A DNA stretch of 64,000 nucleotides, taken from assembly GCA_965207225.1 (NCBI GenBank), contig CBDBLV010000003.1:154546-218545 (forward strand), given 5' to 3'. The position numbers were made by a program, and so were the translations under genes. Positions 1 to 64,000 of the stretch are shown piece after piece. The notes below the pieces were generated by a model. That model made no database searches, had not been told where the DNA came from, and was given only the letters and a program-made list of their open reading frames with translations. Each line of letters starts with the position of its first letter. Positions within the stretch are counted from its first letter, which is position 1. Source of the DNA: Dehalococcoidia bacterium (GTDB taxonomy: Bacteria > Chloroflexota > Dehalococcoidia > Plut-88900).

Positions 1-648
1 GGTGACCGTTGCGAAGACCGTGTTGTCGGAGGCAAAGTCGGGGGAGAACACGACGTGAGAGGCGGCTGGGGCCTCGCTCTGAAATCCGCTGTTGACGTTG
101 GCCCAGCTAGAACCCCGGTCACCGCTCCGGTACAGACCCCCAGACAGCGCCGCAATGGCGATACCATCTGAGCCAAAGGTGGGGGACGCGGCCAGGTGCT
201 TTACGCCGCGATTTGCAGGGAGGCCTTCGCTGGCCTCTTCCCATGTCGAGGCCCCGTCCCGGGACACGAATATCCCCTGCGGGGTCCCCGCAAAGACCAC
301 GTTATTGTCCCCCTCAATCGAGACCGGTGCCAGCACGTCAACGTTCACCGCCCCCAGCCCCGTGTTCACCTGCTCCCAGGACCCGCCCGCATTCTCCGAC
401 CTGAACACCCCGATGGGGGTGTAGTTGTACAGGGTTGAGTCTTCAGTCCAGCGCGGAGAGATGACTAGCCCCTGGAAACCGGGTAAATCCTCCAGGTTGG
501 TCGACGGTGTCTCCCTATAGTCCCGGGGAGCGGTCCAGGGGGCCAGGGCGCCGCCCACATAGAGAATTACTATCAGGATCAGCGCCCCGAAAGCCACCTT
601 CTTGCGCCGGAGTCGCGCCCAGGCCTGCGCCCAGGGTCCGCCCCGCAT
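1..648 (-). CDS. BNR/Asp-box repeat (Ycf48/sialidase-like beta-propeller) protein with N-terminal membrane anchor; C-terminal part runs off the left edge
   Basis: Own translation of the minus strand from ATG at 648: MRGGPWAQAWARLRRKKVAFGALILIVILYVGG (hydrophobic anchor), then three Asp-box motifs (SENAGGSWEQV, SRDGASTWEEA, SGDRGSSWANV). The frame is open to position 1. It is absent from the ORF track because there is no stop in the window. Confidence 0.6.
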   Translation of the reverse strand, partial: MRGGPWAQAWARLRRKKVAFGALILIVILYVGGALAPWTAPRDYRETPSTNLEDLPGFQGLVISPRWTEDSTLYNYTPIGVFRSENAGGSWEQVNTGLGAVNVDVLAPVSIEGDNNVVFAGTPQGIFVSRDGASTWEEASEGLPANRGVKHLAASPTFGSDGIAIAALSGGLYRSGDRGSSWANVNSGFQSEAPAASHVVFSPDFASDNTVFATVT

Positions 649-721
649 CTGCGCATCGTCGGAAGAGTCCCGTCGGCCCCTCCGGAAGAGACCCCACACC
701 CGACCCAGCACCTGTAGAAGG

Positions 722-1651
722 CTAGTCATACTTGATCCTCGGGTCCAGGAACGCGTAGAGGACGTCGACGAGGAGGTTGGCCAAAACGAAGGAAACGGAT
801 ATCAACAGAACAAGCGCCATGATTACCGGAAAGTCCCGATTGAATATCGAATCAACAGCCAGCCTTCCTATCCCCGGGATCCCGTAAAGTTGCTCCGTAA
901 TAAACGCCCCCGTCACCAGGTCTCCAAGCGAAAGCCCGACAACCGTGACTATGGGAATGATGGAGTTACGTGCAATGTGCCGGCGACGCACCGTCCACTC
1001 TTTCAGCCCCTTGGCCCGAGCCGTGCGGATGTAGTCCTGGCCCAGGACGTCCAGCGTGCTCGCCCTCATCAGCCGGGTTAGGACCGCTATGCCCGGCACC
1101 CCCATCACCAGGGCCGGCATCAGGATCCGCATATCGAAAAAGCCCCCCCACCCCCCGCTGGGAAGGACGTCCAGCCAGACCACGAATATCAGCGCCAGGA
1201 TAGGCGCGGTCACCAGCACGGGAATCGATACAAAAAAGAGCGTGGTCGCCACTATTACGGGGTCGACCCACCTCCCCTGGTTCAGCGCTGCAATGAGCCC
1301 TAGCGGCACCCCTCCCATCACCGAGACTATCATCGCCGCCAGCCCCAACTGCGCCGACACCCAAATCTTGCCCGCGATCAGGCTGGACACCCGCTCTCCG
1401 CGGAAGGTGAAGCTCTCGCCCAGGTCTCCCTGTACCGCATTCCAAACGTACCTGCCGTACTGCACGAAGAACGGGTCGTCCAGGCCGCGTTGCTCCTTGA
1501 TTCGGGCAATGACTTCCGGGTCTCGGTGCTGGCCCGCCAGGACCGACACCGGGTCCCCCGGCCCGTAGGTGCCCAGCGCGAACGTGACGAAGGAAACTAC
1601 AAGTAATACAACGGGCACCCAAAGCATCCTTCGAAGGATGTAGGCCTTCAT
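722..1651 (-). CDS. ABC transporter permease, peptide/nickel (DppB/OppB) family
   Basis: 309-aa multi-TM ORF with an MKAYILRRMLW..FALGTYGPGDPV N-terminus and the YIRTARAKGL signature region typical of DppB/OppB permeases. Confidence 0.9.
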   Translation of the reverse strand: MKAYILRRMLWVPVVLLVVSFVTFALGTYGPGDPVSVLAGQHRDPEVIARIKEQRGLDDPFFVQYGRYVWNAVQGDLGESFTFRGERVSSLIAGKIWVSAQLGLAAMIVSVMGGVPLGLIAALNQGRWVDPVIVATTLFFVSIPVLVTAPILALIFVVWLDVLPSGGWGGFFDMRILMPALVMGVPGIAVLTRLMRASTLDVLGQDYIRTARAKGLKEWTVRRRHIARNSIIPIVTVVGLSLGDLVTGAFITEQLYGIPGIGRLAVDSIFNRDFPVIMALVLLISVSFVLANLLVDVLYAFLDPRIKYD

Positions 1652-1723
1652 CTACGCCTCCGGTAGTTGGATAGTGCCCTCCTACCGAACACCGAATAAC
1701 CGATGTCTACCTTAGATGAGATC

Positions 1724-2131
1724 TTAGACCTCGCGCCAACCCGAGCCTCTCGCGAGGTCTAGAGCGTACTGCTTCTGCTTTTCCCTATCATTAGCAACAC
1801 TGGCGGGTAGAACAATGTCCGCGTGATAGGGGTTCTCATCGCCAATGGGGGAAGCAACTACTGTACGGCCTTTTTTACTGACTGCTTCGGCCGTTACGGT
1901 CGCCCATCCGCAAAACTCACCTTCCCGGTTTGCAGCCCGCCTCCGGGCTATTGCAATGGCTTCATCTGGTGGAGCAACACTCAATCTATCGACCGAAATG
2001 CTCGTCTGTCCTATCGGGGGTAGAAAAACACTGTAAGGCACACGACCTTTGCTCGCCCGCCTGGCTGCTCTTGCTGAATAGATGCCCCGACCCAACTCTT
2101 CCCACTCGGCAACAATGTCAGGGACTGGCAT
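1724..2131 (-). CDS. hypothetical protein (135 aa), second gene of an unknown two-gene module
   Basis: ATG ORF starting 5 nt after the stop of 2137-2544. Basic protein with GWATVTAE and ENPYHADIVLP segments. I recognise no family. Confidence 0.5.
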   Translation of the reverse strand: MPVPDIVAEWEELGRGIYSARAARRASKGRVPYSVFLPPIGQTSISVDRLSVAPPDEAIAIARRRAANREGEFCGWATVTAEAVSKKGRTVVASPIGDENPYHADIVLPASVANDREKQKQYALDLARGSGWREV

Positions 2132-2136
2132 ATAAG

Positions 2137-2544
2137 CTAGCCGGGCGCCTGCTCCAGAGAGTAAAACTCTTTAACCAGGGATTCGTCCGGGAGATCTTCG
2201 GTTGACGGGTACCTGCGGATGCGTTGCTCGTCATTAATGTGTACCAGGCAGAGGACCTCGCCCGCAGGCTCGCACAGGACCAACACCGCAGACCCTCGGT
2301 CATTTCGTGCATCGATAGCGACTTCGCCATCTGGGTTAGGATACACCTCAAAGCGATGAGGCCAGACAACGTAAAGTTTTCTCAAGAGCTGCTCGGACCT
2401 ATCAAGCAATTCCTGGTCGGGTATGGGGAACCCGTCCTCCCGAGCCTCTTCACACGCGTCCGCAAGGTCCGCTAGCGCATCCGCGAGGTCCTGTGGAGTG
2501 CCGTTGGAATCTTCCCCTACGTTCTGTATTGTACGCTCGCGCAT
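2137..2544 (-). CDS. hypothetical acidic protein (135 aa), first gene of an unknown two-gene module
   Basis: ATG preceded by GGAG 5 nt upstream. Acidic helical N-terminus (DLADALADLADACEEARED) and a beta-rich C-terminal half. I recognise no family. Confidence 0.5.
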   Translation of the reverse strand: MRERTIQNVGEDSNGTPQDLADALADLADACEEAREDGFPIPDQELLDRSEQLLRKLYVVWPHRFEVYPNPDGEVAIDARNDRGSAVLVLCEPAGEVLCLVHINDEQRIRRYPSTEDLPDESLVKEFYSLEQAPG

Positions 2545-2625
2545 GACGTCTCCAGCGCTGTAGCCCGACCCCTTCAGGAATCGGACTACAGCTTACCACA
2601 CGCCCCCGATTCAACCTTGTCGCGC

Positions 2626-4416
2626 CTACTCCGACTCTATGTGTATAAACCTCAGCTTCGATATCGGAAGCGGCGAGAGCACGTAGCCCTTGATGTGCGG
2701 CTTTATCAGCACGTACCGGTCACCTTCGTACCAGCGGGGGATCCAGGGCACGTCGCTGACTATCAGCTGCTCGGCTTCCTGGTAGAGCGCTATCCGGGTC
2801 TCGACGTCCTTCTCCGTCCGCGCCTGCTCTAGCAAACCGTCCACCTGTGAGTTGGAGTAGCCCGTATGGTTGTTGGCGCTCTCCGAATGGAACAGGATGT
2901 CCAGGAAGTTCTGCGGGTCCGGGTAGTCCGCCACCCACCCGAGGGTGAACATCTGGTACCGACGCCTGTCAACGTCGTTCAGGAACGTCGCAAACTCCGA
3001 CTGCTGCACCTCCACGTTTACCCCCAGCAGCTCCTGCCACACGGCCAGGATGACCTCCGTGTCGAGACCCACCGCCCCTCCGCCCCCCGGCACCGACAGA
3101 ATAATGGTCGGCAGTTCGGCCGCGGCCAGCCTCGAGGCCTCTGCGAGCGCAATCAGCCGGCTCTCGTCGTCCGTTGCTGCATCAGCCTGGGCAACGAAGC
3201 CCGCTACCTCGGGGATCGCCCGACCATAGCTCGAATCCGCCAGCGACCTCATGGCCGTCTCGATATCGTATCGAAGTCCCAGTAGGTTCTGGTTGTGGCC
3301 CGGGAACCCCGGCGGCAGGATGCCGTAAGCCGGCACCACCAGGTTCGAGAGCACGGCCTCCGCTATCAACTCCTTGTTGATGGCCAGAGCCAGTGCCTGC
3401 CGCACCTTTGGATCGTCGAATGGCGCCATCTGGGTGTTGAATCCGAAATAGCTGACGCTGTAGTCCGGCGGCGCGATCTGGAGGTCCCGGTTGATGGGCT
3501 CGGTCGGGTCCAGGACTCGGTCGATGTCCGCAAGCCCCACGCCCGTGAAATCTATCTCATCGTTCTCGTACATCGTCATCCCGACTCCCCCGCTCAGGAT
3601 CAGGTTGACGGCGTTCAGGTGGGCCGGCTCCCGGTAGTAGAGGTCGTTCCTCTCCAGCCGGATCCTCTCCCCAATCTCCCATTCCGTCAGCCGGAACGGG
3701 CCCGTGGCGTTGGGTCTCGACGTCCAGTCGGCCCCCGACTCCACATTCTCCTGGTCAACCACGAATGCCGTCGGATACGTGAGCTTGGCCAGGAAATAAG
3801 GCTTCGGAGCATCGATGGTGATTTCCAGGGTGTAGTCGTCCAGCACCCGTATGCCGGTTACATTGTCGGCGGCGCCCCTCAGCTTCGCCGAAGCCCCGAC
3901 TATGTCGTTCAAATAGAGGTCCGCAACCGTCGACTCCGTCCTCGGGTCCAGGGCCCGCTCCATGGAGTACTTGAAGTCGTGGGCCGTAACGTCCTTGCCG
4001 TCGTGGAACTTGACATCCTGTCGGAGATAGAACGTGAAAGTCCGTTCGTCGTTGCTGATGTCCCACCTCTCGGCGATGTCCGGGACGATATTGAGGTCCG
4101 GATCAATGGTCACTAGACCGCTGAACACCTCTATCACGACAAAAGCGGAACTGGTGTCCGAGGTCAGGGCAGGGTCGAGGGTCGGTGGATCTGAAAACAG
4201 ACGCGTAAATTCGCCCCCCGACCCCGTGGAAGCGGAGTCGGTGGATTCCGCCGGAGCTTCGGATGGGGTGGTGGGGACTGGGGTGGGGGTCGGCTGGAGG
4301 GTGGGGCCCTCGTCACCGCCTCCGCAAGCGACTGCTACCAGCAGGGCAACAAGTGCAAGGGCCAGTGTTAACAATATGGTATTTCGACGCATTACTCTCC
4401 TCATCACGTCAAGCAC
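2626..4416 (-). CDS. ABC transporter substrate-binding lipoprotein, family 5 (DppA/OppA-like peptide/nickel binding)
   Basis: 596 aa. Signal peptide with lipobox LLVAVAC-GGG, a Thr/Pro linker, then the typical SBP_bac_5 core (FTRLFSDPPTLDPA, WDISNDERTFTFYLRQDVKFHDG). Confidence 0.9.
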   Translation of the reverse strand: MLDVMRRVMRRNTILLTLALALVALLVAVACGGGDEGPTLQPTPTPVPTTPSEAPAESTDSASTGSGGEFTRLFSDPPTLDPALTSDTSSAFVVIEVFSGLVTIDPDLNIVPDIAERWDISNDERTFTFYLRQDVKFHDGKDVTAHDFKYSMERALDPRTESTVADLYLNDIVGASAKLRGAADNVTGIRVLDDYTLEITIDAPKPYFLAKLTYPTAFVVDQENVESGADWTSRPNATGPFRLTEWEIGERIRLERNDLYYREPAHLNAVNLILSGGVGMTMYENDEIDFTGVGLADIDRVLDPTEPINRDLQIAPPDYSVSYFGFNTQMAPFDDPKVRQALALAINKELIAEAVLSNLVVPAYGILPPGFPGHNQNLLGLRYDIETAMRSLADSSYGRAIPEVAGFVAQADAATDDESRLIALAEASRLAAAELPTIILSVPGGGGAVGLDTEVILAVWQELLGVNVEVQQSEFATFLNDVDRRRYQMFTLGWVADYPDPQNFLDILFHSESANNHTGYSNSQVDGLLEQARTEKDVETRIALYQEAEQLIVSDVPWIPRWYEGDRYVLIKPHIKGYVLSPLPISKLRFIHIESE

Positions 4417-4576
4417 GAGACTGGGGGTCCCGCTGTTTGGCTATAGTAGCCACAAGGATATTCGGTATCAAGGTTAGTGGCTTCAAGTAAATAAACGCAC
4501 AACGCCAGGGAAAGTTACCTCGACTGTAGAGGTAGAACGAACCCCCTTAACCACCCTACCCCCCGACCCCCCTCCC

Positions 4577-4782
4577 ATTCCGATGCCCCGCGAGGAATCT
4601 AACGCGCCAGCCCACCAAGCACCCCCATCATCCCCGCCCACCCTATGCCGTCATTCCTGCGGAGGCAGGAATCCATCCCTCCTGAATAATCACCTCCAAC
4701 TCCGCAACTCACCCCACCCCCGACTCCACACATTCCCACTCCGAGACCCCGCGAGGAATCTAAGGCGTCTCTGCCACTAAGC
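4577..4782. repeat. REP-like hairpin repeat cluster (family 1: GTCATTCC..GGAATCC and CCCCGCGAGGAATCTAA units)
   Basis: attccgatgccccgcgaggaatctaa (4577-4602), gtcattcctgcggaggcaggaatccatccctcc (4650-4682) and ccccgcgaggaatctaag (about 4748). Related copies occur at 7753, 7858, 12625, 13447, 13672, 49163, 50637 and 62102. Confidence 0.7.
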
Positions 4783-4785
4783 GCT

Positions 4786-5136
4786 CTAGTCCAAGATCAG
4801 AGCTATGATCTGAACGATGACACTCGCGAAGGCAAGCACACCCGTGATCGTGGCTATGGATACTGCGAACCAGTTTTTCTTAAGCCAGACTCTCTTAGGA
4901 TATTTGAGCTGCTCTAAATAATTAAGCCCTTTAAGAGTTGTACGGGCATTGTCTGGGTCTACATATCCTGCGCGGCTCAAGAGATAGAAGGCATACTCAT
5001 GCTGGAATCGCACAAAGGCCTTGAAATGCACCTCTGTCGCAGCGTCCAGAACCTTTATCATCTCCTCTTTAAGCTGGTTATTTATACCGCTCACCCGCAA
5101 CATTCTCCACTCAATTTTCTGGCCAATGTGAATCAA
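4786..5136 (-). CDS. hypothetical tail-anchored membrane protein (105-116 aa)
   Basis: Low-GC ORF on the same strand as, and directly after, 5111-5536. It ends in one hydrophobic helix (WFAVSIATITGVLAFASVIVQIIALIL). The start is ambiguous: TTG at 5136 or ATG at 5103. Confidence 0.45.
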   Translation of the reverse strand: MIHIGQKIEWRMLRVSGINNQLKEEMIKVLDAATEVHFKAFVRFQHEYAFYLLSRAGYVDPDNARTTLKGLNYLEQLKYPKRVWLKKNWFAVSIATITGVLAFASVIVQIIALILD

Positions 5137-5536
5137 GATTTTGAACTACCGCGCGAAAACCCTCTAACGCGTCGTTTTTCTTGGAAGACTCCTCAGCAGA
5201 GTCATTCCTGGCTTCACCTATTTCAGTATCTTGAAATATTGACACAAGGAATAATGTGGTCTCAGCCTCGCGAAGTTTAGGTAGCACGAAACTCCTAACC
5301 CCTGCACCTGTAACCTTATCTAAAGTTTGCAGAGAGTAAGTCAAGGCCATCATCAATGCCGTGACTTGCCCATCCAAATACCCTATACGGTCCAAGTTAT
5401 CGGCCGTTGACTTAACCAGCATTTTATTTGTTTCTATGAGTTTCCTTATGACTTCCTCAGTATCAGATAATGCTACCTTGTTTTCCAAAGTCATCTTCTT
5501 GGTTTCTAGTAGCTCTAGACGGTCATTCATATCCAT
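5111..5536 (-). CDS. hypothetical helical/coiled-coil protein (141 aa)
   Basis: ATG at 5536 preceded by AAGGAG 5 nt upstream, only 15 nt after the MTase-HNH stop. Low GC, with heptad-like charged/hydrophobic pattern. I recognise no family. Confidence 0.5.
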   Translation of the reverse strand: MDMNDRLELLETKKMTLENKVALSDTEEVIRKLIETNKMLVKSTADNLDRIGYLDGQVTALMMALTYSLQTLDKVTGAGVRSFVLPKLREAETTLFLVSIFQDTEIGEARNDSAEESSKKNDALEGFRAVVQNLDSHWPEN

Positions 5537-5551
5537 GATTTCTCCTTATTC

Positions 5552-6934
5552 CTAGCCCCCCAACCTCGCCACCAGATAAGCCATATCCCGATCCCCCTTG
5601 ATCCGGTTGCAATTCGGGCACAATAGCTGCAGATTGTCCGGGTGGTCCGACCCCCCACGACTCCTCGGCACCACGTGGTCCACCTCCATGATCCTGAACA
5701 GAAACTCCACCTTGCACCCCGCACACCTCCCCTCCTGCCGACCAAACAGCACGTGCTTCTGCTTCCGATACGGTATCGGCGCATCGATATCCGTCCGACG
5801 CGGGATGTCCGTCCGGGCCGTCACCAGCCGTTCATGGAACAGGTCTCCCATGAACTCCCGCAGCCGCATGTTCACCAATTCGACAGCCTTCTCTGAGATA
5901 TCGATCCCCACCCACTTCCTCCCCAGCTTCTCCGCCGCTACGCAAGCCGTCGCACACCCGCAAAACGGGTCCAGCACCACATCCCCCTCATTCGACGATG
6001 CTGAGATGATACGCTCCAACAGGGCGAGCGGCTTCTGGGTAGGGTAGCCTGTTCGCTCTTTTGCGTGGGGTTGGACAGGCCTTATATCTGTCCACTGATC
6101 TTGTAGAGGGACTCCGGGCATTTCATCGAGATACCGTTTGTATTGAGGCACAGCACCTGGTTTAGTTTGGACTATGCGGCCCTCCTTAATGAGTTGTGCC
6201 ATCCGTTCTTCACTGTATCGCCAATATCTGGTAACTCCCATTACCTCATATATGGGGTTGCCCTTTGCGGCCCCACCTGGCCCCGTTAAATCCCCTAACC
6301 GATATCTTCTGCCAGTTTCAGGCTCTACGTGACGATAGAAACGGTCTACATAGTCCTCGTCGTATTCGGTATAGAGTGGGTTCCACGTCCAGTTATTGCC
6401 ATTAGAGTAGAAGAGCAGCGAGTCGCGTATGCGTCCGTGTTGTCGTCGGCCTTGCTTGGTGTCACTGTGGGCACTACTCCGTTTCCAAGATATGTCACTC
6501 AGGAAGTTCCTCATCCCAAATATCGAATCCATCAACAACTTCAGGTAGTGCCCCGCTGTAGGGTCGCAGTGCAGGTATATCGACCCCGTACCTTTCAACA
6601 CCCGGCGCATCTCCAGCAGCCGCACCGCCATCATGCACAGGTAGGACTGCATCCCCTTTCCGTGCGTCAGCCTCGCCGTCTCTATCACCTTGTACATCGC
6701 CGGCTGCTCATCCGCTATCAGCCCCATCCACGCCGTGTCCAGGTCCGACAGCGTCCACGTGTCCTTGAACGCCGCCCCCGCCGCCCGCGACCCGACCGGC
6801 GCAGCATAGTTCCGGTTCGAATTGAACGGCGGATCGAGATATATCAAATCCACCGACTCGGAGTTCAACCCCCTCAAAATATCGAGGTTGTCCCCCGTCC
6901 AGATCGTCTTGTCCACAAAATTCGCTTCAGCCAT
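5552..6934 (-). CDS. beta-class N6-adenine/N4-cytosine DNA methyltransferase fused to a C-terminal HNH endonuclease domain
   Basis: Motif IV DPPFNSNRNY near the N-terminus, SIYLHCD, and motif I VVLDPFCGCATACVAAEKLGRKWVGIDI near residue 325 (order IV then I means beta class). C-terminal HNH finger: CAGC..EVDHVVPRSRGGSDHPDNLQLLCPNCN. Confidence 0.85.
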   Translation of the reverse strand: MAEANFVDKTIWTGDNLDILRGLNSESVDLIYLDPPFNSNRNYAAPVGSRAAGAAFKDTWTLSDLDTAWMGLIADEQPAMYKVIETARLTHGKGMQSYLCMMAVRLLEMRRVLKGTGSIYLHCDPTAGHYLKLLMDSIFGMRNFLSDISWKRSSAHSDTKQGRRQHGRIRDSLLFYSNGNNWTWNPLYTEYDEDYVDRFYRHVEPETGRRYRLGDLTGPGGAAKGNPIYEVMGVTRYWRYSEERMAQLIKEGRIVQTKPGAVPQYKRYLDEMPGVPLQDQWTDIRPVQPHAKERTGYPTQKPLALLERIISASSNEGDVVLDPFCGCATACVAAEKLGRKWVGIDISEKAVELVNMRLREFMGDLFHERLVTARTDIPRRTDIDAPIPYRKQKHVLFGRQEGRCAGCKVEFLFRIMEVDHVVPRSRGGSDHPDNLQLLCPNCNRIKGDRDMAYLVARLGG

Positions 6935-7096
6935 GCCGTCCAGTTTACTGAAACAAGGCTATACCCTCAAAGCCCCTACCTCCCATCTTCCCCACCCCCG
7001 ACCTGGAATCCATCCCTCCCTTCAAGAAATCAAAGTAATCCCTTAATCCCATAAATCACAGTTCAGACATTCCCCAAAAAAGCCGCACATTTGCTC

Positions 7097-7125
7097 TTGA
7101 CACACCTGTCCGATCGTACTATCAT
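7097..7125 (+). promoter_or_regulatory. near-consensus sigma70-type promoter (TTGACA-17-TATCAT) with no ORF behind it
   Basis: TTGACA at 7097-7102, a 17-nt spacer, TATCAT at 7120-7125. AAAGGAGG lies at 7161-7168 but no ATG/GTG/TTG follows within 15 nt. Confidence 0.4.
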
Positions 7126-7354
7126 ATCCTGCGTTCGATCGAACACTAACTCACATCATCAAAGGAGGAACCAAAAACCCAGGGAAGCCCCGAGACCCGA
7201 CCGAGGACTCAACGCCCTAGCCCATCCCAAGACCTCTCCCCTCTCTTGCAGGGGCGACCGGCCAATCGCCCCCCTCGCGAGACAGGCAGGTTGCGGCACA
7301 AGCGAACAGCGCCATCTCCTCACCACAGGCCCCGTGCCCCTTCCCTGACACCCA

Positions 7355-7659
7355 GGCGATGGAAAGACGTTCTGGCCTAAGCTGTTCCCGTTAGGCCTAA
7401 CCCCGCATTAGCGGGCCCAGGCCTTGCCCCAGGCGCGTTGGTGGCGCGCCAAGTGGGCCGGCGCCGATATGGCGTCCGGCGGCAGTAACCTTTCGTTCCT
7501 GCTCACCACAGGAGCAGGTATGGCCGTGACCCAATTAAACACGGCTGATAGCATTTCATTCCTTCGGCCCCTGGGCCGGTGCGCCTCCCCTGGGCGCATG
7601 TCTAAAATCTGCCCGAATGGGAACAGGGGCACAGCCTCCGGCCAGCGTCTTCCATCGCC
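7355..7659. repeat. hairpin-dense element bounded by terminal inverted repeats (core GGCGATGGAAG); candidate MITE or structured RNA, copy 1
   Basis: GGCGATGGAAAGACG..CTGGCC (7355-7377) pairs with GGCCAGCGTCTTCCATCGCC (7640-7659). The interior contains at least 6 local GC-rich hairpins. Copy 2 is at 12782-13137. Confidence 0.4.
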
Positions 7660-7752
7660 GACCCAGAACCCAGTAGCCAGAACAAAATGAATACCCAACC
7701 CCCACAAACCAACAACCCAAAATCCCTCACCACCATTCCCGCTCTTTATATC

Positions 7753-7892
7753 GTCATTCCCGAGGAAAGCCTGCCCCCGAGAAGTCGGGGGGGAATCCAT
7801 CCCTCCGAAACAATCACCCACAACCCCGCAGTTCACCCCATCCCCTCCCTTCCTTATCCGTCATTCCGGCCCCCGAGCCGGAATCCATCCCC
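7753..7892. repeat. REP-like hairpins, family 1 (two copies)
   Basis: gtcattcccgaggaaagcctgcccccgagaagtcgggggggaatccatccctcc (7753-7806) and ccgtcattccggcccccgagccggaatccatcccc (7858-7892). Confidence 0.7.
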
Positions 7893-7975
7893 GGTGCATG
7901 GGGTGAGGGTTCCGCCCTCCCGTTCCTTAAACAATCAAAGCCGTGCCTGAAACTGCAAAACAATCAAAGACCCGC

Positions 7976-8075
7976 CACGCGAAATCCCCAGAAATCCCTT
8001 CAGGCGTCATTCAATCAAAACAGCTACGAGTTCAATCAATGTTCAATCAAACTCAATCATATTCAATCCACCTTC
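7976..8075 (+). promoter_or_regulatory. about 90-bp promoter-proximal element with phased TCAATCA heptads, copy A (upstream of the DUF35 gene)
   Basis: cacgcgaaatccccagaaatccc..ttcaatcaaaacagctacgagttcaatcaatgttcaatcaaactcaatcatattcaatccaccttcaatca. It is nearly identical to the reverse complement of 12325-12413. Confidence 0.5.
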
Positions 8076-8116
8076 AATCATCTTTCCCGGTGGCAGGTCG
8101 GGCCCGTTCCCTCACG

Positions 8117-8146
8117 TTGACACCCGACACGGCGGAGCGATAGCAT
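8117..8146 (+). promoter_or_regulatory. putative sigma70-type promoter of the DUF35/thiolase operon (TTGACA-18-TAGCAT)
   Basis: TTGACA at 8117-8122, TAGCAT at 8141-8146. GGAGG lies just upstream of the GTG start at 8182. Confidence 0.45.
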
Positions 8147-8181
8147 AGGCTCCTACTCGATCCCCACCCACACCCACGGAG

Positions 8182-8598
8182 GTGGCCCCATTGGCGGATA
8201 CTAATCGACCCCTGCCCACACCTACCCCCGAGACCAAGCCCTACTGGGACGCCCTCAGGGAGCACAAGCTCCTCATCCAGCGCTGCAAGGACTGCGACAA
8301 GGCCTATTTCTACCCTCGTCCCTTCTGCCCCACCTACCTCTGCAAGGACGTCGAGTGGTTCGAGGCCAGCGGTAAGGGCACCCTTTACTCCTTCGTCATC
8401 AACCACAGGCCGGCCCCTGGCTTCGGCCCCGACCCCTACGTCATCGCCGTCGTCGAGCTTGAAGAGGGCCCCAGGATGATGACCAACCTGGTAGGCATCG
8501 ATCCCGACCCCGACAAGATCCACTGCGACATGCCCGTCGTGATCGAATACCTGGACGTCACCGACGAGGTGACCCTCCCCCAGTTCCGGCCCGCATGA
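8182..8598 (+). CDS. DUF35 OB-fold / zinc-ribbon protein (acyl-CoA-associated partner of thiolase-like enzymes)
   Basis: KPYWDALREHKLLIQRCKDCDKAYFYPRPFCP zinc ribbon followed by an OB-fold segment (GTLYSFVINH). It is immediately followed by a thiolase-like gene, which is the canonical pairing. Confidence 0.85.
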   Translation: MAPLADTNRPLPTPTPETKPYWDALREHKLLIQRCKDCDKAYFYPRPFCPTYLCKDVEWFEASGKGTLYSFVINHRPAPGFGPDPYVIAVVELEEGPRMMTNLVGIDPDPDKIHCDMPVVIEYLDVTDEVTLPQFRPA

Positions 8599-8625
8599 GC
8601 CCATTGACGCAACAAGGAGACTGAC

Positions 8626-9795
8626 ATGGCCCCGAAAGATTTACGCGGAAAGATCGCCATAGTCGGAGCTTCAGAGTCCGACGAGATGGGCAAGCTCCCC
8701 GATAAGTCCGTCCTCACCCTCCACTCCGAGGCCATCCGCAACGCCCTCGACGATGCCGGCCTCTCCCCCTCCGATGTCGACGGCCTCTTCGTCGCCGGCG
8801 GCTCCACCGAGACCTCCGTCAACGACCTGGTCGAATACCTGGGCATCGTGCCCCGGTACGTGGACAGCACGATAGTCGGGGGGTGCTCCTTCATCATGCA
8901 TGTGGAGCACGCCATGCTGGCCCTGTCTGCGGGTGTAATCAACACCGCCGTCATAAGCCACGGCGAGAGCGGCCGGTCGAGGGTCGGGCTGCCCGGCTTC
9001 GCCGATGAGAGCGCAACCCACAACGGCCAGTTCGAAGACCCCTTCGGCACCTTCGGCCCAACCACCACCTTCTCGATTCCCGTGACCCGGCACATGCACA
9101 AGTACGGCACAACCCGGGAGCAGCTGGCCGAGGTGTCGGTGGCGACCCGGAAGTGGGCGATGATGCACCCCATGGCCCGCATGAAAGACCCCATCACCAT
9201 CCAGGACGTGATGGAGGCCCGAATGATCTGCTGGCCCTTCACCCTCCTGATGTGCTGCCTCGTCACCGACGCCGGGGGCTCCATCGTCCTCACTACCGCC
9301 GACCGGGCCAAGGACCTGAAGCACAGGCCGGTCTATGTGCTCGGCACCGGCGAGGCCGTCTCCCACGAGCGGGTAAGCAGCATGAGGGACATGACCACAT
9401 CCGACTGTGCCCGGAAGTCGGGGCAGGCGGCGTTCGAGATGGCCGGCGTGAAGCACTCGGACATCGACGTGGCGGAGCTCTACGACGCCTTCTCCTTCAC
9501 CCCGATGCTGGCGCTGGAGGACCTGGGGTTTGTCGGGCCTGGGGAGAGCGGGCCCTTCGTTGAGGGGCAAAGGACCGCGCCCGGCGGCGAGTTTCCGATG
9601 AACACCAACGGCGGAGGCTTGTCCTACACGCACTCGGGGATGTACGGGATGTTCACGCTGATCGAGCTCACCCGACAGCTCCGCGGCGACCAGGGCGAGC
9701 GCCAGGTCAAGGACGCCAAGATCGGCATAGCCCACGGGCCGGGCGGCATGTTCGCCGCCGCCAGCACCCTCATCGCCGGCAACGAAATCCCGTAA
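8626..9795 (+). CDS. thiolase-like protein (SCP-x / non-specific lipid-transfer type acetyl-CoA acyltransferase family)
   Basis: 389 aa. N-terminus IAIVGASESDEMGK and C-terminus NTNGGGLSYTHSGMYG..HGPGG typical of DUF35-associated thiolases. Confidence 0.85.
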   Translation: MAPKDLRGKIAIVGASESDEMGKLPDKSVLTLHSEAIRNALDDAGLSPSDVDGLFVAGGSTETSVNDLVEYLGIVPRYVDSTIVGGCSFIMHVEHAMLALSAGVINTAVISHGESGRSRVGLPGFADESATHNGQFEDPFGTFGPTTTFSIPVTRHMHKYGTTREQLAEVSVATRKWAMMHPMARMKDPITIQDVMEARMICWPFTLLMCCLVTDAGGSIVLTTADRAKDLKHRPVYVLGTGEAVSHERVSSMRDMTTSDCARKSGQAAFEMAGVKHSDIDVAELYDAFSFTPMLALEDLGFVGPGESGPFVEGQRTAPGGEFPMNTNGGGLSYTHSGMYGMFTLIELTRQLRGDQGERQVKDAKIGIAHGPGGMFAAASTLIAGNEIP

Positions 9796-9807
9796 CGGAG
9801 GTTCTGC

Positions 9808-10506
9808 CTAAGGCGGCGTGACCAGGGCTATCACGCGCTCCCCAATCGGCTGGACGGGCCGGTTGTTGGGCCCTCCAGTCAGGCCGAGCAAGGCATCCAT
9901 CTGAGCTTTGGATACAGTCATCGACTGGCGTAGGACATACCAGTCCACGGGCTCATCGCAGGGCGGGGTGGTTTTGGAGCCATCGTAGCGGTAGTAGGAG
10001 AGGTCTGGGGGTAGGGTGGCGAGGAGGGGAATGCGAGCATCCGAAGACTCACCCAGGGGTGGAGCAGCGTCGAGAATTGACTGCGCTACCGGATTAGCGT
10101 CTCCAAGCTCGAACAGCACGCCCACCACTGCAAGGTTCTCTGAGGAGTCGGCGTGGACTAGGTGAAGCTCGGCGGCGAAGCTCCGGCCATCAACGAGGTG
10201 CTCCGACGGCGAGTGGAAGTGGGCCGACTCCAGGTGAAAGTTCCTCCCCCGGAGCTCCGACACATTCCCTGGCCCGAATTCAGCCCTCACCTGCCTGCCG
10301 TCATTGTGGAGCGTGGCGTCCGCCTCTCTGAAGGCAAACGAGATAGCCTCAAGCTCCCCCGACTCATAGCCCGTGATGTCGATGGGGGACTGCTGCTTGC
10401 CGTTGGCGCAGGCGGAGAAGTCGGGGGAGAGGGAGGCCCAGTTCTCGGGGCCCCCAGGGCCTGAGTAGGCCCAGTCAACGAGGGTGTCTTGACTGCAAGC
10501 TGCCAC
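9808..10506 (-). CDS. alpha-class carbonic anhydrase (as annotated it lacks its signal peptide; see finding on the in-frame TAG)
   Basis: WAYSGPGGPENW, QQSPIDI, HFHSPSEHLVDG..AELHLVH (zinc histidines) and YRYDGSKTTPPCDEPVDWYVL are all alpha-CA hallmarks. Confidence 0.85.
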   Translation of the reverse strand: MAACSQDTLVDWAYSGPGGPENWASLSPDFSACANGKQQSPIDITGYESGELEAISFAFREADATLHNDGRQVRAEFGPGNVSELRGRNFHLESAHFHSPSEHLVDGRSFAAELHLVHADSSENLAVVGVLFELGDANPVAQSILDAAPPLGESSDARIPLLATLPPDLSYYRYDGSKTTPPCDEPVDWYVLRQSMTVSKAQMDALLGLTGGPNNRPVQPIGERVIALVTPP

Positions 10507-10627
10507 GATAGCCTATAGCGAAACTACCAGGGCGACTGAGCATTTGGGCATGCCAGTGGGCACTCTATAATGCCGACCCGAAGCCGACACACTAGAGCGC
10601 CCACCGTATAAAGCCCTGCGTGATCGC

Positions 10628-11038
10628 CTAGCAGGGGTACATGGTCCTGGGATCGTCGACGAAGGCGTGGTCCTCGTGGCCTTCGGGGGTGGCGGTCAGG
10701 ACGGTGACACCCTTCTCGGAGCGGAGCCTGTGCCACGTGCCCTGGGGCATAACGAACAGGTCGCCAGGGCCGAAGTGGACGGTCTGATTCTCTCCGTTGA
10801 CCAGCATGGTGATGTCAACTTCGCCGGAGACTACATGGACGATCTCGTCACCCTGGGAGTGACGCTCCCATCCGGCGTCGCCGTCGAAGGTGCCGAGATT
10901 GATGGCCGCATGGCGGAAGTCGCCGCGGCCGAGGATTTCGAAGCCTGCGACTACCACGTCTTCAGGGGTGTCGGGGCCCCGGTCGGCTATGGGGGTCAGG
11001 TTCTCTATGGCCTTGTGTACGTTGTGAATCTCTACCAT
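10628..11038 (-). CDS. cupin-domain protein
   Basis: 136 aa with a cupin_2-like core (HSQGDEIVHVVSGEVDI ... GDLFVMPQGTWHR). Confidence 0.75.
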   Translation of the reverse strand: MVEIHNVHKAIENLTPIADRGPDTPEDVVVAGFEILGRGDFRHAAINLGTFDGDAGWERHSQGDEIVHVVSGEVDITMLVNGENQTVHFGPGDLFVMPQGTWHRLRSEKGVTVLTATPEGHEDHAFVDDPRTMYPC

Positions 11039-11089
11039 CTTTCGGTCCTTTCCGTTGTGCTTCTGTACCCGAGTTCACCGGTTACGAAC

Positions 11090-11128
11090 ATTATAAATGC
11101 AATCTATTGCTGTTGCAAGTACTTGCAA
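11090..11128 (-). promoter_or_regulatory. promoter (TTGCAA-17-TATAAT) overlapped by a perfect 16-bp palindrome TTGCAAGTACTTGCAA, upstream of the cupin gene
   Basis: On the minus strand the -10 TATAAT is at 11095-11090 and the -35 TTGCAA at 11118-11113. The palindrome spans 11113-11128. Confidence 0.5.
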
Positions 11129-11163
11129 TAAGGCTTTTCCTGCCCTGCTTTACTCTTTGATTG

Positions 11164-12273
11164 TTAAAGGCCGTATAGCTCCACAGCCGTGTCGCCGAGG
11201 ACTTTCCAGCGGTCTTCCTGGGAGAGGGGTTCGAGGATGTCGGTGAGAAGCCGGACGGGTTCGGCGACGGAGTCGGTGTGGGGGTAGTCGGCGGCCCACA
11301 TGAACTTGTCTACGCCGATGAAGTCCATGGTCTCGGGGACCATCTCTTCGCTGGGTTCGAAGGAGATCCAGCACTGGCGCTTGAAGTACTCGGTGGGTTT
11401 CATGGACAGCGAGGTCGCGTAGGTGAATATCTCGGTGTACTCGTCCATCCGGTCCAGCCAGTAGGGGAGCCACCCCGACCCCGCCTCCAGCACCACCAGC
11501 CGGAAGTCCGGGAACCTTTCGAAAACCGCTCCCTGGAACAGGGTGGTCAGCCCGATAATCACCTCCAGCCCGAGGGTCACAAAGCCCCACCAGGCGATGT
11601 TGGGGCTGGTGTCGGGATACATGTCATAGCCGAGGTGCCGGGGGTATCCCATGACGTGGAGGGCAAGGGGCATACGGGCCTCCGACGCCCGGGCCCAAAG
11701 CAGATCGTAGTAGGGGTCGCCGTAGGGGATGCCATTGATGGGCCGGCCGCTGAGCATCCCGCCCCGGGCCCCCAGCCCCGCCGCCCGCTCCAGTTCCGCC
11801 GCGCCTTCTTCGACATCGGATGCGACGACGTGGGCCACGGGGACCAGCCTGTCCGAGTGGGGCCGGCAGAGGTCTGTAATCCAGGTGTTGTAGGCCCGGG
11901 CGTGGGCGGCTGCGAGCTTATAGTCCTCGAACTCGGGCTCCCACTGGATGCCGAGGGTTGGGTAGAGGAGGGTGATGTCTATGCCTTCGTTGTCGAGGAG
12001 CTGGACGCGGTCGAGGCCGTTGGCTGCACCAAGGGACGAGGTCACCCGGTCCTCGAAGGCCTGGCCTCCGGGGAGCCGGGGGCTGCCCATCCAGCCGTTG
12101 CGGAGCATGAACTGTCGGGCGGGCTTGCCATCGACGATCATGACTTCGCGGCCGTTCTCGTCGGTTCCCCAGCGTATGGCCCGGTCCCTGAGCTCGGGCT
12201 CCAGGCCCTCATGCCAGATGGACATGGGCTCAAGAACATGGCTATCCGCGTCGACGATGGGGTGCTGTTTCAT
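11164..12273 (-). CDS. amidohydrolase-2 family (ACMSD-like metal-dependent hydrolase/decarboxylase)
   Basis: Start chosen at MKQHPIVDADSHVLEP (ATG 12273, GGAGG upstream). C-terminal WAADYPHTD. The longer track ORF to 12741 only adds REP-derived sequence. Confidence 0.85.
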   Translation of the reverse strand: MKQHPIVDADSHVLEPMSIWHEGLEPELRDRAIRWGTDENGREVMIVDGKPARQFMLRNGWMGSPRLPGGQAFEDRVTSSLGAANGLDRVQLLDNEGIDITLLYPTLGIQWEPEFEDYKLAAAHARAYNTWITDLCRPHSDRLVPVAHVVASDVEEGAAELERAAGLGARGGMLSGRPINGIPYGDPYYDLLWARASEARMPLALHVMGYPRHLGYDMYPDTSPNIAWWGFVTLGLEVIIGLTTLFQGAVFERFPDFRLVVLEAGSGWLPYWLDRMDEYTEIFTYATSLSMKPTEYFKRQCWISFEPSEEMVPETMDFIGVDKFMWAADYPHTDSVAEPVRLLTDILEPLSQEDRWKVLGDTAVELYGL

Positions 12274-12324
12274 GGTCGGGGACCTCCTCCCTAGGGAGGG
12301 ATTATACATGGGGTGGCTGTGGGG

Positions 12325-12413
12325 ATTTTGATTGAATGTTGATTGAACATTGATTGAACTCGTAGCTGGTTTGATTGAACGACGCCTAGAGGGGTTTCTG
12401 GGGATTTCGCGTG
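12325..12413 (-). promoter_or_regulatory. about 90-bp promoter-proximal element with phased TCAATCA heptads, copy B (upstream of the amidohydrolase gene)
   Basis: The reverse complement reads cacgcgaaatccccagaaacccc..ttcaatcaaaccagctacgagttcaatcaatgttcaatcaacattcaatca. A TATAAT (12306-12301, minus) follows, without a good -35. Confidence 0.5.
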
Positions 12414-12414
12414 T

Positions 12415-13752
12415 CACAGGGGGGAGGGCGACCCGCCGGTCGCCCCTACGGAGAGGGGATACCCCCAGCCCCACAGGGGAACCCTCTCCCCCTTGGTCCC
12501 CCTCTCCCTTAGGGCCTTTAAGGGAGAGGGGGAGAGAAAAACAGAGGGAGCCGTTGGCGCGCCTGCGCCAACGGCTCCCTCTAGTTTCATTACTGGGGAG
12601 AGGGAACAGGACACCACCCCAGATTCCTCGCAGGGCATCGGAATGACAGTGTGAGGGGCGTTGGTTGGTGGTTGCAGCACTGCGCCGTTCCGCTCTTGAG
12701 ACCCTTCGACTACGCTCAGGGCGAGCGGAACCCCCACCCATAGGTTCCCGATCGGGGTCGGGAATGACGGGAAGGGGGTGTAGGCGATGGAAGGACCATG
12801 ACCAGGGCGCAGGGGCCGGGGGGCCAAGCTGCGCCAGACCCGCAAGTCGGCAGGGCGAGAGGGAGTATCCCCTTGCGGCCTGTCCGTATGCGGGAAGCGC
12901 TCCATCATTCGGAGGGATGGGAGCGCAGACTCTTTACCGTCTCTGGGTGAATGGGAATCTCCGAGAGGAGAGACAGCGGAGTAGTCCCGGGGCGCGATGC
13001 CCTCGGGGGACCCGACAAAGTCGGGGTAGAGCCCCTCGCACATGGCGGGAGCTAGACGCCCTGATGAGGGGGCGCAGCCGCGGGGTAGACCTGGAAGACA
13101 GGTGTGCCGCGGAGAGTCGATGGACCTTCCATCGCCTGGAGGAAAGGGTGAGGGGAGGAGGCGCGTGTCGTAGGCCGGGCGGTCGCGCAGCGCCCGGGTG
13201 CGACGTGAGTTGATCAGGCTGGTGCGGCTCATAAACTCCTTATTCCTTTCCTGTGTGATGGGCTCCGAGGTACGAGGTCGGTGGCCCTGGGGAGTAGTAT
13301 AGCACGGGGGTTCAGGTAGAGCAAATGTGCAGGTTTGGGGGGGATGCCCCTCAACCCCACAGGGGAGCCCTCACTCCCTTGATCCCCTTCTCCTTTAAGG
13401 CCTATAAGGGAGAGGGGGAGGGAGGTAAAGGGCATGAGTGGGCAAATCCTAGATTCCTCGCGGGGCATCGGAATGACAGTGCAATGCGTGGGTTGGTAGA
13501 AGGCAGACGTGACAGGTTGGAGGGATGTGGGCCACCCCTCGCTCATACTTCGAGTAACCTCAGCATGAGCGGTCCCGCGCCGGGGAGGGCGACCACATAA
13601 GTTCATCCCTACAGTGGATTGTGACCCCGGCGGCCCCGCACCTGGGGAAGGGAATCACCCACCCCACCACCCCGGGATTCCCGAGTAGTCGGGGATGACG
13701 AAGTGCAAAGGATGGATTCCGGGTCGGGAGCGGGATAACAGAGTAGGGAGGG
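12415..13752. repeat. 1.3-kb mosaic of REP-like repeats (families 1-4) with no credible gene
   Basis: Family 3 at 12421-12451, family 4 at 12500-12532 and 13384-13418, family 1 at 12625-12650, 12740-12775, 13447-13480 and 13672-13705. Family 2 is at 13540-13572, with a variant at 12697-12735. Confidence 0.75.
12782..13137. repeat. TIR-bounded hairpin-dense element (core GGCGATGGAAG), copy 2
   Basis: AGGCGATGGAAGGACC (12782-12797) against GGACCTTCCATCGCCT (13122-13137), matching 15/16 as an inverted repeat. Confidence 0.4.
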
Positions 13753-14748
13753 TTATGTGGGAAGGACGGTGACTTTGATGGCGCCGGTGGACTTGTCGAG
13801 GGCAGTGTCGAAGGCTCGGGTGATATCGGTGAGGGGGAACTGGTGGGTCTGCATGAAGGCGACTTCGGAGGAGTAGCGGGCGAGGGAGTCTATGGTGGAG
13901 GCGAACTCCCGACCATGCACACCCACGCCGTACATACTGGAGCCGACTATGTCCACCTCCTTCGCCACGAGCATCAGCCCGTCGACCTGAGAGTTGGCGG
14001 TGAAGATGCCCAGGATGACGATGCGGGCCTCGGGCTGGGCAGCTTTTATGGCATCGTTGATGGTATCCGCGGCACCCCCGACGGTTTCGATGACGACGTC
14101 GGGCTGGCGGTCCCGGGCCCAGTCCTCCCACTCGGTCTCGCTGAGGGGTGTCAGGCCGAGCCTCCGGGCGGCGTCGAACTGCTGGGGATGCCGGGCGGTG
14201 ATGGCGACCTCGGCGGCGCGGTCCCGGGCGAGGAGGCCGGCGAAGAGGCCGATGGTCCCCGCCCCAAGAACCAATACCCGGCTTTCGATCTTCAATCGTC
14301 CCAAAGCGACGCCCCGGTAGGAGCAGGCCATGGGCTCGACGAGGGAAGCCAAGAGCGGGGGGAGGGAGTCGGGGACAGGGTGGACGGTGTGGGCGGGGAC
14401 ATCGATAAACTCGGCGAGGCCGCCGGGCTCGTCGATACCGATGAACTTCATGTCGGGGCAGATGTTGGTGGCGCCAGCCGCGCAGTAGTGGCAATCCAGG
14501 CAGGCGTCCAGGGGCTCGATGGCGTATAGAGAGTCGGGGAGACCTGCGCCGCCGTCGATTATGGTGCCGACAATCTCGTGGCCCATGACGAGGTTGTTGT
14601 GCCTGGTACTGCGGCCTGCGTAGACGTGGAGGTCGGAGCCGCAGATGCCGCAGGCGGTGACGGAAACCCGGACGCGGCCCGGGGCAAGGGGGCCGGGGTC
14701 GACGTCTTCGATGACCATGCCCTGGGAAGTCCACATTGAGCGCAGCAT
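13753..14748 (-). CDS. zinc-dependent alcohol/polyol dehydrogenase (MDR family, threonine/sorbitol dehydrogenase-like)
   Basis: Start at MLRSMW (ATG 14748, GGAGG 7 nt upstream). ACGICGSDLHVY..GHEIVG catalytic-zinc motif, a structural-zinc Cys cluster (CLDCHYCAAGATNIC) and VLVLGAGTIGL Rossmann motif. Confidence 0.85.
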   Translation of the reverse strand: MLRSMWTSQGMVIEDVDPGPLAPGRVRVSVTACGICGSDLHVYAGRSTRHNNLVMGHEIVGTIIDGGAGLPDSLYAIEPLDACLDCHYCAAGATNICPDMKFIGIDEPGGLAEFIDVPAHTVHPVPDSLPPLLASLVEPMACSYRGVALGRLKIESRVLVLGAGTIGLFAGLLARDRAAEVAITARHPQQFDAARRLGLTPLSETEWEDWARDRQPDVVIETVGGAADTINDAIKAAQPEARIVILGIFTANSQVDGLMLVAKEVDIVGSSMYGVGVHGREFASTIDSLARYSSEVAFMQTHQFPLTDITRAFDTALDKSTGAIKVTVLPT

Positions 14749-14865
14749 ATGCTTGCCTCCGGGGGTGATGGGGGGAAGTTTACATGGGCCACGGGGGCCC
14801 GTCCACGAGGTGGGTGAGCTTTGGGGAGCGGCAGAGGCGACGTATAGACAATGCGGCGCCACCCC

Positions 14866-14897
14866 CGCTCATACTTCGAGAGCCTCAGCACGAGCGG
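14866..14897. repeat. REP-like hairpin, family 2 (CGCTCATACTTCGAG..CCTCAGCACGAGCGG)
   Basis: Copies in the same orientation at 13540-13572, 14866-14897, 36052-36083 and 50528-50559. Confidence 0.7.
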
Positions 14898-14951
14898 CCC
14901 CACCACCTGCAGGACAAGTTATGACGGATCCCCTCAAGGAATAGGGGCTGC

Positions 14952-15698
14952 TTAGAGCGCAGCCAGGGCTTCGGGCAGCTCTGAGAGGGTTGCTACACAG
15001 GCGTCGGGGGTAACGGGAACGTGGTCCCAGCCTGCGCCGCCGATGAGGACGGCTTTCATACCAACGCGCTGGGCGCCGAGGATGTCGGTCTCCGGTCTGT
15101 CGCCCACGTGGGCCGACTCCCGGGCCTCGGCCCCGATGGCATCCAGGGTGTCCAGGAACAGGCTGGGGGCAGGCTTGGCGATGCGCTCCTCGTCGGAGAA
15201 GGTGAGGTGCAGGAGGTACCGGGCTATGCCAATGTCGGCGAGGAATTTGCGGGCCAGGCTCCCGGGTGTAGTGCCGGAGTTGCAGATCAGGCCGATCCTG
15301 TAGCCTTCGTCGGTGAGTGTTGAAAGGGTCTCGAGAACGCCGGGCATCAGGGCGGGGGGGTGCTCCAGGAAGGCATTCAGGTGCCTCTCGGAGACGCGCT
15401 CCTTGCCTTCAGGGTCAAGGGAGGTGGACAGGCCCGGGTGTATGGAGTCCAGGAAGTCGTCCAGCTGAGTTTCGAAGTCGGTATCGAGGCCACGGGTGCG
15501 GACGGTCTCGAACTTCTGCTGGGAGTCCCAGTAGACCTCGGCGACGTGCTCCCTGGTACATCGCACGCCGCACTCGGAGAGGATCCTGGTGGTCGCATCG
15601 ATGCGTTTTTTCGCCCTGACCATGCCGTTCCCCGGGACGTCTCTTATCAGCGTGTTCCACAGGTCAAAGGTGATGCCCTGTATTGAGTCGTTTCTCAT
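14952..15698 (-). CDS. HAD-superfamily hydrolase
   Basis: Motif I ITFDLWNTL near the N-terminus (start taken at MRNDS, ATG 15698), CNSGT (motif II) and HVGDRPETDILGA (motif IV). Confidence 0.75.
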   Translation of the reverse strand: MRNDSIQGITFDLWNTLIRDVPGNGMVRAKKRIDATTRILSECGVRCTREHVAEVYWDSQQKFETVRTRGLDTDFETQLDDFLDSIHPGLSTSLDPEGKERVSERHLNAFLEHPPALMPGVLETLSTLTDEGYRIGLICNSGTTPGSLARKFLADIGIARYLLHLTFSDEERIAKPAPSLFLDTLDAIGAEARESAHVGDRPETDILGAQRVGMKAVLIGGAGWDHVPVTPDACVATLSELPEALAAL

Positions 15699-15779
15699 TT
15701 CCGCATTCCGAAGGTCTTTGCTTGCCGTTATGCTGAATTGTGCTTTCAAATGAATCAGGGGCGGGTGATTTCCCGCCCC

Positions 15780-16292
15780 TTAGAATTCGATGACGGTTGT
15801 TATGGGATAGCCCTTGATGCGGTCTCTGCCTCCCAAGTCGGTGAGCTCCACCAAGAACGCGAGCCCGGCCACCACCCCGCCCAGCTCCTCCACCAGCTTC
15901 ACTGTGGCCTCAGCTGTGCCGCCAGTGGCCAGCAGGTCGTCTACGACCAGGACTCGCTCTCCGTTGGACAGCGCGTCCCGGTGCAGCTCCATTGCGTTGG
16001 AGCCGTACTCCAAGTCGTAGCTGACCTTGACCGCCTCTCGGGGCAGCTTGCCCTCTTTCCTGACCGGAAGGAGGGGCTTGCCTAGTTCCAGGGCGAGGGG
16101 GGCAGCGATGAGGAAGCCCCGGGCGTCGATGGCGGCAAAGGAGTCGATGTGGTCATCGACGATGCCCCGCTTGATGAGGTCCAGGGCGTGACGGAAGGCG
16201 GGCGGGGACTGGAGGAGGGGTGTGATGTCTCTGAACAGGATGCCGGGCTTGGGGAAGTCGGGGACGTTGGCTATGTAGTCTTTGAGGTCCAT
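15780..16292 (-). CDS. apt: adenine phosphoribosyltransferase
   Basis: MDLKDYIANVPDFPKPGILFRDITPLL and the PRPP-binding VLVVDDLLATGGT motif. Start taken at MDLKDY (ATG 16292). Confidence 0.9.
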   Translation of the reverse strand: MDLKDYIANVPDFPKPGILFRDITPLLQSPPAFRHALDLIKRGIVDDHIDSFAAIDARGFLIAAPLALELGKPLLPVRKEGKLPREAVKVSYDLEYGSNAMELHRDALSNGERVLVVDDLLATGGTAEATVKLVEELGGVVAGLAFLVELTDLGGRDRIKGYPITTVIEF

Positions 16293-16432
16293 TTGGGATG
16301 GTCTCTGGATAAATTCGTAATGCGCAATAACTTTAACGGATTTGAGTAGGGCAATCAAAGGTCGGGGGTAGGGGGGGACAGAACCTCCATAAATGCAGTG
16401 CAGGTGAACCGCGATGCTGTCATAATACGTTC

Positions 16433-16669
16433 ATGTCTGTGACGATAACCATAGGGAACGTTCCCGAAGAGGTGCGCGACAAATTGAAGCAGCTTGCCGC
16501 AGAGCAAGGACTGTCTTTGCAGAAGTTCCTGCTGAGAGAGCTTCAGCAAATCGCGTCCCGTACATCCAATGCCGAATGGGTCAGGAACGTGGAAAGAATA
16601 AAGCGAGCCCAAGGCACTAAGATACCGATATCCGCAATCCTAGAAGCGAAGGATGCGGACAAAAGATGA
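16433..16669 (+). CDS. ribbon-helix-helix antitoxin (FitA/VapB-like), no cognate toxin gene
   Basis: MSVTITIGNVPEEVRDKLKQLAAEQGLSLQKFLLRELQQIA is an RHH fold pattern. The C-terminal ILEAKDADKR tail is typical of VapB partners of PIN toxins. Only 71 nt remain before the next gene. Confidence 0.7.
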   Translation: MSVTITIGNVPEEVRDKLKQLAAEQGLSLQKFLLRELQQIASRTSNAEWVRNVERIKRAQGTKIPISAILEAKDADKR

Positions 16670-16676
16670 CACGGGT

Positions 16677-16706
16677 TACATCGCCCAAACCACGACCGCT
16701 ATAATC
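16677..16706 (+). promoter_or_regulatory. putative promoter (TTACAT-18-TATAAT) ahead of the first LLM gene
   Basis: TTACAT at 16677-16682 and TATAAT at 16701-16706, 35 nt before ATG 16741. Confidence 0.35.
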
Positions 16707-16740
16707 CCCCCACACCACCCCCTATCCGAGAGGCCTTCCT

Positions 16741-17691
16741 ATGACCAGCAAGCCCCGTATGAAGTTCGGCGTGTCCCTGGGACAGGAGCGCGTTACGTGG
16801 CCCGAGATCGAGGAAGCGGCGCTTCTCGTGGAGGAGCTGGGCTTTGACTCTCTCTGGTCTCACGACCACCTGATACCCTCCGATCCCAGGCGAAACGAGG
16901 GGCCGTGCCTCGAAGCGTGGGCGATTCTCGGGGCGCTTGCGAGGATGACGAAGAGCGTGACCATCGGGCCGATGGTAGCGGGGAACACGTACCGCAACCC
17001 GGTGCTTCTAGCCAAGTCGGCCACTACCGTGGACATCATAAGCGGGGGTCGGCTGATATTCGGGATCGGGGCGGGGTGGTTCGAGATGGAGCACACGGCC
17101 TACGATTTTCCCTTCTATACGGTCGGGGAGAGGATTCGCAGGCTGGACGAGGCCGTCGAGCTCATCAAGAAACTCTGGACCAACGACGGTCCCGTGGACT
17201 TTGCAGGCAAGTACTACAACCTGAGGAGCGCACCCTTCGACCCCCGGCCGATCCAGCAGCCCCATCCCCCTATCCTTATAGCCGGCGGCGGAGAGAAGCG
17301 TACGCTGCGGGTCACGGCAAAGTGGGGGGACATGATGAATATCAACGGCCACGCTCAGATTGCGGCCCATAAATACCGGGTACTGGAAGAACACTGCCAG
17401 GCTGTCGGGAGGGACCCCGCCGAGATAGTTAAGACCGCCAACGGGGCCTTTGTGCCCCCCGAGAAGATGGACGACTGGAACCGCTGGATGGACCATCTCG
17501 CCGAGACCATGCCCGATCAAAGGAAATCACGGGGTGAGGGCGGGGTGGTGGGAGACATGGATGCGATCAGGGACTGGGTGAGGGGTCACGTGGAGGTCGG
17601 CACCCAGCAGGTAATCTTCACCATGCGCTCTCCGTACCCCCTGGAGTCGCTGAGGACATTTGCGAAGAAAGTGATGCCGGAATTCAGATAG
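16741..17691 (+). CDS. LLM-class (luciferase-like) flavin/F420-dependent oxidoreductase, paralogue 1
   Basis: MKFGVSLG..GFDSLWSHDHL..GRLIFGIGAGW..PHPPILIAGGGEKRTL pattern of the bacterial luciferase-like TIM-barrel family. Confidence 0.85.
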   Translation: MTSKPRMKFGVSLGQERVTWPEIEEAALLVEELGFDSLWSHDHLIPSDPRRNEGPCLEAWAILGALARMTKSVTIGPMVAGNTYRNPVLLAKSATTVDIISGGRLIFGIGAGWFEMEHTAYDFPFYTVGERIRRLDEAVELIKKLWTNDGPVDFAGKYYNLRSAPFDPRPIQQPHPPILIAGGGEKRTLRVTAKWGDMMNINGHAQIAAHKYRVLEEHCQAVGRDPAEIVKTANGAFVPPEKMDDWNRWMDHLAETMPDQRKSRGEGGVVGDMDAIRDWVRGHVEVGTQQVIFTMRSPYPLESLRTFAKKVMPEFR

Positions 17692-17701
17692 GAGAAGCGA
17701 C

Positions 17702-18865
17702 ATGGCAGCGCCAAGGGACATTCCCTTCCCCATAGAGGAGTACAGGGCCCGACTCTCGGGCGTCCAGGAGCGGATGCGCTCCCGGGACATTGATCTTCTG
17801 CTGGCGTACACGCCGGAGAACATCAACTACCTGACCGGCTACAACACCACGGGATATTATGTCTACCAGTGCCTGATGGTGCCCGCCGACCGGGACCCGA
17901 TCATGGTGACCCGGGAACTGGAGAAGGATAACGTCACCATGGGCACGTGGCTCGAGGACTACCGCATCTTCGGGGACTCCGAGGACCCAGTGGCAACAAC
18001 CTGCGACGCCATCAAAGAGTTCGGGTATGCGGAGAAGCGGATCGGCTTTGAGTCCACGTCCTGGTTCCTGCAGCTGCGGGACTACCAGCAGACCGTGTCC
18101 CTCCTCCCGGATGCCGAGGTCAAGGATGGCGGCAACATCGTAGAGGAAAGCCGGGTCATCAAGTCGCCTCGGGAAATTGCGTGCATAAGGGAGGCCGCGC
18201 GGATAGTTGCCAAGGGGATGCAATCGGGGATTGACGCTTCGAGGCCGGGGGTCACCGACAACTACGTGGCCGGAGAGCTTACCCGCACCCTCTACGCCGA
18301 GGGCAGCATCTACTTTGCGGGGCAGCCATACGTGGCTTCCGGTAAGCGGACGGGGCGGGGCCACATCACCTTCGCCAACGTCATGCTGGAGCCCGGCGAT
18401 CCCGTGTTTTTCGAGATCTCCGCCAACGTCAACCGGTACAGCGCCTCCCTTATGCGCACCATATCCCTCGGCCCACCCGACGACATGGTGAAGAGCCTCG
18501 CCGAAGCCTCCATCGCAGGCCTTACGGCCGCCGTTGAAAATATGGGCCCAGGCATGACCTCCCATGACGCCGACGCATTCTGCCGTGACGCCATTACCAA
18601 GGCCGGGCACGGAGAGCTCTTCAATCACCGCACTGGCTATTCCATAGGGGTCGGGTATCCGCCGGGGTGGGGCGAGGGTCACATCATGGACATCAAACCC
18701 GGGGACCAACGGGTGCTCAAACCCGGCATGACCTTCCACCTCACACCCGCGATCATTGTCCCCGGGGTAGCCGGGCCCGGTTTCAGCGAGACTATCTTGA
18801 TCACCGATGACGGTGCGGAGGTCCTCACCAGTTTCCCCAGGGAGTTCCTTGTCAAAGAGGTCTAA
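17702..18865 (+). CDS. M24-family hydrolase (creatinase/prolidase-like) with non-canonical metal-ligand positions
   Basis: Creatinase_N-like N-terminal domain (RDIDLLLAYTPENINYLTGY) plus a pita-bread C-terminal domain (IKSPREIACIREAARI ... GMTFHLTPA ... SETILITDDG). Confidence 0.8.
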   Translation: MAAPRDIPFPIEEYRARLSGVQERMRSRDIDLLLAYTPENINYLTGYNTTGYYVYQCLMVPADRDPIMVTRELEKDNVTMGTWLEDYRIFGDSEDPVATTCDAIKEFGYAEKRIGFESTSWFLQLRDYQQTVSLLPDAEVKDGGNIVEESRVIKSPREIACIREAARIVAKGMQSGIDASRPGVTDNYVAGELTRTLYAEGSIYFAGQPYVASGKRTGRGHITFANVMLEPGDPVFFEISANVNRYSASLMRTISLGPPDDMVKSLAEASIAGLTAAVENMGPGMTSHDADAFCRDAITKAGHGELFNHRTGYSIGVGYPPGWGEGHIMDIKPGDQRVLKPGMTFHLTPAIIVPGVAGPGFSETILITDDGAEVLTSFPREFLVKEV

Positions 18866-18895
18866 CCCCATCCCCGATACAGGGACTCCGACACC

Positions 18896-19846
18896 ATGAT
18901 ATCCAATCGACGTATGGAGTTCGGGGGGATGGTCAGCGCGGCAAACGTCTCCTGGCCCGAGTTCCGCAGCATGTGCGAGACAGTCGAGGCCGTGGGCTTC
19001 GACCACCTGTGGGTCGCAGACCTCCTGACTCCCTCGGAAGCTGACTGGTCGGACGGGCTCGTTCACGAATGCTGGAGCCTTTTGTCTGCCGCAGCTTCGT
19101 TTACGGACCGCATCCGCATCGGGCCCCTGGTCGTATCCAACACCTACCGACACCCGGTTGTATCGGCCAAGATCGCCGCCACTGTGGACATCATGAGCGA
19201 GGGCAGGCTGACCTACGGGGTCGGGGCGGGGTGGGCTCAAGAAGAGCACCGTTCCTACGGCATACCCTTCCAGCCCATCGGGGAACGCGTGGCCCGAGTC
19301 GAAGAAGCCATACAGCTGACCAAGCTCCTATGGCAGTCTCCCGACCCCGTAACGTTCCACGGACGCTACTACACCCTGGAAAACGCTCCGTTCAACCCCA
19401 AGCCCGTGCAGAAGCCTCACCCGCCCATCATGATCGCAGGCGGAGGGGAGAAGCTGACCCTCCGCGCCGTGGCCCGACACGCAGATGAGATGAACGTATA
19501 CGGCAGCCCCGAGGAGGTTGCCCACAAGTTCGACGTTCTGCGGAAACACTGTAAGAACGAAGGCCGCGACTTCGATGAAATCAAGAAGACGGTGCTGGTG
19601 CAGATGGTGCCCCCGGAGCGACAGAAAGAATGGGACGAATTCCTGGCGAAAATTGCCGCCGAAGAACCCGAGCCGCTCAATCGGGGCCAGAGCCAGGCTA
19701 TGACCGGAGACGTGGACGACTGGAAGGAGTGGGTGCAGGCAAGGGCTGAGGTGGGCGTCGACCAGGTGATAATCAACCTCTTTGCGCCCTATCTGCATGA
19801 TGCGGTGGAACGCTTTGCTAAAGAGGTGATTCCGACTTTCCAGTAG
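18896..19846 (+). CDS. LLM-class oxidoreductase, paralogue 2
   Basis: Clear paralogue of 16741-17691 (same length, GRLTYGVGAGW, PHPPIMIAGGGEKLTL). Confidence 0.85.
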   Translation: MISNRRMEFGGMVSAANVSWPEFRSMCETVEAVGFDHLWVADLLTPSEADWSDGLVHECWSLLSAAASFTDRIRIGPLVVSNTYRHPVVSAKIAATVDIMSEGRLTYGVGAGWAQEEHRSYGIPFQPIGERVARVEEAIQLTKLLWQSPDPVTFHGRYYTLENAPFNPKPVQKPHPPIMIAGGGEKLTLRAVARHADEMNVYGSPEEVAHKFDVLRKHCKNEGRDFDEIKKTVLVQMVPPERQKEWDEFLAKIAAEEPEPLNRGQSQAMTGDVDDWKEWVQARAEVGVDQVIINLFAPYLHDAVERFAKEVIPTFQ

Positions 19847-19864
19847 AATGGGCTTCCTGCCTAC

Positions 19865-19890
19865 GAGGGCGACCGGCGGGTCGCCCCTAC
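19865..19890. repeat. REP-like hairpin, family 3 (GGGCGACC-N-GG(T/G)CGCCCCTAC)
   Basis: gagggcgaccggcgggtcgcccctac. Related copies at 12421-12451 and 50572-50604, with a degenerate one near 7253. Confidence 0.7.
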
Positions 19891-19921
19891 AAGTCCAGAA
19901 GGGATTCGGAGGAAACGACAC

Positions 19922-20851
19922 ATGACAAAGGTGAAGTTCGGGCCCATCTACACCCGCATCGAAGACCTGATGGGCCCCGTGGAGCTGGCGGAGAAATCCG
20001 AGTCCTGGGGCTACGATTCCTTCTGGGTCCCCGATTACATCCTCAAGCCCCGCCTCGACGCCCTAATCATCCTTGCCGCCGCGGCCCAGCGCACCTCCAC
20101 GATAGAGCTGGGCACCGCCGTCATGGTGCTTCCCTACAAAGACCCCCTTGTCCTCTCCAAGTCGGCGCTTTCGGTGGACGTGCTTTCCAATGGGCGGCTG
20201 TTACTGGGGGTGGGGATCGGGGCCAACCCCCGGGAGTTTGATGTCCTAGGATTGGATATCAAGTACAGAGGTCGGGTCTCCGACGAACGGCTGGACATCA
20301 TGTCCCGCATCCTGAACGGCGAGACTGTAACTCACCACGGCCGCTTCCACTCCTTCGAGGACGTTGCCATAGGCCCGCCGTCAGTGAGCCAGCCCCGGAT
20401 CCCGATATGGCTCGGGGCCCATTGCGGGGGCGGCTGGGCCGAGGGAGCGTTACGGCGCACGGGCCGGTACGGCGACGGGTTCATCCCGACCGAGGCCAGT
20501 ATCGAGCAGTACAAGGACGCCATGGACCGCATCTCCCGCCATGCGGAGGAGGCGGGCCGAGACCCGACCCAGATCGAATGGGGCATCTTCATCTTCATCA
20601 TCATGGAAGACTCCCGTGAGTACGCTGAGCGGAAGGGTTATGCGGAGCTGGCTGACAGGCTGGACCGGGACTACCCGCTGGTGCACGGTCGGGCGGCGGC
20701 TGCGGGGACCGTCGACGAGTGCATAGAGGCTATCCAGGCTTACGTGGACATCGGGGTCACGCACTTCATCCTGGACTCGGCATCCCCAGCAGAGGAGATT
20801 GTCGAGCAGTACGAACGGGCGGCAAAGGAGATAGTGCCCCACTTCCGCTAG
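19922..20851 (+). CDS. LLM-class oxidoreductase, paralogue 3
   Basis: KFGPIY..GYDSFWVPDY..GRLLLGVGIG..IPIWLG pattern. Same subgroup as 23232 and 26067. Confidence 0.85.
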   Translation: MTKVKFGPIYTRIEDLMGPVELAEKSESWGYDSFWVPDYILKPRLDALIILAAAAQRTSTIELGTAVMVLPYKDPLVLSKSALSVDVLSNGRLLLGVGIGANPREFDVLGLDIKYRGRVSDERLDIMSRILNGETVTHHGRFHSFEDVAIGPPSVSQPRIPIWLGAHCGGGWAEGALRRTGRYGDGFIPTEASIEQYKDAMDRISRHAEEAGRDPTQIEWGIFIFIIMEDSREYAERKGYAELADRLDRDYPLVHGRAAAAGTVDECIEAIQAYVDIGVTHFILDSASPAEEIVEQYERAAKEIVPHFR

Positions 20852-20898
20852 GCCTACAGAGGTCGCGCATTGCGGAATTCCCCAGGAGCCTGGGAGGA

Positions 20899-21834
20899 TC
20901 AGGCCGAGGGCTTGATCCCCCTCACCAAAGGCAAAACTTCCTGGGCGAACCGCTCATACTGCTCCATCATCCGTTCAGGCATGATCCCCGCGTTCATCAC
21001 GAAGTGCGTGACCCCAGCATCCACGTACTCCTGGATCCCTTCCGCACAGTCATCCGCCCGACCCGACACGTTCGCCTCCCCACGCACCGCCTTCGTATGA
21101 CTCCTCCGACGGTTCGATTCCGCCTCCAGCGTTTCCCATGCCCTCTCGGCATCGTCGTCCAAGCAGAACCAGAGCACGGTGCCGAACTCGATGGCGTCGG
21201 GGTCCCGTCTCGCGCCCCGGGCGTAAACCTTCACCTTTTCCCGCACCGACTTGTATTCTGATGCGGGGACCAGGGTTGGAACGAAACCATCCGCCATTCT
21301 GCCAGCCCTCACGATTGTTGACTCTACCAACCCGTTCTTCCACAGCGGGCCCGTCCAGATCGGGGGGTGTGGCTTCTGTGCGGTCTCCGGCCCGACATCT
21401 ACTCCGTCGAATTGGTGGTACTTCCCCTTATGAGAGACCTTCTCCCCGGACAGGAGCTTCCGCAACAGCATGAGCTTTTCATCCGCCATCTTCCCGCGTT
21501 CATGGATGTCGAGGCCCAGGGCGTCGAACTCTCTCTTGTTGCTCCCCACCCCCAGCCCCAGGATGAGACGACCGTTGGTCAGTGCATCCACCGTCGCCGC
21601 CGCTTTGGCCAACAGCAGCGGATGCCTGTACGGGAGCACCATCACCGCGGTCCCGAGCAGAATGCGCTGCGTCCTCTGGGAGGCAGCAGCCAGAAGGGGC
21701 AAGGGGTCGGGGGAGTCTCCCAGGGCGAAGTCGGTCGTCCAGAAGGAATCGAAGCCTGAGGCCTCGGCGCGGACGGCCATGTCCACGGCCTCGGTCGGGT
21801 CGTTTATGTGGGAGTGCATTATCCCGAATTTCAT
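20899..21834 (-). CDS. LLM-class oxidoreductase, paralogue 4
   Basis: Start taken at MKFGIMHSH (ATG 21834). GFDSFWTTD, GRLILGLGVG, KPHPPIWTG. Confidence 0.85.
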   Translation of the reverse strand: MKFGIMHSHINDPTEAVDMAVRAEASGFDSFWTTDFALGDSPDPLPLLAAASQRTQRILLGTAVMVLPYRHPLLLAKAAATVDALTNGRLILGLGVGSNKREFDALGLDIHERGKMADEKLMLLRKLLSGEKVSHKGKYHQFDGVDVGPETAQKPHPPIWTGPLWKNGLVESTIVRAGRMADGFVPTLVPASEYKSVREKVKVYARGARRDPDAIEFGTVLWFCLDDDAERAWETLEAESNRRRSHTKAVRGEANVSGRADDCAEGIQEYVDAGVTHFVMNAGIMPERMMEQYERFAQEVLPLVRGIKPSA

Positions 21835-21934
21835 GTCAGCAGTGTCCCGTCCCAAAGAAAGATAAAGGGTTGGCATCGAATGCCAACCCTTTACTTCTTA
21901 TCAGCAAATCTAAGCTATTTTCGGTCCTCTACCC

Positions 21935-23098
21935 CTACAGGTTCGCCACGAATTTTCGTATGCCCTCGACACCCTTCTCCAGGTTCTCCATGCTTGTGGC
22001 GAAGGATATCCGTACGAACCCTTCGCCGTACGCCCCGAAGGAGATGCCCGGGAGCACCGCCACCCCGTTTTCGTAGAGCAGCCGGTCGCCGAACTCCTGC
22101 GCCGAAAGCCCCAGGTCAGACACATTCGGGAACAGGTAGAAGGCGCCCTCGGGCTTGAAGCAGCGAATGCCGTCGATCTCGTTCAGGGCGTCGCAGGTCA
22201 TGTCTCTGCGCCGTCGGAACTCGGCCACCATTGCCTGGGGCTCTTCCTTTGACCCCTCCAGGGCCGCAATCCCCGCCTTCTGCACAAAGGGGGCCGTACA
22301 GGAGACGCTGTTAACCATCAGCTTGGAAATATGGGGCACCAACTCCGAGGGGAACACCCCGTACCCGAGCCTCCAGCCCGTCATGGCATAGGTCTTGGAA
22401 AAACCGTCCAGTATTACGGAGTGTTCCAGCATCCCGGGCAGCTGGGCGATGCTGGTGTGGGTGCTGTCGTAGACGATGTCCCTGTACATCTCGTCGGAGA
22501 GGACCAGGATGTCGTTCTCCCTGGCCATTTCGGCGACGGCCTCCAGGTCCTCCCTGTCCATCATCCCTCCCGTCGGGTTGTGGGGAGAGTTGAGGATGAT
22601 CAGCCGGGTGCGGGAAGTTATAGAGCGCCTCACCTCGTCGAGGTCGGGCTTGAAGCCTTCCTCTTCATACAGCCGCATGGGTACGGGCGTCGCCCCCGAG
22701 AATTTGATCATCGACTCATATATCGGGAACCCGGGGTTCGGGTATATGACCTCGTCGCCCTCTTCGACCAGAGCAGTGAGGAGGAAGTACATAATCGGCT
22801 TGGCGCCGGGAGTGACGATAATAGAGTCGGGGGAAACGTCGATGCCGCGGGTCTCGGATGTGTGTTTCGCCACCGCCGCCCGGACGTCGGGGAGGCCGGC
22901 GGCGGGGCCGTAGTGAGTGAAGCCTCCGTCGAGAGCGTCCTTGGCTGCTCCGATGATGTGGTCCGGCGTATCAAAGTCGGGTTCGCCCAGCTCCAGGTGC
23001 ACGACATCGACACCTGTGGCGGCCAGCGCATTGGCCTTGACCAGGACCTCGAACGCGGTCTCTGTGCCCAGGTTGCTCATTCTCGAGGCCAGTTTCAT
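21935..23098 (-). CDS. pyridoxal-phosphate-dependent aminotransferase, class I/II (aspartate/aromatic type)
   Basis: 387 aa. [22 protein letters not shown] and the [14 protein letters not shown] lysine motif. Confidence 0.9.
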
Positions 23099-23231
23099 TT
23101 TCGGTGCTCCTCCCGGGACGCAATTGCCAGAAATTACAGGCGGTAATTATATCACGGCCACGGTTACATCCATTCGGGCTTTCAGCTAGAATGAACCCCG
23201 ACTCCCTACAGTACCCGAAGAGGTTTGCGCC

Positions 23232-24176
23232 ATGCCCAAAGTCGAATTCGGCCCCCTTTACACCACCATGGAGAAATACATCGGCCCGGTGGAGTTCGCC
23301 GAAAAGGCCGAAGCCTGGGGCTACGACTACTACTGGGTGCCCGACTACGTCACGCTTAGCCCGATGGACGCCTTTGTTCTGCTGTCGGCGGTGGGACAGA
23401 GGACCACGTCCATCAAGTTGGGTACCGCTGTTGTGGTCGTGCCGTTCAGGACGCCCTTCCAGCTGGCGAAGGCCTCGGCGACGGTGGACGTGTTGTCGGG
23501 AGGGCGGTTCACCCTGGGGGTGGGGATTGGGGGGGCCGTGCCCCGAGACTTTGATGTCGCCCAGGTCGACATGCGAAAGCGCGGGCGCATCTCCAACGAG
23601 ACCCTCCACATTACGCGACGCCTCCTCACCGAAGAGAACGTCAGCCACCGCGGCCATTACTATTCATTCGACGACCTTACAATCGAGCCAAGGCCCGTCA
23701 GCGACACTGGCATCCCCATCTGGATCGGCTCAATCTGCAACAATGGCTTCCCCCAGGGCGTCGTGGACCGGGCTGCACGCTATGGCGACGGCTTCTACCC
23801 CACCGACACCCCAATCGAAGAGTTCAAGAAGGTCCAGGAGCGCATCCGGTCCAAGGCGAAGGAGATGGGTCGGGACCCGGACTCCATCCAGTGGGGGCTG
23901 CTGGCCTGGACTTGTGGTGGTGGTTCCAAGGAGGAGGCTCGGCAGACGGCGAGCCGTGAGATAAGCAAGCGGCTGGAGTCGGAGTGGGACGTCCAGGCGG
24001 AGAATGGCTACATCCTGGGCACCCCCGAGGAGATGGCCGAGACCCTGCAGGGCTACGTCGATATCGGGGTCACCAATTTCGTCGTGGACCCGGCCTGTGC
24101 CCCCGAGGACATGCTCGAAATGTTCGAGGTCTTCGCGAAAGAGGTGGTGCCTCACTTCAGGGGCGAAGACAGCTGA
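23232..24176 (+). CDS. LLM-class oxidoreductase, paralogue 5
   Basis: MPKVEFGPLY..GYDYYWVPDYV..GRFTLGVGIG. Its stop overlaps the next start (TGATG at 24174-24178). Confidence 0.85.
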   Translation: MPKVEFGPLYTTMEKYIGPVEFAEKAEAWGYDYYWVPDYVTLSPMDAFVLLSAVGQRTTSIKLGTAVVVVPFRTPFQLAKASATVDVLSGGRFTLGVGIGGAVPRDFDVAQVDMRKRGRISNETLHITRRLLTEENVSHRGHYYSFDDLTIEPRPVSDTGIPIWIGSICNNGFPQGVVDRAARYGDGFYPTDTPIEEFKKVQERIRSKAKEMGRDPDSIQWGLLAWTCGGGSKEEARQTASREISKRLESEWDVQAENGYILGTPEEMAETLQGYVDIGVTNFVVDPACAPEDMLEMFEVFAKEVVPHFRGEDS

Positions 24177-25126
24177 TGAGCGAATTGGGATTCGGGGTCA
24201 CCCTGTTCGACGCGAATGAACGGCCAGTCATCAAGCAGGGTGTCGATGCCGAGGCCTGGAACTACTCCATCTTCTGGGCCCCCGAGTTCCTAGGTATCCC
24301 CACCCTGGAGCCCTTTCCCGTCCTCTCAGCAGTAGCACAGCACACAACCAGCATCAGGCTCGGCACCGGAATAGCGGGGCTGTCCGTCCGCAGCCCCGTC
24401 CAGATGGCCAAGGCCGCCGTCACCACGGACATCCTTTCCAACGGTCGGTTTGTCCTGGGGCTGGGGTTGGGGGGCCTTATTCCCAAAGACCTGGAGGTGG
24501 AGAACGTACCCAGCCTGGGGGAACGAGGCCGCATCTCCAACGAACGGCTCGAAATCCTTTACCGTCTCTTCACAGAGCGCACCATCTCCCATTCCGGCGA
24601 CTACTACAACTTCAAGGACTACACGTTTGGGCCGGGGCCCGTGCAGAAGCCACGCATACCAATCTGGCTCGGGGCACGGTACACGGGCAAGATCGCCGAT
24701 GCCGCCATGAAGCGGGCCGGGACCTACGCCGACGTGTTCATCTTCCCCGCCGATACCCCCACAACCTACTATCCCTACGCCAAGGACAAGGTCCGGGCCT
24801 ACGCGGAGGCGGCGGGTCGGGACCCGGAGGCCATAGGGTTCGCCAGCACGATGTGGACGTGCCTAGGATCAACTCGGGAGCGGGCCATAGATGTGGCGAA
24901 CCGTATAATCCCGGAGATGCTCAGCGTGCCCTGGAAGGTGCCAGACAACGCCTGTTACGGAATGGGTACGCCTGAAGACTGCATCGCGACGGCGGAGGAA
25001 TTCAAAGACCTGGGAGTCTCCCACATCATCATGAACCCCTGCTGTGATTACGAAGAGGTCACAGCTCAGACCGAGCGGTTCGGGCGTGAGGTAGTCCCGC
25101 ACTTCCAGACTAAAGGCGCTAGATGA
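24176..25126 (+). CDS. LLM-class oxidoreductase, paralogue 6
   Basis: Start taken at MSELGFGVTLF (ATG 24176). The 23984 start in the track only adds out-of-family sequence that overlaps paralogue 5. Confidence 0.85.
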   Translation: MSELGFGVTLFDANERPVIKQGVDAEAWNYSIFWAPEFLGIPTLEPFPVLSAVAQHTTSIRLGTGIAGLSVRSPVQMAKAAVTTDILSNGRFVLGLGLGGLIPKDLEVENVPSLGERGRISNERLEILYRLFTERTISHSGDYYNFKDYTFGPGPVQKPRIPIWLGARYTGKIADAAMKRAGTYADVFIFPADTPTTYYPYAKDKVRAYAEAAGRDPEAIGFASTMWTCLGSTRERAIDVANRIIPEMLSVPWKVPDNACYGMGTPEDCIATAEEFKDLGVSHIIMNPCCDYEEVTAQTERFGREVVPHFQTKGAR

Positions 25127-26067
25127 GCCCAATGCAATTCGGCGTAACCCATACGAGGTCCGAGGAACGGACTGCTGTCCAGCAGGGTGTCGATGCCGAG
25201 AATTGGGGGTTCTCCATATTCTGGGCCCCGGAGTTCCTCGCCATCCCCACACTGGAGCCCTTCGCCGTTCTTTCCGCGGTAGCACAGCACACCGCCTCCA
25301 TCAGGTTAGGCACCGGGGTGGCAGGGCTGGCCCTCAGAAGCCCCTTCCAGCTGGCCAAGGCCGCCATCACCACCGACATTCTTTCCAACGGACGGTTGGT
25401 GCTGGGGCTCGGTCTCGGAGGCGTGCATCCCAAGGACCTGGAAGTCGAGGGCATACCGAACCTGCGGGAGCGGGGCCGCATCTCCGACGAACGTCTCGAA
25501 ATCCTCTACCGGCTTTTCACTGAGAAGAACGTCTCCCACTCCGACGAGTACTACCAGTTCGAGGACTTCACCCTCACCCCCGACCCCGTGCAGAAACCCC
25601 ACGTGCCCATCTGGGTCGGGGCACGGTGGTCGGGCAAGATCTTCGACGCCGCCCTGAAGCGCGCCGGGACCTACGCCGATGTCTTCATCTTCCCCGCCGA
25701 CACCCCAACGGACTACTACCCGGGCGCCAAGGAGAAAATCAGCAAGTACGCCGAAGCTGCAGGCCGGGACCCGGGCGATATCCGTTACGCCTCGACTATC
25801 TGGACATGCCTCGCCTCATCGCGGGAAGAAGCAAAGGCCATTGCCAACCGTGAGATTACCCGTTCGCTGCAAGTCCCCTGGGTGGTCCCCGACAACGCCT
25901 GCTACGGGCTCGGCACGCCGGAGGACTGCATAGCCACCGTGGAGGAATTCGCAGACCTCGGCGTATCCCACCTACTCCTGGCGCCCTGCTGTGAACCCGC
26001 AGAAACCACGGCACAGACCGAGCAGTTCGGCCGCGAAGTCGTATCCCATTTCAAAGGTGTTGAGTAA
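25123..26067 (+). CDS. LLM-class oxidoreductase, paralogue 7 (close duplicate of paralogue 6)
   Basis: Roughly three-quarters identical to 24176-25126 by eye (SIFWAPEFL.IPTLEPF.VLSAVAQHT.SIRLGTG). ATGA overlap at 25123-25126. Confidence 0.85.
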   Translation: MSPMQFGVTHTRSEERTAVQQGVDAENWGFSIFWAPEFLAIPTLEPFAVLSAVAQHTASIRLGTGVAGLALRSPFQLAKAAITTDILSNGRLVLGLGLGGVHPKDLEVEGIPNLRERGRISDERLEILYRLFTEKNVSHSDEYYQFEDFTLTPDPVQKPHVPIWVGARWSGKIFDAALKRAGTYADVFIFPADTPTDYYPGAKEKISKYAEAAGRDPGDIRYASTIWTCLASSREEAKAIANREITRSLQVPWVVPDNACYGLGTPEDCIATVEEFADLGVSHLLLAPCCEPAETTAQTEQFGREVVSHFKGVE

Positions 26068-26996
26068 TGAGCAAACTGCAGTTCGGACCCCTCTTTTTCC
26101 CCACCGAAGAAGGCCCCGAGGCCCTGGAACTCGCCAAAATGGCCGACGATCTCGGCTACGACTACTTCTGGGTGCCTGACTACGTGACCCTCCCTTATTT
26201 GGACGCCTTCGTGCTCCTGGCTGCCGCGGCCCGGGAGACCAAGAATGTGAGACTTGGGACAGCGGTGACCCTGGCCCCGTTCCGGTCGCCCTTCCAGATG
26301 TTCAAGGATGCGGCCTCGGTTGACGTGCTTTCGGACGGGAGGCTGACGCTGGGCGTGGGTATCGGCGCAGTGGCCCGAGACTTTGAGATCGCCCAGGTCG
26401 ACTTCCGTAAGCGGGGCCGCATCTCTGACGAGTACATCGACATCACCCGACGTCTTCTCGCCGAGGAGCACGTGGACTACGACGGCGAGTTTTACAGCTT
26501 CCGCGACCTGACCATGGGCCCCAGGCCCGTGCAGAAGCCCGTCCCCATCTGGATTGGCGCGAATGGCCAGAACGGCTTTCCCCCGGGCGTGCTGCGCAGG
26601 GCCGGACGGCTGGGCGACGGCTTTTTCCCCACAGAGACTCCGGTCAAGACCTTCACGGAGGCCCAAGCCAGCATCCAGGAGCACGCCGAGGCCGTGGGTC
26701 GGGACCCCGACGCCATCGGCTGGGGACTGCTCACCTGGAGCGCCCTGGCCGACAACCGGGAAGAGGGGGTCAGGACAGCTGAAAGGGAGATCGGGGCCCG
26801 GCTGAACAAGGTACACACGGTGAACCCGGATGCCGGGTACGCCGTCGGGCGGCCGGAGGACATGATCGAGACCATCGAGTCCTTCGCCGAAATTGGCGTG
26901 ACCAACTTTGTCATAGACCCTGGCTGCCACCCCCGCGACATCCGCACCCTTGTCGAGACCTTCGCCAAAGAGGTCATGCCCCATTTCCGCGACTAG
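26067..26996 (+). CDS. LLM-class oxidoreductase, paralogue 8
   Basis: Same subgroup as paralogue 5 (GYDYFWVPDYVTLPYLDAFVLL, GRLTLGVGIG). TAATG overlap at 26065-26069. Confidence 0.85.
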   Translation: MSKLQFGPLFFPTEEGPEALELAKMADDLGYDYFWVPDYVTLPYLDAFVLLAAAARETKNVRLGTAVTLAPFRSPFQMFKDAASVDVLSDGRLTLGVGIGAVARDFEIAQVDFRKRGRISDEYIDITRRLLAEEHVDYDGEFYSFRDLTMGPRPVQKPVPIWIGANGQNGFPPGVLRRAGRLGDGFFPTETPVKTFTEAQASIQEHAEAVGRDPDAIGWGLLTWSALADNREEGVRTAEREIGARLNKVHTVNPDAGYAVGRPEDMIETIESFAEIGVTNFVIDPGCHPRDIRTLVETFAKEVMPHFRD

Positions 26997-27025
26997 GCCG
27001 ATGATTCGAGCCAAAGGAGACTGAC

Positions 27026-27919
27026 ATGGCCCTGAAAATAGGCATCCACGCTGGTCCGCAGGACTGCTCCTACGAAGACCTGAAACGGCTGTGGCACATG
27101 GCCGACTCCTCGGGGTTTTACTGGGTCTCGGTCTGGGACCACTTCTACGAGACCCCGGTTATCGACGGCAAGGGCCCCTGCTTCGAGGCCGTGTCCATCA
27201 TGACCGCCCTGGCTGCAGAGACCAAGAACGTACGGGTAGGGTGCCTGGTATTCTGCGTCGGGACCCGGAACCCGGGCTTGCTGGCTAAAGCTGCAGTCAC
27301 TATCGACCACGTCAGCAACGGGCGGCTGGAGCTGGGCATCGGGTACGGGCCCTGGGGTCCGGAATACGTTGCCTACGGGCTCGACCTACCCACCATGAAG
27401 ACCCAGATGGACATCCTAGAGGAATCTGCGCAGATCACCCGCTCCATGCTCCACAACGGGACAACCAGTTTCCAAGGTAAGCACTTCCAGATCGAGAACG
27501 CCCACGTATACCCCCGACCCGTCCAGGACCCCCCGAGGCTCTGGATAGCGGGCATAGGTGAAAGGCGCATTCTGCCGATGGTCGCTCGCTACGCCGACGG
27601 CTGGAACGCCACATACATCCCCGACGCCGCCTTCAAGTCCAAGAACGAACTCTTGAACAGGCTTTGCGAAGAAGGGGGTCGGGACCCGGCGGAGATCGCC
27701 CGTACCTGCAACGTCGGCTTCTACATGGGCGCCGACCAGAAGGCCGCTGAGCGAAAGCGTCGGGAGTTCGAGGAGAAGTGGGGTAGGGGGGAGGCGGGAC
27801 CCGACGACGCGAAATACGACAAGGACCGGGACTACCTCTCGGAATTCGAACAGGGGATGATCTTCGGCACTGCCCAGAACGCCATAGAGCGGCTCGGCCC
27901 AAATCCACCGCCTAATTGA
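27026..27919 (+). pseudogene. LLM-class oxidoreductase, paralogue 9, 3' end interrupted by an IS insertion (the reading frame now ends inside the IS left end)
   Basis: LLM pattern (GFYWVSVWDHF, GRLELGIGYG). After codon 290 (27893-27895) the frame runs into the IS inverted repeat and stops at 27917-27919. The missing C-terminus is found at 29790-29898. Confidence 0.8.
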
Positions 27920-29785
27920 ATGAGAATACCTCGTTGGAGTCGGCTGCAAAGCTGACTAAGATGGTAAGTGACAATCCCAAACCATCACCAACGAGGTGCA
28001 GTTATTATGCAACATGGAGTCCTACCGTTCCAGTACAGGGCAGAGAACCGCATCGGGGGCATGACGGCGCTATCGGGGTTGGCAGTCTACCTGGAGATGG
28101 CCGAGGCAATCGGCCTTGGCGAGTCGATCAGACGCCACGTGAGGGTCAGAGAGGGAGGCCAGGGTTGGACGGACCGTCAGATGGTCACCTCACTGACGCT
28201 GTTGAACCTGGCGGGCGGCGAAGGGGTGGACGACCTTCGCGTGCTGGAGGCGGACGAGGGCCTTGGCCGGATGTTGGGAAGGGTGGAGACCCACCGGCAG
28301 CGAGCTTCGGAGCGCAGGGCGGTGCGCAACCGGTGGCGGCGTGACCGACACCGCTATGTGCCGTCTCCATCGGCGGTGTTCCGGTATCTGAGCCAGTTCC
28401 ACGACGCATCCCAGGAGGAGGCGAGGCAGCCTCATACGGCGTTCATACCCCAGGCCAACGACGCGCTGGACGGACTTGGGAAGGTCAACGCCGAGATGGT
28501 GGGCTTTGTCCAGGGCCACGTCGGGCATAGGCAGGCGACACTGGATATGGACGCGACGCTGGTCGAGACTCACAAGCAGGAGGCGCTCTACTGCTACAAG
28601 GGATTCAAAGCCTATCAGCCGCTAACGACATACTGGGCCGAGGCGGACCTGGTCGTCCACTCGGAGTTCAGAGACGGCAACGTTCCTGCGGGATTTGAGC
28701 AGCTACGAGTGTTGCGAGACGCGTTGGAGTGCGTACCCGAGGGAGTGGAGCGGGTGATGCTGCGGTCCGACACGGCAGGCTACCAGAACGATCTTCTGGA
28801 GTACTGCGCCGAGGGGAGAGACGAACGGTTCGGAGTGATCGAGTTCGCGATTGGGGTACGCGTCACGGACGAGTTCAAGCATGAGGCGGCGCTGGTGGAA
28901 GAGAGCGAGTGGCGTCAGTTGCCCCGGATGATGGGGGAGTTCGAGGTGGAGACGGGGCAGGAGTGGGCCGAGGTGGGCTTCATGTCCAGTCGATTAGGTC
29001 GCTACAAGGAGGGTCCCGCCTACCGTTTCATAGCCGTCAGAGAACCTCTGAGGCGACCGCCGCTACCGGGCATGGAGAGTGAGTTTGAGCTGTCGGTTCC
29101 GGTCATGCAGATGCCGAACCACGGCTGGTACAAGATCAGCGGGATAGTGACGAACCGGGAGCTTCCGGGAGACGAGGTTGTGCGGTGGTACCGTGAGAGA
29201 TGCGGGAAAGGCGAGGAGGTCCATAGTGTGCTGAAGGAGGACCTGGCGGGCGGGAGACTGCCGTCGGGACAGTTCGGAGCCAACGCAGCGTGGTGGGCGA
29301 TAACGGTGCTGGCGTTCAACCTGAACTCGGCGGTCAAGCAGTTGGCGCTGGGTGATGAGTGGGTGACCAAGCGGCTCAAGGCGGTGCGCTTCGCTCTGAT
29401 CGACCTTGCCGGTCGAGTGGTCTACCATGCCAGGAAGCTGCTGATCCGACTGGCGCGAGGTCATCCATCGTTCCCGCTGCTGGTCGGGGCACACCGGAGA
29501 ATAGCGGCGCTGGCTCACGGCCCTCCCTGAATCTGAGACGGTCCGCGCCACAGCCTATCGGTCAAGCGACGTGGATAACCGTCGTAGGGACGCTGCGTCC
29601 TCCTACGAGGCCAAACGGCTCAAAATCGACGCAAAACATCGTAAAGCAGCACCCCAAGACCCTCATACGTCCACCATCGGCCCCGCCAAACCACTGCTAA
29701 CCCTGTCAGTAGCCAATCGACGCCCCCACCGGCCCAACCGAAAGGTCAGAAAATCAGATTCCTACCTTTAGGCGGTGGATTTGGG
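27898..29785 (+). mobile_element. IS1380-family insertion sequence (1888 bp)
   Basis: Perfect 18-bp terminal inverted repeats: cccaaatccaccgcctaa at 27898-27915 and ttaggcggtggatttggg at 29768-29785. 4-bp direct target duplication TCGG (27894-27897 and 29786-29789). One transposase ORF. Confidence 0.85.
27968..29530 (+). CDS. IS1380-family DDE transposase
   Basis: N-terminal ..MTALSGLAVYLEMAEAIGL..LLNLAGGEGVDDLRVLEADEGL and TLDMDATLVETHKQEALYCYKGFKAYQPL are typical of IS1380/IS4-related transposases. The true start may be MQHGVLPF at 28007. Confidence 0.75.
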   Translation: MTIPNHHQRGAVIMQHGVLPFQYRAENRIGGMTALSGLAVYLEMAEAIGLGESIRRHVRVREGGQGWTDRQMVTSLTLLNLAGGEGVDDLRVLEADEGLGRMLGRVETHRQRASERRAVRNRWRRDRHRYVPSPSAVFRYLSQFHDASQEEARQPHTAFIPQANDALDGLGKVNAEMVGFVQGHVGHRQATLDMDATLVETHKQEALYCYKGFKAYQPLTTYWAEADLVVHSEFRDGNVPAGFEQLRVLRDALECVPEGVERVMLRSDTAGYQNDLLEYCAEGRDERFGVIEFAIGVRVTDEFKHEAALVEESEWRQLPRMMGEFEVETGQEWAEVGFMSSRLGRYKEGPAYRFIAVREPLRRPPLPGMESEFELSVPVMQMPNHGWYKISGIVTNRELPGDEVVRWYRERCGKGEEVHSVLKEDLAGGRLPSGQFGANAAWWAITVLAFNLNSAVKQLALGDEWVTKRLKAVRFALIDLAGRVVYHARKLLIRLARGHPSFPLLVGAHRRIAALAHGPP

Positions 29786-29898
29786 TCGGGAGCCTGCAGG
29801 AGTCGGGGGCGGACCAGGTCAACATCTCCGTCCGCGCCCCCTTCGACTGGGAGGGGCTGCAGGCTTTTACGGAGGAGGTCATTCCGGCGTTCAAATAG
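29786..29898 (+). pseudogene. displaced 3' fragment of LLM paralogue 9
   Basis: Joining 27897 to 29790 restores ..AIERLGSLQESGADQVNISVRAPFDWEGLQAFTEEVIPAFK-stop, a typical LLM C-terminus. The reconstructed gene is 981 nt. Confidence 0.8.
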
Positions 29899-29926
29899 CC
29901 GCACCTACCCATAGGCACGGTCCAAC

Positions 29927-31267
29927 TTACTCCCCCGTCACCCGATCAACAAACTCCTTAGCCAGCCCGAGATACGAGTCCGGGTCCAGCAGGCCGTCTA
30001 TCTCCGCCTCCGATAGGACGCTGGTAACCCTTTCATCCTCCATCAGCAGTTCTTTGAGCCACCGACCTTCCTCGAACGCCTTTTGCGCCGCCTCGTAGAC
30101 CACATCGTGGGCCGTGAACCGGCCCAGGGTTTCTGCCAACCCGATCATCACCGCCTCGGACATTATCAGTCCTCGGCTGTGGTCCAGGTTCCGGCGCATG
30201 GCCTCGGGCTTCACCTGCAGGTTCTCGAATATCCCGATGGACAGGTTGAGTAAGCCCGCGCTCAAGATGCACCCTTCCGATACGAAGTGCCATTCGCTGT
30301 GCCACACTGCCGAGTCCCGCTCGTCCTCATGCTCCAGCCCCTCCAGCGCCGCCCCGGCCAGCGCTCGGATGGTCCGGGCCACGGCGATCACCTGCTCAGA
30401 CCAGGTCGGGTTTCGCTTCTGGGGCATCGTGCTGCTCCCGACCTGCCCCGCCCCGAACTTCTCCTCAAGCTCGCCCATTTCAGTCCGCTGCATCAGCACT
30501 ACTTCGTGGGTCATCTTGGCCAGACTGCCCGCAATCATCGAAAGCACCGTGATGAACTCAACAAGGTTGTCCCGGGCCGAGTGCCACGTAATGACCGGGT
30601 TCCCGAGCCCCAGGTCCTCCATCAGGGCGTCCCGCACCTCCGAGGCCCTGTCACCCAACGACGAGAGCGTTCCAGCTCCTCCGCTGAACTGCCCTACCAA
30701 AAGCCTGGGCTCGCACTGCTCCATCCGCTCGATGTGTCGGCCCATCTCCGCCGCCCACACCGCCACCTTGTAACCGAAGGTGATCGGCAATGCCTGCTGC
30801 CCATGCGTCCTACCCGCCATCAGAGTCCCCCGGTGCTCCTTTGCCAGGTCGATGAGCGTCTGGTGCACTCGCCGCAGGTCCCGGGTCAGGATCGACAGGG
30901 CCTGCCTCAGCTGCAGCACCATCCCCGTGTCCATGATGTCCTGCGTCGTCGCGCCCCAGTGGATGTACTCCCCCGAGTCCCCCGGACAGTGCCGTTCCAG
31001 CTCCTCGATGACCGGTACGATCGGGTGCCGGGTCACGTCCATGTCCCGCTTGATCGCTTCGATGCTCATTTCGTCGGCGTTGCAGTGGACGACTATGGCA
31101 TCGGCGGCTTCCTGTGGGACTACGCCCAGGCGACCTTCGACTCGGGCCAGGGCTGCTTCCACATCGAGCCAGCTCTGCAGCTGGTTCCGCTCCTCGAAAA
31201 CGGCCCGCATCTCGTCGGTGCCGAACAGGTCCTTGAAAAACGCCGAGTCCAGGGGTGTCGATCCCAT
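29927..31267 (-). CDS. fumarate-lyase superfamily enzyme (adenylosuccinate lyase / 3-carboxy-cis,cis-muconate cycloisomerase-like)
   Basis: Start at MGSTPLDSAFF (ATG 31267). Contains the superfamily signature GSSTMPQKRNP. Confidence 0.85.
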   Translation of the reverse strand: MGSTPLDSAFFKDLFGTDEMRAVFEERNQLQSWLDVEAALARVEGRLGVVPQEAADAIVVHCNADEMSIEAIKRDMDVTRHPIVPVIEELERHCPGDSGEYIHWGATTQDIMDTGMVLQLRQALSILTRDLRRVHQTLIDLAKEHRGTLMAGRTHGQQALPITFGYKVAVWAAEMGRHIERMEQCEPRLLVGQFSGGAGTLSSLGDRASEVRDALMEDLGLGNPVITWHSARDNLVEFITVLSMIAGSLAKMTHEVVLMQRTEMGELEEKFGAGQVGSSTMPQKRNPTWSEQVIAVARTIRALAGAALEGLEHEDERDSAVWHSEWHFVSEGCILSAGLLNLSIGIFENLQVKPEAMRRNLDHSRGLIMSEAVMIGLAETLGRFTAHDVVYEAAQKAFEEGRWLKELLMEDERVTSVLSEAEIDGLLDPDSYLGLAKEFVDRVTGE

Positions 31268-31444
31268 GTGTGATGTTCCTTTCGGGAGTTGAAGATACTC
31301 GCGACAAACAAGCCTAATGCTCGCTGTCGGGTATGGCAACAAATCATAATTCTTTTCCATTTGCCTAAACGCCAAGTGATCAACCCTGCATTCTAGTCAT
31401 GTATAATGATGTATCCCAAATGGGGACCTAATGCATAGGGGTGT

Positions 31445-31711
31445 GTGATGGCGAAGACTGCAATGGTTCGTGCGCGGGTAGAGCCGGAATTGAAGCGCCA
31501 GGCCGAAGAACTATTTTCGGAGCTTGGACTATCAGCAACGGAGGCAATTACGCTCTTCTACAAGCAGGTCGCAATACATCGCGGCTTACCTTTCTCTGTG
31601 CGAATTCCCAATAAAAAGACCATGGAGGCCATGAGACAAGCTGAGAATCGAGAAGACCTCCTCGAATATTCCAGTATCGAAGACTTCAGGGAAGACCTCG
31701 AGCGCGCATAA
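31445..31711 (+). CDS. dinJ: type II antitoxin, RelB/DinJ family
   Basis: VRARVEPELKRQAEELFSELGLSATEAITLFYKQVAIHRGLPF is a DinJ-type RHH antitoxin. The toxin gene is directly adjacent. Confidence 0.85.
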   Translation: MMAKTAMVRARVEPELKRQAEELFSELGLSATEAITLFYKQVAIHRGLPFSVRIPNKKTMEAMRQAENREDLLEYSSIEDFREDLERA

Positions 31712-31978
31712 ATGCGGCTCCGCACAACCAGGCAGTTTAGGAGAGATGCAGGTAGGGCGAAGAGACGTGGCAAGTCACTCGACAAACTCTGCGCAGTAGT
31801 AGAACTGTTATTGTCGGGCGAGCCCCTCCCTGAAAGATACCGACCTCACCGCTTGTCAGGTCAGTGGTCTCACTATTGGGAATGCCACATCGAACCCGAT
31901 TGGCTTCTGGTTTGGAGCCGAGAGAATGGTGACTTGATCCTGATACGCACCGGTACGCACTCAGACCTTTTCAATTGA
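31712..31978 (+). CDS. yafQ: type II toxin, YafQ family (RelE/ParE superfamily mRNA interferase)
   Basis: RQFRRDAGRAKRRGKSLDKL..HRLSGQWSHYWECHIEPDWLLVW..LILIRTGTHSDLF matches the YafQ pattern. Confidence 0.85.
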   Translation: MRLRTTRQFRRDAGRAKRRGKSLDKLCAVVELLLSGEPLPERYRPHRLSGQWSHYWECHIEPDWLLVWSRENGDLILIRTGTHSDLFN

Positions 31979-32040
31979 CCAGTTCCTATACCCACCCCGC
32001 GCTATAATGTCCCCACCCCACCCCGAGGAGGAACCCCGAC

Positions 32041-32442
32041 ATGGAGAAGGAAGTAGTCAATTCACCGAAGATAGGCAAGGCTTTTTCGAGCACCACCTGT
32101 CACGCTACCAAGGCCGGCGGATTCCTGTTCATAACGGGACAGGTCGCCAACCCGCCGGATGTCGGCGGCGACCCCCACTCCACCCCCGAGATGGGCACCA
32201 TAGAGCAGCAGGCCACCCAGGTCATGGAGAACCTCAAGGCCATACTTGAGGAGGCCGGCACTAACTTCGACAACGTGATCAAGCGCAACGTCTACCTCAC
32301 CCACATCAACGATTTCGACCCCGTCTACAAGGTCATGGAGAACTATCTCTCCTCGCCGATGGCCAGCACGGGCGTCCTCGCAGGGCTGATTCCCCCCAGC
32401 GCCCGACTCGAAATCGAGCTCATCGCCGTCATCCCAGACTAA
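32041..32442 (+). CDS. RidA/YjgF/TdcF family reactive-intermediate deaminase
   Basis: 133 aa. GFLFITGQVA, NVIKRNVYLT and a RLEIELIAV C-terminus. Confidence 0.85.
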   Translation: MEKEVVNSPKIGKAFSSTTCHATKAGGFLFITGQVANPPDVGGDPHSTPEMGTIEQQATQVMENLKAILEEAGTNFDNVIKRNVYLTHINDFDPVYKVMENYLSSPMASTGVLAGLIPPSARLEIELIAVIPD

Positions 32443-32470
32443 TCCCGCCCAACATTAGGAGAATCTCCCC

Positions 32471-32896
32471 ATGTTCATCCGCCTCCACCACGTCGGACTC
32501 CTGGTCAAGGACCTCAACGAGACCAGGCGCCTCTACTGCGACCACTACGGCCTTAGACCGGGCCGGGAGTTCGATCTGGTTGAAGAAGACGTTCGCATTC
32601 TCAACATACCTATCGGTGACAGCATGATTGAGGTCAACCAGGTAATCAATCACGACAGCGGCGTGGGACGCTACCTGGAGAAGAACGGCGACGGCTTGCA
32701 CCACATCTGCCTGGAGTCCGACAACCTGGACGCCGACTTGGCGATGCTCAAGCCACTGGGCTACGACCTCATCAAGCCTATAGGGTCAAACGACTACGGC
32801 TTTCGGGTCGGGTGGATACACCCGAAGCAGGCGCAGGGCGTCCTGATCGAGCTCTGGGAGAATCCCAAGGGCAAGCCCGACATCTCCCGCTCCTAG
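32471..32896 (+). CDS. VOC-family protein (glyoxalase/methylmalonyl-CoA epimerase-like)
   Basis: LHHVGLLVKDL, GDGLHHICLESDNLD and GVLIELWE are paired beta-alpha-beta-beta-beta module hallmarks. Confidence 0.8.
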   Translation: MFIRLHHVGLLVKDLNETRRLYCDHYGLRPGREFDLVEEDVRILNIPIGDSMIEVNQVINHDSGVGRYLEKNGDGLHHICLESDNLDADLAMLKPLGYDLIKPIGSNDYGFRVGWIHPKQAQGVLIELWENPKGKPDISRS

Positions 32897-32958
32897 CCTT
32901 CTTCCTGTCCTACCCAGCCCCCGTCTTTCCCATGAAATCGGGAGTCCGGAGAGAGCCC

Positions 32959-34194
32959 CTAGTCCTGGGGACGTCGGTCCCATTCGGAGGAGAGGAAGAG
33001 GGCGCCGACGCTGAGGGTCAGACCAGCCATGCCTACTATGGTGAGGGCGAGGCGTCGGTCATCAGTGAGTTCGTGGAGGACGCCTGCCACTACGGGGCCG
33101 CCCATGGCACCGATCATCAAGGCCGACCTCAGAAATCCCATGGCCACGGCGATTTCCCGGGTGCGTATGCCTTTCAGCTGGAAGGGTATGGTGAAAATCA
33201 CGGGGAAAAAGGTGAAGCTCAGGCCATGGAGCAGGGAGATGATCACCAGCAGGGGGAAAGAGCCGGAATAGAGCAGGGCAATTGTCGTCACGGATATCAA
33301 GATTCCGCCCATGCGCAGGGCCGTCCTGCGCCTTCCGGTCTTGTTGATCAGAAGGTTGATTCCCAGGCCCGACGGCCCGGCAACCATCCCGCCGATCGCC
33401 CAGATTAGGGCGGAGGTCTGTATGTCGATGCCATAGGTGTCCTTCATGTGGCTGGGCCAGAAGGTGAGGTAGGAAGCGAATGTCATCTCCACACCCACTA
33501 ACCCGAAGGCCAGGAGCCACAGCTCCTTGTAGCGCAAGGTCCTCCTGATGGATACCGGCTCCTTGATTTCGCTTTCGGTCTCTGCGTCGGGTAGGGGGCG
33601 CTCTCTCCCGACCAGCACCCAGACTACGGCAATTGCGATAGTGACGAAGCCAAGCACTTGCATAGTCCTGCGCCAATCTCCGTCCAGGGCCTTCAGGATT
33701 ACCGGCACCAGCATGAAGAATGCCGCCCCGATGCCCCAGAGAAGCTCAATGGACGCGTTGGCAATCAGGATCTGTCGGGGCTTGATCCACATCCTGAGGA
33801 GGAGGGTGCGGGCGGGCTCCCTGATGGTTATGGACAGCCCGTATAGCGCCCTGGCGAGGAGCAGGAAGCCGTAGACCGGGGCCCAGGCCTGCATGAAGAT
33901 GACCAGTATGGCGCCGACAATGGAGGCCAGCGTGACCCACTTAGGAGAAAAGCGGGAAAGCCACAGGCCAAAGGGTATGGACAGCAGCAGGATGGTGAAT
34001 TGCGGCGCAGCCCCGAGAAGCCCTTCAAGTATGGGGGTTAGGCTGAGTTCCTCGCGCATGCTGGGCAGGAAGAGCCCGAGGGTCTCCATGACCAGGTATC
34101 CCCACATGTGGATGGCCATCCAGGTGAGGATGACGACCCAACCGTAGGTGGGGCTGCTGCCGGTGTTGGATGCTTGCTGGACTGCCTGCGCCAT
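32959..34194 (-). CDS. MFS transporter (tandem paralogue 1)
   Basis: 411 aa, about 12 predicted TM segments. About three-quarters identical by eye to 34279-35511 over the N-terminal half. Confidence 0.85.
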   Translation of the reverse strand: MAQAVQQASNTGSSPTYGWVVILTWMAIHMWGYLVMETLGLFLPSMREELSLTPILEGLLGAAPQFTILLLSIPFGLWLSRFSPKWVTLASIVGAILVIFMQAWAPVYGFLLLARALYGLSITIREPARTLLLRMWIKPRQILIANASIELLWGIGAAFFMLVPVILKALDGDWRRTMQVLGFVTIAIAVVWVLVGRERPLPDAETESEIKEPVSIRRTLRYKELWLLAFGLVGVEMTFASYLTFWPSHMKDTYGIDIQTSALIWAIGGMVAGPSGLGINLLINKTGRRRTALRMGGILISVTTIALLYSGSFPLLVIISLLHGLSFTFFPVIFTIPFQLKGIRTREIAVAMGFLRSALMIGAMGGPVVAGVLHELTDDRRLALTIVGMAGLTLSVGALFLSSEWDRRPQD

Positions 34195-34278
34195 AATGCG
34201 GGCAATCCTATCACCAAAAGGGACGGAGGCAACGTCCTGGAGGTATGGGAAACGAATCGATGGAGGATCGAGGACAGC

Positions 34279-35511
34279 CTAGTCGGCGTTGCGGTCCCAC
34301 TCGGCCGACAGGAACAGGGCGCCGAGGGTCAACAGGACGCCCGCCAGCCCGGTTATGGTGAGGGCGAGCCTCTGGTCTCCCGATGCCTCGTGGAGCAGCC
34401 CCGCCACCACGGGCCCCGACACCGAACCCACCATCATTGCCGCATTGAGAAAACCTGCTGCGGTGGCGATCTCCCGGGTGCGAATACCCTTCAGCTGGAA
34501 GGGTATGGTCATCACCACGGGGAAGAAGGTGACACTCAGGCCGTTCAACAGCGAAAGGACTACCAGCACGGGAAAGGACCCGGAGTAGAGCAGGGCAACG
34601 GTGGTGGCCGAGACGAATATCCCGCCCACCCGCAGCGCTGTCCTTCGCTTGCCGGTCCTGTTCACCAGCAGGCTGATGCCGAGCGCGGCGGGTCCGGCAA
34701 CCATCCCCGCAATGGCCCACAGCAGGGCGGTAGTCTTAATCGGGATGTCGTACCTGTCGAGCATGAGGCTGGGCCAGAAGGTGCCAAAGGATGAAAATGT
34801 AAGCTCGATCCCCAGGACCCCCAAGGCCAGTAGCCAGAGTTCGGGATAACGCAGGGCGCTCCGAACGGAAACTGGACCCCTGGCCTCGGCCTCCTTGTCG
34901 GCGGGGGGCATCGGCCTCTCCCTGCCGACCAGCAGCCAGAGGAGCGCAAAACCGATGGTTGCGTACCCGAAGACCTGCATCGTCCTTCGCCAGTCACCGT
35001 CCAGGGCCTCCAGGACGAGGGGAACAACGATGAAGAAAGCCGAGCCCACGCCCCATAGCAACTCGACGGAGGCGTTGGCAATGAGTATCCGTCGGGGAGA
35101 TATCCACATCCTGATTAGCAGGGTCTGGGCCGGCTCCCGAGCGACTATGGTCAGGCCATACAGGAATCGGGCAACCAGCACGAGTGCGTAAACGGGCGCC
35201 CACGCCTGGAAGAAGATCACGGCTATGGCGCCGACTATCGAAGCGAGGGTGAGGAGCCTGGGAGAGAAGCGGGACAGGTAGAGGCCGAAGGGGACCGACA
35301 GGACGAGGATTGTGAGCTGGGGCGCCGCTCCGAGGAGCCCTTCGCGCACGGGGGTGAGGGCCAGCTCGCCCCTCATGCTGGGAAGGAACAGTCCCAGGGT
35401 CTCCATGACCAGGAACCCCCACATGTGGACCAGCATCCAGGTGAGGATGACGACCCAACCGTAGGCGGGGCTACTTCCTATTCGGGAAACTCCACCGAGC
35501 GCACGTAACAT
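34279..35511 (-). CDS. MFS transporter (tandem paralogue 2)
   Basis: 410 aa, collinear with 32959-34194 (GSSP.YGWVVILTWM..HMWG.LVMETLGLFLPSMR). Confidence 0.85.
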   Translation of the reverse strand: MLRALGGVSRIGSSPAYGWVVILTWMLVHMWGFLVMETLGLFLPSMRGELALTPVREGLLGAAPQLTILVLSVPFGLYLSRFSPRLLTLASIVGAIAVIFFQAWAPVYALVLVARFLYGLTIVAREPAQTLLIRMWISPRRILIANASVELLWGVGSAFFIVVPLVLEALDGDWRRTMQVFGYATIGFALLWLLVGRERPMPPADKEAEARGPVSVRSALRYPELWLLALGVLGIELTFSSFGTFWPSLMLDRYDIPIKTTALLWAIAGMVAGPAALGISLLVNRTGKRRTALRVGGIFVSATTVALLYSGSFPVLVVLSLLNGLSVTFFPVVMTIPFQLKGIRTREIATAAGFLNAAMMVGSVSGPVVAGLLHEASGDQRLALTITGLAGVLLTLGALFLSAEWDRNAD

Positions 35512-35567
35512 GGCGGGCGCAATCCTAGCACCCTTTTAGGCGAGGATGCGGCCCTAATCACTAAGGG

Positions 35568-35608
35568 AGAAAAAGAACCCCGGGAATGCTCAGCAGGTTC
35601 CCGGGGTT
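35568..35608 (-). terminator. rho-independent terminator after the HigA-like gene
   Basis: Perfect 11-bp stem AACCCCGGGAA / TTCCCGGGGTT (35576-35586 and 35598-35608), followed on the minus strand by TTCTTTTTCTCCC. Confidence 0.6.
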
Positions 35609-35632
35609 GGGTGACGATGGCGTGAGGAGAGG

Positions 35633-35953
35633 CTAATCCGTAGAGGAGTGATCGTTAAGCGGGCCAATCTCATCGATTAAGGCGAGAGGACATCCTAGCT
35701 CAAGCGCCAGCCGGTATCGGCCCTCAAGCCCAACCCAAACATGGGCAGGGATCCCCAGAACCTTCTCAAGCTGCACAGCCGTCCTTGGGGTAAGTGCCCT
35801 TTTGCCCAGTACAATTTCGTTGATGACGTGAAGGGGTCGCTTCATCTCGGATGCTAGACGGCGCTGGCTCATTCCGCGTGCTTCAAGCTCATCCCTGATC
35901 ATCAGGCCTGGAGGCATGGCGATTGTCGGTCTTCCCAGAGAACTAACTGGCAA
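35633..35953 (-). CDS. higA: HigA-family antitoxin (XRE-type HTH), no adjacent HigB
   Basis: PPGLMIRDELEARGMSQRRLASEMKRPLHVINEIVLGKRALTPRTAVQLEKVLGIPAHVW is the HigA/VapI pattern. TTG start at 35953 with AGGAGAGG upstream. Confidence 0.75.
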   Translation of the reverse strand: MPVSSLGRPTIAMPPGLMIRDELEARGMSQRRLASEMKRPLHVINEIVLGKRALTPRTAVQLEKVLGIPAHVWVGLEGRYRLALELGCPLALIDEIGPLNDHSSTD

Positions 35954-36051
35954 TGCACCTCTCCTCGAATATGAATATTTAGCTTTGGAAACGACTAATG
36001 CGCGTCAATGCAGATACCTTACACTGAATGCCCAAATGCGCTGCCGCCTCC

Positions 36052-36083
36052 CCGCTCATACTTTGAGGGCCTCAGCACGAGCG
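36052..36083. repeat. REP-like hairpin, family 2
   Basis: cgctcatactttgagggcctcagcacgagcgg. Confidence 0.7.
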
Positions 36084-36142
36084 GCCCCACATCCCCACCT
36101 GAGTCTATGTAGGCACCATTCTTGGTGAAGAGTTGGAAGGGC

Positions 36143-37429
36143 CTACCGGCCGTTACGCGCCCACTGCCGGACCATTGAGGGGTCTGGCTCTTGCTTGAGG
36201 CAGCCCCGAGCACCGCCGAGACGCTGGAAGTCCCGGGATCGCTTTGCCAGGTTACGGCGGAAGAGTATCAGGCCCCGGTCCAACAGCCCGAGCTTCTGCG
36301 GCCGCTCCAGGTTGATGTGCTCGTTCTTGAAGACTATCAGGTCTTCCTTTTCGTTGATGGCTATGACCCGAGCGGGCTTGTTCCAGAAGTAGTACCAGAC
36401 GTCCATCCACAGCTTGCCGAAGACGGTCCTCGGGGTCTTGCAGATGGTGAACGTCCAGACCCGGGTGTTCTCCTCGTCGACTGGTACACCCCAGCGCAGG
36501 TGCACCAGGCTCCCGATGCAGACCCTGATCTTCGTGGGCAGTTGGAGGTTGTGGTTGTAGGTGGCCCACGCCTTTTCGCCCGTGGCCGTGGCTATCATGC
36601 CGGCGTTTGGAGTCTTGGGTGCCGGGAGCTTGCGCCACCAAGTCTTGCGGGGCCACTTCCCCAGGCCCGGGTACTCCGCATGCCCGAACTTGGCCTCCGC
36701 GGTTTTGACCCAGATGTTGTCCTCTCCCTCGGATACTATCTCCGTGCCGCCGGTGGAAACCGACTTGGGCCGCCAGAAGGGGAACCGCCAGTCCACGAAG
36801 CGCCAAAAGTTGAGGCCCCGGTGCAGGTAGAACTCATGGTAGTCGATGCCCTGGTTCATGGGCTCGGTCCAGTTTGTTTCCCACATCTTGACCCTGGTGT
36901 ACTTGCGGCCCGTGAGCGTGGAGTCGGAGAACTCGTAGGGGAGGTCTTCTTCGAAGGGAACAGGGTCGGTCTCTCCCATCCACACGAGGACTATGCCGTT
37001 CCACTCGGCGGTGGGGTAGACCCGGGTGCGCATCTTGCCGACCAGCGGGGAGTCCGTGCTCTCTATCAGTCCGGCGACGCAGTTGCCCGACTCGTCAAAC
37101 GTATAGCCGTGGTAAGGACAAGTGACCGTGCCCTCGAACTCGCAGAAACCCCGGGAGAGCCGGGCCCCGCGGTGAGGGCACCACTCGTTAAGCGCGACGA
37201 CGTTGCCCTTCTTGCCCCGGAACAGCACCAGCTCCTCCCCGAGCATCTTGATGTTCTTCGGCTTCCGCCCGACCTCCTTCGACCAGACGCACGGGTACCA
37301 GTACTCCCGGAACCCGACCTTCGGCACGTAGTCGAACGGGCCAATCTGCGTAGCGCCGTAGGCCTCGTCCTGGACATCCGGTCTTTGGGTTGTAAGAGTT
37401 TCGATATCCCTCTTGGTCGTGACTACCAT
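36143..37429 (-). CDS. Rieske [2Fe-2S] non-heme-iron oxygenase, alpha-subunit-like
   Basis: Rieske motif CPHRGARLS..x..CPYHGYTF in the N-terminal domain, with a roughly 280-aa catalytic domain following. Confidence 0.85.
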   Translation of the reverse strand: MVVTTKRDIETLTTQRPDVQDEAYGATQIGPFDYVPKVGFREYWYPCVWSKEVGRKPKNIKMLGEELVLFRGKKGNVVALNEWCPHRGARLSRGFCEFEGTVTCPYHGYTFDESGNCVAGLIESTDSPLVGKMRTRVYPTAEWNGIVLVWMGETDPVPFEEDLPYEFSDSTLTGRKYTRVKMWETNWTEPMNQGIDYHEFYLHRGLNFWRFVDWRFPFWRPKSVSTGGTEIVSEGEDNIWVKTAEAKFGHAEYPGLGKWPRKTWWRKLPAPKTPNAGMIATATGEKAWATYNHNLQLPTKIRVCIGSLVHLRWGVPVDEENTRVWTFTICKTPRTVFGKLWMDVWYYFWNKPARVIAINEKEDLIVFKNEHINLERPQKLGLLDRGLILFRRNLAKRSRDFQRLGGARGCLKQEPDPSMVRQWARNGR

Positions 37430-37567
37430 AGCGCCTCACCCCTCGCTGACGGTCTAACAGGGAACCGCTTATGGGGCTGATTCTACCAGACGTGCGGTCG
37501 AGCAACAAAAGAAGGTGTGGAGGTTTCATTTTGTGTCGGGGCGGGATACCCTACGCCCGGAGGATTT

Positions 37568-38368
37568 ATGCCTGTACTGAGCAAGAGCCGTGAGGGTCGT
37601 AAAGAGATAATCGGCGTCGTGCACCTGCTGCCGCTCCCCGGGAGTCCCGGCTGGAAGGGAGACCTTGACGTTGTCGTGGAGCACGCCTTAAGGGACACCG
37701 AGGCCCTCGCCCGCGGCGGCATCGACGCCGTGATATTCGAGAACTTCGGCGACGTTCCTTTCCTGCGCGGGCCCCTGCCTCCCGAGACCATCGCAGCCAT
37801 GGCAGTGGTGATCGAGGGTGTGGCCAACAACGTCGAAGTTCCCTTCGGGGTGAACGTCCTGCGCAACGACCCCATCGCTGCCCTCGGCCTGGCCTATGCA
37901 ACAGGTGGCGAGTTCATAAGGGTCAATGTTCACACCGGCGTAATGGTCACCGACCAGGGGATCATCGAGGGTCGGGCCGAGGATACAGTGAGGAGAAGAA
38001 CTGCACTGTCAGCACCCGTCAAGCTCCTCGCAGATGTCCTGGTGAAGCACGCCGTGCCCCTGGGAGAACAGGACATCCGGGACGCTGCAAAAGCCGCTGT
38101 TTACAGGGGAATGGCCAATGCGCTGATAGTGACGGGGCCTTTTACGGGGAAAGAGGCCGACCTATCGGACGTAAAGGCGGTGAAGGAGTCGGTGCCGGAA
38201 GGCACTCCGGTGCTGGTCGGGAGCGGAATCACCGAGGCCAATATCGGGAGCTACCTGGAGTGGGCAGACGGGGTGATTGTGGGGACAAGCCTGAAGAGGG
38301 CTAGCGTGGTATCCAATCCGGTCGATGTGGAGAGGGTGGTGAGGCTCGTGTCGGCGGGGCGGGGCTAG
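37568..38368 (+). CDS. BtpA/SgcQ family protein
   Basis: Start at MPVLSKS (ATG 37568, GGAGG upstream). IIGVVHLLPLPGSPGW..GGIDAVIFENFGDVPF is typical of the BtpA family. Confidence 0.8.
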   Translation: MPVLSKSREGRKEIIGVVHLLPLPGSPGWKGDLDVVVEHALRDTEALARGGIDAVIFENFGDVPFLRGPLPPETIAAMAVVIEGVANNVEVPFGVNVLRNDPIAALGLAYATGGEFIRVNVHTGVMVTDQGIIEGRAEDTVRRRTALSAPVKLLADVLVKHAVPLGEQDIRDAAKAAVYRGMANALIVTGPFTGKEADLSDVKAVKESVPEGTPVLVGSGITEANIGSYLEWADGVIVGTSLKRASVVSNPVDVERVVRLVSAGRG

Positions 38369-38438
38369 GCAAAGGAAAAGCCCCGAGGCGCTTCAGCCTT
38401 ACGGCAGTCCCGGTGGACAACCCGGGAACCTCGGGGCT
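38369..38438 (-). terminator. branched GC-rich stem followed by a U-tract (minus-strand intrinsic terminator-like structure)
   Basis: Outer 10-bp stem AGCCCCGAGG/CCTCGGGGCT (38379-38388 and 38429-38438). It encloses TCCCGG..CCGGGA and GCC-GTAA-GGC hairpins. The minus strand continues TTTTCCTTTG. Confidence 0.45.
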
Positions 38439-38497
38439 CGGTGCCTGTGCGGATTCCGTAAACGGAACCCATCGGGCACAACATCGTGTCAAACCGT

Positions 38498-38542
38498 TTA
38501 CGTTACAGACACCTCACCAGTCCGTTTATCATCTATTTCCAA
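38498..38542 (-). other. candidate 14-codon micro-ORF (MEIDDKRTGEVSVT) behind a 15-nt perfect anti-16S-tail Shine-Dalgarno
   Basis: The minus strand reads AGAAAGGAGGTGATC (38559-38545), then 2 nt (AA) and TTG at 38542, so the GGAGG core lies 7 nt upstream. TAA at 38500-38498. Confidence 0.25.
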
Positions 38543-38695
38543 TTGATCACCTCCTTTCTTGATGTACTTCCAATATAAGGCCATTGTGGTGAATCGCGCA
38601 ATACCGGACTTGCACAAGCCGATGTGTATTGCTGAATGGGTGGGGCGGGTCTATCATGTCGAGCAAAATTTTTCGAGCCGGGGAAGGGGCGCAAC

Positions 38696-39949
38696 ATGGA
38701 CTCGGCAAACGGAGAAGCGGGATGTACCTCAGGGCCCTTGAAGGGAATTCGGGTCATCGAGCTGGCCGTATGGCACAACGGCGGCGCTGCCGGCTACATG
38801 CTCGGAGACCTGGGTGCCGACGTCATCAAGATTGAGCAGCCCCGAGTCGGAGACCCGAGCCGGGGCGTCACCCAGGCCTTCGGCCACAACCTCGAACTGC
38901 CCGGGGGTCGGACCCTGTGGTTCGAGATGGTGAACCGGGGCAAAAGGGCCATGACTCTCGACCTCAAGAGCCCTAAAGGCAAAGAGGTCATGCACAAGCT
39001 CATCGCCGAGGCCGACGTCTTCTTCACCAACTACACCTCGGACGTCGTCGAACGTCTGGGTGCCGACTACGAGACCCTCTCCGCCATCAATCCCCGGCTC
39101 GTCTGGGCCATAAACACCGCCTACGGCACCCGGGGCCCGCTGGCCAACAAGCACGGCTACGACTCATCCATCCAGGCCCACACCGGCTATGCCTATCGCA
39201 TGGGCAACGCCGAGGGCGGGGACCCCATAATCGTCGGGGGCGGCACCTTCGACCAGTTGGGCGCAACGATGCTGGTCTACGGCATCATGGCCGCGCTGAT
39301 AGCCAGGGAGAAGCAGGGCGTCGGGCAGGCGGTGGAAGCCTCGATGCTGGGCAGCTCCGTACACCTGCAGCACGACAACTTCCACATGTACCTCTGGAAG
39401 AACGATTCGACCTTCGGAACATCCCCACGGGCTTCACTGGACCCCTTCGTAAACTGGTACAGGTGCGCTGACGGCAAATGGATCATGCTCAACGAGCCCC
39501 ATCCCGAGAGGGTCTGGGAAGCGTTCTGCTCCACCATGGGGCTGGACAGGTATGTGGACGACCCCCGCTTCGACACCCTCGCCGTAAGGCTGGAAAACGC
39601 GGCGGCCTTCAGGGACATCCTGATCGAGACCTTCGGGTCTAGACCCAGGCAAACGTGGACCGACCTGTTCACCAAAAGGAAGGTACGGTTCGTCTACACC
39701 CTGGTGAATACGGTGGCCGAGTCCGCCGCCGACCCCCAGGTCCTTGCCAACGAGTACGTGGTCGAGACCCAGCACCCGACAATGGGCGCCACCAGGACCA
39801 CGGGCCTGCCGATCAAGTTCTCCAGGACACCGGCGGAGGTCGGGCATGCGGCCCCCGAGTTCGGCCAGCACACGGAAGAGGTCTTGACCGAGGTGTGCGG
39901 GTATGGCTGGGAAGAGGTCGTCGAGCTGCGGGAGTCGGGCGTGGTCTAG
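38696..39949 (+). CDS. CaiB/BaiF family (class III) CoA-transferase
   Basis: Start at MDSANG (ATG 38696). GPLKGIRVIELAVWHNGGAAGYMLGDLGADVIKIEQP is the canonical family N-terminus. Confidence 0.85.
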   Translation: MDSANGEAGCTSGPLKGIRVIELAVWHNGGAAGYMLGDLGADVIKIEQPRVGDPSRGVTQAFGHNLELPGGRTLWFEMVNRGKRAMTLDLKSPKGKEVMHKLIAEADVFFTNYTSDVVERLGADYETLSAINPRLVWAINTAYGTRGPLANKHGYDSSIQAHTGYAYRMGNAEGGDPIIVGGGTFDQLGATMLVYGIMAALIAREKQGVGQAVEASMLGSSVHLQHDNFHMYLWKNDSTFGTSPRASLDPFVNWYRCADGKWIMLNEPHPERVWEAFCSTMGLDRYVDDPRFDTLAVRLENAAAFRDILIETFGSRPRQTWTDLFTKRKVRFVYTLVNTVAESAADPQVLANEYVVETQHPTMGATRTTGLPIKFSRTPAEVGHAAPEFGQHTEEVLTEVCGYGWEEVVELRESGVV

Positions 39950-39961
39950 CCTGCGCTTATA

Positions 39962-41242
39962 ATGGCTGCCAGTACTATGGCAGCCATATCCCGGGAAACC
40001 TCCCACCAGCGTCCCCCCGCCGAGGATCCGATACCGCCGTACCGATGGGCGGTCATAGGGGCCATGTCATCGGGCATTGCCACCTCCATGGCGATGCTCT
40101 TTTTCATCGGTCTCCTTCTCCCCGACATCTCCGAGGAGATGGGCCTGTCCCCAACACAGCAGGGTCTGGTGGGGTCCTCCGCATTGCTGGTGAACCTGGT
40201 GCTTGTTATGCCGATAAACAGCCTGATGTCCAGGTTCAGGCCCCGTCGCATGCTCACCTTTGCCCTGCTGGTAGTCGCCGGGTCGGTGTTCATCCAAGCC
40301 CGGGCCCCGGTATTCGGGGTGCTGATTCTGGGCAGGGTTGTCCTGGCCCTCGGGACCATGTTCACCCAGGCCCCGAGAGTCCTGCTCATCCAGCAGTGGT
40401 CCAACCGTCGCCAGATGGCCATGACCAACGGCATCCTGGTGGGAAGCGTTGACATGATGTTCGGTGCGGTGTCATTTATGACGCCGTTCATCGTCCAGTG
40501 GTCAGGAGGGTGGAGGCGGGCGCTGGATACGTGGGGTTTTGTGTGCATTGCTCTGATGCTGGTGTGGTTCGTAGTGGGTCGGGAGCGGGGGGCGGAGGAG
40601 CAGAGGGCCCGGGTGAAGGAGCAGGAGGGCACGCCCCTGAAGACCGTCCTGAAGTACCGGGAGCTTTGGTATGCCAGCATAGGCCTCTTCGGAGTGGTGC
40701 TGGCGGAGATGGCCTTCAGCGTGTTCTGGCCGACCTTCGCAGAGACCCAGCTGAACCTGTCGGCTACGATGGTCGGGGTGGCGGTCGGGATTTCGGCCAT
40801 AGCCGCCGCCCCGAGCTCCATCGGCATCAACGCCGTGGCCTTCTTCAACCGCAACAGACCCCTTGTCCTGGCTACCTGCGGGATCGCCAAGTTCATCCTC
40901 ATCCTGCTGTTGCTCTACACCGAGCCCGCAGCCCTCGTAATCCTCCTGACGACGCTCAAGGGCATCTTCTCTGCCTTCTTCGCCGTGCTGATGGGCATGG
41001 TATTCTACCTGCCCAACATCAAACCCAGGGAGGTCGCCGTCGGGCAGGCGTTCCTGAGGTTGTCCATATCCACCGGCGCAGCCCTGGGGCCGATGATGGT
41101 GGGGTTCGTCCAGGAAGCGACGGGAGACCTGCGTCAGGCGCTGTTGTATACGGCCTTTGCACCGCTGGCCCTCGTCCTGACCTCGGCGCTGTTGTGGAAG
41201 CCGGGTCGGGCCTCCGGCCTCGAGCCCCGGGCCACGACCTAG
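39962..41242 (+). CDS. MFS transporter (third, more distant paralogue of 32959/34279)
   Basis: 426 aa, about 12 TM. Shares the LLPDISEEMGLSP / GGWRRALDTWGF blocks with the tandem pair. Confidence 0.85.
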   Translation: MAASTMAAISRETSHQRPPAEDPIPPYRWAVIGAMSSGIATSMAMLFFIGLLLPDISEEMGLSPTQQGLVGSSALLVNLVLVMPINSLMSRFRPRRMLTFALLVVAGSVFIQARAPVFGVLILGRVVLALGTMFTQAPRVLLIQQWSNRRQMAMTNGILVGSVDMMFGAVSFMTPFIVQWSGGWRRALDTWGFVCIALMLVWFVVGRERGAEEQRARVKEQEGTPLKTVLKYRELWYASIGLFGVVLAEMAFSVFWPTFAETQLNLSATMVGVAVGISAIAAAPSSIGINAVAFFNRNRPLVLATCGIAKFILILLLLYTEPAALVILLTTLKGIFSAFFAVLMGMVFYLPNIKPREVAVGQAFLRLSISTGAALGPMMVGFVQEATGDLRQALLYTAFAPLALVLTSALLWKPGRASGLEPRATT

Positions 41243-41324
41243 AGGAACGATGCGTAAGCCATAACTCTGACATCGTCATCATCCCCGTCCCCGTCCATGC
41301 TTAAGCGCCCCCGCCGTATTGAGG

Positions 41325-42896
41325 CTAGCCGGAGTCTGTCACCCGCTCTCCATGAAAGCTGCCCATCCCCGGCATGGTTACCGTCACCCGCTCGCTGCGT
41401 CCCGCGTCGGGCTGGAACTCCAGGACCGCTGGCCATTCCAACCAGACGAAGCTCCCGTCCTCAGTCTCCCGGACCTCCGACAGGTAGGGCGGAAACAGCT
41501 CGCCGCTCAAATCTTCTTCCCCGTTGGAGTAGAGCTTGTCTCCCCGGCGGATGATGTCCAGGGCGGGGTGCTGACCGAGAAACCCGACTATCGAATACCG
41601 ACCCACATGATTGTCGAACCGGGAGGGGTCAGGCACAGCGAATTCCCTAGACATTGACGGCGGAAGCGCCACCTCCGCTATGGAGACGGTGCGGTGGAAT
41701 ATCAGGCAGTCCCAGGCAAGTCCCGGCGCCTGGGGGGTATAGCGAAGATTGTGACGTGTCATCCGCTCGGTGTTCAGCCAGTCCGCCACGGGCCCTGAGT
41801 CCGGCGCCCCACGCAGGTCCAGGAAGAAGCAGTCCGGCCCGACCTGGTCATAGGCGAAGGCGTTGGAGTCGGGTATCGGGTCTTCGCCCTTGACGGAGTA
41901 GGTGCAGGAAACGCCGATGTACAGCAGCTTTTCCCTGCCTATACGATTTGCAGCGTAGGAACCCATGGAGGTCCCTTTCTGGATTCGCACCGGGTACAGC
42001 TGCAGGTGGCTGTTGTGGGCCCCGACAACCATCCGGGCCCCGGGGCCTTCACGTTTCAGGATCCATTCCAGGGAACAGGCCATGGAGACGTCGCGGGTAT
42101 TCCAGAAGGCCCGGAACCCGTCGTCGGAATCGAGGTCCCCGGTCTGGGCCAGGGTCAGGAACAGGTCGCGTAAGATCTCTGCACTCCTCAACGCCCATTC
42201 GTAGTCGTCCTGTGAACTGGCCTCGATGTAAGCCAGCCTGCGTTGTTCGATCAGGTTCACAACCAGGGTCGATTCCGCGATGAGCCTGCGCCAGGTTTCT
42301 TCTTCAACGTCGCCCCGATTGTCAAAATTGATGCCTCGGACCGGCCCTCCAAAAATAGTCTCCACTTGGTCGGCAAGACCGTCATCCACCTTGCGGCCAA
42401 ATTCCACCACCGCATTGAAAGCGTGCCGTGCATGGAACCAATTCCCGGAGCCGTCCATCCCGTAGAAGCGCAGTTCCCGGTCACGGTCGGGGTTGGCGTT
42501 GTAGTCCCTCATCCACTGGATAAGCTCCTGGAGCTCCGCCCATATCCCCCAGGCATTGGTCACCGAGTTGACCACCGTATCCCAGTCGACATCCGCCCCA
42601 GCCACGTATTCGTGGATTGCACGGCTTTCAACCAGCCCCGACTCCAGCACGAAAGTGTTGAATCCGTGCTCTTCGACAAGGTACTTGAACACACGCGCAC
42701 GGATGCGGTTCCATTCGTGCAGGTAGTGGGCGTTCTCGCCGATTGCTACGATGCGGGCGTCCCCGACCACCTCCCCCAGGAACCCCAGATCGTCATAGTT
42801 CTCATCATGCCGGGGAATGGAGAGGGGAATGGCCTCGCCCCGCGCCCAGGCTATGAAGGGTCCTGCGTCGACCGCCGTGTTCTTTTCATCGGCCAT
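41325..42896 (-). CDS. erythromycin-esterase (EreA/ChaN-like) family protein
   Basis: Start at MADEKNT (ATG 42896, GGAGG upstream). ARIVAIGENAHYLHEWNRIRARVFKYLVEEHGFNTFVLESG is the family hallmark. Confidence 0.8.
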   Translation of the reverse strand: MADEKNTAVDAGPFIAWARGEAIPLSIPRHDENYDDLGFLGEVVGDARIVAIGENAHYLHEWNRIRARVFKYLVEEHGFNTFVLESGLVESRAIHEYVAGADVDWDTVVNSVTNAWGIWAELQELIQWMRDYNANPDRDRELRFYGMDGSGNWFHARHAFNAVVEFGRKVDDGLADQVETIFGGPVRGINFDNRGDVEEETWRRLIAESTLVVNLIEQRRLAYIEASSQDDYEWALRSAEILRDLFLTLAQTGDLDSDDGFRAFWNTRDVSMACSLEWILKREGPGARMVVGAHNSHLQLYPVRIQKGTSMGSYAANRIGREKLLYIGVSCTYSVKGEDPIPDSNAFAYDQVGPDCFFLDLRGAPDSGPVADWLNTERMTRHNLRYTPQAPGLAWDCLIFHRTVSIAEVALPPSMSREFAVPDPSRFDNHVGRYSIVGFLGQHPALDIIRRGDKLYSNGEEDLSGELFPPYLSEVRETEDGSFVWLEWPAVLEFQPDAGRSERVTVTMPGMGSFHGERVTDSG

Positions 42897-43025
42897 AATC
42901 GGGTGTCCTCCTTCGATGTTATCCGAGAGTATACGGGTTAACGATAATCCCAGGTTATCGGAAGCTCCATTGGGGTAAAGTACGTTGAGCCGCGACTCCC
43001 GGGCCATAACGCAGGGATAAGGTGC

Positions 43026-43670
43026 ATGAGCAGACAGACAGGAGACCCCTTCCGCCCCGAGTACTTCAGGAGAGAGGACGAAAGGCCCGACGTACTCTTC
43101 TACGCCGAACCCCGCCTTGTAGTCCACATAGACGCACACGCCATCCGGGCCATAGGGGACTACCTGTCAGAGACCCTGCCCTCCGGGGGCGTGATACTGG
43201 ACCTGATGAGCAGCTGGAGGTCCCACTTGCCGGAGGACCAGGCGAGAGGGAAGGTGGTCGGGCTTGGGCTCAACGGCGTTGAGATGAACGAAAACCCCCA
43301 ATTGGACGACGCCGTAGTCCACGACCTTAACGCCAGTCCTGCCTTGCCCTTTCGAGATGCGACCTTTGATGCTGCAATTCTGACGGTGTCGGTGCAGTAC
43401 CTGACCAGGCCCGAACAGGTATTCGCAGAGGTGGCGAGGGTCCTGAAGCCCGGGGCCCGGTTCCACGTAATCTATTCCAACCGCATGTTCCCAACCAAGG
43501 CAACCGCCATCTGGAAAGCGCTCTCGGACGGGGACAGGGCGAAACTAATCGGGGCATATTTCCGGCGGTCGGGGAGATGGGACGAACCCAAGGCACGGGA
43601 CATCACCCCGAGAACCGGGGCCTACAATGACCCGGTGTACGTGGTTTCGGCAGCGTCAATTGACAAGTGA
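43026..43670 (+). CDS. class I SAM-dependent methyltransferase
   Basis: VILDLMSSW (motif I-like), FDAAILTVSVQYL and VLKPGARFHV. Confidence 0.7.
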   Translation: MSRQTGDPFRPEYFRREDERPDVLFYAEPRLVVHIDAHAIRAIGDYLSETLPSGGVILDLMSSWRSHLPEDQARGKVVGLGLNGVEMNENPQLDDAVVHDLNASPALPFRDATFDAAILTVSVQYLTRPEQVFAEVARVLKPGARFHVIYSNRMFPTKATAIWKALSDGDRAKLIGAYFRRSGRWDEPKARDITPRTGAYNDPVYVVSAASIDK

Positions 43671-43694
43671 CAATGGCGACTTTACATTCTTGAT

Positions 43695-43985
43695 GTGATC
43701 CATTCTTTCAGACACAGCGGGCTCAGCGCATTCTTCAGTAAAGTGGAGAAGCAACAGGTCTATACTGAGCATGCCAAAAGGCTAAGACGCGTCTTGACAA
43801 TGCTCAACAGCAGTACGTCCATGGAGAGTCTGAATTTTCCAGGACTTCGGATTCGCCGGCTTTCGGGAAAGAAGAATGGTCATTACGCTGTGTTGGTGTG
43901 GGACAATTGGTGGATTACCTTTCGCTTTAAAGACGGAAACTTATACGATGTCGACTACAGGACTTTCACTGTGGAGGCGATGTGA
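43695..43985 (+). CDS. higB: HigB-like toxin (plasmid-maintenance killer, RelE superfamily)
   Basis: MIHSFRHSGLSAFF..LRIRRLSGKKNGHYAVLVWDNWWITFRFKDGNLYDVDY. 4-nt overlap (ATGA-type) with the following HigA. Confidence 0.8.
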   Translation: MIHSFRHSGLSAFFSKVEKQQVYTEHAKRLRRVLTMLNSSTSMESLNFPGLRIRRLSGKKNGHYAVLVWDNWWITFRFKDGNLYDVDYRTFTVEAM

Positions 43986-44302
43986 TGCCGATGGCCGACC
44001 CCTGTCATCCCGGCGAGATAATTAGACACGAATGCCTGGCGCCATTGGACCTGCACGTTAAAGGGGCGGCCAGGGAGTTGGGCGTAAGTCGGCAGGCGTT
44101 TTCGAACCTGCTCAACGCCAGGGCCGGGGTGTCGACGAGCATGGCTTTCAGATTGTCCAGGGTGTTCGGCTCTACGCCCGAGACGTGGCTCGCCATGCAG
44201 ACGGCATACGACCTCTGGCAGGCGCGAGAACGGGCAAAAGAGACCAAGCCCGATGATTTACCGGGCCCGGCGCTGCCTAGCCGGACCCCGACTCCTCCGT
44301 GA
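43982..44302 (+). CDS. higA: HigA antitoxin (XRE HTH)
   Basis: HPGEIIRHECLAPLDLHVKGAARELGVSRQAFSNLLNARAGVSTSMAFRLSRVFGSTPETWLAMQ. The 3' end overlaps the convergent TlpA gene by 26 nt. Confidence 0.8.
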   Translation: MMPMADPCHPGEIIRHECLAPLDLHVKGAARELGVSRQAFSNLLNARAGVSTSMAFRLSRVFGSTPETWLAMQTAYDLWQARERAKETKPDDLPGPALPSRTPTPP

Positions 44303-44948
44303 TCCCCACACTCCCCAGGGCCGCAATAATCTCTTCCCGGCTCAGAAATGCCCCGAACTTGATGTGCCGGATCACACCCTGCTCATCCAGGATGAACGTC
44401 CACGGAAGACCCGGCACCTGGTAGGAGTTCGCGACCTCGCGGCGGGTGTCGAGGACCGTGGGCATCGTCAAGCCTAGCAGCTCCTTGTATCCCTTTACCC
44501 TCTCCGCGGACTCCCGGACGTCCACCGCCAGCACCACCAGTTCATCACCCAGCGACTGGTGGACGCTCTCTATCTCCGGCATCTCGAAGCGGCAGGGCCC
44601 GCACCAGACCGCGAAGAAGTTGATGAAAACGGGCTTCCCCCGGTAGTCGCTGAGAACAATGACCTCGCCCTCTTCCGTCTCAAGCCGGAAGTCCGGCGCA
44701 AGGGTCCCGACTTCCGCGCCTATGGGAAGGTCGTCGGGATTGGGTGTCTCCTTGATGCCCAACCTCAGCGCCGACTCCGGCGTCGGGGTGGCGGTGGGGA
44801 TGGGAAGGGAGGTGGGTGTAGGTCTGACGGTTGGCTCGGCAGTAGGCTCGGGGGTGGGGGTGTCCGCGGGGCTGGAACACGCTACCGCGATGAGCAGGGT
44901 GAGGGCCAGGAGGAGAAGCAGTAGTCGTATGCACCTTTTGCCGTTCAT
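44277..44948 (-). CDS. TlpA/ResA-like thiol-disulfide oxidoreductase lipoprotein
   Basis: Lipobox LLIAVAC-SS, Pro/Thr linker and thioredoxin-fold active site FFAVWCGPCRFE. Confidence 0.85.
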   Translation of the reverse strand: MNGKRCIRLLLLLLALTLLIAVACSSPADTPTPEPTAEPTVRPTPTSLPIPTATPTPESALRLGIKETPNPDDLPIGAEVGTLAPDFRLETEEGEVIVLSDYRGKPVFINFFAVWCGPCRFEMPEIESVHQSLGDELVVLAVDVRESAERVKGYKELLGLTMPTVLDTRREVANSYQVPGLPWTFILDEQGVIRHIKFGAFLSREEIIAALGSVGITEESGSG

Positions 44949-45019
44949 GGTATGAGGGGTATTATAGCCCTTGACCCGAACAGAGTCCCCGAGTTACTCG
45001 CCACACAGATATTTCCACA

Positions 45020-46393
45020 ATGACGGCAACCGTAATCAAGAACACGACAATCGTGACTGGAGGCCCGGGCAGGACCGTCCTTCACGACTCTGCGATTGGG
45101 ATTGAGGATGGAAGAATCGCCGCCTTGGGCTCTTCCGATGAAGTCATCGCCCGGCTCCCGAACGCCGAGGTGATCGACGGCCGGCGAAAGGCCGTGTTCC
45201 CGGGCCTGGTGAACGCCCACACCCACCTCCTGAAGACCATCAACAAGGGCATCCTGGAAGACACGGGGTTCCCCACCACCCTCCGCTTCCCCGAAGACAC
45301 CCGGGGCCTGATGGGCAAGGAGGAGGATAACATCTTCGCCGTGCTGGGGATTATCGAATCGATACGCAGCGGGGCGACCTGTGTCCTGGAGATCGAGCGG
45401 GACATCGCCAACTACGCCGACTCCCTCGCCGCCACCGGCATGAGGATGGTCCTCGCGGAATACGTCGAGGACGTGGACATGGACCTGGCCCGACAGAGCC
45501 GCTACGAGTTCATCCCAGCCAAGGCCGACGAGGGAATGCGCAAGAGCGTCGACCTCATCGAGGCCTGGCACGGCAAGGCCGAGGGCCGGGTCACGTGCAT
45601 GACCTCCCCCTCCACCCCCGAGTACTGCTCGCCCGAGCTGCTGCAGGAGAATCGTCAGGTGTCGGACAGGTACGACATCGGGATGACCGTCCACCTCAGC
45701 GAAAGCTACGACGAGGTACAGGCGGTGATGCGGACAAGGGGTGTCAGGCCCACCCAGTACCTCTACGTCAACGGCGCCCTGGGCCCGAGGGTCGTGGCGG
45801 CCCACTGCCGGTACCTGGACCAGTCGGAAATCGCCCTTGCCGGACAGACCCGCACCAACGTCTCCTTCAACCCGGCCATCGCCGCCCGGCGAGGCGCAGC
45901 AGCCCCGGCCACGGAGCTGGATGCGGCGGGATGCAACATGGGCATGGGCTCCGACAACATGGACGAAAACATGCTCCACGTAATGCGCACCGGCCTCTTC
46001 GCCGAGCGCGTGCGCCGCCACACGCCCATGTCGCCCCAGCCCGAGCAGATGCTGGAGTGGGCCACTATCGGCAGCGCCCGGGCCCTGGGCTTGGGGGACG
46101 AGGTTGGAAGCCTGGAGGTCGGCAAGAAGGCCGACCTCTTTATGATAGACACCATGCGGCCCCATCTCGTGCCCAACCACCGCATAGTGTCGGCCTTCAT
46201 CCACAACGGCCAGGCCGACGACATAGAAGCCGTGATGGTGGACGGGAATTGGTTGATGAGGGATGGGAAGCTCTTGACCATCGACGAGGAGGACGTCGTG
46301 GCCCGGGCCGAGGAGATGGGCCAGGCAGTCTGGCGCCGGCTCCTCGATCGAAATCCCTCGGTCCACTTCCCCTTTGCGCTTCCCCCTCGGTAG
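45020..46393 (+). CDS. amidohydrolase-1 family (chlorohydrolase / nucleoside-deaminase-like, MtaD/SsnA/AtzA group)
   Basis: GLVNAHTHL, VHLSES, AAHCRY and GMGSDN are metal-ligand motifs of the TRZ/ATZ-type amidohydrolases. Confidence 0.8.
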   Translation: MTATVIKNTTIVTGGPGRTVLHDSAIGIEDGRIAALGSSDEVIARLPNAEVIDGRRKAVFPGLVNAHTHLLKTINKGILEDTGFPTTLRFPEDTRGLMGKEEDNIFAVLGIIESIRSGATCVLEIERDIANYADSLAATGMRMVLAEYVEDVDMDLARQSRYEFIPAKADEGMRKSVDLIEAWHGKAEGRVTCMTSPSTPEYCSPELLQENRQVSDRYDIGMTVHLSESYDEVQAVMRTRGVRPTQYLYVNGALGPRVVAAHCRYLDQSEIALAGQTRTNVSFNPAIAARRGAAAPATELDAAGCNMGMGSDNMDENMLHVMRTGLFAERVRRHTPMSPQPEQMLEWATIGSARALGLGDEVGSLEVGKKADLFMIDTMRPHLVPNHRIVSAFIHNGQADDIEAVMVDGNWLMRDGKLLTIDEEDVVARAEEMGQAVWRRLLDRNPSVHFPFALPPR

Positions 46394-46467
46394 CGCCATC
46401 GGCCCCGTCCTGATAATATCCCTCGGGCCCCATTCGCGAGAGTTCCACCACGTCAAGGAGGACTGAT

Positions 46468-46671
46468 ATGCCTATAGTGAGAGTCGAGATGCTGCCCGGC
46501 AGGAGCGAAGCGCAGAAGTCCGACCTCGTGAAGGCCATGACCGACGCCATGGTCAACATCGCCGGCACCCCCTCGGCTGAGTCCGTCCACGTCATCATCA
46601 CCGAGACCGCGGGCGAAAACTGGGCCATGGGCGGCGAGATGCTGGCCGAGAGGATGAAGGCCCGGTCCTAG
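46468..46671 (+). CDS. 4-oxalocrotonate tautomerase family enzyme
   Basis: 67 aa starting MPIVRVEM (catalytic Pro1), with a beta-alpha-beta pattern. Confidence 0.85.
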   Translation: MPIVRVEMLPGRSEAQKSDLVKAMTDAMVNIAGTPSAESVHVIITETAGENWAMGGEMLAERMKARS

Positions 46672-46765
46672 GGCGCATCCCTCCCTTCAGGCAAGCCTTT
46701 CCTTCAAGTCGTGCGCCGGGCGCACGATTTGAGGACTCTTTGTCCGGAAAGCAAGGTGGACGACC

Positions 46766-47740
46766 ATGGCTGACATGAGCAGGTTCAGCGCGTACATTTA
46801 CGGTTGGGGCGCGACACCCCCGACCCTCGACTCCCTGACCGACGTGGTTCAGCAGCTCGACCGGCTGGGGTTCTACTCCGCCGGGTTCCCGTACCACATG
46901 ACCCTGCCCCACGCCCCCATGTTCGACCGCTTCAGCAGCCACCACCTCTTCGACCCCCTCGCCCTGCTCCCGGCCCTGTTCGCAGTCACGAAGAATCTGC
47001 GACTCGGCATTCACTCCCTCATCCTGCCCGTGCTCCCGCCCTACTTCTGGGCCAAGAACCTTTCGACCATCGACGTGATCTCGGGAGGTCGGCTGATACC
47101 TGGGATGTGCATGGGCTGGTCGCCCGGCGACTTCCACATGGCCGGGGCGGATGAGCACCACCGGCGCAGGGCCCGGGTCACCGACGAGCAGATGGAGCTG
47201 ATCACCCGGCTCTGGACCGAGGACGGCGTGACGCACAACGGCCGGTACTACCAGCTCGAAAACGTCACCCTTGACCCGAAGCCCGCCCAGAAACCCTACC
47301 CGCCCATCTGGTACGGCGGCGGCCTGCCCTCCATACCCAGGGCGGCGAAGTACGCCACCCACATCCTGCCCGCTCCCATGCCCGTCGAAGAGATCAGGGA
47401 GCAGTGGGTCCCGGCAATCGAGGCCGAGAACGAGCGGACGGGCGCATCCCTTAAGATCAGCCTGATGAACTTCGTCGCCATAGTAGACGACGAAAGCAAG
47501 GTGGAGACCGAGATCGTCCCCCAGCTGCGGCAGTGCATACGCCTGACGGCGTCGGGGGTGCAGCCGGAGGACATGACCATCGTCGGCTCCCCGGAATCGT
47601 GTGCAGAGAGGGTCAGGGTGTTCCTCGACGCGGGCGTGGACCACCTACTCCTGGACTTCAGCTACCGGGGCTCGGCCTCCCGGGAGCACCAGCGCGAACA
47701 GATACAGCGCTTCGCCGAAGAGGTAGCGCCCCTGGTTTAG
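46766..47740 (+). CDS. LLM-class oxidoreductase, paralogue 10
   Basis: GFYSAGFPYHM, GRLIPGMCMGW and KPYPPIWYGG. More divergent than paralogues 1-9. Confidence 0.8.
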   Translation: MADMSRFSAYIYGWGATPPTLDSLTDVVQQLDRLGFYSAGFPYHMTLPHAPMFDRFSSHHLFDPLALLPALFAVTKNLRLGIHSLILPVLPPYFWAKNLSTIDVISGGRLIPGMCMGWSPGDFHMAGADEHHRRRARVTDEQMELITRLWTEDGVTHNGRYYQLENVTLDPKPAQKPYPPIWYGGGLPSIPRAAKYATHILPAPMPVEEIREQWVPAIEAENERTGASLKISLMNFVAIVDDESKVETEIVPQLRQCIRLTASGVQPEDMTIVGSPESCAERVRVFLDAGVDHLLLDFSYRGSASREHQREQIQRFAEEVAPLV

Positions 47741-47789
47741 CGCGAGATTGTCCTGAAAGAACCCTTCTTCCTTCCCCCAGTACCGAACT

Positions 47790-47837
47790 AGAGGCCGACG
47801 TGTGTCCAGAGCAAGCACGTCGGCCTCTGTTCTTCTC
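47790..47837 (+). terminator. rho-independent terminator after LLM paralogue 10
   Basis: 13-bp stem AGAGGCCGACGTG / CACGTCGGCCTCT followed by GTTCTTCTC. Confidence 0.6.
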
Positions 47838-47873
47838 TCCCCCTCTCCCTTAATGGCCCTAAGGGAGAGGGGG
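47837..47873. repeat. REP-like hairpin, family 4 (CTCTCCCTTA..TAAGGGAGAG)
   Basis: ctccccctctcccttaatggccctaagggagaggggg. Related copies at 12500-12532, 13384-13418 and 62144-62163. Confidence 0.7.
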
Positions 47874-47941
47874 ACCAAGGCGATGAGGCTTCCCCCGGGG
47901 GCTCGGGGGCAAACTCCCCCAAAACTGCCCCCTTTGCCCTA

Positions 47942-47969
47942 TTGACAAATATGCTATAAGTTCTATACT
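47942..47969 (+). promoter_or_regulatory. near-consensus promoter (TTGACA-16-TATACT) for 47984-49111
   Basis: TTGACA at 47942-47947 and TATACT at 47964-47969. ATG is 14 nt after the -10, so the 5' leader is very short, and no SD is present. Confidence 0.45.
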
Positions 47970-47983
47970 AACGTTCAGACCGA

Positions 47984-49111
47984 ATGTCTACACCCAAACT
48001 TCACAACAAACCATTGTCAATAGACCATCGCCCTTCCAATGGGGCGTCCGCTCAAGAGGCGGCTGATCTCCCCCCGGGGCCCGACCTGTCCCCGGATGCC
48101 CGCGGTCCTGCGCCGCGGAAGAACCCCCGAGGCCCGGCGTCCCCCGACGCGATCCTCACGACCTCGGATGCCTGCGGCAACCTACCGCAGAAGAAGACCC
48201 GCACCCCCGCTCCTGTACGTCAGGAGCGCAGTCGACGCGGAAGACCGTACCCGCAAAACCGCGATGGGTCCGGTAATGCCGGCTTAGCCGAAGGCTCGTT
48301 GCCGCGTCTGGCCCCCGAGGGCCGGGGCTTCGAGCAGGAGATTACTCTCCTGCGTTCCATGATCAACCGCCTCTTGAGCAGGCGCCCCCTGGACCACACC
48401 TACATCTCCCGCTACATGCGGCTCCTCATCCAGGCCCAGTCCGCCCAGTCCAGGGCCCCCAAGGAGCTCACCGACGAGCAGGAAGTCGACTCCCTCATCA
48501 AGAAGCTCTTCTACAAGAGGGTCGAGGACAGCCAACTCTCCTTCTTCGACCTCCTGCCCATACGCACCGCCAGGCCCGGCGAGAAGTGGTGGCCGTGGAG
48601 ACAGCTGATGTCCGTGGAAGAACGACGCCGGGACGGCCTCATCGGCCCTGAAGACCGCTGGCCCCGAGAAGTGGACGAATACCTCGATGAAAAGGCAGCC
48701 CATGAAGCTGAAATGGCGGCCTTTAGAGCAGAGACGTGGAGAGACATGGAAGCGGTCCTTGACGGCATGTTCGCCCGTGACCCCGTCCTCAGCAACCTCC
48801 ATGACCCGGACGAAGAATCCGCTAACCCCGACGACGATGACTATGACCCCGATGACCCGGACCCCTCCCCTTCCGACCCCGATTACGAAGACACAGATGA
48901 CGAACTCCCACCCGACTTGACCGTAATCCCCGCGGATGTGGGAACCCCGAACTGCGAAGAAATGGGTCCAATCCCATCCCCTGTAGGGGTGCCCCTCGTG
49001 GGTACCCTGGACGCTGCCCACGCCGATACCGGCCGGTCGCCCGGTTGGGCCGACCACGCTCCGCCCCCCAACCCCAAACCCCGCATCGCCAGAGGCCGCC
49101 CCCCGCCCTGA
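47984..49111 (+). CDS. hypothetical protein (375 aa) with disordered Pro/Arg-rich N-terminus and Asp/Pro-rich C-terminus
   Basis: Single long ORF behind a strong promoter. The central roughly 150 aa look globular/helical (EQEITLLRSMINRLLSRRPLDHTYISRYMRLLIQ..). I recognise no family, and the last roughly 40 codons overlap REP-like sequence. Confidence 0.4.
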   Translation: MSTPKLHNKPLSIDHRPSNGASAQEAADLPPGPDLSPDARGPAPRKNPRGPASPDAILTTSDACGNLPQKKTRTPAPVRQERSRRGRPYPQNRDGSGNAGLAEGSLPRLAPEGRGFEQEITLLRSMINRLLSRRPLDHTYISRYMRLLIQAQSAQSRAPKELTDEQEVDSLIKKLFYKRVEDSQLSFFDLLPIRTARPGEKWWPWRQLMSVEERRRDGLIGPEDRWPREVDEYLDEKAAHEAEMAAFRAETWRDMEAVLDGMFARDPVLSNLHDPDEESANPDDDDYDPDDPDPSPSDPDYEDTDDELPPDLTVIPADVGTPNCEEMGPIPSPVGVPLVGTLDAAHADTGRSPGWADHAPPPNPKPRIARGRPPP

Positions 49112-49162
49112 GCGAAATAACCCGCGCCCAAAACACAATAACGGGCATTGCCCCACCCTCAT

Positions 49163-49189
49163 GTCATTCCGAACGGCAGTGAGGAATCC
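49163..49189. repeat. REP-like hairpin, family 1
   Basis: gtcattccgaacggcagtgaggaatcc. Confidence 0.65.
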
Positions 49190-49339
49190 GGGGAAGTGGG
49201 GTGCAGGTCTGGCAATGCACCTGGACGTTCACCATCACTCCTCCCTCGTAGGGATGACCGCGCCCTCTCCCCCTGAACCCCCGCAACGGCCCCTGCGATA
49301 TAATCGCCCCAGGGAAGGCGCACCATCGGAGGGAACGGC

Positions 49340-50467
49340 ATGGCGGACTACAGGGTAATTTCATCGGACAATCACATCGTCGAGCCTCCGGACCTGTGGG
49401 AGAAGAGGATGGAACCGGAGTTCAGGGACCAGGCCCCGGCCATGCGAGAAACGGAGATGGGCCCCTTCTGGTTCGTTGAAGACCGGCCTACCTTCAACAT
49501 CACCAGCATGGCCAGCCAGGCCGGGAGGCGGTTCGAGGACGCCGATTCGCTGCAGACCGTCGACTCCTGGGAGAACGCCAGGCTCGGGGCTTACATCCCG
49601 GAGGAGGCCATCAAGGACATGAACCTGGACGGGATAGACGTCGGGGTCGTCTACCCCAGCCTTACCATCTTCCTGTACGCCTTCGTCGAAGGAAGCGACC
49701 TGCTCTCGGCCATCCTCAGAGCCTACAACAACTTCGCCGCCGAGTACTGCCAGGCCGTCCCCCGTCGCCTCAAGGGCGTCGCAACCATTAACATCGACGA
49801 CGTGTCGGACGGCGTCGCCGAACTGGAACGCTGTGCGAAGATGGGCTTCGTCGGAGCGGCCATCCCCGAATACATGTCCGCCCGACCCTACTTCGACGAG
49901 GCCAACGAGCCCCTGTGGGCCGCGGCCCAGGACCTGGACATGCCCCTCGGCCTTCACATCTCCACGGCCAGGGTCAAGGCCGGCCGGGGGTGGGACCGGG
50001 AGCTTGACGCCTTCGGCTTTGCCAACCTTATGCTGGACAATGCAGACTTCTGGGTCCGGGTCTCCCTGACCGAGATGATCCTCAGCGGCGTTTTCGAACG
50101 CTACCCGAAGCTGAAGGTCGGGGTCGCCGAGCACGAGCTGAACTGGGTGCCCTACTGGATGGAGCGCATGGACTACAGCTACAACGAGCGGGCGGCAGGA
50201 CGGGCGGGGTTCAGGCTGAAGAACGACATGGTCCCCAGCGACGTCTTCCACTCGAACTGCTTCGTCGACTTCCAGGAGGACGCCCTCGGCATCACCCACC
50301 GCGACATCATAGGCGTGGACAACATCCTCTGGGGCTCCGACTACCCCCACACCGAGGGCACCTTCCCCAAGTCCCGGGAGTTCATCGAGACCACCCTGGT
50401 CAACTGCACGCAGGAGGAGAAGGAGAAGATCGTGGCGGGCAACGCCGCCCGTATCTACAACCTCTAG
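49340..50467 (+). CDS. amidohydrolase-2 family (ACMSD-like) enzyme
   Basis: MADYRVISSDNHIVEPPDLW and LWGSDYPHTEG. Paralogous in type to 11164-12273. Confidence 0.85.
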   Translation: MADYRVISSDNHIVEPPDLWEKRMEPEFRDQAPAMRETEMGPFWFVEDRPTFNITSMASQAGRRFEDADSLQTVDSWENARLGAYIPEEAIKDMNLDGIDVGVVYPSLTIFLYAFVEGSDLLSAILRAYNNFAAEYCQAVPRRLKGVATINIDDVSDGVAELERCAKMGFVGAAIPEYMSARPYFDEANEPLWAAAQDLDMPLGLHISTARVKAGRGWDRELDAFGFANLMLDNADFWVRVSLTEMILSGVFERYPKLKVGVAEHELNWVPYWMERMDYSYNERAAGRAGFRLKNDMVPSDVFHSNCFVDFQEDALGITHRDIIGVDNILWGSDYPHTEGTFPKSREFIETTLVNCTQEEKEKIVAGNAARIYNL

Positions 50468-50527
50468 GAAGCCCTAAACTGTTTGTAGATGGCATCTGAC
50501 GCATACCCAGATTAGATGCGTCCGCCC

Positions 50528-50663
50528 CTGCTCATACTTCGAGGGCTCAGCATGAGCGGCCTCACGCCTCCGGGGAGGGCGACCAGCCGGTCGCCCCTAC
50601 GGGGAAGGAGGGCCCTTCCACACCACCCCGCGGAATGGATTCCCGATCGGAGTCGGGAATGAC
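50528..50663. repeat. REP-like composite (family 2, then 3, then 1)
   Basis: ctgctcatacttcgagggctcagcatgagcgg (50528-50559), ggggagggcgaccagccggtcgcccctacgggg (50572-50604) and ggattcccgatcggagtcgggaatgac (50637-50663). Confidence 0.7.
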
Positions 50664-50676
50664 GATGGGAGGCGTA

Positions 50677-51822
50677 CTACCGGGTGGCTTCTTCGATGTC
50701 GCTCATCGAAAGCTCGATGCCGAAGCCCGGCGCGTCCGAAGGCACCAGCATTCCGTCCCTGGGGAAGGCCATTCCGGGGTTGGTGCGGTAGCCGTCGTGC
50801 ATCGGCTCACCGGGAGCGGTGATGATAAGGAACTCGGCCCACGTGCACACGGACATGCCGAAGGCCAGGTGCTGGCCGTAGGAGTCTCCACCCGCAAGGT
50901 GGGGCATGACCTGGATTCCGGCGGCCTCCGCCACGTTGCATATCTTCACCGCGGCAGTCATGCCTCCCACGTAGCAGATGTCGGGCTGCATGATGTCGAC
51001 TAGGTGCCCGGCGGCTGCGGCGGAGAAGGGCGCAAGCATGTACCACCTCTCACCCGAGGCCAGGGTCTGCCACGGGAGTCTCTGCCGCACCGAACGGTAC
51101 CCCTCCAGGTCTTCCGGCAGCAGGTAGTCCTCCATCCACTTCAGGCGGTAGGGGCGCAGCCGCTCGGCGAGCCGGACGATGAAGTCCTGGTCTGAGCTTA
51201 TGGCGTAGCAGTCGAGCATTAGCTCCCGGTCGGGGCCGAGGGACTCGCGCGCTGAGGCGACCATCTCCTCGGTCTCGCCGATGATGGTGGGGGCATGGGT
51301 GTCGGTGGCGGACAGGCCGAGCTTCGCCGCCCCGAACCCGAGCTCCTTGATCCATTCGATATCGAAGCCGGTGGCGTAGCAGAAGAGGGCTTCCCTGGTC
51401 GGACCCCCGAGCAGTTCGTAGACGGGCTTGCCCAGCAGCTTGGCCTTCAGGTCCCACAGGGCGAGGTCCACGGCGCTGATGGCGTACCCAGCGAGGCCTG
51501 CTGCGCTGTAGTGGACTGAGGAGTCGACCATCAGGGTCCAGAGCTTCTCGGTGGCCATGCAGTTCTCGCCGGTCAGGAAGCCGGCGTAGTGGTCGTTGAT
51601 AATGGACGCGACGGGTCCGGCATTGCTGGTCATGCCCAGGCCCCAGGTGCCGTCCTCGGCAGTGACCACGCAGGCGACGTGGCCCCAGGTCGGAAACCGG
51701 GGGGGAGACCAGACGGAACCTCGGTCGAAGATCTCGCCATACCAGTCTGCCTTGGGTGTCTCGGGGCCGCGGAGGACCCTGTCGTTGGTAATGGGGGCCG
51801 CGTGGACGGACTTGATTTTCAT
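50677..51822 (-). CDS. enolase-superfamily enzyme (mandelate racemase / muconate-lactonizing / acid-sugar dehydratase family)
   Basis: 381 aa. MKIKSV.. capping domain plus a barrel domain (DLALWDLKAKLLGKPVYELLGG, LMLDCY, WMEDYL). Confidence 0.85.
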   Translation of the reverse strand: MKIKSVHAAPITNDRVLRGPETPKADWYGEIFDRGSVWSPPRFPTWGHVACVVTAEDGTWGLGMTSNAGPVASIINDHYAGFLTGENCMATEKLWTLMVDSSVHYSAAGLAGYAISAVDLALWDLKAKLLGKPVYELLGGPTREALFCYATGFDIEWIKELGFGAAKLGLSATDTHAPTIIGETEEMVASARESLGPDRELMLDCYAISSDQDFIVRLAERLRPYRLKWMEDYLLPEDLEGYRSVRQRLPWQTLASGERWYMLAPFSAAAAGHLVDIMQPDICYVGGMTAAVKICNVAEAAGIQVMPHLAGGDSYGQHLAFGMSVCTWAEFLIITAPGEPMHDGYRTNPGMAFPRDGMLVPSDAPGFGIELSMSDIEEATR

Positions 51823-51930
51823 GGGTAGGTCGTCCTTTCGTGGGCGGCAATTGCCGTGGTCCTATTGTAAGGGCGCGAAGGAATGGAGACCACAAGGGTC
51901 ACCGTCCCAGGACAAGGGACAGGCTGGAGC

Positions 51931-53136
51931 TTAAAGAAGGAGGCTGGAGGGTCTTTCCAGGTAGCCCTTGATCTCGTTGACGAACTGGGCGGCCTCGGCG
52001 CCGTTTACCACGCGGTGGTCGGCGGAGATGGTGCACTGCATGATGTCGGCGACGGTTATCTGTCCGTCCCGCACCACGGGTTGGCTCGTGACGCTCCCGA
52101 CTGCGATGCTCGCGCTCTGCCGCGGGTTAATGATGGCTATGAAGCTGTCAACCTGGAACATGCCGAGGTTGCTGATGGCGACTGTGGCCTCGGTGTACTC
52201 CTCGGGCTTGAGGACTCCGTTGCGGGCGCGGGTGCTGAGGTCTCGACTGGCCACCGAGATCTCCTTCAGCGTCTTGCTCCCACAGTCCAGGATGGCAGGT
52301 GCTATGAGGCCGTCCTCCAGGGCTATGGCCACGCCGATGTTGATGGCCGGGCCGGGCTGGATAGCGCCGTCCGAGTAGTGGGAGTTGAAGGCGGGGAACC
52401 TGGCAAGCGCCAGCGCCGAGGCCTTGATTATCAGGTCGTTGACGGTGAGGCGGGCCTCGCCGGTCCATAGCTCGTTGAGCTCTTCCCGCAATGCCATGGC
52501 TTTTGTCATGTCTATGCTGGCAGTCACGTAGAAGTGGGGCATTTCCTGCTTGCTCTGGGTCATGCGCCGGGCGATGGTCTGGCGCATCCGGGAGAGCTCG
52601 ACGACCTCACCTGCAGCCGTGGGTGCGGGGGCCGGAGCAGGGCTGGACGCTTCGGCCGCGGCCAGGACATCCTCCTTGGTAATCCGGCCCTTAGGTCCGG
52701 TGCCCGTGACCGTGGACAGATCGACACCCTTCTCATCGGCGATGCGTCGGGCCAGGGGGGACACCAGGACGCGGTCACCCTTGGGTGCAGCAGCAGGAGG
52801 AGCTTCCGCTGCAGGAGGCGCCGGGTCTGGTTTGGAGGATTCGACTGCGGTCGGGGGTGGGGAGGGGGAGGTTGTGTCCAGGTCGGCGATCTCCTCGTCT
52901 GCGGCGCCGATTATGCCTATGACCTGGCCTACGGGGACGGTGATGCCCTCAGTGACGACGATGCGGCGCAGGAGGCCGGAAGCGAAGGACTCCACTTCAA
53001 CGGTGGCCTTGTCGGTTTCCACCTCAACTATGGGCTCGCCCCTGTCAACGTGATCGCCCTCGGCCTTCAGCCAACGAACGACTGTGCCCTCCTCCATGTC
53101 GAAGCCCATCTGGGGCATTATCACGTCAGTGGCCAA
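51931..53136 (-). CDS. dihydrolipoamide acyltransferase (E2) of a 2-oxoacid dehydrogenase complex
   Basis: Lipoyl domain (VEVETDKATVEVES), Ala/Pro linker, subunit-binding domain (VSPLARRIADEKGVDL) and catalytic DHRVVNGA. Confidence 0.9.
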   Translation of the reverse strand: MATDVIMPQMGFDMEEGTVVRWLKAEGDHVDRGEPIVEVETDKATVEVESFASGLLRRIVVTEGITVPVGQVIGIIGAADEEIADLDTTSPSPPPTAVESSKPDPAPPAAEAPPAAAPKGDRVLVSPLARRIADEKGVDLSTVTGTGPKGRITKEDVLAAAEASSPAPAPAPTAAGEVVELSRMRQTIARRMTQSKQEMPHFYVTASIDMTKAMALREELNELWTGEARLTVNDLIIKASALALARFPAFNSHYSDGAIQPGPAINIGVAIALEDGLIAPAILDCGSKTLKEISVASRDLSTRARNGVLKPEEYTEATVAISNLGMFQVDSFIAIINPRQSASIAVGSVTSQPVVRDGQITVADIMQCTISADHRVVNGAEAAQFVNEIKGYLERPSSLLL

Positions 53137-53192
53137 GGGTCTGCCTCCTTTGAAATAGCTGCAAGTGCGACGATATGGAATGGACTGTGTGG

Positions 53193-54167
53193 CTAGAAAA
53201 GGCGGTGAACAGCCTCAATGACCCGGTCTTCGTCCGGCATAACGGCCTGTTCCAAGGGTCGGGCGTAGGGCATGGGGACATCCAAGGATGCTACCCGCTG
53301 GACGGGGGCATCCAGGTATTCAAGGGCGTTCTCCATGATCCGCGCCGATACCTCTGCGCCTATGCCCATGGGCTTCCAGCCCTCCTCCACGACAACTGCC
53401 CGGCTGGTCTTTTGGACTGACTGGACTATGGTCTCGGTGTCCATGGGGCGGAGGCAACGGAGGTCTACTACCTCGGCCTCAATGCCCTCATGGGACAGCC
53501 TTTCCGCAGCCTTGAGAGAGACGTGTGTCATGCGGGAATAGGTGATGATGGTGACGTTGTCGCCTGTTCGCTTCACGTCGGCCTTGCCGAAGGGGATTGT
53601 GAAGTCGGGGTCGTCGTTGACTTCACCCTTGGCCCCGTAGAGGAGGGAGTGTTCGATGAACATCACGGTGTTGGGGTCCCGGTAGGCGGTCCTGAAGAGG
53701 CCCATGGCGTCGGAGGGGGTGGAGGGAGCGACGACAAAGAGGCCCGGGACGTGAGCATACCATCCCTCCAGGCTCTGGGAGTGAGAGGCGGCAAGCTGGT
53801 TGCCGCCACCGCTGACCGTTCGGATGACCAGGGGCACGGTGACCTGACCGCCGGACATGTAGTGGAGCTTGGCGGCGCTGTTGACAATCTGGTCTATGGC
53901 CAGAAGGCTGAAGTTGATGGTCATCAGCTCGACGATGGGTCGGGCGCCGCCCATGGCTGCGCCTATGCCCGCCCCAACGATCACCGACTCTGATATGGGC
54001 GTGTCTTTGATGCGCTCGGGGCCGTACTTGTCGAGGAAGCCGCGGGTCACGGCGTAGGCGCCTTCGTAGGTGCCGATGTCCTCGCCCATCATGAAGGCGC
54101 GTGGATCGGAGTCGAGGGTCTCCTTCAAGACTCGACTGATGGCCTTTCTGTAGGTGATGGATGCCAT
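53193..54167 (-). CDS. 2-oxoacid dehydrogenase E1 component, beta subunit
   Basis: FMMGEDIGTYEGAYAVTRGFLDKYGPERIKDTPISE and a transketolase-C-like C-terminus. Confidence 0.9.
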   Translation of the reverse strand: MASITYRKAISRVLKETLDSDPRAFMMGEDIGTYEGAYAVTRGFLDKYGPERIKDTPISESVIVGAGIGAAMGGARPIVELMTINFSLLAIDQIVNSAAKLHYMSGGQVTVPLVIRTVSGGGNQLAASHSQSLEGWYAHVPGLFVVAPSTPSDAMGLFRTAYRDPNTVMFIEHSLLYGAKGEVNDDPDFTIPFGKADVKRTGDNVTIITYSRMTHVSLKAAERLSHEGIEAEVVDLRCLRPMDTETIVQSVQKTSRAVVVEEGWKPMGIGAEVSARIMENALEYLDAPVQRVASLDVPMPYARPLEQAVMPDEDRVIEAVHRLF

Positions 54168-54175
54168 ACCTTGAA

Positions 54176-55156
54176 CTATGCGTAAACGTCGTCGTAGATG
54201 GCTTCGTGGGGCAGGACCGGGCTGGACTCGGCGAAGTCGACCGCATCGTTGATAATCTCTTCGACTTCGGCCTCGATGGCCTGCATCTCGGCTTCATCCA
54301 GCAAACCGAGCTCTTCCATGTGGCGCTTCATACGGATGATAGGGCCCTTGTTGCGCCACTCCTCTTCCTCGGTCTTCTTGCGGTAGACCATGGGGTCGGC
54401 CATGGAGTGGCCACGGAAGCGGTAGGTCATGGCCTCGATGAAGGTCGGGCCCTGGCCTTTGCGGGCCCGGTCCACTGCTTCCCTAGTGGCGTCCATAACT
54501 TCGAATACGTCCATGCCGTCTATCTTGCCGGGCGTGTTCATGCCGTAGACAGGGGCGAAGCGGAAGATGTCGGTTCCGGCGAAGGTGTCCTGTATAGGCG
54601 ACCCCATACCGTAGCCGTTGTTCTCGCAGAGGAAGACTACTGGAAGGTTCCAGAGGGCGGCCAGGTTGAGGGATTCGTGGAACTCACCTTCGTTGACGGC
54701 GCCATCGCCGAAGAAGCAGAGGGTCACGCTGTCATTGCCCAGGTGTTGGGCCGCTAGCCCGAGGCCCGCGGCGATGGGCATCATGCCCCCGACAATGGCG
54801 TAGCCCCCGAGGAATCCCAGTTCGGCGTTGAAGAGGTGCATTGAGCCGCCCTTGCCCTTACTGGTACCCCCGGACCGGCCAAAGAGCTCGGCCATGACCC
54901 GGCGGGGCTCCATGCCCCGGGCAAGGGCATGTCCATGTTCGCGGTAGTGGCTGACTATGTAGTCCTGGGGTTGCAGGGTGGAGATGGAGCCAACGGCGAT
55001 AGCTTCTTCTCCAATGTAGAGATGCAGAAAGCCGCCGATTTTGCCTCTCATGTACATCTCGGCGGCCTTTTCCTCGAACCTGCGGATGAGCAGCATCTGC
55101 CGGAGGAGGTCCGTATACTGCCATTTTTCCATGATGGGTTTGCTGAGTACTTTCAT
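54176..55156 (-). CDS. 2-oxoacid dehydrogenase E1 component, alpha subunit (TPP-binding)
   Basis: Start at MKVLSKP (ATG 55156, GGAGG upstream). IRRFEEKAAEMYMRGKIGGFLHLYIGEEA and the GDGAVNEGEFHESLN TPP motif. Confidence 0.9.
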   Translation of the reverse strand: MKVLSKPIMEKWQYTDLLRQMLLIRRFEEKAAEMYMRGKIGGFLHLYIGEEAIAVGSISTLQPQDYIVSHYREHGHALARGMEPRRVMAELFGRSGGTSKGKGGSMHLFNAELGFLGGYAIVGGMMPIAAGLGLAAQHLGNDSVTLCFFGDGAVNEGEFHESLNLAALWNLPVVFLCENNGYGMGSPIQDTFAGTDIFRFAPVYGMNTPGKIDGMDVFEVMDATREAVDRARKGQGPTFIEAMTYRFRGHSMADPMVYRKKTEEEEWRNKGPIIRMKRHMEELGLLDEAEMQAIEAEVEEIINDAVDFAESSPVLPHEAIYDDVYA

Positions 55157-55175
55157 GGCCTCCTCCCGTGAACCT

Positions 55176-56561
55176 CTACATGTGGACTGCCTGGCCCATG
55201 GCGGCCAGTGCGGCTTCCTTGAGGGCTTCGGACAGGGTGGGGTGGGGGTGTATTGCCAGGCCGACATCCTCGATGGTGGCGTCAAGGGCCTGGGCCACTG
55301 AGACCTCTCCCAGCAACTCGGTAACCTCGGGCCCGATCATGTGAGCGCCCAGGATCTCTCCGTATTCCGCGCCGGCAACGACCTTGACAAATCCTTCCCT
55401 GTCCCCGTGTCCGAGGGCCTTGCCGCTGGCCATGAACGGAAACTTGCCAATCTTTACTTCCATGCCGCGTTCGCGGGCCTGGGCCTCAGTGAGACCTACG
55501 CTGGCAACCTGGGGCTGGCAGTAGGTGGCCCTGGGTATGTTCTCGGCAACCAGTCGGATGGTGGGTAGGCCGGCGATGGTCTCGACGGCGATGTGGCCCT
55601 GGGCGAAGGCGGTGTGGGCCAGGAGGGGGGCGCCGGTGACGTCGCCGACGGCGTAGACATTGGCAAGGTTAGTGTGCATCACGTCGTCTGTGGCTATGAA
55701 GCCGTTCCGCATCTCGATACCCAGAGAATCCAGTCCAGTGCCCTCAACATTCCCTTCAAGGCCCACGGCCACCAGCACCTTGTCGCAGTGCACTTCAGTG
55801 GTGTCGTCACCTTTGGAGACGGTCAGGGTCGCTATGCCGTTGGTGAATTCGGAAGCTTCGACACGGGCGCCGGTCATGACGTTGATGGCCTGCTTATGGA
55901 AGGACTTTTCCAGGACCTGGCTGATCTCCGGGTCCTCGTTGGGAAGGAGGTGAGGAAGAAGCTCGATTACTGTGACTTCACAGCCGTATGTGGACCAAAG
56001 ATAGGCGAACTCGACGCCCGCGGCCCCACCGCCGACTATAGCTACGCGGTCGGGCAGATCCTTCAGGGCAAGGGCTTCCCTGGTGGTGATTATGCGTTCA
56101 CCGTCGACGGGAAGGGAGGGGATGCCTTTGTTGAGGGCGCCGGTGGCGACGATGATATTGTCCGCCTCGATCTCTTCCTTGCCATCGATTGAGACCCGCC
56201 CGGGCCCCGGGATGGAGGCATGGCCGGGAAGCACCTCAATGCCGTAGCGCTTCATCAACGATTTAAGCCCGCCGACAAGCCTCTTTACCACTTGCCGGCT
56301 GCGGTCGACGGCCTTGCCGTAGTCCACGGTGAGCTTATCGAAAGAGAATCCGAACTCGTTGGCCCTGTGCATCAGGGACAGGACCTCGGCGTTGCGGAGA
56401 AGGGCCTTGCTGGGAATGCAGCCCCAGTTGAGGCAGAGCCCCCCAAGCTCCTCCTCTTCCACTATAACGACACTCATGCCAAGCTGGGCGGCACGGATGG
56501 CGGCCACGTAGCCCCCCGGGCCTCCACCGATAATTGCTATGTCGTAACTGGCCATGTCCAC
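55176..56561 (-). CDS. lpdA: dihydrolipoyl dehydrogenase (E3)
   Basis: YDIAIIGGGPGGYVAA and the redox-active GGLCLNWGCIPSK, with a C-terminal HPHPTLSE dimerisation motif. Confidence 0.9.
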   Translation of the reverse strand: MDMASYDIAIIGGGPGGYVAAIRAAQLGMSVVIVEEEELGGLCLNWGCIPSKALLRNAEVLSLMHRANEFGFSFDKLTVDYGKAVDRSRQVVKRLVGGLKSLMKRYGIEVLPGHASIPGPGRVSIDGKEEIEADNIIVATGALNKGIPSLPVDGERIITTREALALKDLPDRVAIVGGGAAGVEFAYLWSTYGCEVTVIELLPHLLPNEDPEISQVLEKSFHKQAINVMTGARVEASEFTNGIATLTVSKGDDTTEVHCDKVLVAVGLEGNVEGTGLDSLGIEMRNGFIATDDVMHTNLANVYAVGDVTGAPLLAHTAFAQGHIAVETIAGLPTIRLVAENIPRATYCQPQVASVGLTEAQARERGMEVKIGKFPFMASGKALGHGDREGFVKVVAGAEYGEILGAHMIGPEVTELLGEVSVAQALDATIEDVGLAIHPHPTLSEALKEAALAAMGQAVHM

Positions 56562-56571
56562 AGGATACTAC

Positions 56572-57450
56572 CTAGACCTGCTCGTGGGCGTGGTATGAGC
56601 TACGCACCAGGGGCCCAGATTCCACATGACGGAACCTCATCCTCTGGCCCTCTTCCTTCAATTTGGAGAATTCTTCGGGGGTGTAGTAGCGGCTGATGGG
56701 GAGGTGAGATTCGGAGGGTCGGAGGTACTGGCCTATGGTCAGAATGTCGCAGCCGACATCTCGGAGGTCACGCATGGTGTGAATCACTTCCTCCACCTCC
56801 TCCCCGACACCCAGCATGATGCCGGATTTGGTCAGCTTGTCCGGTGATTTGGCTTTGGCCCTCTCCAGTAACTGTAAAGACCTTTCGTAAGTGGCCCGAG
56901 AGCGAACGACTTTCTGGAGCCGGGCGACGGTCTCGATGTTGTGGTTTAGGATGTCGGGCTCGGCGGCCAGCACGGTGTCCAGGCTGGATTCGGAGCCGCC
57001 AAAGTCCGGTATGAGAACCTCGATGCGGGTGTCGGGGTTGCGGTCACGGGTCCTGGAAATGGTCTGTGCGAAGGCGGATGCCCCGCCATCGGGGAGGTCG
57101 TCCCGGGCCACTGATGTTATGACCACGTGGGAGAGGCGCATCTTCTCGACGGCCCGGGCCACGCGCTCGGGTTCCAGGGGGTCGTTCCAGGTGGGCTTGC
57201 CGGAGGTGACGGCGCAGAAGCGGCAGGCCCGGGTGCAGACATCGCCCAGGATCATGAAAGTGGCTGTACGGTTCTGCCAGCATTCGAAGATGTTGGGGCA
57301 GTTGGCCTCTTCGCAGACCGTGTTCAGGGACATTTTGCGCATCAGGGACTTCAGCTCCATGTAGTTGGGGCCGGTCTTGAGGCGCACCTTCAGCCACGGG
57401 GGACGGCGGGAGGGTGGGGAAGGTTTTGTGGGGGTTGCTGTGGGTCCCAT
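56572..57450 (-). CDS. lipA: lipoyl synthase (radical SAM)
   Basis: [21 protein letters not shown] and the radical-SAM CTRACRFC cluster. The start is uncertain (ATG 57450 preferred; ATG 57504 is possible). Confidence 0.85.
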
Positions 57451-57694
57451 ATCCAAAAGGTCTCGGTGCCAATTCCCTAAGGGACACGCATGCACATTAT
57501 ACACCGTCGTCGTTAGGAGAATTGAGAAGCCTGATTGCTATGCAATGGCACGAGTACAGGGATGGACGCAGGTTCTGGGCCGGGCCAGAGGAGGATGTCT
57601 ACTATTAAGACTTTGAATCTATTATTGAGATTCTTTCGCAATAATTGACGCTTTGTCACACTAAACTTGTTGAATCGAAAACGGCGTATTATTC

Positions 57695-57723
57695 TTGACA
57701 ATAAGCGCGCACAGCTTTAGCAT
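57695..57723 (+). promoter_or_regulatory. near-consensus promoter (TTGACA-17-TAGCAT) of the zinc ABC operon
   Basis: TTGACA at 57695-57700 and TAGCAT at 57718-57723, inside an AT-rich 200-bp intergenic tract. Confidence 0.5.
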
Positions 57724-57773
57724 GGCTAGCTGTCCTTAGGCCCAACGCAAGACTTCTTTGCCAAACAAACAGC

Positions 57774-57786
57774 GAGATTTTATCTC
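57774..57786. promoter_or_regulatory. inverted repeat GAGAT-TTT-ATCTC in the znuA leader (candidate metalloregulator operator)
   Basis: Located 18 nt upstream of ATG 57805. A related ATGAGAT-TTTGT-ATCTCAT lies at 61267-61285 and GAATCT-N7-AGATTC at 57615-57633. Confidence 0.35.
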
Positions 57787-57804
57787 AATAGTGGGGTTCA
57801 CACT

Positions 57805-59436
57805 ATGACATTCAACACCTTTAGAGGTCGTTTGCCGATGGCGTTGCTAGCACTCATGCTGGTCGGCCTGCTGGCATTTGCCGGAATAGCGGGATGCTCG
57901 GGTGAAGAAGATGTGGTGGAAGAAGTAGAGCAAACCACCGAAGTAGTTGAGGGTGAAGAAGAGGTGGAACAGGCCACCGAAGCAGCTGAGGGTGAAGAAG
58001 AGGTAGTGGAAGAGGTGGAACAGGCCACCGAAGCAGCTGAGGGTGAAGAAGAGGCAGAGGAGGTGGAGGAGGCGGATAAGATAAAGGTTGTTACTACCAC
58101 CAATTTTGTGGCTGATTGGGTCGAAAACGTGGGCGGCAACCGGGTGGAAGTGTTCAGCCTGGTCCCGACCGGCGCCGACCCCCACGGGTTCCAGCCCGGG
58201 GCGAGAGACGTTGCGAGGGTTGCGGATGCCGACCTGGTATTCAGCGTAGGGCTGGGGCTGGAAGACTCCTGGCTAAATGACCTGCTCCAAAACGCAGCCC
58301 GGGACCCCTCCCGCATTGTAGCGCTGACGGATTCGATAGAGCCGATAGAGTTTGGTGAAACCCACAGGGAAGACGTGGAACTGATCGCGGCCATCGAGGA
58401 AATCGTCCATGAAGTTGAAGAAGGCCATTTAAGCGCTGCTGATGCCATCGAGGAGATAGAGCACCTCCTGGCTGCCAAGGAAGAGGGCCACGACGACCAT
58501 GACCACGACGAGGAAGAGGGCCACGACGACCATGACCACGACGAGGAAGATGACCACGACGACCACGACCACGATGAGGAAGATGACCACGACGACCATG
58601 ACCACGATGAGGAAGATGACCACGACGACCATGACCACGATGAGGAAGATGACCACGACGACCATGACCACGATGAGGAAGATGACCACGACGACCATGA
58701 CCACGATGAGGAAGATGACCACGACGACCATGACCACGATGAGGAAGATGACCACGACGACCATGACCATGGAGGGGAAAGTGTTGCCGCAAAGGTCCAG
58801 GCCATAATCGACCAGGTGGAAAGCGGCGCTATGTCCTTCGGCGAGGCCATTGAGGAGATCGACCACCTGGTGCATGATGAGGAGGATGCCCACGCGGGAC
58901 ACGGGCACGGCGTAGAAGACCCACACTTCTGGTTCGACCCACTACGGGTGAAGCTGGCAGTGGACTACATAGCTGAGCAGTTGTCAGTGCTGGACCCGGC
59001 CGGGGCCAACGGTTACTGGTCCAATGCGACAGCCTACAAGGCTCAACTGGATGAGCTGGACGCATGGACGCAAGAGCAGGTCAGTGCGGTGCCTGAGTCC
59101 AACCGATTCCTATTGACCTCCCACGACAGCCTCGGATACTTCGCCGACAGGTATGGCTTCGAGGTGATTGGAGTCATACTCGGAATCACCACGGAGGTAG
59201 AGCCTTCGGCGGAGCACCTGGTTGAACTCGTGCATACTATCGAGAGATACAATGTGCCGGCGGTGTTCGGCGAGACTACGGTCAGTGAACGGCTGGCCGC
59301 TGCGCTCGCTGGGGAGACGGGCGCCGAGTTGGTTAAGCTGTACTCGGGCTCGCTGGGCGCGGAAGGAAGCGGCGCGGAAACCTACATAGGCATGTTCAGG
59401 GCCAACGTGGAGAGCATAGTCGGCGCACTGAGGTAG
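57805..59436 (+). CDS. znuA: metal (zinc-type) ABC transporter substrate-binding lipoprotein, ZnuA/TroA family, with a hyper-expanded His/Asp/Glu loop
   Basis: Lipobox IAGC-SG. ZnuA core (KVVTTTNFVADWV, DPHGFQP, DPHFWFDP, SHDSLGYFADRYG). The His-rich loop sits at the canonical position just before DPHFWFDP. Confidence 0.85.
   Translation: MTFNTFRGRLPMALLALMLVGLLAFAGIAGCSGEEDVVEEVEQTTEVVEGEEEVEQATEAAEGEEEVVEEVEQATEAAEGEEEAEEVEEADKIKVVTTTNFVADWVENVGGNRVEVFSLVPTGADPHGFQPGARDVARVADADLVFSVGLGLEDSWLNDLLQNAARDPSRIVALTDSIEPIEFGETHREDVELIAAIEEIVHEVEEGHLSAADAIEEIEHLLAAKEEGHDDHDHDEEEGHDDHDHDEEDDHDDHDHDEEDDHDDHDHDEEDDHDDHDHDEEDDHDDHDHDEEDDHDDHDHDEEDDHDDHDHDEEDDHDDHDHGGESVAAKVQAIIDQVESGAMSFGEAIEEIDHLVHDEEDAHAGHGHGVEDPHFWFDPLRVKLAVDYIAEQLSVLDPAGANGYWSNATAYKAQLDELDAWTQEQVSAVPESNRFLLTSHDSLGYFADRYGFEVIGVILGITTEVEPSAEHLVELVHTIERYNVPAVFGETTVSERLAAALAGETGAELVKLYSGSLGAEGSGAETYIGMFRANVESIVGALR
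58486..58770 (+). repeat. in-frame 33-bp tandem repeat, about 8.6 copies, encoding (G/D)HDDHDHDEE(E/D)
   Basis: Units start at 58486, 58519, 58552 and so on. The five units from 58585 to 58749 are identical at the DNA level. Confidence 0.9.
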
Positions 59437-59471
59437 GGGCCTTCAAAAGGGCGTAGATACCGGAACCCGAG

Positions 59472-60239
59472 ATGATAAAGACAGTTTCCAGTCCCGGTAT
59501 AAGCGTCGATGACATCACCGTAGTTCGCGGCGGTCATACGGCGCTGACGGACGTTACCTTTTCGGTAGGGCCAGCTACTCTCTTGGGAGTGGTAGGCCCT
59601 AACGGAGCAGGTAAGAGCACCTTGCTGGAGGCTATTGTTGGCCTATTGCCCCTGGACAAGGGCTCGGTCCAACTTCATGGCTCTGCCGCCGAAAAGGGAG
59701 GGATAGCCTACGTTCCGCAAAGGGACAGGATAAACTGGGCCTTTCCGGCCACGGTGCACGACGTTGTGATGATGGGGAGGTGCTGCAACCTGGGATGGTT
59801 TCGACAGCCCGGTAGGTATGACCGGGAGTTGGTCTGCGAATGCCTGGAGCGGGTTGACATGTGGGACAGGCGCAGTTCGCCAATCACCGAGTTGTCGGGA
59901 GGGCAGCGCCAGAGGGTATTCATAGGTCGGGCGCTAGCGCAGGAGGCCAGTGTAATCCTGCTGGACGAGGCATTCAGCGGCGTGGATGCCGGGGCCCAGG
60001 AAGACATCATCGAAGTACTTCAGGTTCTCCGGGACGAGGGCCGGGTAGCGGTGGTGGTAACCCACGACCTGACCAACCTTGCCCAGCGCTTCGACGAGAT
60101 ACTCTGCATTAACCATCACCTCTGCGCCAAGGGCCCTCCTGAAGAAGCCTTCACTCCTGAAGTCATGACGGAGCTCTACGGGTCTCACGGCGTTGAGTTC
60201 GCCCCCGATCACTACGAGCCGACCCTCAGCGGACGGTAG
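59472..60239 (+). CDS. znuC: metal ABC transporter ATP-binding protein
   Basis: Walker A GPNGAGKST, signature LSGGQRQRV and Walker B ILLDEAFSGVD. Confidence 0.9.
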   Translation: MIKTVSSPGISVDDITVVRGGHTALTDVTFSVGPATLLGVVGPNGAGKSTLLEAIVGLLPLDKGSVQLHGSAAEKGGIAYVPQRDRINWAFPATVHDVVMMGRCCNLGWFRQPGRYDRELVCECLERVDMWDRRSSPITELSGGQRQRVFIGRALAQEASVILLDEAFSGVDAGAQEDIIEVLQVLRDEGRVAVVVTHDLTNLAQRFDEILCINHHLCAKGPPEEAFTPEVMTELYGSHGVEFAPDHYEPTLSGR

Positions 60240-61057
60240 TGGACTACATATCCGATCCCTTCCAGTACAGCTTCATGGTGCGGGCGCTTATCGTGTCGGT
60301 GCTGGTGGGGGTGATGTGCCCGATACTGGGGGCATACGTGATCACCAGGGGTCGGGCCTTCATGGGCGACGCCCTGGCCCACTCCGTGCTGCCGGCCATG
60401 ATAGCGGCCTTCATGCTGGGTTTCAGCCCCTTCTTCGCCGCGGTGCCGGCAGCAGTCCTGATAGCCATACTAATGGGGAGCATCAGTCGGCGCACGGGCA
60501 TCAGCGAAGACACCTCGATTGGCATCATATTTGCGGGTATGTTCGCTCTCGGGCTGGTGATGCTGTCCACGGCGACAAATATCAACATTGATATAGAGGA
60601 CCTGTTGCTTGGGCAGGTGCTGGGGGTTTCGCAGACTGATGTCTACGTGTCCCTGGGGCTGACGGCTCTGGTGCTGGCGGGACTATATGCCTTCCATCGA
60701 CAGCTGATCTATACGACGTTCGACCTAGTGGGGGCGGCTGTTGTCGGGATCAAGACCAGGATAATTGAATACGTGCTGCTGGCCCTTTTGGGCCTGGTGA
60801 TAGTGATCGGGATCCAGGCGGCGGGTATCGTGCTGGTTATGGCTATGCTCATAACTCCTGCCGCTGCGGCCTACCTGATAGCCAAGAGGTTCGTGGGGGT
60901 GATGGTGTTGGGGGCAGTGATTGGGGCTGCATCGGCAGTCACGGGCCTTTACCTCTCTTACTATGTGGACCTACCCTCGGGGCCGGCGATGGCACTGGTG
61001 GCGACGGGGGTCTTTGCAGTGACGGCTGTGGGGAAGCGGAGATTCGCGACCAGGTAG
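60239..61057 (+). CDS. znuB: metal ABC transporter permease (ABC-3 family)
   Basis: 272 aa, 8-9 TM, FMVRALIVSVLVG..AYVITRGRAFMGDALAH is typical of ZnuB/TroCD permeases. The GTG start overlaps the znuC stop by 1 nt. Confidence 0.85.
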   Translation: MDYISDPFQYSFMVRALIVSVLVGVMCPILGAYVITRGRAFMGDALAHSVLPAMIAAFMLGFSPFFAAVPAAVLIAILMGSISRRTGISEDTSIGIIFAGMFALGLVMLSTATNINIDIEDLLLGQVLGVSQTDVYVSLGLTALVLAGLYAFHRQLIYTTFDLVGAAVVGIKTRIIEYVLLALLGLVIVIGIQAAGIVLVMAMLITPAAAAYLIAKRFVGVMVLGAVIGAASAVTGLYLSYYVDLPSGPAMALVATGVFAVTAVGKRRFATR

Positions 61058-61266
61058 TCTGGCGGTCCCGCTCCACGAATGTCCGAAGAGTCCTTCCAAC
61101 CCCGTTCAAGACGGCTGTGCCTATTCCCCGTTTAGTGAATGTGACGGGCCCCTGAAGTTAAGGCACTAGCAGTGCTTTTCCAACGAGGATTCGGGCGCTC
61201 CGTAAATTGGTTTTGATGTCCTATTGCATTTAATGAGACATATATGACATACTTACTGAGACACGT

Positions 61267-61285
61267 ATGAGATTTTGTATCTCAT
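61267..61285. promoter_or_regulatory. perfect inverted repeat ATGAGAT-TTTGT-ATCTCAT upstream of the His/Cys-rich gene
   Basis: It lies just downstream of a possible TTGCAT-18-CATACT promoter (61225-61254). Direct TGAGAC half-sites occur at 61234 and 61257. Confidence 0.4.
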
Positions 61286-61354
61286 AGCTTCAGCCGGGCC
61301 CCCGGACAGTCCGGGGGTTGGCATGCTGGAGAAAAAGCTCAGGAGGCAAATACT

Positions 61355-61576
61355 ATGGCAAACGCCCATGACTCTCATGAGTGCGACGCTCATGAGCACC
61401 ACGGTGACGAGCCCGGGCACATCCACGACGCTCACGAGTGCGACGGGCACGAGCACCACGCCGAGGACCACGGCCACGACTCGCATGAGTGCGACACGCA
61501 CGAGCACCATGGCGACGAAGCCGGGCACGTACATGACCCGCACGAGTGCGACGGACACGAGCACCACGGACACTAG
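61355..61576 (+). CDS. small (73 aa) His/Cys-rich repeat protein, candidate metal-binding protein or metallochaperone
   Basis: AGGAGG lies 8 nt upstream of the ATG. There are four HECDxHEHH motifs separated by His/Asp/Glu linkers, and a strong terminator follows. Confidence 0.65.
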   Translation: MANAHDSHECDAHEHHGDEPGHIHDAHECDGHEHHAEDHGHDSHECDTHEHHGDEAGHVHDPHECDGHEHHGH

Positions 61577-61597
61577 ACCGAAATATCCAGAAAATCG

Positions 61598-61660
61598 GCC
61601 AAGGTCGCTGGACCTTGGCAAGGAAAAGCGCCGACCTCTTTGGGTCGGCGCTTTTGCGTT
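61598..61660. terminator. double hairpin, bidirectional terminator between convergent genes
   Basis: GCCAAGGTC-GCTG-GACCTTGGC (61598-61619), then AAAGCGCCGACC-TCTTTG-GGTCGGCGCTTT (61625-61654) flanked by A-rich and T-rich tracts. Confidence 0.65.
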
Positions 61661-61696
61661 CACTGCGTTTAGAGGCCCGCTGCTAAGGATGGTGTG

Positions 61697-61999
61697 TTAG
61701 ATGGGGAACCACTTCCTTCTAACGTTGCCGAAGCGAGACCGGGACACGAGGTGGTCTTCCTTGCATCCCAGTACGGATTCCTCTGCCTGTATCGTAGCGT
61801 GGGTGATACCGAAGTTGTCATGGGCGAGGTCCTTGATGCTCCTCAAGAGCTCATCCCTGTCTCCTGGGTAGTTGGGATTTATGAGCACATGGGCGGTGAA
61901 GGCGACCATTCCGGGGGTGATTGTCCAGACGTGAACGTCGTGGATGAAGGTAACGCATGGGATGTCCTCGGCGTCCCAGGGCTGGGGATGTGACTCCAC
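61697..61999 (-). pseudogene. C-terminal remnant of a cation-diffusion-facilitator (CzcD/ZitB-type) exporter
   Basis: Only the cytoplasmic domain is present (IHDVHVWTITPGMVAFTAHVLI..FGITHATIQAEE). The roughly 200-aa transmembrane domain is missing and its place is taken by REP sequence. Confidence 0.65.
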
Positions 62000-62046
62000 C
62001 GCTGCCTAGATCTGGAAATATCGTCGGAAGTACGGGTCCGTCAATT

Positions 62047-62163
62047 CTTGAGACCCTTCGACCCAGTTCAGGGCGAGCGAAATGCCCCGCCCCCAAGGGA
62101 TGGATTCCCGATCGGAGTCGGGAATAACGTTTATGCAAAGGTCTCCTTTAAGGGAGAAGGGGA
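62047..62163. repeat. REP-like composite (family 2 variant, family 1, family 4)
   Basis: cttgagacccttcgacccagttcagggcgagcg (62047-62079), ggattcccgatcggagtcgggaataac (62102-62128) and ctcctttaagggagaagggg (62144-62163). Confidence 0.7.
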
Positions 62164-62350
62164 AGAATAAACAGAGAGATGCACCTGCACCAAGACACAA
62201 GTGCATCTCTCCGATTTGTTACTGGAGGAGGACCAGGGGCCCTGATTGCAATATCATTGTTTCAATTTATGGCCTAGTTTGGTACAATCAAAAACCGTGA
62301 GCAAAAAAAGCTCGAAATGGGTGCCTGATAGGAGAGGAGTGATTTTAGTC

Positions 62351-63469
62351 ATGAGATATAAAGGCTTATTTGGGATGCTTGTACTCGGCGTCCTCCTGGC
62401 CGTGGTTGTCGCTTGCGGCGGTGGGCTTTCGGAGGAGGACGTGGAGACCCGGGCGCAGGAGTTGGCTGACCAGATGGCTGCCGAGATGGCCACGGGCGAA
62501 AGGCTGGCCGCCATACAGGAACGGGGCGTAGTAATATGCGCCAGCAGGAACGACGTACCGGGCTACGGATCCCTTGACGCAGCCGGCAACAACGTCGGAT
62601 TCGACATAGACCTGTGCCGGGCGGTTGCTACCGCGGTGCTCGGGGACCCGAACGCCATTGAGATCCGGCTGATCACGGCGGCGGAACGAGGCCCGACGAT
62701 CCAGTCAGGCGAAGTGGACCTGCTGGTAAGGACCGTGACTTGGACCACCTCCCGAGACGCAAGCTGGGGCAACTACGTGCAGACCATGTTCTACGACGGA
62801 CAGGGTTTCATGGTCCCCAACTCTCTGGGCATTTCCAGCGCCCTGGAGCTAAAGGACGCCACGGTCTGCGTAACCCAGGGAACTACGACAGAACTGAACC
62901 TCCAGGACTTCTCCAACCAGAACAACCTGAACATCACTCCGCTGACATTCGAGGACACGGACGCCGTGGTCGCTGCTTATGAGAACGAGCAGTGCGACTC
63001 CTTCACCAATGACAACTCCCAGCTGGCCGCGCTGGGCACTGCGCTTTCGGACCGGAGCGCCCACACGATTCTTCCGGACACGATATCGGAAGAGCCCCTG
63101 GGGCCTGTTGTTCCTCATGGGGACGACCAGTGGTTCGACATCGTGAAGACGGTCATGGGCATCCTGATCTACTCGGAGGCCTACGGGGTTGACTCGGGCA
63201 GCGTGCCCACATCGAGCACCGGAGACACCAAGGTTGACAGGCTGTTCGGCCTAGAGGGCTCCTTTGGACAGGACGCTCTTGGCCTGGACCAGACTGTTGC
63301 GCAGGACGTAATCAAGGCCGTTGGAAACTACGGCGAGATCTACGACCGCAACCTGGGCCCCGACGGGATCAACCTCCCCCGGGAAGGCGGACGGAACGCA
63401 CTGTGGTCCAACGCCCCGTGCACCGACTGCCCGAAGGGCGGCCAGATATACGCAGCGCCTCTGCGTTAA
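62351..63469 (+). CDS. amino-acid ABC transporter substrate-binding lipoprotein (family 3, AapJ/BztA-like general amino-acid type)
   Basis: Start at MRYKGLFGMLVLGVLLAVVVAC-GGG (ATG 62351, GGAGAGGAG upstream). GVVICASRNDVPGYG, FDIDLCRAVA and LVRTVTWTTSRD. Confidence 0.85.
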   Translation: MRYKGLFGMLVLGVLLAVVVACGGGLSEEDVETRAQELADQMAAEMATGERLAAIQERGVVICASRNDVPGYGSLDAAGNNVGFDIDLCRAVATAVLGDPNAIEIRLITAAERGPTIQSGEVDLLVRTVTWTTSRDASWGNYVQTMFYDGQGFMVPNSLGISSALELKDATVCVTQGTTTELNLQDFSNQNNLNITPLTFEDTDAVVAAYENEQCDSFTNDNSQLAALGTALSDRSAHTILPDTISEEPLGPVVPHGDDQWFDIVKTVMGILIYSEAYGVDSGSVPTSSTGDTKVDRLFGLEGSFGQDALGLDQTVAQDVIKAVGNYGEIYDRNLGPDGINLPREGGRNALWSNAPCTDCPKGGQIYAAPLR

Positions 63470-63602
63470 GATTTGAGCGCCATAGCGTAAAAGCAAACAT
63501 GAAGGGTGGCCGACGGATGTGGGCCGCCCCTCAGCTTTTTGTCAAAAACGGGCAAAAGTCTTGCCGATGTAATAGAATCAGCCTGTTACTGGACTGGCTA
63601 CA

Positions 63603-64000
63603 TTGCGCAACGCCATTACATCTCGACTCAACAGCCTGACCTACAAGGGCATACCGGTTTGGCGTCATGCCCAGGTAATCCAGTGGACGGCACAGATAGT
63701 CTCCGGGGTGGTGGTGGTTGCACTGGTTGCCTGGTTCTTCACCAATATCGGTAATGCGATAAGCGACCGGGACATCCCGTTCGGGTTCAGCTTTCTGAGC
63801 CGGGAGTACCAGACGCCCATAGGACAGCATTTCCTGCCCTACGAATCGTCCGATTCATTCCTTTACGCCCTGGTTGTGGGCGCGACGAATACGATCTTCG
63901 TATCGGTCATCGGGGTAATCCTGGCGACGGCGCTGGGGATATTCATCGGGGTATCCCGGTTGTCGGGGAACTGGCTGGTCTCGAAGATCGCCTTGGTATA
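63603..64000 (+). CDS. amino-acid ABC transporter permease (AapQ/BztB-like), N-terminal part; runs off the right edge
   Basis: Own translation in the frame with codon starts divisible by 3: ..QWTAQIVSGVVVVALVAWFFTNIGNAISDRDIPFGFSFLSREYQTPIG..ATNTIFVSVIGVILATALGIFIGVSRLSGNWLV. The start is uncertain (TTG 63603; the frame opens at 63576). Confidence 0.65.
   Translation, partial: MRNAITSRLNSLTYKGIPVWRHAQVIQWTAQIVSGVVVVALVAWFFTNIGNAISDRDIPFGFSFLSREYQTPIGQHFLPYESSDSFLYALVVGATNTIFVSVIGVILATALGIFIGVSRLSGNWLVSKIALV

Follow-up and report, generated by a model that had tools for sequence, protein, structure and literature searches.

To our knowledge, the proteins that buffer or move zinc in the bacterial cytosol are poorly known, metallothioneins being confined to a few groups, and we know of no organism in which a CDF/ZnT exporter has been assigned a zinc chaperone. 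A logic to which such a partnership can be likened is that of CopZ, which hands metal to the N-terminal metal-binding domains of CopA. Among small metal-sequestering proteins, Hpn and Hpn-2 of gastric Helicobacter are tiny cytosolic proteins of 60-73 aa with very high His content, four Cys (in Hpn two CC pairs) and no hydrophobic core; Hpn binds Ni, the presumed role is to sequester metal and hand it on, and their occurrence is restricted to a lineage and niche (PMC4671568). SmtA and BmtA, the latter especially in Synechococcus WH8102, are small zinc-sequestering proteins whose setting is zinc homeostasis. A single Zur acts on znuABC and on a zinc-storage protein in WH8102, each promoter having Zur boxes, and it can repress the former while activating the latter (PMC9337993).

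The window, i.e., the whole stretch of 64 kb analysed here, carries a gene for a 73-aa protein of four HECDxHEHH repeats that shares its small size, His-richness and niche-restricted occurrence with Hpn, and its zinc-homeostasis setting with SmtA and BmtA. We consider it an even call that this HECD protein is a cytosolic, high-capacity Zn(II) buffer or relay that is disordered without metal. The locus is built as follows.

57805..61057, plus strand: zinc importer genes (znuA-like SBP 57805-59436, ABC ATPase 59472-60239, ABC-3 permease 60239-61057)
61296..61319, plus strand: GC-rich 5′-leader hairpin (CCCCCGG / CCGGGGG), from the RNA fold
61341..61346, plus strand: Shine-Dalgarno sequence AGGAGG, 8 nt before the ATG of the 73-aa ORF
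61355..61576, plus strand: HECD-repeat microprotein gene, 73 aa, stop codon within the coordinates
61376..61459, plus strand: repeat pair 1, HECDAHEHH - GDEPGHIHDA - HECDGHEHH, proposed metal-binding hairpin unit
61484..61567, plus strand: repeat pair 2, HECDTHEHH - GDEAGHVHDP - HECDGHEHH, within the 108-nt tandem duplication
61598..61656, both strands: two hairpins 3′ of the stop codon (61598-61619 and 61624-61656)
61697..61999, minus strand: 3′ remnant of a ZitB-like CDF gene, ZT_dimer C-terminal domain only (Pfam, 8.9e-10), 100 aa

The translation of the 73-aa ORF reads MANAHDSHECDAHEHHGDEPGHIHDAHECDGHEHHAEDHGHDSHECDTHEHHGDEAGHVHDPHECDGHEHHGH. It contains 24 His (32.9%), 4 Cys (5.5%), 11 Asp and 11 Glu; Lys and Arg are absent, and only three residues are hydrophobic. 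HECDxHEHH stands at residues 8-16, 27-35, 44-52 and 63-71; the longest His run is two, and each Cys is single, inside HECD. At 61362-61568, the DNA of the ORF consists of a 108-nt unit duplicated in tandem (83% identity, TRF score 302), well past what chance would produce. A sequence-only reading made before this analysis had given the ORF coordinates, its sequence and residue counts, the AGGAGG and a bidirectional terminator, all of which we reproduced; its judgement that the protein has no hydrophobic core agrees with the three hydrophobic residues in 73, and its distance of 300 nt to znuB was measured as 297 nt, from the stop of the ABC-3 permease gene at 61057 to the AGGAGG-led ORF. The 3′ hairpin region folds at -44.8 kcal/mol (z = -5.6 on the plus and -4.2 on the minus strand). 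Its second hairpin lies between an A-run and a T-run, can terminate both strands, and is predicted to be a bidirectional terminator common to the 73-aa gene and the convergent CDF remnant.

Regarding the 5′ leader, the hairpin is kept at matching positions in L006, L012, L013 and L022 (labels of the form L### denote related loci) and shows, across five species, a single compensatory change from C-G to T-A; a lineage with a TTGACT promoter has another leader hairpin (GCCTTGC...GCAAGGC) in a similar place. Neither the leader hairpin nor the ORF flanks matched an Rfam family.

Searches with the 73-aa protein against Pfam and NCBIfam (both at E <= 0.1) and against PDB sequences gave no match. The earlier statement that it is unlike SmtA-type metallothioneins is borne out, as no metallothionein Pfam match was found and the 4 Cys in 73 residues contrast with 24 His; a metal-thiolate cluster as in SmtA/BmtA is impossible at this Cys content, and the ligands would be mostly imidazole and carboxylate. 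BLASTP gave E = 0.14 over 17 residues against SmtA and E = 28 against Hpn, with SmtA and Hpn sequences entered by hand. The contrast with Hpn, which the same reading based on the pairing of Cys with His, stands only in part: the proteins have no sequence similarity, but Hpn has four Cys, too (PMC4671568). They differ in layout, with poly-His runs and CC pairs in Hpn and a strict 14-residue repeat with single Cys and many Asp and Glu here, and in context, which is the nickel network of NikR, urease and hydrogenase for Hpn and zinc transporters for the HECD protein. By function, it would be placed beside Hpn, the metallothioneins and other small proteins that sequester metal, from which it differs in sequence and ligand chemistry.

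The custom HMM search for the repeat that had been suggested was run exhaustively against 1.84 billion representative proteins and returned 33 clusters, all of 31-133 aa and without larger domain context. By contrast with the 36 proteins present in databases, a DNA-level scan with one genome per species found relatives of the ORF in 279 species-level genomes; many gene callers had missed the gene. The best 80 of these 279 genomes were examined closely. The conserved unit is H-x-H-D-x-H-E-C-D-x-H-E-H-H, two such units being linked by G-D-E-P-G-H-V-H-D. In 379 repeat instances, four His (-3, +5, +7 and +8 from HECD) and one Glu (+6) show little or no variation, and the invariant Cys, His, Asp and Glu positions span two phyla. 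Among 81 related genes, four repeats are most frequent (66 genes), followed by eight (6), ten (5) and single genes with two, three, six or seven. Because the repeat number, which ranges from 2 to 10, is even in 79 of the 81, the repeat pair looks like the functional unit. AlphaFold2 (19-sequence alignment) yielded a pLDDT of 52.6 and no secondary structure, the outcome expected if folding requires metal. Literature on the HECD motif, on His-rich CDF partners, on Zur-regulated His-rich proteins and on zinc genes of sponge symbionts did not contain the family. This is a narrow family without described relatives, and its linkage to an exporter and its distribution among sponge symbionts are unreported in the literature found.

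One Dehalococcoidia genome carries two tandem four-repeat HECD genes (L006, 6001-6228 and 6363-6605). A 419-aa JGI hypothetical protein (P0057) is filed in the 90% cluster of P0009 together with a 53-aa protein, with which it has no visible sequence in common; it was rejected as a family member and is probably a clustering artefact.

The 73-aa ORF is a genuine gene on which purifying selection acts strongly. A GGAGG-like Shine-Dalgarno sequence lies at an equal distance from the start codon in nearly all of 83 related genes. In the 61 genes with a collinear 64-codon core, the median dN/dS in the annotated frame is 0.057 (880 pairs; median dS 1.4), and variable codon positions fall on the third position in 64/64 codons, compared to 19/64 for the first and 21/64 for the second. 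In the other frames over the ORF, dN/dS is > 2.8, save for an antisense frame whose third positions coincide with those of the real one (0.25). Together with the occurrence in 279 genomes, the promoter/operator block described below and the terminator, these observations establish the gene. The HECD gene has intact length in 80/80 loci, and it stands alone in the window and in all 80. It is exceedingly improbable that the ORF has no function as a protein and is a detached fragment of a CDF N-terminus or an antisense or terminator-control transcript for the convergent CDF gene. Such a reading can draw on the presence of the module inside two CDF N-termini and on the frequent omission by gene callers, but it is opposed by selection that acts in the annotated frame only, by the conserved Shine-Dalgarno sequence and start, by ligand residues that are invariant across two phyla and by the intact length in every locus; moreover, the gene lies on the strand opposite to the CDF gene in 53 loci and is therefore not a simple split of it.

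Several other readings were discarded. The codon evidence rules out a gene remnant, an alternative frame and a non-coding element, and by the same dN/dS evidence the overlapping ORFs of 136 aa (61253..61663, minus strand) and 141 aa (61275..61700, plus strand) are by-products of the His-codon repeats. A leader peptide of a His attenuator is excluded by the invariant Cys, Asp and Glu positions and by the lack of his genes downstream. A RiPP precursor is ruled out by the absence of conserved maturation enzymes near HECD genes.

The genomic context was analysed by tblastn of all loci, for which a full-length CDF and the window proteins were the queries, and by unbiased clustering of the neighbouring ORFs. 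Both identified a CDF transporter as the sole widely conserved neighbour in the 80 loci, arranged as follows.

Convergent with the HECD gene: 53/80 loci, stop codons a median of ~108 nt apart
Co-directional, downstream of the HECD gene: 9/80 loci, as close as 12 nt in L057
Elsewhere in the locus: 2/80 loci
Absent within 6 kb: 16/80 loci

The CDF gene is adjacent to the HECD gene in 62/80 loci from two phyla, while the ZnuABC importer is found in 12-17/80; in 12/80 the HECD gene follows, on its own strand, an ABC-3 permease gene that stops < 800 nt before it, as in the window. The survey of gene neighbourhoods that the sequence-only reading had called for thus singles out a ZitB-like CDF exporter, not ZnuABC. 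A Znu-type importer also recurs near HECD genes, in second place after the exporter. The proposed sensor role is unsupported, as the 73-aa protein lacks any domain for DNA binding or signalling. Among the clustered neighbouring ORFs, there was neither a conserved regulator gene nor a conserved maturation enzyme.

All partner CDFs have long His/Asp-rich N-terminal tails (HDHDAHAG-type). Tails of ZitB/CzcD/ZnT-type CDFs and ZnuA loops resemble the HECD protein as low-complexity, His/Asp-rich zinc-binding segments encoded in the same loci; they differ in having no Cys and no fixed HECDxHEHH register and in varying freely in length, whereas the HECD protein is a separate gene product with invariant positions. 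In two lineages, the module HECDxHEHH-GDEPGHVHD-HECDxHEHH is part of the N-terminal tail of the CDF itself, in addition to a separate four-repeat gene: in L055 and L097-99 (Acidimicrobiia OM1 bin76, Aplysina aerophoba) and in L083 (Spongiisociaceae). The earlier concern that homologues might prove to be His-rich termini of larger proteins thus applies to these two lineages and not elsewhere, and both of them also retain the stand-alone HECD gene.

These fusions bring the CopZ/CopA pair to mind, in which a stand-alone module is likewise also fused to the exporter N-terminus and the gene adjoins that of the transporter. Fold, metal and transporter class are different, and the HECD fusion is rare: the homology to a domain of the adjacent transporter is confined to the two lineages, and the other ~60 partner CDFs are without the HECD module. 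A tentative possibility is that the HECD protein is a dedicated partner of the CDF, either a zinc metallochaperone to its N-terminal tail or a gating regulator, with general buffering as a secondary role. This would account for the adjacency in two phyla, for the fused module beside a retained stand-alone gene and for the long tails on all partner CDFs. It is weakened by the mostly convergent genes with separate promoters, by the occurrence of the fusion in only 2 of about 65 CDFs, and by the 16/80 loci and a 53-aa subfamily that have no CDF gene nearby. Some of these observations also count against a buffer coupled to the exporter, namely the 16 loci without a CDF within 6 kb, the lack of metal genes around the 53-aa subfamily and the convergent rather than operonic arrangement of most HECD-CDF pairs.

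The evidence for zinc as the metal comes from both transporters. HD-HD type CDFs can transport Co or Cd as well. The partner CDF has HxxxD in TM2 and TM5 (CDF site A), which we take to mark the Zn/Co/Cd group, and its best NCBIfam match is ZitB with 263 bits, below the equivalog cut-off, followed at a distance by DmeF with 103 bits. The importer genes match ZnuA (1.6e-59), ABC_tran and ABC-3 (2.4e-70) in Pfam, and the third metal ligand of the window SBP is His, aligned with TroA, ZnuA and Lmb, i.e., of the Zn type. With the His/Asp loop of the SBP and the operator-like palindrome that the HECD gene has in common with znuA, these features strengthen the link to zinc drawn from the sequence at first. 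Storage or detoxification of another metal (Ni, Co, Cd or Cu) in the manner of Hpn is very unlikely. It could be argued from the possible Co/Cd transport by HD-HD CDFs, from the DmeF score and from the Ni binding of the His-rich, Cys-poor Hpn (PMC4671568), but the ZitB score is far above that of DmeF, the importer is of the Zn type, sequence similarity to Hpn is absent and genes for urease, hydrogenase, NikR or cobalamin were not among the conserved neighbours of HECD genes in the ORF clustering.

The ZnuA-like SBP of the window reaches 543 aa through two inserts of low complexity: an N-terminal EEVEQATEAAEGEE repeat and, at ~58480-58760, a loop of ~90 residues in which DDHDHDEE(D/E) is repeated about ten times, a length that is unusual for the His-rich loop of ZnuA.

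Upstream of the HECD gene, a block at 61220-61290 (~65 nt conserved) is nearly invariant in five species, whereas its flanks and the synonymous sites of the gene have diverged. The following elements were assigned to this block and to the znuA promoter region.

61224..61253, plus strand: promoter-like element TTGCAT - 18 nt - TGaCATACT (extended -10), read by eye and missed by a strict consensus scan
61234..61286, both strands: operator-like cluster with TGAGACA at 61234 and 61257 and a palindrome at 61266-61286
57774..57786, both strands: the 13-nt palindrome for the second time (GAGATTTTATCTC), 31 nt 5′ of the ATG of znuA

The palindrome at 61266-61286 is TATGAGAT-N5-ATCTCATA and contains the 13-nt site GAGATTTTGTATC (61269-61281). 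Of the 33 TGAGAY half-sites in the window, four fall in the 50 nt of this cluster, one TGAGACA half-site occupying the promoter spacer and another the predicted start site of the HECD gene. The 13-nt motif GAKAY-N3-RTMTC occurs at three sites in 64 kb, compared to 0.54 expected. In 1.04 Mb of related loci, 15 of its 31 occurrences are located <=250 nt upstream of HECD genes, a region making up 2% of the sequence; most of the others stand 31-38 nt before znuA (L006, L007, L013, L022, L067) or 36 nt before a Fur-family gene heading a zur-znuA cluster (L003/L004). At the sequence level, the operator-like motif is common to the promoters of the HECD gene, znuA and zur, as in a Zur regulon. This suggests that GAKAY-N3-RTMTC is the shared operator of a local Zur and that these genes form one zinc regulon, a layout paralleled by the Zur boxes at znuA and the storage gene of WH8102 (PMC9337993). 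The motif was looked for upstream of the partner CDFs and not found there, so that the HECD gene and the exporter are probably not co-regulated, a further point against a dedicated CDF partner.

The position of the operator varies. It lies within and downstream of the promoter in the window, a geometry that looks like repression of the HECD gene, and upstream of the -35 element in other lineages. Transcribed palindromes may alternatively act at the RNA level, which leaves the untranscribed palindromes of the other lineages unexplained. Another reading is that the HECD protein is a zinc-starvation protein of the Zur regulon, produced under zinc scarcity alone, which would take up the zinc that ZnuABC brings in and either distribute it to clients or hoard it. 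The palindrome common to the znuA and zur promoters, the repressor-like placement of the window half-sites (in the spacer, at the predicted start and just downstream) and the location of the gene directly 3′ of the ABC-3 permease gene in 12/80 loci and in the window speak for such a role. We nevertheless regard it as unlikely: the dominant partner is an exporter, sites upstream of -35 fit activation as well, and Zur is able to activate storage or export genes at high zinc (PMC9337993; PMC11077047).

A third copy of the 13-nt palindrome, GATATTCGGTATC, lies at 4457-4469, 41 nt before an SBP_bac_5 gene (ORF 2626-4416, minus strand); this gene for a binding protein of the peptide/nickel/opine type may be a further member of the palindrome regulon. 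The Acidimicrobiia loci L015, L033, L035, L044, L056 and L062 are without the palindrome and have two or three direct repeats of GATGGTTTGCA instead, spaced by ~22 nt, ~100-170 nt upstream of the HECD gene and overlapping a TTGCAT -35 element, which suggests the use of a different regulator in that phylum.

In the window itself, the exporter has been lost. The reference for this deletion was the syntenic locus L013 (OZ241876.1), with 84-95% nucleotide identity in the aligned flanking blocks. Relative to it, the window lacks 1131 bp, with the junction at ~61970 (reading ggatgtcctcg, then gcgtcccaggg). The deletion took CDF residues 1 to ~284 and ~276 nt upstream, that is, promoter, N-terminal tail and membrane domain. 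The 100-aa ZT_dimer ORF is therefore a 3′ remnant, the first eight codons of which derive from beyond the junction. No other CDF gene and no Fur-family gene was found in the 64-kb window. The HECD protein differs by one residue between the window and L013, and an intact HECD gene in a genome that lost the CDF argues against a role solely as its partner; with the adjacent exporter deleted, only the buffering function would remain in this genome.

A different course is seen in L003/L004, where a two-repeat HECD gene (8001-8132) has HEYD, HKHH and HDCD at otherwise invariant positions and adjoins a 119-aa, ZT_dimer-only CDF stub (8235-8594) as well as a zur-znuACB cluster. This may be a decaying locus. 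The reduction of the CDF along with the loss of conserved HECD residues fits a functional coupling of the two and would favour the dedicated-partner reading, although it is a single anecdote. As to the flank of the window locus, a 19-bp terminator-like stem-loop (62172-62213, minus strand) lies between the CDF stub and an SBP_bac_3 gene (62246-63469); it is conserved flank DNA from the former upstream region of the CDF gene.

The zinc buffer or relay that we favour would work as follows. The HECD microprotein, which has no signal peptide, would be cytosolic and intrinsically disordered until metal binds. Binding would fold each HxHDxHECDxHEHH pair into a hairpin around the Gly-Asp-Glu-Pro-Gly turn, in which two Cys and two His per pair could form a tight Cys2His2-type site and the remaining ~10 His and ~10 carboxylates weaker, exchangeable sites, so that a four-repeat protein could carry several Zn ions. 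Its expression would follow zinc status via the shared operator, probably a Zur box. Zinc arriving through ZnuABC would be held by the HECD protein and exchanged with the His-rich N-terminal tail of the exporter, a tail that includes this module in two lineages. Members of the family can be made by synthesis owing to their small size, their ligand pattern is explicit, and a natural domain fusion indicates a clear genomic partner; in combination, these properties provide a directly testable model of how zinc is delivered to a CDF transporter or kept from it.

The 279 genomes belong mostly to Dehalococcoidia/SAR202-type Chloroflexota and to Acidimicrobiia, including Candidatus Spongiisocius, and bacteria associated with sponges are nearly the only carriers of the family. 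Among 241 million metagenome records scanned, only 26 loci were found. The assembly prefixes identify Petrosia ficiformis (LXNJ), Sarcotragus foetidus (LXNI) and Aplysina aerophoba (MKWU); the other loci are JGI records (Ga0209544, Ga0209754, JGI24794J26673, JGIcombinedJ30088), whose matches mostly duplicate A. aerophoba contigs. We infer from this identity that the JGI records probably come from A. aerophoba, too, in which case all metagenome matches are from Mediterranean sponges. The gene was not found in the seawater assembly LXNH of the study that produced the sponge assemblies, and a scan of viral contigs found no HECD relative. Among the symbionts of A. aerophoba, the family is present in MPMM bin22 (SAR202) and MPNA bin76 (OM1).

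As it is restricted to sponge microbiomes, where Chloroflexota and Actinomycetota both carry it, the family is a candidate symbiosis-specific trait. It is also a conserved microprotein that is systematically missed by gene callers and, having neither Lys nor Arg, by tryptic proteomics. The most far-reaching interpretation, which we find rather doubtful, is that, in the HECD protein, a cytosolic zinc metallochaperone or gatekeeper dedicated to a CDF exporter has been found for the first time. As the zinc equivalent of CopZ/CopA, it would have evolved and been passed horizontally between sponge symbionts from two phyla, adapting them to the metal conditions inside sponge tissue.

A two-repeat subfamily of 53 aa (L086-L091) ends in tails of the form ...KELVAAG or ...AGVGVS, neither with CDF or Znu genes nearby. 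The KELVAAG form (L086-L089) adjoins resolvase, IS21 or transposase genes, which suggests that it is cargo of a mobile element and itself mobile, and the other form (L090-L091) lies among unannotated genes. One sequence of this subfamily is found on 41 contigs.
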